Program-made: the position numbers and the translations under genes | The notes under the pieces: model-generated | What the model was told of the DNA's origin: nothing | Database searches by the model: none | The model's input: the letters and a program-made list of their open reading frames with translations, nothing else | Assembly: GCF_000172995.2 (NCBI RefSeq) | Contig: NC_014729.1 | Coordinates: 1,470,001 to 1,502,000, forward strand | DNA: 32,000 nt | Source of the DNA: Halogeometricum borinquense DSM 11551 | GTDB lineage: Archaea; Halobacteriota; Halobacteria; Halobacteriales; Haloferacaceae | Direction: 5' to 3' | Part shown: one piece after another, positions 1 to 32,000 of the stretch | How positions within the stretch are numbered: position 1 is the first letter of the stretch | Layout: the number at the start of each line of letters is the position of its first letter

Positions 1-3000
1 ACCCGATTCCGCTCGACGCGCAGTCGGAACTCGGGCAGGAACACTTCTTCGATACGTTCCGACTGGAGGACGACAGCCCGTTCGCCGACCTCGTCACCGG
101 GATGATGGACCTCCTGCATGAACTCCGGGACGAGAACGAGGCGAAGTTCGTGAAAGGCGCTTACGACTTCTGGGAGGCGACATACGCCGACGAGCCGGAC
201 GAGGTGCCGAACTCATGGGACCCGTTCATCAACGGGAAGCAGTCGCTTCGAGACTTCATGTTCTGTCTGGAGAGCGGACACGCGCTTCTCGCACGGCTCC
301 TACTAGCGAAGGCCACCGAGGACCACGATTTCTTCGCGGGCACTGGATACGATGGGATGGACGACTACTTCCGCGGGTTGCAGGGCTTCGGCGACACCAT
401 CAACCTCGATGCATTCCCCGTCGCGGCGGACGACCTCATCGACGATATGCAGGAGCAGTTAGTCGAAGGGCTGTTTCAGGACGACATCTTCATCTGGTGG
501 ACTGACGGATACAGAGAGCAGATTGATACTCAGCACGCGAGCGGGCCGAGCCGGTTCGAGGACGTAGCACGCGGATCCGGTGACGTGGAACGTGTCAGCG
601 AGACTACTCGGGACCGCTTCAGCCGCGCCGTCGCCGAGGTGTTCTTCAACGTCCTACGGTTCGACTTCCAAGACGTGGAGGGCGATCTCCTCGGGGACCT
701 CTACCAGCGGTATTTCGACCCGGAGACGCGCAAGGCACTCGGCGAGTTCTACACGCCACAGCCGGTCATCGACTACATCATGGACGGCGTCGGCTACGAG
801 CGCGGCGTCTCGAACGAGCGACTCATCGACCCGTCGTGTGGGTCCGGGACCTTCCTCGTGGAGGCCGTCGAGCGGTACATCACCGACGTGGAGAACTTCG
901 AGGACAACCCCGACTGGGAGGAGCATCTACGCGACCTCTGTACCCGCCCGCGCATTGTTGGGCTTGATATACACCCGTTCGCTGTTCTGATGGCACAGAT
1001 TCGCTTCGTGGTCGCTATCCTCCCGGCGTATCGAGAGGCGAAAACGCAGAATCCCGAGTTTACCATTCGGCGGCTCCCAATCTACCGAACCGACACCCTC
1101 CGAAACGAGCGGGAACTGACGGGCGCGGACCTCGGCGACGACGGCACCCGGCAGATGACCTTCGACGCGATGACCGAGGACGACCAAGACGTACGGATTC
1201 CCGTCCCGCTTCCGGTGGAAGTAGACGAGGACGAGGTCGCCGAAACCGAGGACGGCTTCCTCGTGCGCCGGGTTCGGATGCCGCTGTTCGACACGATTCA
1301 GTTGGAGACTGGCGTCAAGAACTTCGGGGAGTATTTCGCGGCCCTACAAGGCGTCTTGGACACCGTCAAGGACCATATGGCGCTGGCCGAGGAATTCGGC
1401 GGCGACTTCGACTGGGAATACAAGAGTGGGCTGGAGGAGCGCATCAACCAGCACACGTCGCGGGACTACTCTGGGGTAGAGGAGTTCTTCACACCCTACG
1501 TGAACGATATGCTGGAGAACGTGCGCTACCTGAAGGAGGAACACAACGACGGACGGCTGTTCAAGATGTTCGAGGACACCGTGCTCGCGCTCGTCGTGAA
1601 GAACTACATGGAGTACGACTACGTCGTGGGGAATCCGCCGTATGTGAATATCAAATATATCTCCGATACCGCGCAAGAACGCTACACCAGACTATACGAT
1701 TCAGCATTTGGGCGTTTTGACCTCTATGTTTTATTTATTGAGCGTGGACTGGAGATGCTAACTGAGGACGGCGAGTTAGGTTACATTACCTCGAATAAGT
1801 TTGCCCGTGCAGAGTATGGGAGAGAAATCAGGCGGTTAATCAGTTCGGAGTATTCCTTGGCGGAGTACATCGACTTTGGCGATACAGAGGTATTCAAGGA
1901 CGCAACTAATTACCCCTGTATTCTGTTTGTTGACCGTGATAGAAATAGAAAAACCGTCCCATATGCAAAAATTAGACGAGAACAAGATAATATCCTCGAT
2001 GTAGTTGCATCTCACTTAGGTAAAGAAAACTACCTCTCAGACGGGATTGAAATCTCCCGATATCCGTCTGAGAGATTATCCGAAGAAGTGTGGACATTCA
2101 CCCCGGAACCGGTTCGTGAGGTTGTGACGAAATTACAACAGAACGGAACCACCACAGTTGAAGAAGCGTGTCTTGGGGTTCGACAAGGTGTCTCTTCTGG
2201 TGGGGATGATGCGTTTATTGTGTCCCCCGAATATGCAGACCAGAAGGAGTTAGAGAACGAATTGCTATATCCTCTCATCCGTGGGGAGAATGTTCGTCGC
2301 TGGATTGTTGATTGGGAGGAAGAAGTCGCTATATACCCATACGATGACGACGGCGAGTTGGTTGACTTTTCCGAGTATCCGAGCGTGAAATCTCATTTAG
2401 AGGACCACCGTGAGTATCTCGAAGACCGATATTGCGTAAAAAAAGGAGGGAAGGGAATCTATGAGTACGACGGCCCAAGGTGTAAGTCTGTTTTTGAGGG
2501 AGATTTTAGAATTCCTGTTCCAGATATGGCGACTGAAAATCAATTCTCCTATGCTGACGGGTACAACTGTTTCAAAAACACCGCATACGTACTTACTTTT
2601 AATGATGAACAACCCTATTCGGAGTTGGAGTTGCTTGGTTTGTTAAATAGTGCTGTGTCGGAGTTCTATATCAAACAAAAAAGTCCATTCTTGAATGACC
2701 AATATTTCCGATATAAGAGCCAGTACATTGACCCAATACCACTACCCGCAGAAACCGACCGTATTTCTTCAGTCGTTGACGATATTCTTGCAGTTGAGAG
2801 ATTGGGTCGAAAGGTCGAGAATTTCCCAGATTCATATATTGACGAATATGACGGCGAGGTGGCGTATATCACATACGAGTGGCAAACGACTCGGAAACCA
2901 GTAAATGCAGAAATTAATACCAACGACGACGGTACAATATCGGTACAAGCAGGACGAACCGATAGCATCGTAGATGCGGCGATGCACTCTGAGGACAACG

Positions 3001-3263
3001 AGGCCCGCAAGCGCCGGGCCGAGTACGTTTATGCGGCAGTAGACGGCTGCAACGTCAAGAGCGGCAAAGAAATAACTATTCCAATCCCCCGAAGCGATGA
3101 CGGCGTTGTGGACCTGCTGGACCGGCTTGAAGCCGACCGCGAGGAAGTCCGGCAGACCGACATCGAAGACCTCGAAGCCGAGATTGATGACGCGGTCTAC
3201 GACCTATTCGACCTGACCGAGGACGAGCGCGAAGTCGTAGAGGACTACCTCGAAGTGTTCTGA
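1..3263 (+). CDS. N6-adenine DNA methyltransferase, Eco57I/type IIG- or BREX PglX-like (gamma-class); 5' end probably outside window
   Basis: ORF track gives 102..3263, but the same frame is open back to nt 3 (PIPLDAQSELGQEHFFDTFRLEDDSPFADLVTG precedes the first Met). Motif X-like EFYTPQPV, motif I DPSCGSGTFL (828-857) and motif IV NPPY (1632-1643) are present. DLYVLFIERG...GYITSNKF follows, then a long target-recognition region. The acidic tail LFDLTEDEREVVEDYLEVF is typical of this enzyme family. Confidence 0.85.
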   Translation, partial: PIPLDAQSELGQEHFFDTFRLEDDSPFADLVTGMMDLLHELRDENEAKFVKGAYDFWEATYADEPDEVPNSWDPFINGKQSLRDFMFCLESGHALLARLLLAKATEDHDFFAGTGYDGMDDYFRGLQGFGDTINLDAFPVAADDLIDDMQEQLVEGLFQDDIFIWWTDGYREQIDTQHASGPSRFEDVARGSGDVERVSETTRDRFSRAVAEVFFNVLRFDFQDVEGDLLGDLYQRYFDPETRKALGEFYTPQPVIDYIMDGVGYERGVSNERLIDPSCGSGTFLVEAVERYITDVENFEDNPDWEEHLRDLCTRPRIVGLDIHPFAVLMAQIRFVVAILPAYREAKTQNPEFTIRRLPIYRTDTLRNERELTGADLGDDGTRQMTFDAMTEDDQDVRIPVPLPVEVDEDEVAETEDGFLVRRVRMPLFDTIQLETGVKNFGEYFAALQGVLDTVKDHMALAEEFGGDFDWEYKSGLEERINQHTSRDYSGVEEFFTPYVNDMLENVRYLKEEHNDGRLFKMFEDTVLALVVKNYMEYDYVVGNPPYVNIKYISDTAQERYTRLYDSAFGRFDLYVLFIERGLEMLTEDGELGYITSNKFARAEYGREIRRLISSEYSLAEYIDFGDTEVFKDATNYPCILFVDRDRNRKTVPYAKIRREQDNILDVVASHLGKENYLSDGIEISRYPSERLSEEVWTFTPEPVREVVTKLQQNGTTTVEEACLGVRQGVSSGGDDAFIVSPEYADQKELENELLYPLIRGENVRRWIVDWEEEVAIYPYDDDGELVDFSEYPSVKSHLEDHREYLEDRYCVKKGGKGIYEYDGPRCKSVFEGDFRIPVPDMATENQFSYADGYNCFKNTAYVLTFNDEQPYSELELLGLLNSAVSEFYIKQKSPFLNDQYFRYKSQYIDPIPLPAETDRISSVVDDILAVERLGRKVENFPDSYIDEYDGEVAYITYEWQTTRKPVNAEINTNDDGTISVQAGRTDSIVDAAMHSEDNEARKRRAEYVYAAVDGCNVKSGKEITIPIPRSDDGVVDLLDRLEADREEVRQTDIEDLEAEIDDAVYDLFDLTEDEREVVEDYLEVF

Positions 3264-3275
3264 GCAAATACCGAT

Positions 3276-4460
3276 TCAGAGCATATCATCGGTTGTCTCC
3301 GCGTTCCGTAACTTTCCGAGCGTCGTGTACTGGAGTGACTGCGGATACTTCGACTCAAACGGAACCGGGTCTTCGAGTTCGTAGAGTGAACCCGGCTCGA
3401 ACATGATGACCTTCTTTCCCTCCGCAATCTTCGCTCGGTCCTTGTAATCCAACGGCTCTCGCATCAACTCCGCCTCATCGGGTTCGACCACGTCACTCAC
3501 CTTAGCGAAGTATTTGACTTCTCGAACGTCTCCAGTGACGTACATTGCCACGTAGTCGAAGTCGCTCCCAACCCGAACAAACCCCCACGCTTCGTTCTCT
3601 TTGAGAAACGGAAGTCCAGACTCTTTGGTCGGGAATACGGCTACGCGGGCATCTGAATCCCCATTGATTTCTTTTCGGGCAATCGTACCCGCGACCCGGT
3701 TCTCCAGTGGTTCTATCTCGTCGGCGGCGTCATCGGATTCCGGTTCGTCATCTTCTTCCGACTCTCCGGGCGGTTCCTCGCTGACGAAGTGTCGCTGTTC
3801 ACGGAGTACGGAGACGAGATTCTGTACGAACTCCCGAGACTGTTCCTCAAGGTCTATAGTTAAGTCGCCCACCTCGTTCTCCACGGTCTCAGTGACGGAC
3901 TCGGTGACGCTGTCTTCGTTTTCTTGCAGGTGACGAATCGCCCGGTTCGTCTGCGCGACCTGTTCCGCTACCTCATCGGATTTCCCCGACCGGATCGATT
4001 CCTTGGTGAGCAGTTCCAGCACGTCTGGATTCTCGGCGAGGTCATCGAGGTCGAACTGAACGACGGACACCTCCTCGCCGCCGTTCCGGTGGCGGTTCTT
4101 GGTCAAGACCTCAAAGGACTTCCCGTTGGTCAGAATCCCCCAGTCTACATCGAGTTCCTGTCTCATGTAACTCCGCAATTGCTGGACTTCGTCGTCGGTG
4201 AGCGTAGACCGGACAGGCTTCGCTTCAACGAACACTACCGGAGAGTCCCCCACAAGAAGTGCGTAATCGACGTGGGTACTTCCTGATGCCATCGGGATAG
4301 TGTATTCGAGGGCGACTTCGGTAGAGTAGAGGTTCCATCCGAGAAGTTCGAGAAACGGTTGGACGAGTTTGACCTTCGTGTTCTCCTCGTCCATCTGCGG
4401 TGACGACTCGATGAGTTGCTGACACCGCTGGACGTGCTCGTCTATCTCATCCCTGTCCAT
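3276..4460 (-). CDS. HsdR-N-type PD-(D/E)xK nuclease-domain protein fused to an acidic linker and an unassigned C-terminal domain
   Basis: ORF track gives 3276..4469 (TTG). I prefer the ATG at 4460 (MDRDEIDEHV...). The N-terminus has the type I restriction HsdR N-terminal pattern: PFLELLGW, HVDYALL, VVFVEAKP, QLRSYM, WGILTNG. It is convergent with the methyltransferase, with a 12-nt gap. Confidence 0.8.
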   Translation of the reverse strand: MDRDEIDEHVQRCQQLIESSPQMDEENTKVKLVQPFLELLGWNLYSTEVALEYTIPMASGSTHVDYALLVGDSPVVFVEAKPVRSTLTDDEVQQLRSYMRQELDVDWGILTNGKSFEVLTKNRHRNGGEEVSVVQFDLDDLAENPDVLELLTKESIRSGKSDEVAEQVAQTNRAIRHLQENEDSVTESVTETVENEVGDLTIDLEEQSREFVQNLVSVLREQRHFVSEEPPGESEEDDEPESDDAADEIEPLENRVAGTIARKEINGDSDARVAVFPTKESGLPFLKENEAWGFVRVGSDFDYVAMYVTGDVREVKYFAKVSDVVEPDEAELMREPLDYKDRAKIAEGKKVIMFEPGSLYELEDPVPFESKYPQSLQYTTLGKLRNAETTDDML

Positions 4461-4483
4461 TAGAGACAATGGGACAACGTGTC

Positions 4484-4492
4484 TACTAATAT
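4484..4492 (-). promoter_or_regulatory. TATA-like box for a leaderless transcript of the 3276..4460 gene
   Basis: The minus strand reads GATATTAGTA, centred about -28 from the ATG at 4460. This is the spacing expected for haloarchaeal leaderless promoters. Confidence 0.3.
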
Positions 4493-4826
4493 CATGGTGA
4501 AAAGGGATGACAGCGGCTAACGCTGTCCCGAAGGTACCTTTTTAATCCTTTTCCTATTTTGCATCCCTTCGGGGGACAATATAGGCAAAACAGGCGTCTT
4601 AGCCCCCTCACCGAAGGCGCGCTTAGAACGCTGTCTCGGAGGAGTCCTCGCGGTTCGAATACGTCATACGCATTCGAAGCAGGGAACGGAGCGAAGCGGA
4701 GTGACTGCGGTTCGAATCCGGTCTCGCATACAACGTTTTGACAGAGCTATCAGCAAGCGCGGACGCTACTCGCACTGCCGCTAGACTTGCTATCTTACGC
4801 TTTTGACCCGAAACTGCGAACCGTGT

Positions 4827-4840
4827 CTGACGCGCGTCAG
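4827..4840. repeat. perfect 14-bp palindrome ctgacgcgcgtcag
   Basis: Read directly. The arms are ctgacgc / gcgtcag with no spacer, about 60 nt upstream of dacZ. Confidence 0.9.
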
Positions 4841-4872
4841 CCGATATCACCACCGAGAACGTCCCACAAGTC

Positions 4873-4879
4873 TTTTTTT
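4873..4879 (+). promoter_or_regulatory. T7 run at -29..-23 of dacZ; TATA-like element for a leaderless mRNA (could alternatively terminate an upstream RNA)
   Basis: tcTTTTTTTc lies 23-29 nt upstream of the ATG at 4902. Confidence 0.3.
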
Positions 4880-4901
4880 CACCGCAGTTGACCAATGACT
4901 G

Positions 4902-5717
4902 ATGGTGGCGTTATCGGACCTCCTCGACAATGTCGTGGCGGATGTGGACGCGTTGTTCATTTTCTCGCCGAGTAGTTCGTACTACGAACGGTTCGCAGAC
5001 GCCGACCTCGACACACCAGTTGTGGTGGTCGCGTCCGAGAACGCCGTCGATGCGGAAACGTACATCGAACTCCCCTTAGAGTTCGACAACGTACGCGACC
5101 GCATCCGCTTCGGTGTCGAGGGTGCCATGGAGAACGGTGTCGTCGAGGAGGACGACATCGTCGCTTGCAACGTCGCGGTCTTCGGCGGCGACCAAGACGC
5201 CGTGATTCGCGTCCGCGTCACAGAGGAGATGCGGTCCGGCATCTACGACCTGTTCGCTAACTCCCGTGCGGACCCGAGCGTCATCCGCAACGTGTTCGAG
5301 GTGGCGATTGAACTCGGCAAGAAGGGACAGAAGGGGAAACCGGTCGGCGCGTTGTTCGTCGTCGGTGACGCCGGAAAGGTGATGAACAAGTCCCGACCGC
5401 TGTCGTACAACCCGTTCGAGAAGTCTCACGTCCACGTCGGCGATCCCATCGTGAACGTGATGCTCAAGGAGTTCTCCCGGTTGGACGGTGCGTTCATCAT
5501 CTCCGACTCGGGGAAAATCGTCAGTGCCTACCGCTATCTTGAACCCGCGGCGGAGGGGGTCGATATTCCGAAGGGCCTCGGCGCGCGACACATGGCCGGT
5601 GCGGCGATCACCCGCGACACGAACGCGACGACGATTGTTCTCTCGGAGTCGGACGGCCTCGTCCGAGCGTTCAAGGGCGGACAGATGATTCTGGAGATTG
5701 ACCCGGAGGACTACTAA
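4902..5717 (+). CDS. dacZ: diadenylate cyclase DacZ (c-di-AMP synthase; N-terminal pyruvate-kinase-C-like domain plus DAC domain)
   Basis: DAC-domain motifs are present: GALFVVGD, LDGAFIISDSGKI, GLGARHMAGAAIT and TIVLSESDGLVRAFKGG. The 271-aa size and two-domain layout match archaeal DacZ. Confidence 0.9.
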   Translation: MVALSDLLDNVVADVDALFIFSPSSSYYERFADADLDTPVVVVASENAVDAETYIELPLEFDNVRDRIRFGVEGAMENGVVEEDDIVACNVAVFGGDQDAVIRVRVTEEMRSGIYDLFANSRADPSVIRNVFEVAIELGKKGQKGKPVGALFVVGDAGKVMNKSRPLSYNPFEKSHVHVGDPIVNVMLKEFSRLDGAFIISDSGKIVSAYRYLEPAAEGVDIPKGLGARHMAGAAITRDTNATTIVLSESDGLVRAFKGGQMILEIDPEDY

Positions 5718-6568
5718 TGATCCCCGCGGGTTCCATGCTTTTGATGCAGAGCGGCGACCGTACTCCCACGTCCGGCCCTGCAACGAGTCCTGCAGACTCG
5801 TTCCTCGCGGAACTCTACACGCTTTTTCCTCGGGATGTGTGGTTCGCGCTGATCGTTCTCGTCGCGGGTGTCGCCGTCGCTCTCATCCTCGGGACGCTCA
5901 CACGTCGTGTGCTGACCGGTCTCGGCGTCCCCGAAGCTATCGAGGGAACGGCGTTCGAGCGGACCGCGCGGAACTTCGACACTTCGACGGTCGAAATCCT
6001 CGGCTGGTTGGTCCGGTATTTCGTCGTCGGCATCGCTATCCTCGCCGCGTTGTCCATCGCCAACGTGAACTACGCCGACCGGTTCTGGAGTCAGGTCGTC
6101 GAGTTCCTGCCGATGTTGTTCTTCGCGGTGGTCATCCTCATCGTCGGCATCGTCGTCGGCGACAAGGTTGAACTGCTGGTCGCAGAGCGACTGCGCGGTG
6201 TCAAACTCCCGCAGATCGGTATCATCCCTGCGGCCGCGAAGTTCACCGTGTTCTATCTCGCGTCCCTCATCGCCCTCTCGCAACTCGGTGTTGCCACCAT
6301 GGCGCTCGTCATCTTCCTCGCCGCCTACCTGTTCGCCATCGTGTTCCTCGGCGGCATCGCCTTCGCGGATATGCTCAAGTCGGGTGCGGCGGGCACGTAC
6401 CTCCTCTTGACGCAACCCTACGCCATCGGCGACGAAATTCGCGTCGGCGACACGGGCGGTATCGTCCAAGAGGTGGACTTGTTCGTCACGCACGTCGAGG
6501 ACGACGGCGAGGAGTACATCGTCCCCAACCGGAAAGTGTTCGAGGAAGGGATCGTCCGTCTCCGTTGA
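5717..6568 (+). CDS. MscS-family mechanosensitive channel protein (short form)
   Basis: Several TM helices are followed by the MscS beta-domain signature PYAIGDEIRVGDTGGIVQEVDLFVTHVEDDGEEYIVPNRKVF. The start overlaps the dacZ stop (TAATG, 5715-5719). Alternative in-frame Met codons lie a few codons downstream. Confidence 0.8.
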   Translation: MIPAGSMLLMQSGDRTPTSGPATSPADSFLAELYTLFPRDVWFALIVLVAGVAVALILGTLTRRVLTGLGVPEAIEGTAFERTARNFDTSTVEILGWLVRYFVVGIAILAALSIANVNYADRFWSQVVEFLPMLFFAVVILIVGIVVGDKVELLVAERLRGVKLPQIGIIPAAAKFTVFYLASLIALSQLGVATMALVIFLAAYLFAIVFLGGIAFADMLKSGAAGTYLLLTQPYAIGDEIRVGDTGGIVQEVDLFVTHVEDDGEEYIVPNRKVFEEGIVRLR

Positions 6569-6686
6569 CCGGAGTACGGTGGCTCAGTACCTATACTAAT
6601 TCTGTCAAATAACCCAACAAAATCGACGGCAACTCGCCCGACGGCGTTTAAACTGGCTGTGTCGTTGAAATATCTCAAACCCAGAG

Positions 6687-6695
6687 AATAAAATA
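6687..6695 (+). promoter_or_regulatory. TATA-like box (AATAAAATA) at -30..-22 of the histidine kinase start
   Basis: An AT-rich element in an otherwise GC-rich context, at the correct distance from the GTG at 6717. Confidence 0.3.
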
Positions 6696-6716
6696 CTCCC
6701 CGCGTGAAATAATCAC

Positions 6717-7754
6717 GTGGAGTGGAGTTCCGACGACGACAAACACCGCCTCGATGGTGACGTCTACCGCGAAGCGTTTCGAAGCACCGAGGCACCGGCC
6801 CTCATCGCCGACCCGAACTTCGTTATACGTGACGTCAATCCAGGTTGTCTGGACCTTCTCGGCTACGAATCGGGCGAACTCGTCGGAGAATCCGCGGCGA
6901 CGATTGCGGGTGACGACCGCATCTACGAGGATGTCGTCGAACATCTCTCCCGCGGCGAGACGTGGACCGGGCGGTTTATCGCGCAGACAAAGGCGGGCGC
7001 GAACGTGTTCGGTCGCGGATTTGCGGCTCCCATCATCGCCGACAGTACCGTCGAGGGGGTTATCGCTATCTTCGTCGATACGGCGAAACAACAGCAGTAC
7101 GAGAACGCCTCAGAGGTGCTGAACAGACTCCTTCGACACGACCTCCGGAACGAACTCAACGTCATGTACGGCCACATCCAGCGCGCACAGTCGGAGTCGT
7201 CCATAGACGAGGTCACCGAAAGTCTGGAGAAAGCACAGGACAAAATCCTCGAAATCGTCCACAAATCCGAGCGAGCGCGCGACCTACGGAATCTCTTAGA
7301 GCGGTCGTACAGCGCGTCGAATCGCCCCGTCCGTCTCGACATCGTGCTCAACAATACGCTGGTCGAGGTGATGCAACAGTACCCCGACGCGGAGTTCAAA
7401 TTCCAGGTGTTTCCTGAGGTCATCGTCCGCGCCGACGACCTGTTAGCTACCGCCATCGAGGCGGTGTTGGAGAACGCTGTCACGCACAACGACGCCGATG
7501 ACCCGGTCGTCCGCGTCTCTGTCGAGGTTCACGACGACCACGTCATCCTCGCCATCGCCGACAACGGACCGGGCGTTCCCGAGTCCCAGCGTGATCTCAT
7601 CTTCGGCCGGGAGGAGTACGATCAACTGCACCACGGGACGGGAATCAGCCTCTTTTTCGCTGACAGCGTTTTCGACAGTTACGATGGGGAGATCTGGGTC
7701 GAGGACAACGACCCGCGCGGTGCCATTTTCAAGATGCGACTCGAGCGTCCCTAA
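6717..7754 (+). CDS. PAS-domain sensor histidine kinase
   Basis: A PAS-like N-terminus (ALIADPNFVIRDVNPGCLDLLGYESGELVG) is followed by the H-box LLRHDLRNELNVMYGH. The HATPase_c motifs ENAVTHN, IADNGPGVPE and GTGISL are present. GTG start; no adjacent response regulator. Confidence 0.85.
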   Translation: MEWSSDDDKHRLDGDVYREAFRSTEAPALIADPNFVIRDVNPGCLDLLGYESGELVGESAATIAGDDRIYEDVVEHLSRGETWTGRFIAQTKAGANVFGRGFAAPIIADSTVEGVIAIFVDTAKQQQYENASEVLNRLLRHDLRNELNVMYGHIQRAQSESSIDEVTESLEKAQDKILEIVHKSERARDLRNLLERSYSASNRPVRLDIVLNNTLVEVMQQYPDAEFKFQVFPEVIVRADDLLATAIEAVLENAVTHNDADDPVVRVSVEVHDDHVILAIADNGPGVPESQRDLIFGREEYDQLHHGTGISLFFADSVFDSYDGEIWVEDNDPRGAIFKMRLERP

Positions 7755-8058
7755 CTGTGCCCCTCCAACTCAGTTTCTCCCCCGCGTCGCTTTCGTACTG
7801 ACTACACTCTCAACTCTCGCAATCTTCGTCGGGTTGTTACGCTTTTGTTCGGCTCCCCACTTATCGCTCGCTACCGACTCGGGAGTCGCGGGCCGCCGAC
7901 CGACCGAGAACGTCTGGCGCGAACAGTCGCTGGCTCCCTCATCGTCGCGTTCGTCGTCGGAGCCATCCGCACGCCGCCTGACCCGGTTTCCCAGATGCTG
8001 TGGTTCTGGCCATCGCTGGCGGTCGCAACGCCCGTTGTATACTACGTATTTTATTCGC

Positions 8059-8601
8059 TTACGTCTCGTCTTCGTCATCGAGTTCCGAACTCGACATCGG
8101 CCGCGCCGGGACACCCGCCACCGTCGTCCCCGGCGGTACGTCCCGCGTCACGAGCGAGTTCGCGGCAACCTGCGCGTCCTCGCCAATGTGGACGCCCGGA
8201 AGGATGACTGCTTTCGCGCCGATCATCGCACGGTCGCCGATAACAACTTCGCCCGTTCGGTATTCGTCTTGCAGGAACTCGTGGCAGAGAATAACCGAAT
8301 CATAGCCGACGATCACGTCGTCGCCGAGGGTAACGAGTTCGGGCCAGAACACGTCGGGCGTCGCTTCGAGCCCCCACGAGACGCCGCTCCCAACGGTAAC
8401 GCCGAGTCGTCGGAGCGCCCAGTTTTTCCATCGGAGCAAGGGTGCCACGCGCGCCACCCACACGAGGATGTAGTTCAACGCGACGCGCCAAACGGGCTTT
8501 GCGTCCGTCCAGTACTGGAGGGAGTTCAGGGGGCCGGGCGTCGGATGACCCTGCACTCGGTGGTGTCGTCGTCCCGCCGCGTCGTCGGTGTCGTCGCTCA
8601 C
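8059..8601 (-). CDS. hexapeptide-repeat (LbH) acetyltransferase, WcaF/maltose O-acetyltransferase-like
   Basis: Left-handed beta-helix repeats are visible: VTLGDDVIVGYDSVIL...VVIGDRAMIGAKAVILPGVHIGEDAQVAANSLVTRDVPPGTTVAGVPA. There is an N-terminal hydrophobic segment. GTG start. Confidence 0.8.
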   Translation of the reverse strand: MSDDTDDAAGRRHHRVQGHPTPGPLNSLQYWTDAKPVWRVALNYILVWVARVAPLLRWKNWALRRLGVTVGSGVSWGLEATPDVFWPELVTLGDDVIVGYDSVILCHEFLQDEYRTGEVVIGDRAMIGAKAVILPGVHIGEDAQVAANSLVTRDVPPGTTVAGVPARPMSSSELDDEDET

Positions 8602-8692
8602 GTCGGCCGATTCGTCCCGTTCGGATAAAAGACTCCGCGTCCCGGGTGATGAATTGGCAGTTTGCCCGCCAATCTCCGAGTGCCGACTGGAT

Positions 8693-9985
8693 CTACTCGC
8701 CGCGCAGTTCGTTCACGTGATCGATGCGCCGTTGTACGAGGTCGGGTTTGCCGATGTCGTGGCGGATGCGAAGACCCTCACCGGCGGCCGACAGACCGGC
8801 CTCGGCGGCCTTCTCAGCCTCCGCAATCGTGTCTTCGACGCCGACGACGGCGAACGACCGCGAGGTGGTCGTGTACAGACCGTCGTCGCGGGCGTCAACG
8901 CTAGCGTAGAACAGCAGTGCGTCACCGACGTTCTCCTCGTCAACTTCGATCTGTGCCCCGTCGTCGGGGTCCGTCGGGTAGCCGTCGGGGACGGCGTACT
9001 TGCACACTGTCGCCTTTCCGGCGAACTCCAGTTCCGGAAGCGACTCGCCATCGCGTCCGGCCGTCACAACGTCGAGGAACGGCGTTTCGAGGACGGGAAG
9101 CGTGTTCATCGCCTCGGGATCACCGAATCGGGCGTTGAACTCGATGACTTTCACGCCGTCGGCGGTGAGCATGAACTGGCCGTAGAGGACGCCTTTGTAG
9201 TCATCTAACGCATCGACCGTCGCTTCCAGCACTTCGACGGCCTCGGTGTAGTCCTCGAACGTCATGAACGGCAGTTCGGCGACTGAGTCGCTGTAACTTC
9301 CCATGCCGCCCGTGTTCGGCCCTTCGTCGCCCTCGTAGGCGCGCTTGTGGTCCTGCACGGCGGGCGTCGGGCGGACGTCACCGTTCGCCACGAACGCCTG
9401 CACGGTGAACTCCTCGCCGACGAGGCGTTCTTCGAGGACGACTTCCTCGTAGTCGGACTCGCGGAGGTACTCTTTGGCTTCCGCTTTGGTCACTTGGTCG
9501 CCGGTGACTTTCACGCCCTTGCCCCCCGTCAGGCCGGCGGGCTTGACGGCCAAGTCGCCGTCGTACTCGTCGATGTACTCGCAGGCCGCTTCGGTGTCCT
9601 CGAACACCGAGAAGTCCGGGCAGCCGGGAATGCCTTCTTCGGCCATGAACTCCCGCTGGAAGGCTTTGTCAGTCTCGATGCGGGCGTCTTCGGCCTGCGG
9701 ACCGAACGTGTACACCCCGGCGTCGTCGAGAGCGTCAGCGACGCCCGCTTCGAGGGCTGATTCGGGACCGATGACGGCCACGTCTGCACCCACTTCGGTG
9801 GCGTACGCGACGATGTCGTCGGCCGCCGTCTCCGACACCTGTCGGAACCCGGCCGAAAGCGACGCGATTCCGGGGTTGCGGTTGCTCGCACAGGCGTACA
9901 GTTCGCAGTCGGGGCTGGCAGTCAGGGCACGCGCGATGGCGTGTTCGCGGCCACCGCCGCCGACGAGAAGCGCCGTCTCCGTCAT
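8693..9985 (-). CDS. purD: phosphoribosylamine--glycine ligase (GAR synthetase)
   Basis: LLVGGGGREHAIARAL at the N-terminus. ATP-grasp region AVKPAGLTGGKGVKV...VLEERLVGEEFTVQAF...VIEFNARFGDPE. 430 aa. Confidence 0.95.
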   Translation of the reverse strand: MTETALLVGGGGREHAIARALTASPDCELYACASNRNPGIASLSAGFRQVSETAADDIVAYATEVGADVAVIGPESALEAGVADALDDAGVYTFGPQAEDARIETDKAFQREFMAEEGIPGCPDFSVFEDTEAACEYIDEYDGDLAVKPAGLTGGKGVKVTGDQVTKAEAKEYLRESDYEEVVLEERLVGEEFTVQAFVANGDVRPTPAVQDHKRAYEGDEGPNTGGMGSYSDSVAELPFMTFEDYTEAVEVLEATVDALDDYKGVLYGQFMLTADGVKVIEFNARFGDPEAMNTLPVLETPFLDVVTAGRDGESLPELEFAGKATVCKYAVPDGYPTDPDDGAQIEVDEENVGDALLFYASVDARDDGLYTTTSRSFAVVGVEDTIAEAEKAAEAGLSAAGEGLRIRHDIGKPDLVQRRIDHVNELRGE

Positions 9986-10143
9986 ACCCTCACGACCTCA
10001 GCACGAGAGTGTAAAGGTTGCTCTTCTCGCAAGTGATTCTGGGCACAGTCGTGTACATGATCTCCGCGCTAAGCGACCGCCACAGTCGGGGAGACGGCTT
10101 CCGGAACCCCGAGATTCTTGTCACCATCTGTTCACGTACGCGC

Positions 10144-12192
10144 ATGGATTCCCCTCCTGAAACCGACCAACGGGACACCGGCTACACCCTCCACGACGAC
10201 GACATCGACGACCCATATCTATGGTTAGAGGAGACCGACGACGATGTGTCCGCGTGGACGGCGGCGCAAAACGACTACGCGGACGACTACCTCGATTCGC
10301 TGGACATACGCGAGTCGCTCCGGCCTCGCTTCGAGGACCTGGCACGGACGACGACGTACATGCCCGTAAAGGCTCGACAGAACGGCTACTTCCAGCGCGT
10401 CCGCGATGCCGACGCCGACCATCCCGTCCTTACTTTCCGCCCAGGCTTAAACGAAGACCGCCGCGTCCTCGGCGATCCGAACGAGATGAGTGACGACGGG
10501 AGTGTCTCCGTCGATTGGTACGTTCCGAACCCCGACGGTAGTCTCGTCGCTTACGGCGTCGCGGAAGGCGGTGACGAACAGTACGATGTTCGTGTCCTCG
10601 AAACCGAATCGGGTGAGACGGCCGAGGAACTCACCGATGTCGGCCGTACCGGTCCGTGGTGTTTCGGCTGGACGGATGATGGTTTCTACTACCTGACTAC
10701 GGGGTCGGTGGGCGACGGCGGCCAGTTAGAGAAGGAAGTCTGCTTCCATGAGATTGGAACCGACCCGGCGGACGATTGGACGCTCGCCGACGAGTTCTCT
10801 ACGCAGACGTGGCCACTCGTCGAGACGGACGCCGAGAGCGACTACGTTATCCTCGGTCACACTGAAGGCTGGGAGCGGACCGACCTCTACTACGCCGAAC
10901 TCGGATCCGACGAACTGCATCCCCTCGTCGTCGGCGAGGACGCTCTCTTCGAACCGACGCTTGACGGGAACGACGTGTACGTGAACACCTCGCTCGATGC
11001 GTCGAACTACCGCGTGGTCAGCGTATCTCTCGATGCTGTGGACCCGAGTGCGTCGCCAACGGACGTGGGCGAGTCGTCAACGGACCCGAACAAGCCGTTC
11101 GAGACGGTGGTTGCAGAACGCGACGATGCCATCGCACAGGAACTCGACGTAATCGGTGACCGAATCGTCGTGAAGTACCTCCGCGACGCCGTCCACGAAC
11201 TCGTCGTCTTCGATGCCGATGGCGAGCAGGATGAGACGGTTCCACTACCGGGACGCGGGTCGGTCGCCTCTTTCGGCGGCGAGGACGACCTGTTTTTCAC
11301 CTACGAATCGTTCACCGAACCGCCGTCGATCCGACGCTACGCCTTCGGCGCAGACGAGACGACAGTCGTAGATCAGCCGGATATTTCGACCGAGACAGAC
11401 CTGACTGTCACCCAAGACTGGTTTGCATCCGCGGACGGAACCGAAGTTCCGGCGTTCGTCGTGCGCCGCTCCGACCTCGAATGCGACGGTGACAACCCTG
11501 CGGTGCTGTACGGATACGGCGGGTTTGAGAACAGTCTCACCCCATTCTTCGGCGAGTTCTTCCTCCCGTTCCTCGAATCGGGTGGGGTCCTCGCCGTCGC
11601 CAACCTTCGCGGCGGCGGCGAGTTCGGCGAGTCGTGGCACCACGCGGGTCGCCGCGAACACAAACAACGGGTCTTCGATGATTTCTTCGCCGCCGCCGAA
11701 CACCTCGTCGAGAATGGCTACACCTCCACAGAACGACTCGCCTGCTTCGGCGGGAGCAACGGCGGCCTTCTGGTGGGTGCGTCGATCACTCAACGACCAG
11801 ACCTGTTCGCGGCGGCCGTCTGCAAGGTTCCACTCCTCGATATGCTTCGGTTCCACACATCGCTTCTCGGTGAGACGTGGACCACCGAGTACGGGTCGCC
11901 CGACGACCCCGAAGCGTACGAGTACATCCGCGAGTACTCGCCGTATCACAATGTCGAAGAACGCGCGTACCCGGCCGTTCTCTTTACGACTGGCGAAAGC
12001 GACTCTCGCGTGGACCCGTTCCACGCCCGAAAGATGGCCGCACGGATGCAGGCCGCACAATCGGGAGCGGATCCGATCCTCCTGAAAACTCGGTCGCAGA
12101 CGGGCCACGGATCCGGCAAACCCGTTTCAAAAGTTGTCGAGGAGAATCTCGACGAGTGGTCGTTCCTCGGCGACCAACTGGACGCATTCTAG
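10144..12192 (+). CDS. prolyl oligopeptidase family serine peptidase (S9A)
   Basis: DPYLWLEE is near the N-terminus, followed by a beta-propeller region. The catalytic domain has the nucleophile motif GGSNGGLLVG, then DSRVDP and GHG. The ORF-track start 10018 (TTG) is trimmed to the ATG at 10144 (MDSPPETDQ...). Confidence 0.9.
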   Translation: MDSPPETDQRDTGYTLHDDDIDDPYLWLEETDDDVSAWTAAQNDYADDYLDSLDIRESLRPRFEDLARTTTYMPVKARQNGYFQRVRDADADHPVLTFRPGLNEDRRVLGDPNEMSDDGSVSVDWYVPNPDGSLVAYGVAEGGDEQYDVRVLETESGETAEELTDVGRTGPWCFGWTDDGFYYLTTGSVGDGGQLEKEVCFHEIGTDPADDWTLADEFSTQTWPLVETDAESDYVILGHTEGWERTDLYYAELGSDELHPLVVGEDALFEPTLDGNDVYVNTSLDASNYRVVSVSLDAVDPSASPTDVGESSTDPNKPFETVVAERDDAIAQELDVIGDRIVVKYLRDAVHELVVFDADGEQDETVPLPGRGSVASFGGEDDLFFTYESFTEPPSIRRYAFGADETTVVDQPDISTETDLTVTQDWFASADGTEVPAFVVRRSDLECDGDNPAVLYGYGGFENSLTPFFGEFFLPFLESGGVLAVANLRGGGEFGESWHHAGRREHKQRVFDDFFAAAEHLVENGYTSTERLACFGGSNGGLLVGASITQRPDLFAAAVCKVPLLDMLRFHTSLLGETWTTEYGSPDDPEAYEYIREYSPYHNVEERAYPAVLFTTGESDSRVDPFHARKMAARMQAAQSGADPILLKTRSQTGHGSGKPVSKVVEENLDEWSFLGDQLDAF

Positions 12193-12295
12193 AGCGACTA
12201 GCCAGCTCGATGACACGAGTCGCCCGCTTGCTGATCCGTCAAACGGGTGTTTCACTCACCAGAAGACCCTTTTTGTCGGCTCCGCGTTTGTGACC

Positions 12296-13723
12296 ATGGT
12301 CTCTCGGAGGCGGTTTCTCGGACTCGGTGCTGGCACGCTGGCGGTGACGGCCGGCTGTCTCGGCACCCGCCGTAGCGACGGTACCGCCGCACCAACCAAC
12401 GAATCGCCCGCCACTCCTGATTCGACATCCGAATCGACCGGCGACGACTCCTCGAAAACGCCACGCGATCTGCCCGAGTGGACGCCGGACTGGACGCTCT
12501 CGTTCGATAACTGGCACGTCTTAGGTATCGATGTGGCCGATTCCACCGAGGTCGCCACCGCCACCAACACCACGAATGCTACCAACACCGGCGATGGGAT
12601 CCTGTTCACGACGCTGCGTCGAGACGGCGGTAACTCCGCTGTCGCGGCCGTAGACCCTTCCGACGCGTCGGTTCGTTGGCGGACGAAGATGGACGGTGAG
12701 GCGGTCAGCGGCTCACACGCCGCGTTCCAGCGCATCGCTCGCGGCCAGTGGGGTGCGACACTCACCGCTGAGACTGTCTACTCAGTCGCCGGAAACGCCG
12801 ACGAACGCGAGTGGACCGAACTGTACGCACTCGACCGGTCGAACGGTGAGCGACGGTGGTCGCTGAAGCGTGACCGGAAACTCGCCGTTGCGGGTGTCTC
12901 AGACGGCCTCCTCGTCGCAACCGGCTTGGAGTTCTTCCCGCCGCCGAACGAGACGCCGGTGAGCCATCAGACGCCCGAGGAACCGCTCACGACAGTCGTC
13001 TACGGTCTCGACGTAACTGACGGAGCGGTTCGCTGGACGCGCGAGTTTACCGCGGTTCGGGATGTCGCAGTCGGTCCCGAGGGTATCTACGTCGCCGCTG
13101 GGGACCGCCTTCTCGGTCTCGGACGCGACGGCGAGACGCAGTTTACGGTTGACGACGGCCCCGCCAAATGGATCGAAGTCGCCGACGAGCGACTCTTCTT
13201 CTTGGCTGGTGAGGGAGACGGAGCGACGCTTCACGGCGTCGCACCGAACGGCGACGGTGACTGGAAACACGACGTACCGGTGGAGGAACTCCTTCTCGAC
13301 GGCGACCGTCTGTACGCGGGCGGCGACTCGGTGCTGGCGGTAGACGCCGACGGGACCGTCGCTTGGCGTGACGACAACTACGGCCAGTGGCTTCTGCTCG
13401 ATCCGGACGGAGACACGCTCTACACCCGGTCTGGCGTCCGAGCCGACGCCGCGACGGCGTACAGTACCGCCGGTGAGAAACGCTGGACGTTCGATCCGCC
13501 GTCGAACAACGCGTGGCCGGAGGCGGCGACGGCCGACGCGATGGTGGCTACCGCCATTACCGCCGACGACAGCGATGACCTCTTTAAAACCGTCTACGCC
13601 GTTGATTCAGCCGGCGAGGCGACCGCCGCCTTCGGTCGAGACACCGTCTTCGATGCGGTTGGACGTGACGACACTGTCTACCTCGCAGACGGGCAGTCGA
13701 ACCTCCTGGCTTTGACGCCGTGA
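12296..13723 (+). CDS. secreted PQQ-like/BamB-like beta-propeller repeat lipoprotein (Tat signal plus lipobox)
   Basis: MVSRRRFLGLGAGTLAVTAGC is a twin-arginine signal with a lipobox Cys. A Thr/Ser-rich linker follows, then repeated ...W...DG...V..G.VYV/LYA... propeller blades. The ORF-track start 12134 is trimmed to the ATG at 12296. Confidence 0.8.
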   Translation: MVSRRRFLGLGAGTLAVTAGCLGTRRSDGTAAPTNESPATPDSTSESTGDDSSKTPRDLPEWTPDWTLSFDNWHVLGIDVADSTEVATATNTTNATNTGDGILFTTLRRDGGNSAVAAVDPSDASVRWRTKMDGEAVSGSHAAFQRIARGQWGATLTAETVYSVAGNADEREWTELYALDRSNGERRWSLKRDRKLAVAGVSDGLLVATGLEFFPPPNETPVSHQTPEEPLTTVVYGLDVTDGAVRWTREFTAVRDVAVGPEGIYVAAGDRLLGLGRDGETQFTVDDGPAKWIEVADERLFFLAGEGDGATLHGVAPNGDGDWKHDVPVEELLLDGDRLYAGGDSVLAVDADGTVAWRDDNYGQWLLLDPDGDTLYTRSGVRADAATAYSTAGEKRWTFDPPSNNAWPEAATADAMVATAITADDSDDLFKTVYAVDSAGEATAAFGRDTVFDAVGRDDTVYLADGQSNLLALTP

Positions 13724-13804
13724 TCCGAATCGACTGCCGAACGGATCCAGCGACGCTTCGCCGTCTCCACGGTCCTTTAGTCGCCGCGGAATCGTAGTTC
13801 ACGT

Positions 13805-15982
13805 ATGAGCGACGCGTTGGGGCGCAATCGGCTAGCCGACGAGCAAAGCCCGTATCTCCAGCAACACGCTGACAATCCGGTGAACTGGCAGCCGTGGGAC
13901 GAGACGGCCATTGAAGCCGCCCGGGAGAAGGACCGCCCCATCTTCCTCTCGGTGGGCTACTCGGCGTGCCACTGGTGTCACGTCATGGCTGACGAGAGTT
14001 TCGAGGACGACGACGTGGCAGCAGTGCTAAACGAGTCGTTCGTTCCGGTCAAGGTCGATAGAGAGGAACGACCCGACTTAGACCGTATCTATCAGACTAT
14101 CTGCCAACTCGTCACCGGCGGCGGCGGTTGGCCGCTCTCCGTCTGGCTCACACCTCAAGGCAAGCCGTTCTACGTCGGGACGTACTTCCCGAAGGAGGAA
14201 CGGCGGGATCGAGGGAACGTCCCCGGCTTCTTGGACCTCTGTCGGTCGTTTGCGGAGGCGTGGGAGAACGATCGCGAGGAGATCGAGAACCGCGCCCAGC
14301 AGTGGACCGCGGCGATACAGGATCAGTTGGAGGCGACGCCCGACGACCCCGGCGAATCGCCCGGCACCGAGATTCTGGGCGAAGTGGCGAAAGCCGCCCT
14401 CCGCGGTGCGGACAGAGAGTACGGCGGGTTCGGGTCCGGCGGACCGAAGTTCCCCCAACCCGGCCGCGTTGAGGCGCTTCTCCGGTCGTACGTCCACTCC
14501 GGCGAGGACGAACCGCTGACTGTGGCGATGGAGACGCTGGACGCGATGGCGGGCGGCGGGATGTACGACCACGTCGGCGGCGGCTTCCACCGCTACGCTA
14601 CCGACCGCCAGTGGACGGTTCCGCACTTCGAGAAGATGTTGTACGACAACGCCGAGATTCCGCGCGTCTACCTCGCTGCACACCGTCTCACCGGCCGCGC
14701 CGACTACGCCGAAGTCGCCCGCGAGACGTTCGACTTCGTGGCTCGTGAACTCCGACATCCCGACGGCGGCTTTTTCAGTACGCTTGACGCCCAAAGTGGC
14801 GGCGAAGAAGGAACGTTCTACGTCTGGACGCCCGAGCAGGTTCACGAGGCGCTCGCTGACGAGACACGTGCCGAGGTGTTCTGTGACTACTACGGCGTCA
14901 CTTCCGGTGGCAACTTCGAAAACGGCACGACCGTCCTCACCGTCTCAGCGACGGTGGACTCGGTGGCCGACGAACACGGCCTGACGACTGACGAGGTGAC
15001 AGACCACCTGGACGCGGCCCGCGAAACGCTGTTCGACACGCGGGAGTCGCGGACGCGCCCGCCGCGCGACGAGAAGGTGCTGGCCGGGTGGAACGGCCTG
15101 ATGATTTCGAGTCTCGCGCAGGGCGCGCTCGTCCTCGGTGACGAGTACGCCGAACTCGCCGCCGACGCACTCGGTTTCGCCCGTGAACACCTGTGGGACG
15201 AATCGGAGGGGCGACTCTCCCGTCGGTTCAAAGACGGCGACGTGAAAGGTGAGGGGTACCTCGAAGACTACGCCTTCCTCGCTCGCGGCGCGTTCGACCT
15301 GTATCAGGCGACGGGCGACGTGGATCATCTCGCTTTCGCCGTCGAACTCGCCCGCGAAATCGTCGCCTCGTTCTACGACGACGCCGCCGGGACGCTCTAC
15401 TTCACGCCGGACGACGGCGAAGCGCTCGTCACTCGTCCGCAGGAGCTACAGGACCAGTCTACGCCGTCCAGCGTCGGCGTCGCCACCTCTCTCCTCTTGG
15501 ATCTCGACGCCTTCGCTCCAGATGCCGACTTCGCCGCCGTCGCCGGATCGGTGCTTGACACCCATGCCGACCGCATCCGCGGCCGACCGCTCGAACACGT
15601 CTCGCTCGCGCTCGCCGCTGAGAAGCGCGCCCGCGGCGGATCAGAAATCGTCGTCGCCGGGGACTCGCTGCCCGACTCGTTCCGGCAGTCGCTGGCGGAA
15701 CGCTACGTCCCCGACGCTGTCCTTTCGATCCGACCGCCGACTGACGACGATCTGACGCCGTGGCTGGACACGCTCGGCGTCGAAGACGCGCCGCCCGTCT
15801 GGCAGGGCAGAGAGATGCGCGACGGCGAACCAACCGTCTACGCCTGCGAGGGGCGCGCCTGCTCGCCGCCCACACACTCGGTCGAAGAAGCGCTTTCGTG
15901 GTTCGGCGGTGGCGACGACGTGGACGTAGAACTAGACGACGCGGACATCGATTTGGACGAAACCGACCTCGACATCGACTGA
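13805..15982 (+). CDS. thioredoxin-domain protein of the DUF255/YyaL family (Trx-like N-domain plus six-hairpin glycosidase-like domain)
   Basis: SPYLQQHADNPVNWQPWDE and IFLSVGYSACHWCHVM are the family signatures. 725 aa with an acidic C-terminal tail. Confidence 0.85.
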   Translation: MSDALGRNRLADEQSPYLQQHADNPVNWQPWDETAIEAAREKDRPIFLSVGYSACHWCHVMADESFEDDDVAAVLNESFVPVKVDREERPDLDRIYQTICQLVTGGGGWPLSVWLTPQGKPFYVGTYFPKEERRDRGNVPGFLDLCRSFAEAWENDREEIENRAQQWTAAIQDQLEATPDDPGESPGTEILGEVAKAALRGADREYGGFGSGGPKFPQPGRVEALLRSYVHSGEDEPLTVAMETLDAMAGGGMYDHVGGGFHRYATDRQWTVPHFEKMLYDNAEIPRVYLAAHRLTGRADYAEVARETFDFVARELRHPDGGFFSTLDAQSGGEEGTFYVWTPEQVHEALADETRAEVFCDYYGVTSGGNFENGTTVLTVSATVDSVADEHGLTTDEVTDHLDAARETLFDTRESRTRPPRDEKVLAGWNGLMISSLAQGALVLGDEYAELAADALGFAREHLWDESEGRLSRRFKDGDVKGEGYLEDYAFLARGAFDLYQATGDVDHLAFAVELAREIVASFYDDAAGTLYFTPDDGEALVTRPQELQDQSTPSSVGVATSLLLDLDAFAPDADFAAVAGSVLDTHADRIRGRPLEHVSLALAAEKRARGGSEIVVAGDSLPDSFRQSLAERYVPDAVLSIRPPTDDDLTPWLDTLGVEDAPPVWQGREMRDGEPTVYACEGRACSPPTHSVEEALSWFGGGDDVDVELDDADIDLDETDLDID

Positions 15983-15997
15983 CGGGCGCACCCCGAA

Positions 15998-16813
15998 TCA
16001 GTCGTCGCCGCGAATCTCTCGTCCGTCGTATCGCCGAAGCGTTTCCGCGAGGAAGTCGGCGACGCGTTCCGCGCGCTCGATGTCGTCGCACGGGAGCGCC
16101 TTCGGCGGCCGGTGTAACTTCTCCAGCGTCCACGTAAGCGCTCGCCCAATCGGGTCATCGGAGATTGGCCCGTCGAGACCCCACGACAGTCGGAGCGTTG
16201 TCCCGTTGTCGGCGACGTCGAGGCCGCGGAGGTTCGAGATCCCGTAGCAACTCGCCCGTGATTCGTCCAGCGTCTCCTTGCAGATGGACGATCTGACGCT
16301 CCACCGCCGTTCCTCGGCGATCCACTCCGCCACTGGCTCTTCAGCAACGAGACAGCCCGCGGTTTTCGTGAGCGAGTCCTCGGTGGCAGCGAACGCTTCT
16401 TCGGGGAGCGAATCGGCGTCCACCGCGAGGCTCGAATGATGCGGCATCGCCGTGAAGACGGTCTGCCCCTCGCGGGCGAGTTCCACCTCGAACAGGAAGT
16501 GTCGCCCGATGATTCCCCTTGTGAGTGCGACGAGGCGGCGGACCGACTTGCGCCCGGACTCGTCGCTCACTCCTACACTCCACGCCTCCCAGTCCCCGTT
16601 GTCGCGTTCGGGCCGGCGGTCGAATCGCTCACGAACTGCGTCCCACGCCTCCCGGCAGTCATCACCGTCGGGTTCCTCGTCGGCCCACGGTTCGTCTATT
16701 CTAACGAGTGCGGTCGTCGCGTACGGAAAGAGTGCGTCGGTCGTTTGCGCGAGTGCATCGGCGTACTCGTCGGTGATGAGCGCGTGCGTTCTGTTGAAGT
16801 CGTCGGAGGGCAT
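15998..16813 (-). CDS. hypothetical acidic protein, no recognisable motif
   Basis: A 271-aa ORF with acidic, haloarchaeal-like composition and an ATG start. It ends convergently 16 nt from the DUF255 gene. The overlapping + strand ORF (16436..17311) is Arg/Gly/Val-rich and looks like a shadow ORF. Confidence 0.6.
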   Translation of the reverse strand: MPSDDFNRTHALITDEYADALAQTTDALFPYATTALVRIDEPWADEEPDGDDCREAWDAVRERFDRRPERDNGDWEAWSVGVSDESGRKSVRRLVALTRGIIGRHFLFEVELAREGQTVFTAMPHHSSLAVDADSLPEEAFAATEDSLTKTAGCLVAEEPVAEWIAEERRWSVRSSICKETLDESRASCYGISNLRGLDVADNGTTLRLSWGLDGPISDDPIGRALTWTLEKLHRPPKALPCDDIERAERVADFLAETLRRYDGREIRGDD

Positions 16814-16875
16814 TGTCGCGTGAACTGGTCAAGGGGGGTTAGGTTCGCCGTTCGTGCGACGGTTCTGGGTGGCCG

Positions 16876-16930
16876 TCGTTTTCGCGGTTATTCGGCGAGT
16901 TCGTTTTCGCGGCTATTCGGCGAGTTCGTT
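16876..16930. repeat. 25-bp tandem duplication (2 units plus 5 nt) spanning the stop codon of the thioredoxin-like gene
   Basis: Unit 1 is 16876-16900 (tcgttttcgcggttattcggcgagt). Unit 2 is 16901-16925 (tcgttttcgcggctattcggcgagt), with 1 mismatch. A third unit starts with tcgtt. Confidence 0.9.
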
Positions 16931-17299
16931 GGCGAGGTAGACGGCGATGGGGACGCGCGCATCTTCGACGAAGCGGGCGACTTCCTCACCATCCCGTTCG
17001 ACGACGACGGTGGGGATGTACTCGATGTCGTACTCCTCAACGAGGGGCCCGGTCTTGCTCCCGTCGTCTTCCTTCTCGACGGGGTAGTGTTCGACCCGCT
17101 CGTCGGGCACTTCCGCGGCGTCGAGAGCGGCGGCGAAGTCCGGCAGTTGGTTTCGGCAGTCCTTACACCAGTCGCCGCCCCACACTTTGAAGACGAGTCC
17201 GTCCTCGGAAAGCGTCTCGACGGTGTCTTCGTAGGAGTCAGCGTCCCACGCGGGATTCGGTTGCATCGTGTCCAGCGTTCCGGCTTCAGCTTCGGTCAT
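16913..17299 (-). CDS. thioredoxin-like protein (CxxC = CKDC)
   Basis: VFKVWGGDWCKDCRNQLP and the overall roughly 128-aa thioredoxin-fold pattern. The ORF-track start 17614 is trimmed to the ATG at 17299 (MTEAEAG...), because the upstream extension is Arg/Pro-rich and non-acidic. Confidence 0.75.
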   Translation of the reverse strand: MTEAEAGTLDTMQPNPAWDADSYEDTVETLSEDGLVFKVWGGDWCKDCRNQLPDFAAALDAAEVPDERVEHYPVEKEDDGSKTGPLVEEYDIEYIPTVVVERDGEEVARFVEDARVPIAVYLANELAE

Positions 17300-17445
17300 G
17301 GTGGTTTCTAACGAACGCGCCGACGTAAAGCGCGCGGTGTCGGAGTGATTCGCCGCCCGGTGTTCCGTGACAGCGGACGCAACATATCGGCGTCTCTTGC
17401 CCCCGTCCGCCATCGTTTTCGGGGTGAGAATACTACCGAACGACA

Positions 17446-18468
17446 ATGGACGCCAACATCCTCGAAACGATCGGCTCTCCGCTGGTCGAGGTGTCGTCGC
17501 CCGAGGGCGCGACGGTTGCGGCCAAGGTGGAGTCGAAGAATCCCGGCGGGTCGGCCAAGGACCGCCCAGCACTCGCCATGATCGAGGCCGCAGAACGCGC
17601 CGGTGAGATTTCACCCGGTGACGAACTGGTCGAACCGACGAGCGGAAACACTGGGATCGGCCTGTCGATGGTAGCCGCCGCGAAAGGCTACGACATGACG
17701 ATCATCATGCCATCGTCGCAGTCGCCCGAACGGCGCGATATCATGCGCGCCTACGGCGCGACCATCGAACTCGTCGATGGCGACATCTCCGACGCAAAGG
17801 ACCGCGCCGACGAGTTGGAAGCCGAGGGTATGACGCAACTTCGCCAGTTCGAAAACGAGGCGAATCCCCGCGCACACTACCGGACGACGGCTGAGGAGAT
17901 TCTCGAACAGATCGGTGACAGAACGGTTGACGCCCTCGTCGCAGGCGTTGGAACGGGCGGTACCATCTCGGGCATCGGTAGCCGCCTCCGCGAGGAATTC
18001 CCAGAGATGGAAATCGTTGCCGTCGAACCCGCCGAAAACGCCGTCCTCTCGACAGGGGAGTCGGGAAGCGACGACTATCAGGGCATGGGGCCGGGATTCG
18101 TCAGCCCGAATCTCGACCGGGACTTGTTAGACGACGTGATACCGGTGCCGCTCGAAGACGCCGAAGCCGAATGTCGTCGTCTCGCCCGCGAGGAAGGTAT
18201 CCTCGTCGGCCAGTCTTCCGGCGCGTCGAACCTCGCGGCCCGTCGCGTCGCAGAACGTCTTGCAACGCCCGAGGCGAACTGCCCGGAACCGCCCGAACGG
18301 TTCGTGATTGAGGATATGTCCGACGACCCCCGAGGCGACGATGGCCGCACGGACGATGCCCGCGCCGACGGTGGCGTCCCCGGTGGCGATACCGACGACT
18401 GCCCGCTCGTGATTACGGTATTCTGGGACAGCGGCGAGCGCTACATGTCAACCGGAATGTTCGACTGA
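17446..18468 (+). CDS. cysK: cysteine synthase / O-acetylserine sulfhydrylase (PLP-dependent)
   Basis: KVESKNPGGSAKDRPA contains the PLP lysine region. TSGNTGIGLSMVAA, GVGTGGTISG and the C-terminal DSGERYMST are also present. Confidence 0.9.
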   Translation: MDANILETIGSPLVEVSSPEGATVAAKVESKNPGGSAKDRPALAMIEAAERAGEISPGDELVEPTSGNTGIGLSMVAAAKGYDMTIIMPSSQSPERRDIMRAYGATIELVDGDISDAKDRADELEAEGMTQLRQFENEANPRAHYRTTAEEILEQIGDRTVDALVAGVGTGGTISGIGSRLREEFPEMEIVAVEPAENAVLSTGESGSDDYQGMGPGFVSPNLDRDLLDDVIPVPLEDAEAECRRLAREEGILVGQSSGASNLAARRVAERLATPEANCPEPPERFVIEDMSDDPRGDDGRTDDARADGGVPGGDTDDCPLVITVFWDSGERYMSTGMFD

Positions 18469-19313
18469 AGGAACAGTCGAACCAAGGAATTCACTCGTTG
18501 CGGCTGTTCTCTTGGCGGCCAGTGACCGCACTCGGGGAGGATTCGTACCTCGGAGTTGGGAACGAGCGACTCCGCTCGAACTGACCACGACGACGGGACG
18601 AGTTTGTCGTCTTCGCCGTGAATGAACAGCGTCGGCATCGAGAGGTTCGGAAGGTCGTCTACGTAGTTCGTACGGAGACCGGTAAAGCCGATTTCTGCCC
18701 GTTGGAACGTACGCCATGCGCTTCCATCGTTCCGCTGTGCCTCCTCGTAGACTTGGTCAACGACGTGTGGACGGACGTTACCGTAGGCGACGATGGCGCG
18801 GACGGCGAAGTACGCGACCGTTCGACTCCGTGCGATGGCGCGCCACGACAACTCCGAGAGGTACGGTACGCGGACGAACAGCGCACCGAGCGGCCCGCCC
18901 GGAACAGAGTCGCCCAGTCCGTAACTGTTGATGGCGACGACGGCCGACACGTCCTCCGGATGGCCGAGCGCGTAGCCGAGCGCAACACCACCACCGAGCG
19001 AGACACCGACGAGCGCGGGTGCATCAATTTCCTCCGCTTCGAGGAAGCGTTCGAGGACGCGAACGTAGTAGTCCGTCGTCGGGACGCGTTCGGGTTCGTC
19101 GCTGTGGCCGTATCCGGGCAAGTCGATTGCGTAGACGCGATAGTCGTCGGTCAGCGCTGGTATTAGCTCACACCACGACAGTTCGGCGCTGTCGAGGCCC
19201 CCGCCGTGAATGAGTACAACCGGTGGACTCGCGGGGTCGCCCGCAACTAACGCGGAGAGACGGAGTCCGTCGAGCGCCGTCTCTCGTCTCGTCGCGCCGT
19301 GCGGGATCTGCAT
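18441..19313 (-). CDS. alpha/beta-fold hydrolase
   Basis: VVLIHGGG, the nucleophile elbow GVSLGGG, and the C-terminal ECGHWPPREQP. The ORF-track start 19388 is trimmed to the ATG at 19313. The 3' end overlaps cysK by 28 nt (convergent). Confidence 0.8.
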   Translation of the reverse strand: MQIPHGATRRETALDGLRLSALVAGDPASPPVVLIHGGGLDSAELSWCELIPALTDDYRVYAIDLPGYGHSDEPERVPTTDYYVRVLERFLEAEEIDAPALVGVSLGGGVALGYALGHPEDVSAVVAINSYGLGDSVPGGPLGALFVRVPYLSELSWRAIARSRTVAYFAVRAIVAYGNVRPHVVDQVYEEAQRNDGSAWRTFQRAEIGFTGLRTNYVDDLPNLSMPTLFIHGEDDKLVPSSWSVRAESLVPNSEVRILPECGHWPPREQPQRVNSLVRLFLQSNIPVDM

Positions 19314-19421
19314 GCGCGTGGCTTCTGCGTTCTCCGAAAAAAAGCTATGTCGCGTTCGGGGCTTGTGAAGGCGATTGTCACTTGGCACCGTCTGTCGTAT
19401 TACGGAAACACAAGGAGAAAG

Positions 19422-19463
<42 letters not shown>

Positions 19464-19534
19464 CAAACCACCGACGATAGCACGGCCTGATATTCCAACA
19501 GATACTTAGGATTCCGCACCTAATTACATTTGTA

Positions 19535-20879
<1,345 letters not shown>

Positions 20880-20918
20880 CGGTTAGAGCGAACTGGCACG
20901 AGACGGCAACTACCTGTA

Positions 20919-21383
20919 TTAACCGCCGAACTCAGAATCGGCCACCCGGACGACTACCGTCTCCGCTACATCGCGGAGGTCGTAGGACGGAATCGACCCG
21001 TCGGGACGGCGCGTCACGTACATCGGTTCGACGAGACGCCCGTCTTCGATGCCGTACACGGCGAGACGCTCTTTCGTCTCTTCGGGACGAATTTCTGCGT
21101 CACGGACCGACTCAGCGAGGCGGCGCGAAAGCCACTCTTCGCCCGAGATGCTCGGTTCCATCACCAACACGTGGTCCACAAAGCGGACGAGATACCAGTT
21201 GAGGTCGTTACAGAGGGAGACGGCGGCACCGACGCTCACCGTGTCGACAGCCAGCGAATTCTCGAACGGGTCGTAAATCTGATACGTCGAGAGGGCGGCC
21301 CGAGCGGTGTCTCTCGACAACAGTTCGTACTGCACGTTCACGTCGGGCGACCCGACGAAACAGACCCGCGTCACGTTCTGCAC
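20919..21383 (-). CDS. hypothetical protein
   Basis: A 154-aa ORF with acidic composition, an ATG start and a TAA stop. No motif recognised. Confidence 0.6.
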   Translation of the reverse strand: MQNVTRVCFVGSPDVNVQYELLSRDTARAALSTYQIYDPFENSLAVDTVSVGAAVSLCNDLNWYLVRFVDHVLVMEPSISGEEWLSRRLAESVRDAEIRPEETKERLAVYGIEDGRLVEPMYVTRRPDGSIPSYDLRDVAETVVVRVADSEFGG

Positions 21384-21440
21384 ACTGACGCGGCCGAGGT
21401 TTATCGGTTCCGATGCCGTCGCCGTGCGGTTACGCCGGTC

Positions 21441-21713
21441 TCACTCCGCGCAGTCGAACGTTCGCACCCAGTCGTCGGCACATCCCTCGTCGCAGAACGA
21501 CAGGAGCTTGCGCTCTCTGGTCAACTTCTCGCTCGGGTTCTGCGGGCGCTCGCGGTCGAGTTCGACTTGATAGTGCGCGCTGTCGAGTTCAACTGACGCT
21601 CCGCAGGCCGAACAGGGTTCGGTCCCGTGACGCCACCGTGAACGCGGCGTGACCTGTCTGACGGTCCATCCTGCACCGTCGGACGAAAGGGAGGGGCGGC
21701 GAATGTCTGCCAT
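21441..21713 (-). CDS. small Cys4 zinc-ribbon/TRASH-like protein
   Basis: CSACG...(38 aa)...FCDEGC supplies four Cys ligands. The start is trimmed to the ATG at 21713 (MADIRRPS...). An AT-rich palindrome AAATGCATTT lies about 30 nt upstream. Confidence 0.55.
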   Translation of the reverse strand: MADIRRPSLSSDGAGWTVRQVTPRSRWRHGTEPCSACGASVELDSAHYQVELDRERPQNPSEKLTRERKLLSFCDEGCADDWVRTFDCAE

Positions 21714-21846
21714 CGGACGAACGTACGGGATACTCCCATGTAAATGCATTTTCACCCGGTCGTTCATCTACAACACAAACGTTCGTGCTGTTATCGTTCA
21801 CCGTGGTGTTCGTACCCATTGTATCGATGTCGGTCTCGATACCCAC

Positions 21847-23010
21847 TTAGTCCACGTCGGCAACCGACGCGTTCTCACCGGCACGCCGCGCTTCGTCCAA
21901 CAGTCCGTCAGGTTCGACGGCGGCAACGTCCTCGACAGCAGCGTTCGTTTCGGGGTGTGACGGGGCGACTCGCTCGCAACCGACGGGAAGCGTCGAGTCG
22001 TCGTAGGTGCCGATTCGGCGCGCTTCGGCAACAATATCCGATTTGTCCGTCGTGAGAAGCGGTCGGTGGATCGGCATGGTCGCTGCTTCGTCCGTGACGG
22101 CGAGGTTCGCGCCGGTTTGACTCGATTTCTGTCCGAGTGCCTCGCCCGTCGCCACCGAGTGTGCCCCGTCACGCCGCGCGACTGCTTCGGCCATCACCAG
22201 CATCGCCCGCCGGAGCGACAGCATGCGCGTCTCGCTCACTTCCGCAATGAGTCGATCCACTACGTCAGACCCGTCAACGACGCGTGGTCGCAGGTCTTCA
22301 CCGGGCGCGCGGGCGGCAAGCGTCCGAATCACCTCGAACGCTCGGGCGCGGTGGTCTGCGCCGCCGTACTCCCCGAGATCAACGTAGACGGGAATGGGGA
22401 TGCAACCGCGGCGCATCAACCGCCACGCCGCCACCGGCGAGTCGATGCCGCCGCTGACGAGTACAGCGACGCGTCCCTGTGTGCCGAGTGGGAGCCCACC
22501 CGGCCCGTCGAATGAGACGGCCGCGACGAACGCGTCGTCCTCGCGTACTTCGATTCGGTAGGTTCGATCAGGGTTGTCTAAATCGACCGTCGCGCCCGTC
22601 TGTTCCTCGATGAGACGACCGCCTTCGATGTCCAACTCCCGACTGGAGAAGTCGTGTCTGTCTTTGGGTCCGACGCGCCTGCTGTCCACGGCGAACGTCT
22701 CGGACGATTCGTGGTCGCGCGCGAGCGTCTGGAGAACGTCGCGGACGGCGTCGATGGTCGCCTCGGTCACGACGACAGGTCGGGCGAATGCGACACCGGG
22801 GAGCGTCGCCACCGCTTCAGCGACGCTGTGTGGGCGTGCGGTGTGGACGACGAGGCGCGACCAGCGTCGCTCTACGTCGCCGTCGCTGTCGCGTTCGCGG
22901 AGTAGTGCGCGAACGTTCGCGGCCAACCGGTCGGCCATCTTCGTGCGCACCTCGCTACTCTTCGTCCCTACCTCGCTGTAGCCGACGAGGACGGCGTCCG
23001 CTTCTGTCAC
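21847..23010 (-). CDS. thiI: tRNA sulfurtransferase ThiI (THUMP plus PP-loop ATPase)
   Basis: The THUMP-like N-terminus begins VLVGYSEVGTKSSEVR. The PP-loop is VLVSGGIDSPVAAW, followed by ATGEALGQKSSQT. Confidence 0.85.
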   Translation of the reverse strand: MTEADAVLVGYSEVGTKSSEVRTKMADRLAANVRALLRERDSDGDVERRWSRLVVHTARPHSVAEAVATLPGVAFARPVVVTEATIDAVRDVLQTLARDHESSETFAVDSRRVGPKDRHDFSSRELDIEGGRLIEEQTGATVDLDNPDRTYRIEVREDDAFVAAVSFDGPGGLPLGTQGRVAVLVSGGIDSPVAAWRLMRRGCIPIPVYVDLGEYGGADHRARAFEVIRTLAARAPGEDLRPRVVDGSDVVDRLIAEVSETRMLSLRRAMLVMAEAVARRDGAHSVATGEALGQKSSQTGANLAVTDEAATMPIHRPLLTTDKSDIVAEARRIGTYDDSTLPVGCERVAPSHPETNAAVEDVAAVEPDGLLDEARRAGENASVADVD

Positions 23011-23059
23011 ACGCGGGCTTTGCTGTCGCCGGTTATTATCGTCTCGGTGTGGCCCTCGC

Positions 23060-24190
23060 TCAGAACCGGTCTATCCGGAACAAGTCGGTGTCGTGGTTGG
23101 TTTCGCCGTCGAGCGCGAAGTCAGCGAGGATTTCGCCGACGACGCTTGCGAACTTGAAGCCGTGCCCCGAAAAGCCCGCACCGATGGTAATCTGTGGGTG
23201 TTCTGGATGCGTATCGAGGATGAAATGCTCGTCGGGAGTGTTGGTGAACAGGCACGTGGCGAGTTTCACTGTCGGTCCTGCCCCCTTCGGGAAGCATCGC
23301 TCGGCGTACGCTCGGAGGGCTCGTTCGTCCGCAGGGCGCGGTTGGCGGTCCATCTCGTCGGGATCAACGGTCTCCTCGAAGTGGTTGAACTTCCCGAATT
23401 TGAATCCCGGAACGTCGTGCCGCGGGAAGCCGTAGTAGTGGCCGTCCTCGTCGGCGTGGACGAACACCGGGAAGTTCTCGGCGTCGAACGCCGCCGAGTC
23501 CGACGGTTGCAGCCACGCCAGCACCTGCCGTTCGGGGACTGCGAGGCCTTCGAGTTCGGGGACGAGTTTCGGCGTCCACGCACCCGCGGTCACGACGAGA
23601 CGGTCCGCCTCGTATGTCCCCTTCGGCGTTGTCACTCGGACACCGCCGTCGGCTAACGGTGTGAAATCGCGCATCGGTTCGCGCGCCCGAATCTCCCCGC
23701 CCGCCGCTTGCGCCGCTTCCGTATGGGCGATGATACACTGTTCGGGGACGAGAAAGCCACCGTCGGGCTGGTAGACGGCGCGGTGGTCTTCCGGCAGGTC
23801 GTACCCGGGAAAGCGGTCGTTCACCTCGGCCGCAGAGAGGAGTTCGTGGTCAATATCGTGGGCCTCACACGACCGGCGCGACCCGTCGAACACCTGACTA
23901 TCCGGCGGCCCGGCATCGATACCGCCCGTAATGGTGAGGAGATCACGACCCGTTTTCTCCGCTAACTCCCGCCATAGGTCGTACGCTCGACGGACGAGCG
24001 GCACGTACGACGGATGTTCGTACTGCGCTTTCCGGATGATTCTCGTGACGCCGTGCGAGGACCCCATATCGTGCGGAACGTCGTACCGTTCGAGTCCGAG
24101 AACGTCCGCCCCACGGTTCGCCAGATGATACGCCGTCGCGCTTCCCATGCCACCGACGCCGACGACGATGACGTCGTACCGGTTTCGCAT
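23060..24190 (-). CDS. solA: FAD-dependent N-methyl-L-tryptophan/sarcosine oxidase-like enzyme
   Basis: The dinucleotide fold is YDVIVVGVGGMGSATAYHLA. HGVTRIIR, YYGFP and GFSGHGFKFASVVGEILADFA follow. The conserved Cys context ATCLFTNTPDEHFILD matches the covalent-FAD site of SolA/MSOX as I recall it. Confidence 0.85.
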   Translation of the reverse strand: MRNRYDVIVVGVGGMGSATAYHLANRGADVLGLERYDVPHDMGSSHGVTRIIRKAQYEHPSYVPLVRRAYDLWRELAEKTGRDLLTITGGIDAGPPDSQVFDGSRRSCEAHDIDHELLSAAEVNDRFPGYDLPEDHRAVYQPDGGFLVPEQCIIAHTEAAQAAGGEIRAREPMRDFTPLADGGVRVTTPKGTYEADRLVVTAGAWTPKLVPELEGLAVPERQVLAWLQPSDSAAFDAENFPVFVHADEDGHYYGFPRHDVPGFKFGKFNHFEETVDPDEMDRQPRPADERALRAYAERCFPKGAGPTVKLATCLFTNTPDEHFILDTHPEHPQITIGAGFSGHGFKFASVVGEILADFALDGETNHDTDLFRIDRF

Positions 24191-24409
24191 ACTCGGCGTT
24201 CAGAACGGACAAAAAAGTAGTTACTGCCGGTCAGAACCCTCTCACCCTTCTTGTTGTAACATCTATATATCTGTGGTGTGCGTACTGTTCACAAACACTG
24301 CCGAATATGTCACCAATATAAAATTACTAATATTGCGTTACTGTCGTGACGCTTGACGTGACAGTGCCGTGCTTCGCACACCTCCCACTTTGCCCTCTAC
24401 TCTCCGAAA

Positions 24410-26983
24410 ATGGCTGAAGAAAACGGTATGACTCCGTACGACCCCGACCACCTGGACGTTGACCTCACCGACCCCCAGTTCTACCTCAACCGAGAACTGA
24501 GCGAGATGGAGTTCCAGCGCCGCGTTCTCCACGAGGCGCTGGACGACAGACAGCCCTTGCTGGAACGGGTCCGTTTTCTTTCCATCTTCACGAAGAACAT
24601 GGACGAGTTCTTCATGAAACGGGTCGGCGGTCTCAAACAGCAGATCGACGCCGACGTAACCGAACAGACGGTTGACGGCCGGACGCCCACACAGCAGTTG
24701 ACCGAGGTGTTGGAGAAGGCCCGGCCGATGTTTCGTGCACAGGCGAGGTGCTTTCTCGACGAGATCCGCGGCGCACTCGCCGACGAGGGGATCCATATCC
24801 ACGACTACGACGAACTGTCGGCGACCCAACGCGAGCAGATGCGCCAGTACTTCGAGGAATCGGTACTGCCGACGCTGACGCCCCTCGCTTTCGACCCCGC
24901 ACACCCGTTCCCGTTCATCTCCAACCTCAGTCTCTCGTTGGCCGTGATGACGCGGCGTGACTCCGATGACGAACCGACGTTCACGCGAGTAAAGATTCCG
25001 CAGAACCGCCCGCGACTCGTCGAACTCGACGACGGAGAGTACATCCTCTTAGAGGAGGTCATTCGCTCGAATCTCGATCTCCTGTTCCCGAACGTCGAAA
25101 TCGTGAATACGACGGTGTTCCGCCTCACACGGAACGCGGAGGTGCGGCGGAACGAAGAAGTCGCAGAGGACCTCATCGACATGATTCAAGAGGTCATCGA
25201 ACAGCGACGGTTCGCTACTGTCGTTCGCCTCGAAGTCGAGGCGGACGCTCCCGACGCAGTCGTCAGTCTTCTGCAGGAACAACTCGATATCGCCGACGAC
25301 GAAGTGTTTCGCCTGCCCGGTCCGCTCGACTACCGCGAGTTGCTGTCGTTGACCGACCTCGACCGTCCGGCTCTGAAACTCGACTCGTGGACGCCGCAGT
25401 TGCATCCGCGACTCGAACGCGACGAACACCGTGCCGATTTCTCGGCGGACAGTCAGCGGAGCATCTTCTCGGAAATTCGCCGCGACGATATCCTGCTTCA
25501 CCACCCGTACCACTCGTTCGACGACACCGTCCAACGGTTCTTAGACGAGGCCGCAAGCGACCCGGACGTACTCGCTATCAAAGCCGCAATCTACCGGACA
25601 GCGTCGGACTCGCAGGTGATTCAGAGTCTCATCGAGGCGGCCGAGAACGGCAAGCAGGTGGCGGTGATGGTGGAACTGAAAGCCCGATTTGACGAGCAGA
25701 ACAACCTCGAATGGGTCCGCCGCCTCGAAGAAGAGGGGATTCACGTCGCCTACGGCACTATCGGCCTGAAGACGCACACGAAGACAGCACTCGTCGTCCG
25801 CGAGGAAGAGGACGGCGTGCAGTTGTACTCGCACGTCGCCACCGGCAATTACCACTCCGAAACGGCGAAGGGCTACGTCGATTTGGGACTGCTGACGGCC
25901 GACCGCGACATCGGACAGGACCTCGTGAAAGTGTTCAACTTCTTCACGGGGCCGTCGTTGGACGAACAGTTCCGCAAGCTCCTCATCGCGCCGGTGACGA
26001 TGCGCGAGGAGTTCACCAAGTGTATCCGTCGGGAGGCACGCCACGCGCAGAACGGCGAGGATGCTCGCATCGTCGCCAAGGTGAACGGACTGGAGGACCC
26101 ACAGATGGTCGAAGCACTGTACCGCGCATCGATGGCGGGCGTCGAAATCGATCTGATAGTGCGGGACATCTGCCGTCTCCGCCCCGGTCTTGCGGACGTG
26201 AGTGAGAATATCACCGTCCACAGTATCGTTGATCGCTTCCTCGAACATTCCCGTATCTTCTACTTCGAGAACGGTGCGAGCGCCGACTCCTCGCAAGCAC
26301 TCGGCGCAGCCGACGACGCGGGTGGTCCCGAGTGGTACATCGGATCGGCGGACTGGATGGAACGCAATCTCGACAAGCGGGTTGAGGCCGTCGCACCCGT
26401 CGAAGACCGCGATATCCGCGAGCAACTCCGATTTATCCTCGAACTGGCGATGAACGACAACCGCAAGCGGTGGACGATGAACGCCGACGGGACGTACGAG
26501 CAACGCCATCCGCCGGACGGTGAACCGGTCGTCAACATGCAGTCGATTCTGATGGAGCAAGCGATGTCCGCCCATGGCCGCGACACAAACTGGGGCATCC
26601 CGACAGATCATCCCGCCGCGCCCGGCGAACTTCTCGTCGCACCGCACGAGGAGGCCGACGACGGCGACGAAACCGCGACCTCCGAGACAACTGAGAACCC
26701 CGAGGCGGAGACGGTCGATGCCGTCAGAGATGGTGGCCCGATCAGCGTCCCGAACGCGACGAACGGTCGTGATAACGTGGCGAACGGTCGTAACAGCATG
26801 CCGGACGACAACTGTGATGACGCGCTGGATGACGACCTGCCGCAAGTGATGCGAGACAATCCGGACCGGTGGTACGTCCCCGATAGCGATCACTATCGCT
26901 ACGTCGTTCGGACGCCGGACGGTGGCCGACAGTACCGGAAAACGCAGGATGCGGTTGCGAAGTTGCTCGAACGCTACTACTAG
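24410..26983 (+). CDS. ppk1: polyphosphate kinase 1 with a roughly 135-aa C-terminal extension
   Basis: RFLSIFTKNMDEFFMKRV, the PLD-like HxK segments HTKTALVVR and RFLEHSRIFYF, and GSADWMERNLDKRVE. 857 aa, compared with roughly 700 aa for typical PPK1. Confidence 0.9.
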   Translation: MAEENGMTPYDPDHLDVDLTDPQFYLNRELSEMEFQRRVLHEALDDRQPLLERVRFLSIFTKNMDEFFMKRVGGLKQQIDADVTEQTVDGRTPTQQLTEVLEKARPMFRAQARCFLDEIRGALADEGIHIHDYDELSATQREQMRQYFEESVLPTLTPLAFDPAHPFPFISNLSLSLAVMTRRDSDDEPTFTRVKIPQNRPRLVELDDGEYILLEEVIRSNLDLLFPNVEIVNTTVFRLTRNAEVRRNEEVAEDLIDMIQEVIEQRRFATVVRLEVEADAPDAVVSLLQEQLDIADDEVFRLPGPLDYRELLSLTDLDRPALKLDSWTPQLHPRLERDEHRADFSADSQRSIFSEIRRDDILLHHPYHSFDDTVQRFLDEAASDPDVLAIKAAIYRTASDSQVIQSLIEAAENGKQVAVMVELKARFDEQNNLEWVRRLEEEGIHVAYGTIGLKTHTKTALVVREEEDGVQLYSHVATGNYHSETAKGYVDLGLLTADRDIGQDLVKVFNFFTGPSLDEQFRKLLIAPVTMREEFTKCIRREARHAQNGEDARIVAKVNGLEDPQMVEALYRASMAGVEIDLIVRDICRLRPGLADVSENITVHSIVDRFLEHSRIFYFENGASADSSQALGAADDAGGPEWYIGSADWMERNLDKRVEAVAPVEDRDIREQLRFILELAMNDNRKRWTMNADGTYEQRHPPDGEPVVNMQSILMEQAMSAHGRDTNWGIPTDHPAAPGELLVAPHEEADDGDETATSETTENPEAETVDAVRDGGPISVPNATNGRDNVANGRNSMPDDNCDDALDDDLPQVMRDNPDRWYVPDSDHYRYVVRTPDGGRQYRKTQDAVAKLLERYY

Positions 26984-28185
26984 AACGTCGTCATCTCGCC
27001 GTCGATGACACGACGCGTCACGTTCGTCACGTCGGCGAGTCTCTCGTCGATAATGGCTTGCACGTCCGCTTCGATATCGGACAGTTCGACGCCGTCTTCC
27101 GTGATGACTTTCGCGTCGGCGACGTGCGGTTCATCGATCGGTCGGCCGATTTGCGAGAGCAGACGTACTTGCAGGTCGCGGATCCCGTCCACGTCGGCGA
27201 CGACGGCTTCGGCGATATCCGTCGAGAGCAGGTTGTATATCTTCCCGATGTGGTTGACGGGGTTCTTCCCCGACGTTGCTTCCATGCTCATCGGCCGGTT
27301 CGGCGTGATGAGGCCGTTCGCGCGGTTGCCACGGCCGACAGACCCGTCGTCGCCCATCTCTGCGCTCGTCCCGGTGACGGTGAGGTAGATGGAGCCTTCG
27401 TCGTAGTTGTCGGCGGTGTTCACGTCTACGTTGACCTCGCGGTCCGTGTAGTCGGTGGCAACGTCGGAGACGTATTCGCGGACGTGTTCGACGGCGTCCT
27501 TGTAGTCCGCCATGTCGTCGATGTGAGCGTCAACCATCGCGGCGGCGACGGTGATGTCAATGTAGTCGCCCTCGCGTTTGCCCATCACTTTCACGTCGGG
27601 TCCGAGGTAGGGGTGCCGTTCGGCGTACGGGCCGTTCAGTTGGCGCTCAACGTTGAGGACGATGTTTTCAGTCTCCGTCAGGGGTGCATGGCCAACGCCG
27701 AACGACGTGTCGTTCGACATCGGGACCTCGACGTTATCCTCACCGAAGACGTCCTGCAGATCGCCGGACCCCTCACCCAGTTTCACGTCCACGATAACGT
27801 CCGTACCGAACTCCAGTTCCGGGATGTTCTCGCGGAGGTAGTCGCGCGCCGCCTCCAAGGCGACCGAATCGACGGGCAGTTTCTCGCCGTCGTACTTCTT
27901 CGTCGCGCGGCCGACGAGGAGGATGTACATCGGTTCGATGACTTCGCCGCCGCCAAAGGCGGGGGCCGACTCGCCAGCGACGAGTTGCGTCTCGTCGGTG
28001 TTGTAGTGGAGGACTTTCCCGACGCGGTCGAGATACAGGTTCGAGAGGGCGCGGGAGACGCTCTCTGCGATACCGTCGGCGATGGAATCCGGATGTCCGA
28101 TCCCTTTTCGCTCGACGATTTCGACGCTTTGGTCTTCGACGGCCAGTCGTTCGACCGCCTCGATTTTGATATTCCGCTCAGTCAT
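26980..28185 (-). CDS. metK: S-adenosylmethionine synthetase, archaeal type
   Basis: [28 protein letters not shown] and [21 protein letters not shown]. About 401 aa after trimming the ORF-track start 28353 to the ATG at 28185 (MTERNIKIE...). The stop overlaps the ppk1 stop in the palindrome CTAG. Confidence 0.9.
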
Positions 28186-28212
28186 TATTTCTCCTTCAGC
28201 CCCACTCGGTGC

Positions 28213-28256
28213 TATAACTTGCGGAAAAAGTCCGACGGTCCGTGTATAACTTGCGG
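28213..28256 (-). promoter_or_regulatory. two perfect 12-nt direct repeats (minus strand CCGCAAGTTATA), each with a TATA-like core, upstream of SAM synthetase
   Basis: tataacttgcgg occurs at 28213-28224 and 28245-28256 (+ strand). On the coding strand TTATA falls at -32..-28 and -64..-60 from the ATG at 28185. Confidence 0.4.
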
Positions 28257-28276
28257 GAATAATTTGCCCGACTCGG

Positions 28277-28867
28277 TCACTGATCGAGAAGCAATCCGAG
28301 GTAGGAGGTTCGAATCTGGTCGTCGGGATCGAGACCGAGGTCGCGGAGGACATCGAACGCTCCCTCCCGAACGGCGTCTATCTCCTCTTCCGTCGCCGTC
28401 TCCGCCTCGATCTCCACGAACTCTCCGAGGTCCGAGACCGCATCCAGCGTGACGGTGTAGCCATCGAGATGGTAGAACTCACGCTCCTTTTCGACTGTCT
28501 CAACGGGGCTGAACCCTAGCCCCGAGAGAATGCCCTCGGCACTCTCGGCATCGCTGACGACCATCTCGTGTTCGGTCCGCGTTTTCGACGCCGAGTCCAC
28601 GAGCGGTCCCTTGTACGTCATCTTCGTCGTTGTCGCTTTGTCCGCCTCGGCAGTTTCGCCCTCACCATCGGACTGGTTCGTCCCGTCCGAAACTCGCGTC
28701 TCGCGTCGGATTCGAAGGGCTTCGTCCGTCTCCGCGAAGTCCCGGTGGGGCGCGCCGTAGTAGGTGTCGATTTGCGTGACGCTCGCTTCGTGGACAGCGC
28801 CGGCATCGGTGAGTTGTGAGCGCACCGTTTCGTGGTCTGTCGGGAGTTTGACCTCGACTTCGTACAT
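28277..28867 (-). CDS. CYTH-domain protein (triphosphate tunnel metalloenzyme / class IV adenylate cyclase-like)
   Basis: The N-terminal ExExK motif is MYEVEVK. EALRIRRE, MTYKGP, RTEHE, VTLDAVSDLGEFVEIE and SYLGLL are also present. Confidence 0.8.
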   Translation of the reverse strand: MYEVEVKLPTDHETVRSQLTDAGAVHEASVTQIDTYYGAPHRDFAETDEALRIRRETRVSDGTNQSDGEGETAEADKATTTKMTYKGPLVDSASKTRTEHEMVVSDAESAEGILSGLGFSPVETVEKEREFYHLDGYTVTLDAVSDLGEFVEIEAETATEEEIDAVREGAFDVLRDLGLDPDDQIRTSYLGLLLDQ

Positions 28868-28964
28868 GCACGGAGGGTGTCAGTGCCGACCTAAAAGTAC
28901 GCGCTCTCTTTCTCGCCCTAATATATTGTCAAATGTCACCATTTAACATCTGTGCCTGTGTAGC

Positions 28965-29495
28965 ATGAAAAGTGATACCATGAGTGGAGAAATCCAAGAG
29001 CGAGACTCTGTCGGTGTTGATGAGACGTTAGAGCCGTTCGATATCCCGATCACCAGACACGTCGTCTCCGTCGCAATGCTCGGCGGACTCGCCGGGACGG
29101 TGTTGATGATGCCGATTCTGGTCGGAATCCCCGAACTTCTGGGTTTGTTCACGACGACACCCATCACGCAGTTCGCCGGGTTCGCACAGTTCTTCGGCCT
29201 TGAACCGACGTTAGCGCTCGGTATCTTCCTGTTCGGATTCGGTGGGACAGTGGTCCTTCCGTTGACGTTCCTCGTCCTCGGGGCGTTCCTCCCGCCGGAA
29301 TCGCCGCGGTATCTCCGCGGTGCGACGTTCGCAACGTTCTTCTGGACCGGATTCGTGCCAGCGTTCTGGCCGGATGCCGGTATCCTGACCATTGCGTCGT
29401 TCCTCGTCTTCTCCCTCCTCGCTCACTGGGTGTACGGCTTGACTCTCGGTGTGGTCATCCATCGAGTGACTGGGGTTCCGCAACACCAAGTGTGA
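28965..29495 (+). CDS. hypothetical integral membrane protein (about 4 TM helices)
   Basis: A 176-aa ORF with four long hydrophobic segments (for example VVSVAMLGGLAGTVLMMPILVGI and LALGIFLFGFGGTVVLPLTFLVLGAFL). It lies upstream of the cox genes. Confidence 0.6.
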   Translation: MKSDTMSGEIQERDSVGVDETLEPFDIPITRHVVSVAMLGGLAGTVLMMPILVGIPELLGLFTTTPITQFAGFAQFFGLEPTLALGIFLFGFGGTVVLPLTFLVLGAFLPPESPRYLRGATFATFFWTGFVPAFWPDAGILTIASFLVFSLLAHWVYGLTLGVVIHRVTGVPQHQV

Positions 29496-29501
29496 AAAGT
29501 A

Positions 29502-29607
29502 GTGTCGGATTCGTCCCCGTCGCCAGATTACATCTGGCGGGCAATCAGAACGCTTTGCGTTCTGATGACGCCCTAAAGCGCGGGGCTTTCTCCTTGCACT
29601 TCCGTAA
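29502..29607. mobile_element. orphan IS200/IS605-derived miniature element (LE-like flanks in reverse orientation plus the RE two-hairpin module)
   Basis: By hand alignment, 29519-29585 matches RE 20803-20869 at 56/67 positions. The reverse complement of 29569-29607 matches LE 19400-19438 at 35/39. The reverse complement of 29502-29518 matches LE 19439-19454. No ORF. Confidence 0.7.
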
Positions 29608-29722
29608 CCGACTCCATCGCTCACTCGTCTCCCACTTTGGCTCGTCTCTTTTTCTTCGATTCAGCGCTCTTATCCGCGAAATAGATAAGTACTATAAATA
29701 ATAATTAATGACATAGGTTACC

Positions 29723-30448
29723 ATGACCATAGTTACCATTGTCTGGGTGGCTGTCGCCGCCATCATCCAGTCCGGACTGGTTCCCCGCGGAACACGTGCG
29801 TACGTGTTTCAGAGCATCTACGACGTGTTCTTGATTCTCGGGGTACTGGTCGGCGTCATCGTCATCGGGTATATGCTGTACAATGCGTACAAGTACCGGG
29901 CGGGCGGGGGGAACGCGGCTGATGTGGACCGGCCCGTCCTCGGTGAAATTCCGACGGGCGGCGGTGGCGGCAAGAAACTGTTTACGTCGTTCATTTTGAG
30001 CATGATCATCGTCATCTCGCTTATTTCGTGGACGTACGGGACGCTGCTATTCGTTGAGGAAGGGCCGCAACCCGAGGAGACGATGGAAGTTCGCGTCGAG
30101 GGCTACCAGTTCGGATGGCGATTTGTCTACCCGAACGGCTACACGCAGGACGGCGTTCTTCGGGTTCCGCAGAACGAGTCCGTCCGCTTGGTCGTCACCT
30201 CCGACGACGTGTATCACAACTTCGGCGTTCCCGAGTTGCGAGTGAAGACGGATGCCATTCCCGGACAGCAGACGGATACCTGGTTCCGTGCGACGGAGAC
30301 GGGCAACTACAGCGCCCAGTGTTACGAACTCTGCGGGTCCGGCCATTCGTTTATGACGGCGACAGTTGTGGTAATGGAACCTGACGAGTACGAATCGTGG
30401 TACGAGAGCACGCAACCGAACACGACAACGGAGAACGCATCAGCATGA
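29723..30448 (+). CDS. coxB: cytochrome c oxidase subunit II (CuA subunit)
   Basis: Two N-terminal TM helices. The cupredoxin domain has VYHNFGVPELRVKTDAIPG and the CuA motif CYELCGSGHSFM. Confidence 0.9.
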   Translation: MTIVTIVWVAVAAIIQSGLVPRGTRAYVFQSIYDVFLILGVLVGVIVIGYMLYNAYKYRAGGGNAADVDRPVLGEIPTGGGGGKKLFTSFILSMIIVISLISWTYGTLLFVEEGPQPEETMEVRVEGYQFGWRFVYPNGYTQDGVLRVPQNESVRLVVTSDDVYHNFGVPELRVKTDAIPGQQTDTWFRATETGNYSAQCYELCGSGHSFMTATVVVMEPDEYESWYESTQPNTTTENASA

Positions 30449-32000
30449 GCGACGAGACACCGGAGAACGAGCACAGCAACCACACGACCGACGAGGATAC
30501 GTCCTCGTCCGACCCGCGGTCTGACGGGGGACAGACAGGAGAGGCAACTGCATCTACCATCGGAAGCGAACTGACTGTCCCGGCAACGACAGACGATTAT
30601 CCCACCGAATCGGCCTCGGAGTTCCCCGGGATGGGGAGCATTCGTCGGTGGTTCGTTACGACGAACCACAAAGACGTTGGCATCCTCTACATCGTCACGT
30701 CGCTTTTCTTCTTGGTCCTTGGCGGCGTTCTCGCGTGGTTACTACGCATCCAACTGTGGGCACCGCGTACGCCGACAACGACAGTTCTGGGACCGATGGC
30801 GTACAATCAGGCCGTCTCGGCACACGGCCTCATCATGGTGTTTTGGTTCCTCTCTCCGTTCGCGTTCGGCTTTGCAAACTACATTGTTCCGCTCCAGATT
30901 GGGGCGAAAGACCTCGCATTCCCCCGACTCAACGCGCTCTCGTACTGGCTTTATCTCTTCTCGGGAATTCTGTTCGGCGTCTCCTTCTTCCAAGGCGGAA
31001 CGTTCTCCGGCGGATGGACGATGTACGCCCCGTTGAACGTCCCCACGTTCACACCGGATGTGGGGGCCAGTACAGCGGTGCTGGCGCTCGTCCTGTTCGT
31101 CGCCTCGGTAACCGTCTCCTCGGTCAACTTCCTCACGACGATGCACAAAATGCGGGCCGAAGGGTTGACACTCCGCAGACTGCCGCTTTTCACGTGGTCT
31201 ATCCTGTTGACCGTCTGGATGATGCTGTTCGCGTTCGCCGCCCTCCTCGCCGCACTCATCATTCTTTCGTCTGACCGACTGCTGGGAACGACCTACTTCG
31301 CGCTTGAGTCGCCCGCCGGGTCGATGCTGTGGGCGCACCTGTTCTGGTTCTTCGGCCACCCCGAGGTGTACATCGTGTTCTTCCCCGCGTTGGGTGTGAT
31401 GGCCGAGGTGTTCCAGACGTTCACCGGTCGCCGCATCGTCGGCCGCAAGTGGTTCATCGCCGCGATGGTGCTGGTTGCGCTCCAGAGTTTCGTCGTCTGG
31501 ATGCACCACATGTTCTTGACGACGATCAACCTCGAAATTAAGACGCTCTTTATGATCACCACCATCGGCATCTCCCTCCCGTTCGACCTGATGGTGTTCG
31601 CGCTCATCTACACGCTGCTGAAGGGGAAGATTCGCTTTACCACGCCGTTCCTGTTCGTGTTCGGCGCACTCCTCCTGTTCATTATCGGTGGCATTACTGG
31701 TGTCTTCCTCGGCGCTATCGTCTTAGACTACGAGTTCCGCGGGACGTACTGGGTCGTCGCCCACTTCCACTACGTGATGGTCGGCGGGGTCACTGCGCTC
31801 ATCGGTGGGCTGTACTACTGGTTCCCGAAGATTACCGGGCGGATGTACGACGAGTTCCTCGGGAAACTTCACTTCGGAATCTACTTCGTCGGCTTCAACC
31901 TGCTGTACTTCCCGCTTTTCGTCGCGTGGGAGACGCCACGCCGCGTATTCGACTACTCGGCCGGGCTTCAGATCTGGCACCAACTCGCCACTGTCGGCGG
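30445..32000 (+). CDS. coxA: cytochrome c oxidase subunit I (heme-copper oxidase), 3' end outside window
   Basis: Not in the ORF track (no stop in window). I translated frame 1 from the ATG at 30445 (ATGA overlap with the coxB stop) to nt 32000 and found no stop. Signatures: WFVTTNHKDVGILY, WFFGHPEVYIVFFP, WMHHMF and VVAHFHYVMVGG. Confidence 0.9.
   Translation, partial: MSDETPENEHSNHTTDEDTSSSDPRSDGGQTGEATASTIGSELTVPATTDDYPTESASEFPGMGSIRRWFVTTNHKDVGILYIVTSLFFLVLGGVLAWLLRIQLWAPRTPTTTVLGPMAYNQAVSAHGLIMVFWFLSPFAFGFANYIVPLQIGAKDLAFPRLNALSYWLYLFSGILFGVSFFQGGTFSGGWTMYAPLNVPTFTPDVGASTAVLALVLFVASVTVSSVNFLTTMHKMRAEGLTLRRLPLFTWSILLTVWMMLFAFAALLAALIILSSDRLLGTTYFALESPAGSMLWAHLFWFFGHPEVYIVFFPALGVMAEVFQTFTGRRIVGRKWFIAAMVLVALQSFVVWMHHMFLTTINLEIKTLFMITTIGISLPFDLMVFALIYTLLKGKIRFTTPFLFVFGALLLFIIGGITGVFLGAIVLDYEFRGTYWVVAHFHYVMVGGVTALIGGLYYWFPKITGRMYDEFLGKLHFGIYFVGFNLLYFPLFVAWETPRRVFDYSAGLQIWHQLATVG

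Follow-up and report, generated by a model that had tools for sequence, protein, structure and literature searches.

An integrase-less island at a tRNA-Leu gene of Halogeometricum borinquense carries a type IIG restriction–modification gene and a candidate modification-dependent nuclease

Organization of the locus

The window analysed here, a 32,000-nucleotide stretch of Halogeometricum borinquense DSM 11551 (contig NC_014729.1), opens with two convergent genes. On the plus strand a large frame runs without a stop from base 3 to a stop codon at 3261–3263 (1087 codons). Positions 1–3263 hold codons 165–1250 and the stop codon of a type IIG restriction–modification gene (ADQ67120.1, 1250 amino acids). 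On the minus strand, the open reading frame at 3276–4460 encodes 394 residues counted from the ATG (ADQ67121.1/WP_006054354.1). This protein, termed NUC, is a nuclease–reader fusion and a candidate modification-dependent endonuclease. The two stop codons flank a gap of 12 nucleotides (3264–3275). An earlier note, made from the sequence alone, had described two such tail-to-tail genes, with a methyltransferase frame of more than 1050 residues running off the left edge, and both statements are confirmed.

The following 441 nucleotides (4461–4901) contain no open reading frame and dacZ comes next, at 4902–5717. The spacer is gene-free, as had been claimed, but not featureless, since remnants of tRNA-Leu(UAG) are present at 4600–4672 and 4707–4728. 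Further right, the 4.9–14.5 kb segment encodes DacZ, MscS, a PAS kinase, PurD and a peptidase S9, and the 16–30 kb segment carries housekeeping genes and one TnpB. We agree with the note that type I, BREX and other defence genes are absent from these two segments. It had also supposed that further components might lie beyond the left edge. What lies there is the nuclease domain of the large enzyme itself, 164 residues; BREX, DISARM and type I genes are all absent from the left flank examined.

Boundaries and composition of the island

The left boundary is an intact tRNA-Leu(UAG) gene at window positions −1018 to −933. At the right end a decayed, near-full-length copy of this gene (4600–4672, plus strand), an attachment-site remnant, aligns to tRNA positions 7–85 and keeps the anticodon loop; neither ARAGORN nor Rfam calls it as a tRNA. 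A second fragment of the tRNA-Leu 3′ end, GCGGTTCGAATCCGGTCTCGCA, lies at 4707–4728 (plus strand). Matching 3′-end copies also occur outside the window, between the intact tRNA gene and the start of the type IIG gene (L001 15150–15184 and 15253–15287).

An empty site is available for comparison. A Halogeometricum-like contig (L138), with a DacZ 94% identical, has the same flanks and only 365 nucleotides of repeat scars instead of the island. Positions 6110–6556 of that contig match window positions −1399 to −933, and 6923–7299 match 4824–5200. Homology breaks exactly at −933 and 4824, which assigns 4461–4823 to the right-hand island end, with collinear homology resuming at 4824. The tRNA boundaries and the empty site bear out the proposal of an accessory island of only two genes. 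We interpret the segment as what probably remains of a genomic island, about 5.8 kb long and now without an integrase, that lies between tRNA-Leu(UAG) and dacZ and was inserted where the tRNA gene has its 3′ end. A tyrosine integrase is still present in related islands at the same tRNA (L019, L021 and L066). The copy described here has none and, because it also carries several decayed tRNA fragments, is probably immobile today.

The island had been thought to be low in G+C throughout. This holds for window positions 1501–3000 (G+C 45.6%, GC3 49%), which lie about 6 SD below the core, taken as 1500-nucleotide windows of 4902–32000 (61.8 ± 2.6%), but not for the island as a whole. Positions 1–1500 equal the core (61.3%, GC3 81%) and the NUC gene falls at the lower edge of the core range (55.4%, GC3 68%). 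The strong deviation is confined to the target-recognition half of the large gene.

The type IIG enzyme

The type IIG gene starts 489 nucleotides left of the window edge, the full frame having been read in L001 and L002. Pfam matches on the protein are Eco57I (104 bits), N6_Mtase and TaqI_C, with HSDR_N on the N-terminus. The PD-(D/E)xK nuclease occupies the 164 residues just left of the window, where P61-D62…E77-x-K79…GVLTNG is invariant across the closely related enzymes aligned. The large gene had been regarded as a bare methyltransferase needing a partner nuclease. Since its N-terminus holds this invariant PD…ExK…TNG motif, that view finds no support and the gene is a self-contained type IIG enzyme. 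Methyltransferase motif I, the AdoMet-binding DPSCGSGTF (residues 440–448; 828–854, plus strand), is conserved in all family members aligned; motif IV, the N6-adenine methyltransferase catalytic NPPY (residues 708–711; 1632–1643, plus strand), is intact as well. From the N-terminus onwards the protein is predicted to comprise the PD-(D/E)xK nuclease, then a helical region, next a gamma-class N6-adenine methyltransferase and finally a target-recognition domain of the TaqI_C type. The methyltransferase and recognition half resembles the solved methyltransferases CamA and BseCI.

A drop in identity and the change in composition mark residues 780–1120 (1848–2870, plus strand) as a hypervariable, low-G+C target-recognition region (G+C 44–46%, GC3 49%), with the TaqI_C match inside it at 2271–2744 (plus strand, Pfam). 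It is 18–44% identical to homologues that share 65–89% identity over the first 750 residues, and the best match among about 80 relatives is 58%. The recognition domain has probably been swapped in from a low-G+C source, which would give the enzyme a rare specificity. By analogy with enzymes of this type, it would methylate one adenine of its asymmetric site on host DNA and cut unmethylated incoming DNA near that site.

Could the large gene now be only a methyltransferase, or inactive, a decaying or domesticated type IIG enzyme on an island that is a relic rather than a working defence? The lost integrase and decayed attachment-site copies are consistent with this, as is the RefSeq gene model of 1052 residues, which excludes the nuclease. 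In Haloferax volcanii no methylation could be detected for several of the predicted type IIG genes (PMC5867850), a review lists CTAG m4C as the sole modification of the H. borinquense strain (PMC11033074), and the present enzyme may be silent in the same manner. Nevertheless, the residues of the nuclease and of motifs I and IV are all intact and invariant among closely related enzymes, the 1250-codon frame is uninterrupted and identical in two strains, and the scaffold shows a dN/dS of 0.06–0.17. The long gene model is the correct one, since the first 100 residues are 72–98% identical to proteins of other genera. We consider a relic improbable.

The nuclease–reader fusion

NUC combines an HSDR_N_2 PD-(D/E)xK core (residues 46–131; 4068–4325, minus strand; Pfam 39.5 bits) with a last segment of about 150 residues that has no Pfam match, in agreement with the earlier description of an HsdR-N-type nuclease with an unassigned C-terminus. 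Residues Asp65, Glu79 and Lys81 (4215–4274, minus strand) and, within a GILTNG motif (4122–4139, minus strand), Thr111, Asn112 and Gly113 are invariant in 31 homologues. Compared with relatives, NUC has a dN/dS of 0.03–0.12. The nuclease heads of NUC and of the type IIG enzyme belong to the same family. The degree of constraint on the NUC head (96% identity at a dS of 0.6) is unusual for a restriction nuclease.

The C-terminal domain (residues 252–393; 3282–3707, minus strand) was modelled with AlphaFold2 (pLDDT 94.3, pTM 0.88) as a PUA/ASCH-like β-barrel, presumed to be a reader of nucleic acid or modified bases. The top Foldseek match is ZmASCH (E 4e-4, probability 1.0), followed by other ASCH, EVE and YTH domains and a 5hmC-specific restriction enzyme; the ASCH-like assignment represents moderate fold similarity (TM about 0.5, 13–17% identity). 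Viral ASCH proteins match as well. The domain also occurs in other proteins, joined either to a nuclease (GmrSD_C, Mrr_cat or PDDEXK_4) or to an ADDT-like DNA base-modification domain. Among 1.84 billion proteins it forms just 153 clusters when these are drawn at 50% identity. It is an unannotated family, and our literature search found no description of a haloarchaeal member of the NUC family.

The predicted layout begins with an HsdR-N-type PD-(D/E)xK head, continues through a helical segment and an acidic linker and ends in a PUA/ASCH-like barrel. A nuclease joined to such a barrel is an architecture typical of modification-dependent (type IV) restriction enzymes, and by this analogy NUC probably targets chemically modified foreign DNA. 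The barrel would read a modified base, or some other unusual feature, in foreign nucleic acid and would license the head to cut, a type IV-like restriction with no need for a methyltransferase.

A different role has to be weighed, namely that NUC is a conserved nuclease of nucleic-acid processing or repair, possibly directed to RNA by the ASCH-like domain, and merely resides in a variable region. Some of the ASCH proteins that give the best structural matches are described as acting on RNA, as a ribonuclease according to the reference list of PMC7641849. PADLOC assigns NUC to no family and matches it only weakly, to nuclease heads that belong to other models (best E 2e-6). Constraint is exceptionally tight: the head is 87–96% identical at a dS of 0.6–2 (dN/dS 0.03–0.05). 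In the same species pairs NUC is conserved as well as or better than the flanking core protein DacZ (71–84% versus 69–73%), and several haloarchaeal families have it at the same place in the chromosome. Against such a role, NUC is patchily distributed: close relatives (L136–L138) have clean empty sites, some copies are pseudogenised or IS-disrupted (L032 and L029), and others are located on integrase-bearing islands and megaplasmids. In a variant architecture a nearly identical head (80–93% identity) bears an unrelated C-terminal domain in place of the reader, and the reader itself is found fused to GmrSD_C and Mrr_cat, the nucleases of genuine type IV enzymes. L021 is the closest relative that shares a flank; its GCS2 is 83% identical and its NUC only 70%, which points to replacement by transfer. 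A function outside defence therefore appears unlikely to us.

Association of the two genes

An Eco57I-type enzyme lies within 10 kb of NUC at eight of 32 loci with the same architecture and four of 18 with the variant. Taken together, the giant Eco57I/TaqI_C-type enzyme is found near NUC-family genes at 12 of 50 genome loci and in two of four plasmid contexts. It is their only recurrent functional neighbour, and no other recurrent methyltransferase was found near NUC loci. Conversely, a NUC-family gene occurs at nine of 76 metagenomic type IIG loci. Among the 24 type IIG relatives with adequate flanks, five have a NUC-family neighbour and 19 do not. At about 75% of its loci NUC stands alone among housekeeping genes, and the tRNA-Leu/dacZ hotspot is seen across genomes with both genes, with type IIG only, with NUC only and empty. 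The linkage is far above chance, with about 24% of 21-kb NUC loci containing an Eco57I-type enzyme compared with roughly 1% by our own estimate, which assumes a little over one type IIG gene per Halobacteria genome (PMC10609329).

The pairing is recurrent but optional. These counts and the four states of the hotspot contradict a fixed module. The earlier note had made its proposal depend on a conserved linkage of NUC homologues to methyltransferases; because the linkage recurs and yet is optional, the outcome neither upholds nor cleanly overturns that proposal.

The pair might instead be an optional two-component cassette that moves as a functional unit, with NUC-family proteins as accessory partners of Eco57I-type enzymes. 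NUC might then provide another catalytic centre so that both DNA strands are cut or, directed by the large enzyme, extend restriction to modified DNA. The lack of any other recurrent functional neighbour and the shared nuclease family of the two heads argue for this. So does direct adjacency, which is frequent: six loci (L001, L081, L026, L080, L125 and L120) have the genes tail-to-tail, and two (L046 and H6) have them co-directional, 33–93 nucleotides apart; L081 repeats the exact arrangement of the window with both proteins about 81% identical. The association extends to three or more enzyme subfamilies and to both C-terminal architectures of NUC, and direct adjacency by itself recurs with three subfamilies and with either architecture, a breadth that would fit a functional partnership too. 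However, either gene occurs without the other in about three-quarters of loci, the hotspot included. The geometry varies (convergent, divergent or co-directional, with 0–2 intervening genes) and the large enzyme has an intact nuclease of its own. Solo NUC is under strong purifying selection and must therefore work alone. A shared vehicle, tRNA-targeting and integrase-bearing islands, explains co-location without any interaction. We consider a cassette rather unlikely.

A proposed model

The architectures of the two genes, the integrity of their motifs, the fold, the limits of the island, the distribution across genomes and the purifying selection are all directly established. On this basis we favour a pair of complementary defence genes, each self-sufficient, that often move together on tRNA-targeting islands (probability about 0.55). 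For both genes we infer enzymatic activity and a defence function, and for the reader domain its ligand. The type IIG enzyme would attack unmodified DNA and NUC would attack DNA that escapes through modification. Both would often be carried by the same island family, and neither would need the other. The suggestion of an uncharacterized restriction or defence module stands in so far as both genes are restriction-related. On this reading the island unites defence genes of two ordinary kinds and is not a new defence system.

Comparison with known systems

Like other tRNA-targeting integrative islands, the element is inserted at a tRNA 3′ end and has a partial duplication of the tRNA at its opposite end. 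A relative shows the empty site, and related islands encode tyrosine integrases. It differs in having no integrase and several decayed tRNA fragments.

The large enzyme resembles the single-chain Eco57I/BpuSI-type IIG enzymes, in which a single chain starts with a PD-(D/E)xK nuclease, continues with a gamma-class N6-adenine methyltransferase and ends with a recognition domain of the TaqI_C type, motif I precedes motif IV and specificity is altered by exchange of the recognition region. It is distinguished by a conserved, largely acidic insertion of about 140 residues that interrupts the methyltransferase domain, where the 171 positions of the Eco57I profile stretch over residues 482–795. The MmeI-specific N-terminal, helical, TRD and C-terminal domains were not detected in the protein.

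NUC shares a two-module design, a nuclease connected through a linker to a PUA-like barrel, with PUA-sensor modification-dependent endonucleases, such as the EVE-HNH enzyme VcaM4I, the SRA-type MspJI and AbaSI and the 5hmC-specific PD-T4-3 enzyme. Such endonucleases have no cognate methyltransferase and are often located in defence islands (PMC6765204, PMC7897488). In NUC, by comparison, the sensor is an ASCH-like barrel without a Pfam family, a conserved helical segment comes after the HsdR-N/MmeI_N-type nuclease head, and modification dependence is putative.

A precedent for complementary pairing in one island is provided by pEFER, where BREX, with an Eco57I-type adenine methyltransferase, lies beside the type IV enzyme BrxU and the two give complementary protection against unmodified and modified viruses (PMC8565348). 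The present island has no BREX genes, its methyltransferase is part of a self-contained restriction enzyme, and NUC, the type IV candidate, is of a different nuclease and sensor family from BrxU. In archaeal type I loci with stand-alone EVE or ASCH proteins the readers have been proposed to add recognition of modified DNA (Bell et al., 2020; PMC7641849). There, too, PUA-superfamily readers recurrently adjoin restriction–modification genes, whereas the NUC reader is fused to its own nuclease and lies beside a type IIG enzyme, not a type I system.

The large gene

The plus-strand frame that closes with a stop codon at 3261-3263 is open from base 3 of the window and has no stop up to the window edge. 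Its left flank was read from contigs encoding the exact product of the small gene (NUC), for example L002 (contig AOHT01000014 of DSM 11551), which is identical to the window over a 14.5 kb overlap, and L001 (strain CP050274), a close match. These contigs give a complete length of 1250 amino acids. Pfam matches are to Eco57I, N6_Mtase and TaqI_C, and the N-terminus alone matches HSDR_N at 26 bits. The 164 residues that lie outside the window carry P61-D62...E77-F-K79...GVLTNG (motif residues 61-109), the PD-(D/E)xK signature that marks nucleases of the HsdR-N/MmeI-N family. The PD...ExK...TNG nuclease is followed by the Eco57I/N6_Mtase domains on one polypeptide, the order of a type IIG enzyme. 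Motif I, the AdoMet-binding DPSCGSGTF (residues 440-448), and the catalytic motif IV, NPPY (residues 708-711), are intact, and TaqI_C (residues 921-1078) represents the C-terminal recognition domain. The nuclease motif, DPSCGSGTF and NPPY are kept in aligned close homologues from six other genera; a seventh, distant relative retains the core residues.

The large gene is therefore assigned as a complete type IIG restriction-modification enzyme, with both methylation and cleavage predicted. An earlier note made from the window sequence had proposed a methyltransferase with a separate nuclease as a candidate uncharacterized module; we find instead a complete type IIG enzyme and a second, independent nuclease. 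The idea that NUC supplies the missing nuclease of a bare methyltransferase was rejected, since a conserved nuclease is already part of the large protein. No m6A motif for H. borinquense DSM 11551 was found in the published literature searched.

The RefSeq model (WP_241432315.1, 1052 residues) starts at an internal ATG (window 102-3263), which hides the conserved N-terminal nuclease. The GenBank model (ADQ67120.1) has 1250 residues, with 489 nt of the gene to the left of the window. The closest homologues come from three other genera and share 72-98% identity over residues 1-100, so the long model is correct. The RefSeq annotation, a 1052-residue methylase model that leaves out the nuclease, is thereby corrected. 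The Eco57I methyltransferase domain (window 954-1895, residues 482-795) is interrupted between motifs I and IV by a largely acidic, conserved insertion of about 140 residues; its 68-96% identity in the closest homologues shows that it is functional.

Residues 1-750 of the large protein share 65-89% identity with relatives and residues 780-1120 only 18-44%, the best match to the latter among about 80 relatives being 58%. The low-G+C island described in the earlier note is real for window 1501-3000 (G+C 45.6%, GC3 49%) but not for 1-1500 (61.3%, GC3 81%), which is the same as the core (61.8 +/- 2.6%); the NUC gene has 55.4% (GC3 68%). The variable recognition block coincides with the low-G+C block, so the gene is best described as a conserved scaffold bearing an imported recognition domain.

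The small gene and its nuclease head

NUC (3276-4460, minus strand) has 394 residues, and its stop codon lies 12 nt from that of the large gene. Pfam assigns HSDR_N_2 (39.5 bits) and leaves the last 150 or so residues without assignment; there is an HsdR-N nuclease head only and no helicase domain. At the level of the genes the earlier note holds, as the coordinates of the two reading frames, with their 12-nt stop-to-stop gap, and the Pfam matches, including the bare C-terminus of the small protein, indicate.

Homologues of NUC are 70-94% identical across many haloarchaeal genera. Asp65, Glu79 and Lys81 are invariant in 31 homologues and the catalytic residues of the nuclease are intact, as in type IV enzymes. 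The constraint on the head is unusually tight; for NUC dN/dS is 0.03-0.12, with dS from 0.6 to above 2. Recent horizontal transfer was considered as the cause of the 87-96% identity between genera, and was rejected since synonymous sites are strongly diverged (dS 0.6-2). A sequence search against solved structures gave no match to NUC, none was present on viral contigs in IMG/VR, GenBank phages have distant nuclease heads only, and PADLOC matched no known defence system to NUC or its recurrent unknown neighbours. A literature search for this family found no description.

A second architecture combines the same head and helical module with an unrelated C-terminal domain of about 130 residues, ending in ..EF.G.W, for which Pfam gave no match. 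It occurs in loci L034-L039 and L041-L056, at about 10001-11100 in each, and in L034-L039 residues 1-230 are 80-93% identical to NUC. The sensor end of NUC appears to be exchangeable.

Broken copies exist. In Halobacteriales archaeon YIM A00010 (L032, 9974-11166) NUC is split into three reading frames; in Halorhabdus amylolytica (L029, 8666-10915) it breaks off at residue 99, next to an IS605 OrfB. The two copies occur in or close to the tRNA-Leu slot discussed below, and they show that NUC is dispensable. In Natronorubrum bangense the chromosome and an 828-kb plasmid each gave a NUC locus (L023/L024), and the two match as judged by identical scan statistics and the same neighbour genes. A homologue of 64% identity occurs on a 3-kb contig binned as Bradymonadaceae bacterium (L022), which is probably mis-binned haloarchaeal DNA or a case of cross-domain transfer.

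A candidate reader domain

Among 1.84 billion representative proteins, only 153 clusters give a match to the C-terminal 148 residues of NUC. In most cases the domain closes proteins of 350-400 residues, and sometimes it stands alone. HSDR_N_2 is carried by 41 of the 86 members scanned, and others have GmrSD_C, Mrr_cat or PDDEXK_4, so that it is fused to four different nuclease families. One member of the 86 (P0192, 556 residues) joins it to a domain resembling amino-acid:DNA transferase / glutamyl-putrescinyl-thymine pyrophosphorylase (ADDT-like, DNA base modification), a fusion that ties the C-terminal domain to hypermodified DNA bases.

AlphaFold2 with a diverse alignment of the domain alone gave a model of pLDDT 94.3; full-length NUC with 31 close homologues reached pLDDT 52, too poor for use. 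The top Foldseek match to the domain model is a Zymomonas ASCH protein (E 4e-4, probability 1.0, TM about 0.5). Further down come other domains of the ASCH, EVE and YTH types and a restriction enzyme specific for 5hmC; viral ASCH proteins match too. The model places the domain in the PUA superfamily, at the level of fold only. Trp292 and Tyr307, two residues of its barrel, are conserved. Pfam ASCH and EVE match neither the 148 residues nor 85 relatives and the likeness is structural only.

Modification-dependent restriction enzymes have an established architecture in which a PUA-type reader is linked to a nuclease (PMC6765204, PMC7897488). The C-terminal domain of NUC is a compact candidate sensor domain without Pfam annotation. 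If it does read a modified base, it would constitute a new reader family for archaeal type IV restriction and a possible reagent to detect that modification.

An island at tRNA-Leu(UAG)

An intact tRNA-Leu(UAG) gene lies at -1018..-933, left of the window edge (ARAGORN). On the other side of the two genes the stretch 4461-4901, preceding dacZ (4902-5717), holds sequences that are repeated at the opposite end of the large gene. Set against the intact tRNA, window 4600-4672 proves to be a decayed copy of tRNA positions 7-85, and 4707-4728 a second tRNA-Leu 3'-end fragment. ARAGORN and Rfam detected no tRNA or known RNA family in this spacer, at the gathering threshold or relaxed E-values; the tRNA origin is visible only against the intact gene outside the window. 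The island adjoins a tRNA 3' end and has a direct repeat of the 3' part of that tRNA at its far end.

An empty site is found in L138, a Halogeometricum-like metagenomic contig (DacZ 94% identical) with the same gene order on both sides: TFIIB-like, tRNA-Leu, 365 nt of tRNA-fragment scars, then dacZ. Homology to the window stops at -933 and resumes at 4824, which defines an island of about 5.8 kb with exactly two genes. The accessory island of the earlier note is thus confirmed by the tRNA-Leu repeats, the empty site and the gene content. Partial tRNA-Leu 3' ends occur even at the empty site (L138 6645-6668 and 6775-6800); these fragments are scars of repeated integration and excision at a hotspot.

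The left flank comprises a short gap, tRNA-Leu, TFIIB-like, CTP-transferase, TrmB, GCS2, fibrillarin and Nop genes, and the right flank DacZ, MscS, kinase, PurD and peptidase genes (10 kb examined on each side). Close relatives have empty sites, pseudogenes exist and identity drops in the nearest relative, so the possibility that NUC belongs to the ancestral core genes around dacZ was rejected. The H. borinquense island has no integrase; a tyrosine integrase is present at the same tRNA in L019 and L021, which have both genes, and in L066, which has the type IIG gene without NUC. Other small genes occupy this position in Haloferax volcanii and Halopelagius inordinatus. The tRNA-Leu(UAG)/dacZ site is a small integration hotspot for the exchange of haloarchaeal defence cargo.

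A protein of 590-655 residues turns up repeatedly in the vicinity of NUC genes and of type IIG genes (L006 12051-13970; L009 19217-21182; L012 12133-13713; L035 11632-13401; L054 1-1752; L068 3-1273; L130 2336-4245); it matches nothing in Pfam or PADLOC and may be further island cargo. Unrelated to the island, a plus-strand frame at window 19535-20584 with a Cas12f1-like TNB domain encodes an IS605-type TnpB; G+C falls locally to 56-57% there.

Association of the two genes

We surveyed 56 NUC loci, taking one genome per species. An Eco57I-type enzyme, from one of three subfamilies, lies within 10 kb of NUC in 8 of the 32 loci whose NUC has the architecture seen here and in 4 of the 18 with the variant. 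The co-localization that the earlier note proposed to check is thus recurrent, yet optional. In about 75% of NUC loci no methyltransferase gene lies closer than 10 kb, and no second methyltransferase family is found repeatedly in the vicinity. In a Pfam census of 123 near neighbours of NUC relatives, with type IIG genes removed, only integrases and TnpB appeared more than twice, among many housekeeping genes, and no other recurrent functional partner emerged. On plasmids, four NUC contexts were inspected, and in two of them NUC again lies next to a giant N6-methylase or TaqI_C protein. In the converse survey, based on the type IIG scaffold, 9 of 76 metagenomic loci had a NUC-family neighbour; the figures are 5 of 24 for loci whose two flanks are 1.3 kb or longer and 4 of 17 for flanks of 3 kb or longer. 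Taking slightly more than one type IIG gene for each genome of Halobacteria (PMC10609329), we estimate that about 1% of random 21-kb stretches would contain one, and against this chance level the linkage is strongly enriched.

Tail-to-tail adjacency is recurrent, and the orientation and spacing of the pairs vary. At the same hotspot both genes occur in L001, L019, L021 and L028, the type IIG gene alone in L060 and L066, NUC alone in L010, L016, L018 and L020, and neither in L138. Each gene is under purifying selection when alone. The variable layout, the four hotspot states and the selection on solo genes exclude an obligate two-component system; NUC and the type IIG enzyme may cooperate optionally.

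The architectures, motifs, fold, boundaries, distribution and selection are observed, and suggest the following scheme. The type IIG enzyme would methylate its own site on host DNA and cut unmethylated invaders, its swapped recognition domain giving it an uncommon specificity. The ASCH-like barrel of NUC would recognize a modified base in foreign DNA, which the PD-(D/E)xK head would then cut. Jointly they might cover unmodified DNA and DNA that evades restriction by modification.

A stronger proposal is that the head-plus-helical module of NUC is a dedicated, exchangeable partner of haloarchaeal Eco57I-type type IIG enzymes. The two would form an optional two-pronged cassette, combining sequence-specific restriction of unmodified DNA with reader-guided cutting of DNA that modification lets escape, and moving as a unit on tRNA-targeting islands. 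The PUA/ASCH-like C-terminal domain would represent a hitherto unrecognized group of modified-base readers that can be exchanged for a second sensor domain unrelated to it. We consider this unlikely, at about one chance in five. The recurrent but optional pairing offers a tractable test of whether co-located defence genes cooperate or share a vehicle.

Comparison with known systems

The left flank, where the earlier note thought further components might lie, carries no BREX, DISARM or type I genes over 10 kb. Membership of BREX, DISARM, type I, MADS or the MmeI family was rejected on family thresholds and neighbourhood. Against the BREX PglX models the large protein scores 178 bits with NCBIfam BREX_2_MTaseX (cut-off 400) and 55 with BREX-1 (cut-off 500), and no pglZ, brxC or brxL occurs within 10 kb on each side. 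The flanks lack DISARM drmA, drmB and drmC (helicase/DUF1998/PLD). No HsdS, or HsdR with a helicase motor, is present within 10 kb, and the type I model EcoAI R gives 20 bits (cut-off 550). MAD2 of MADS, at 40 bits, also misses its cut-off (720). Resemblance to the MmeI family (type IIL) is confined to a partial MmeI_Mtase match of 32.5 bits over 99 residues; MmeI_N, MmeI_hel, MmeI_TRD and MmeI_C have no match at E <= 1.

Both genes are known kinds of restriction system, and the observation in the earlier note was largely right. Novelty is limited to the unannotated reader-domain family and to the optional affinity of NUC-family nucleases for giant type IIG enzymes. NUC resembles the type IV sensor-plus-nuclease enzymes in its intact nuclease residues, in the modelled reader-superfamily fold and in occurring without a nearby methyltransferase. 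[quoted passage not shown]

Follow-up and report, generated by a model that had tools for sequence, protein, structure and literature searches.

The gene at positions 3276 to 4460 of the minus strand probably codes for a DNA endonuclease of a self-contained, modification-dependent (Type IV-like) kind, in which an N-terminal PD-(D/E)xK nuclease is followed by a C-terminal putative reader domain of predicted ASCH/PUA-like fold. The window, meaning the whole stretch of DNA that was analysed, comprises 32,000 nucleotides of Halogeometricum borinquense DNA. The reading frame stands as the first-pass annotation had given it; it is present in the ORF list, its start is shared by the homologues and its product is 100% identical to an annotated H. 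borinquense hypothetical protein. In the alignment, the ATG at 4460 agrees with the homologue N-termini (MDRDEIDEYV...), and given these the alternative TTG at 4469 is not required. Database searching returned 691 relatives at E ≤ 0.001. Among the 120 matches listed, every relative from a named organism was haloarchaeal, with 72-94% identity and a distribution over many genera. The names in use, [quoted passage not shown] and “predicted type IV restriction endonuclease”, describe the first third of the protein alone, and our literature searches for this domain architecture found no description of it. The gene and its parts are as follows.

3276 to 4460, minus strand: nuclease-reader coding sequence, complete, 394 amino acids plus a stop codon at 3276-3278 (from the ORF list).
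4056 to 4460, minus strand: PD-(D/E)xK nuclease domain of HSDR_N_2 type, residues 1-135 (from Pfam, PADLOC and conservation).
4266 to 4268, minus strand: catalytic D65 of the nuclease head.
4218 to 4226, minus strand: catalytic E79-A-K81 of the nuclease head.
3783 to 4055, minus strand: helical middle module, residues 136-226 (from conservation and predicted helices).
3696 to 3782, minus strand: hyper-acidic disordered linker, residues 227-255 (from composition, conservation and pLDDT).
3279 to 3695, minus strand: predicted ASCH/PUA-like beta-barrel, residues 256-394, 139 amino acids (from AlphaFold2 and Foldseek).

The protein thus has four parts, a nuclease, a helical module, an acidic linker and a C-terminal beta-barrel, where the first-pass annotation had described three. 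The nuclease head and the beta-rich C-terminal domain of that description were retained, while its hyper-acidic linker of about 140 residues had to be divided: residues 227-255 are indeed of this kind, whereas residues 136-226 are conserved and predicted to be all-helical, with a D+E fraction of 0.25 that lies near the 0.17-0.21 of the neighbouring proteins.

The nuclease head, first recognised by its HsdR N-terminal pattern, matches Pfam HSDR_N_2 (PF13588) at residues 46-131 well above the gathering cut-off (E 6.6e-10, 39.5 bits versus 25), with further matches to HSDR_N (E 1.5e-6) and, weakly, to MmeI_N. In the NCBIfam and PADLOC searches the matches were confined to Type I and Type IIG enzymes and, in these, to the N-terminal nuclease head, those of PADLOC to the Type IIG N-termini being weak. 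Residues D65, E79 and K81 are invariant across 24 close homologues. Among 50 distant representatives, drawn from 50%-identity clusters, D65 is kept in 47, E79 in 46 and K81 in 47, so that the loss of catalytic residues among homologues, which the first-pass annotation had named as an argument against its proposal, did not occur. Residues E52, Q94, Y98 and N112-G113 of the head are also conserved, and its majority frequency per column is 0.91. Because the catalytic residues are conserved, we predict that the nuclease head is active.

Behind the head, helices are predicted over residues 138-225 in the full-length AlphaFold model, at low confidence. This model has a mean pLDDT of 52 because the underlying alignment was shallow and more than 70% identical, and it was used for secondary structure alone and kept out of the fold search. 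The helical module shows a majority frequency of 0.84 and is retained alongside the nuclease head in relatives in which the C-terminal cassette differs; we propose that it may serve as a spacer or as a dimerisation module. The linker has a D+E fraction of 0.52, a majority frequency of 0.46 and a pLDDT below 50 in the full-length model, and its length among homologues ranges from 24 to 52 residues.

The C-terminal domain (C-domain) was modelled separately. The AlphaFold2 model of residues 256-394, obtained from a 19-sequence alignment, has a pLDDT of 86.2 and a pTM of 0.80 and consists mostly of beta strands, with a helix behind the first strand and short helices at the C-terminus. Foldseek comparison with the PDB gave eight matches at E ≤ 0.001, every one of them a Zymomonas mobilis ASCH chain (best match E 7.2e-5, TM about 0.55). 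The lower ranks contained the ASCH proteins MJECL36, EOLA1 and TRIP4 (including dsDNA complexes), YTH domains, the EVE proteins PH1033, Atu2648 and Rpa0253 and the 5hmC-specific restriction endonuclease PD-T4-3, and a search of a viral structure library likewise returned ASCH-annotated proteins. At the sequence level, the Pfam scan of the C-domain gave no family at E values up to 10, ASCH (PF04266) included, the NCBIfam and PADLOC searches gave nothing matching it, and the PDB sequence search gave no match for either the single protein or a profile of 34 diverse members. On the grounds of the model and the Foldseek matches, the C-domain is predicted to adopt a PUA/ASCH-superfamily fold, as a family uncatalogued in the libraries searched. 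Its conserved columns are G282, F285, A291-W292-G293, A305, Y307, P365, Y378 and A387, with a majority frequency of 0.83 over the domain. The first-pass annotation had seen a compact beta-rich module here, had guessed at a PUA/EVE/ASCH-like reader and had suggested AlphaFold and Foldseek as the check. The model (pLDDT 86, pTM 0.80) bears out the module, and the guess holds at the level of the fold, with ASCH proteins on top and EVE proteins, YTH domains and a 5hmC-specific enzyme further down. A housekeeping domain, the outcome said to count against the guess, was not found in the C-terminal region.

Word-index protein searches with the C-domain alone gave only fragments, and the breadth of the family emerged when 1.84 billion cluster representatives were searched exhaustively by HMM (E ≤ 0.001). 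This yielded 182 representatives, many of them of non-halophile composition. The HSDR_N_2 head is present in 43 of the 85 longer ones. Furthermore, the C-domain is fused to GmrSD_C in two representatives (one of these clusters has a 704-aa member as well) and, in one representative each, to Mrr_cat, to PDDEXK_3, to PDDEXK_4, to an ADDT/aGPT-pyrophosphorylase-like DNA-hypermodification domain and, in an MSBL1 archaeon, to TFIIB. In several N-termini left blank by Pfam, D...E-x-K-like motifs were noted by eye (IVIEAK in P0177, LVEMK in P0252), and stand-alone C-domain proteins of about 130-170 residues exist. On plasmid 2 of Halalkalicoccus jeotgali B3 (L054 5971-7928), a C-domain gene (133 aa, hypothetical) lies directly upstream, on the same strand, of a PD-(D/E)XK nuclease gene (454 aa), and the pair looks like a split version of the nuclease-reader fusion. 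The modification sensors of Type IV enzymes are small domains that are repeatedly joined to varied nucleases (PMC6765204, PMC7897488, PMC7641849), and the joining of the C-domain to varied restriction-type nuclease domains follows the same pattern. The idea of a “modification-dependent effector”, already put forward in the first-pass annotation, fits the fusions to Mrr_cat, GmrSD_C, PD-(D/E)xK heads and ADDT; the last of these, a single case, hints at thymidine hypermodification.

In at least 10 of the loci sampled, the C-terminus is a different one, designated C2 (L032, L033, L035, L037, L040, L041, L043, L044, L046 and L047). The C2 cassette lies at about locus position 10700-11150, and L045 falls in one listed range (L043-L047). 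It comprises about 115 residues (...EGYVIRFSDG...SVEFLGxW) and has no Pfam and no PDB sequence match. That C2 is a diverged copy of the ASCH-like domain was considered and rejected, given a profile-profile probability of 0.3%. The nuclease and helical parts of the C2 proteins are 44-93% identical to the window protein, with 85-93% in the closest four (L032, L033, L035 and L037), and the similarity of L032 and L033 to the window protein stops inside the acidic linker, at about residue 229-240. The linker appears to be where one C-terminal cassette is exchanged for another. Because C2 replaces the reader and the match ends in the linker, the comparison supports a fixed nuclease-plus-helical chassis with exchangeable, putative recognition modules, and cassette replacement behind so similar a chassis is typical of specificity-module shuffling.

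In the mechanism that we propose, the C-terminal ASCH/PUA-like barrel would bind nucleic acid, probably incoming DNA, and probe a base, probably a modified one. The base pocket would be lined by the conserved W292, F294, Y307 and Y378, with G282, F285, AWG291-293 and P365 as further candidate pocket residues. The acidic linker, as a flexible tether, and the helical module would position the PD-(D/E)xK domain with its D65, E79 and K81 and would probably dimerise the protein, and the cut would fall some distance from the recognised site. We infer that the substrate is DNA and that cleavage depends on its modification. The enzyme would have no dedicated methyltransferase, and its gene would have its place in the variable or defence regions of chromosomes and megaplasmids of haloarchaea. 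As in stand-alone Type IV enzymes, no partner family recurs beside the gene in most of the loci sampled. Of the two components of such enzymes, a nuclease is present, and the part of the sensor would be taken by a domain of PUA/ASCH-superfamily fold, fused elsewhere to Mrr_cat and GmrSD_C, whose binding of modified bases is putative. An ASCH fold by itself does not imply the reading of modifications, since those ASCH proteins that have been characterised either target RNA or nucleosides or bind DNA but read no modification in it; the moderate TM-scores (about 0.55) and the lack of a sequence link to any characterised reader also weigh against the Type IV-like reading. A more far-reaching proposal, which we regard as possible but doubtful, is that the barrel founds a new PUA/ASCH-like reader family directed at a specific (hyper)modification, perhaps one still undescribed, in the DNA of viruses or plasmids of haloarchaea, and that the chassis is a platform on which unrelated sensor cassettes are swapped by recombination in the linker. 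To our knowledge, the DNA modifications of haloviruses are poorly mapped.

Genomic context was sampled in 47 loci from species-representative genomes, found via two peptide patterns and all belonging to Halobacteria. No gene family apart from the nuclease itself is common to most of them, and the gene thus lacks an obligate partner. It is solitary among housekeeping genes in Natronomonas and Halorubrum, stands beside an integrase and a Type IIG enzyme in Salinibaculum, Haloarcula and Haloferax massiliensis, and occurs also on haloarchaeal megaplasmids, and the relative P0252 has a further Type IIG enzyme and a GIY-YIG gene in its vicinity. Between the homologue and the Type IIG gene, genes of about 320 aa were observed in Haloferax massiliensis (L001 9339-10292) and Salinibaculum (L051 8263-9249); one of the two is annotated as DUF7983, and they have no counterpart in the window. 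In the window, a divergent intergenic region separates the nuclease gene from two further genes.

4902 to 5717, plus strand: DacZ-type diadenylate cyclase gene (dacZ).
5717 to 6568, plus strand: MscS-type channel gene (mscS), with a one-base overlap with dacZ.

Synteny of the dacZ-mscS pair with the nuclease gene was seen in 8 loci, and in 8-11 loci the nuclease gene is found between dacZ-mscS and a coaD-like gene. In Natronococcus sp. A-GB1 (L053 8345-9589), a Pycsar-like pair, consisting of a Guanylate_cyc-type cyclase and a PycTM effector, was observed directly downstream of the homologue. There, homologue and Pycsar pair together sit between dacZ and the coaD-like gene. In several haloarchaea, the interval from dacZ to coaD looks like a variable defence hotspot. 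Scans of the window for tRNAs and Rfam families, including the 440-nt divergent intergenic region 4461-4901, gave no match, so they identified neither an att site nor an RNA component. Several copies of the gene also appear disrupted: in Halorhabdus amylolytica (L027 8224-8658 and 10001-10915) about 1.3 kb of inserted DNA interrupts the homologue, and those in L036 (1044-1829) and L030 are frameshifted or truncated, which suggests occasional gene decay.

The nuclease gene and its neighbour dacZ differ in their patterns of identity. Identity to the window copy is 86% for dacZ and 71% for the nuclease in Halopelagius, and 74% and 84%, respectively, in Halorussus, a pattern incongruent between the two genes. 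In addition, the GC3 of the nuclease gene is 0.68, compared with 0.81 for dacZ, mscS and purD and 0.65 for the Type IIG gene. The incongruence with dacZ together with the atypical GC3 points to horizontal acquisition of the nuclease gene. In every comparison dS was 0.7-3.2 and dN/dS about 0.05. A recent horizontal sweep as the cause of the high identity was rejected on account of the dS of 0.7-3. The whole protein, its helical module included, is under strong long-term purifying selection, and its conservation equals that of the adjacent DacZ.

A dN/dS of about 0.05 is unusual for a defence gene and fits a cellular role as well, and it is mainly for this reason that we retain an alternative, in which the protein is a DNA-maintenance nuclease of repair, recombination or replication and its ASCH-like domain recognises not foreign DNA but lesions, DNA ends or endogenous marks. 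The very strong selection with dS near saturation, the DacZ-like degree of conservation, the recurrence between dacZ-mscS and the coaD-like gene and the presence of TRIP4 ASCH-dsDNA complexes among the structural matches would all suit such a function. We nevertheless consider it unlikely, as the identity pattern departs from that of dacZ, the GC3 is atypical, the gene is found on megaplasmids and beside integrases and defence genes, an unrelated cassette can replace the reader, and the fusion partners Mrr_cat and GmrSD_C are catalytic domains of Type IV restriction.

The structural matches raise a further alternative, an RNA-directed nuclease whose ASCH-like domain binds (modified) RNA, as several ASCH, PUA and YTH domains do. 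The top match, the Zymomonas ASCH protein, is described as a single-stranded-RNA ribonuclease (PMC5615036), and YTH domains, which read m6A in RNA, are among the other matches. This function is quite improbable, however: in restriction enzymes, HSDR_N-type PD-(D/E)xK domains serve to cleave DNA (PMC3424549), the domains to which the reader is fused elsewhere (GmrSD_C, Mrr_cat, ADDT and TFIIB) point to DNA, and the genomic contexts are DNA-defence islands.

On the other side of the nuclease-reader gene, the window holds a methyltransferase gene.

1 to 3263, plus strand: Eco57I/N6_Mtase/TaqI_C methyltransferase gene, its 5' end beyond the window edge (from Pfam and PADLOC).

Its ORF is listed as 102..3263, with frame 3 open from nucleotide 3. 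The product aligns, at 83% identity, with homologues of 1302-1309 aa from their residue 165 onwards, and these homologues carry their own N-terminal PD-(D/E)xK domain (RPDYITL...VYEFKT...GVLTNG). Because the full-length homologues begin with a nuclease domain, the window methyltransferase is best read from its sequence as a Type IIG enzyme whose start lies beyond the window edge and which would need no separate nuclease. A GC content of 0.45 at 2001-3000, compared with about 0.62 in the rest of the window, suggests foreign origin. The methyltransferase and nuclease-reader genes are convergent and 12 nt apart. Across the sample, only about 10 of the 47 loci have an Eco57I-type methyltransferase at a distance of up to 10 kb, and these enzymes are of differing families and stand upstream or downstream on either strand; they were collected by iterative phmmer seeded with two methyltransferases, tblastn and phmmer with the window enzyme having given only orthologues. 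Their co-location is defence-island co-localisation and not operon partnership, and, because the neighbouring methyltransferase is read as a complete Type IIG enzyme, the locus contains two independent systems and not one. The first-pass suggestion that the nuclease-reader is the restriction partner of this methyltransferase, namely the cleavage subunit of a split Type IIG or Type II R-M pair, is thus scarcely credible, despite the short convergent spacing, the Eco57I-type enzymes near homologues in Haloferax massiliensis, Haloarcula and Salinibaculum and the resemblance of the head to the nuclease domains with which MmeI and Type IIG enzymes begin: the methyltransferase is incomplete through the window edge alone, its homologues have a nuclease domain of their own, the methyltransferases that do occur vary in family, distance and orientation, several nuclease-reader homologues are solitary amid housekeeping genes, and a convergent arrangement is not an operon.

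The Type IV-like endonuclease that we favour would be of interest in several respects. In the literature, the only Type IV enzyme that we found for Halobacteria is Mrr of Haloferax, studied by genetics. The family described here is widespread and named in databases by its N-terminal domain alone; a characterised member would add a new modified-nucleic-acid reader domain and a possible epigenetic tool enzyme, would help to explain the barriers to transformation and gene transfer in haloarchaea, and would exemplify the exchange of sensor cassettes on a fixed nuclease chassis.

Among known systems, HsdR (Type I) and the MmeI-type Type IIG enzymes have an N-terminal PD-(D/E)xK domain homologous to the nuclease head. 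A further match was to the head of a Type IIG enzyme encoded beside a homologue in Haloarcula. Unlike HsdR and the Type IIG enzymes, the protein of 394 residues lacks an SF2 helicase/ATPase motor as well as a methyltransferase and a target-recognition domain. There were no helicase or ATPase matches in Pfam or NCBIfam, and the match to the HsdR models covered no more than about their first 160 residues. Judged by these matches, we class the protein as an HSDR_N_2 member; the missing motor domain sets it apart from HsdR, and it is not a member of Pfam ASCH either. The ASCH proteins (Zymomonas mobilis 5GUQ/5Y6B, MJECL36, EOLA1 and TRIP4) are the best structural matches of the C-domain, with E values of 7e-5 to 3e-3 and TM-scores of about 0.5-0.57, but share only 6-17% identity with it across the aligned columns, and the C-domain has no Pfam ASCH match. 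The GxKxxExR motif is typical of ASCH domains and was not seen by eye in the C-domain. Moreover, we know of no characterised ASCH protein that is fused to a restriction-type nuclease.

Closest in domain order are the enzymes of the PvuRts1I/AbaSI family, which depend on 5hmC or ghmC, combine an N-terminal PD-(D/E)xK-type nuclease with a C-terminal PUA-like (SRA-like) barrel and cleave away from the modified base. The window protein likewise has its nuclease at the N-terminus and a predicted PUA-like reader at the C-terminus, but the nuclease is of HSDR_N_2 and not of Vsr-like type, the reader is ASCH-like and not SRA-like, and the long helical module is absent from PvuRts1I and AbaSI. PDB sequence searches detected no similarity to these enzymes.

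The nearest parallel in concept is provided by the PUA-superfamily modification-dependent enzymes, represented by the EVE-HNH protein VcaM4I and the screen of Lutz et al. 2019 (PMC6765204, PMC7897488). These too join a PUA-superfamily beta-barrel reader and a nuclease in one polypeptide, and they are stand-alone enzymes with no cognate methyltransferase, often located in defence islands (PMC6765204, PMC7897488). The reader of the window protein differs from theirs in being ASCH-like by fold and unrecognised by Pfam. Furthermore, Lutz et al. 2019 report that the sensor is N-terminal in all of their non-SRA fusions, whereas here the order is reversed and the nuclease is N-terminal, and a conserved helical module of 90 residues and an acidic linker are inserted between the two domains. 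Finally, in contrast to these enzymes, the nuclease-reader, with its predicted activity and specificity, appears to carry its reader as an exchangeable cassette.
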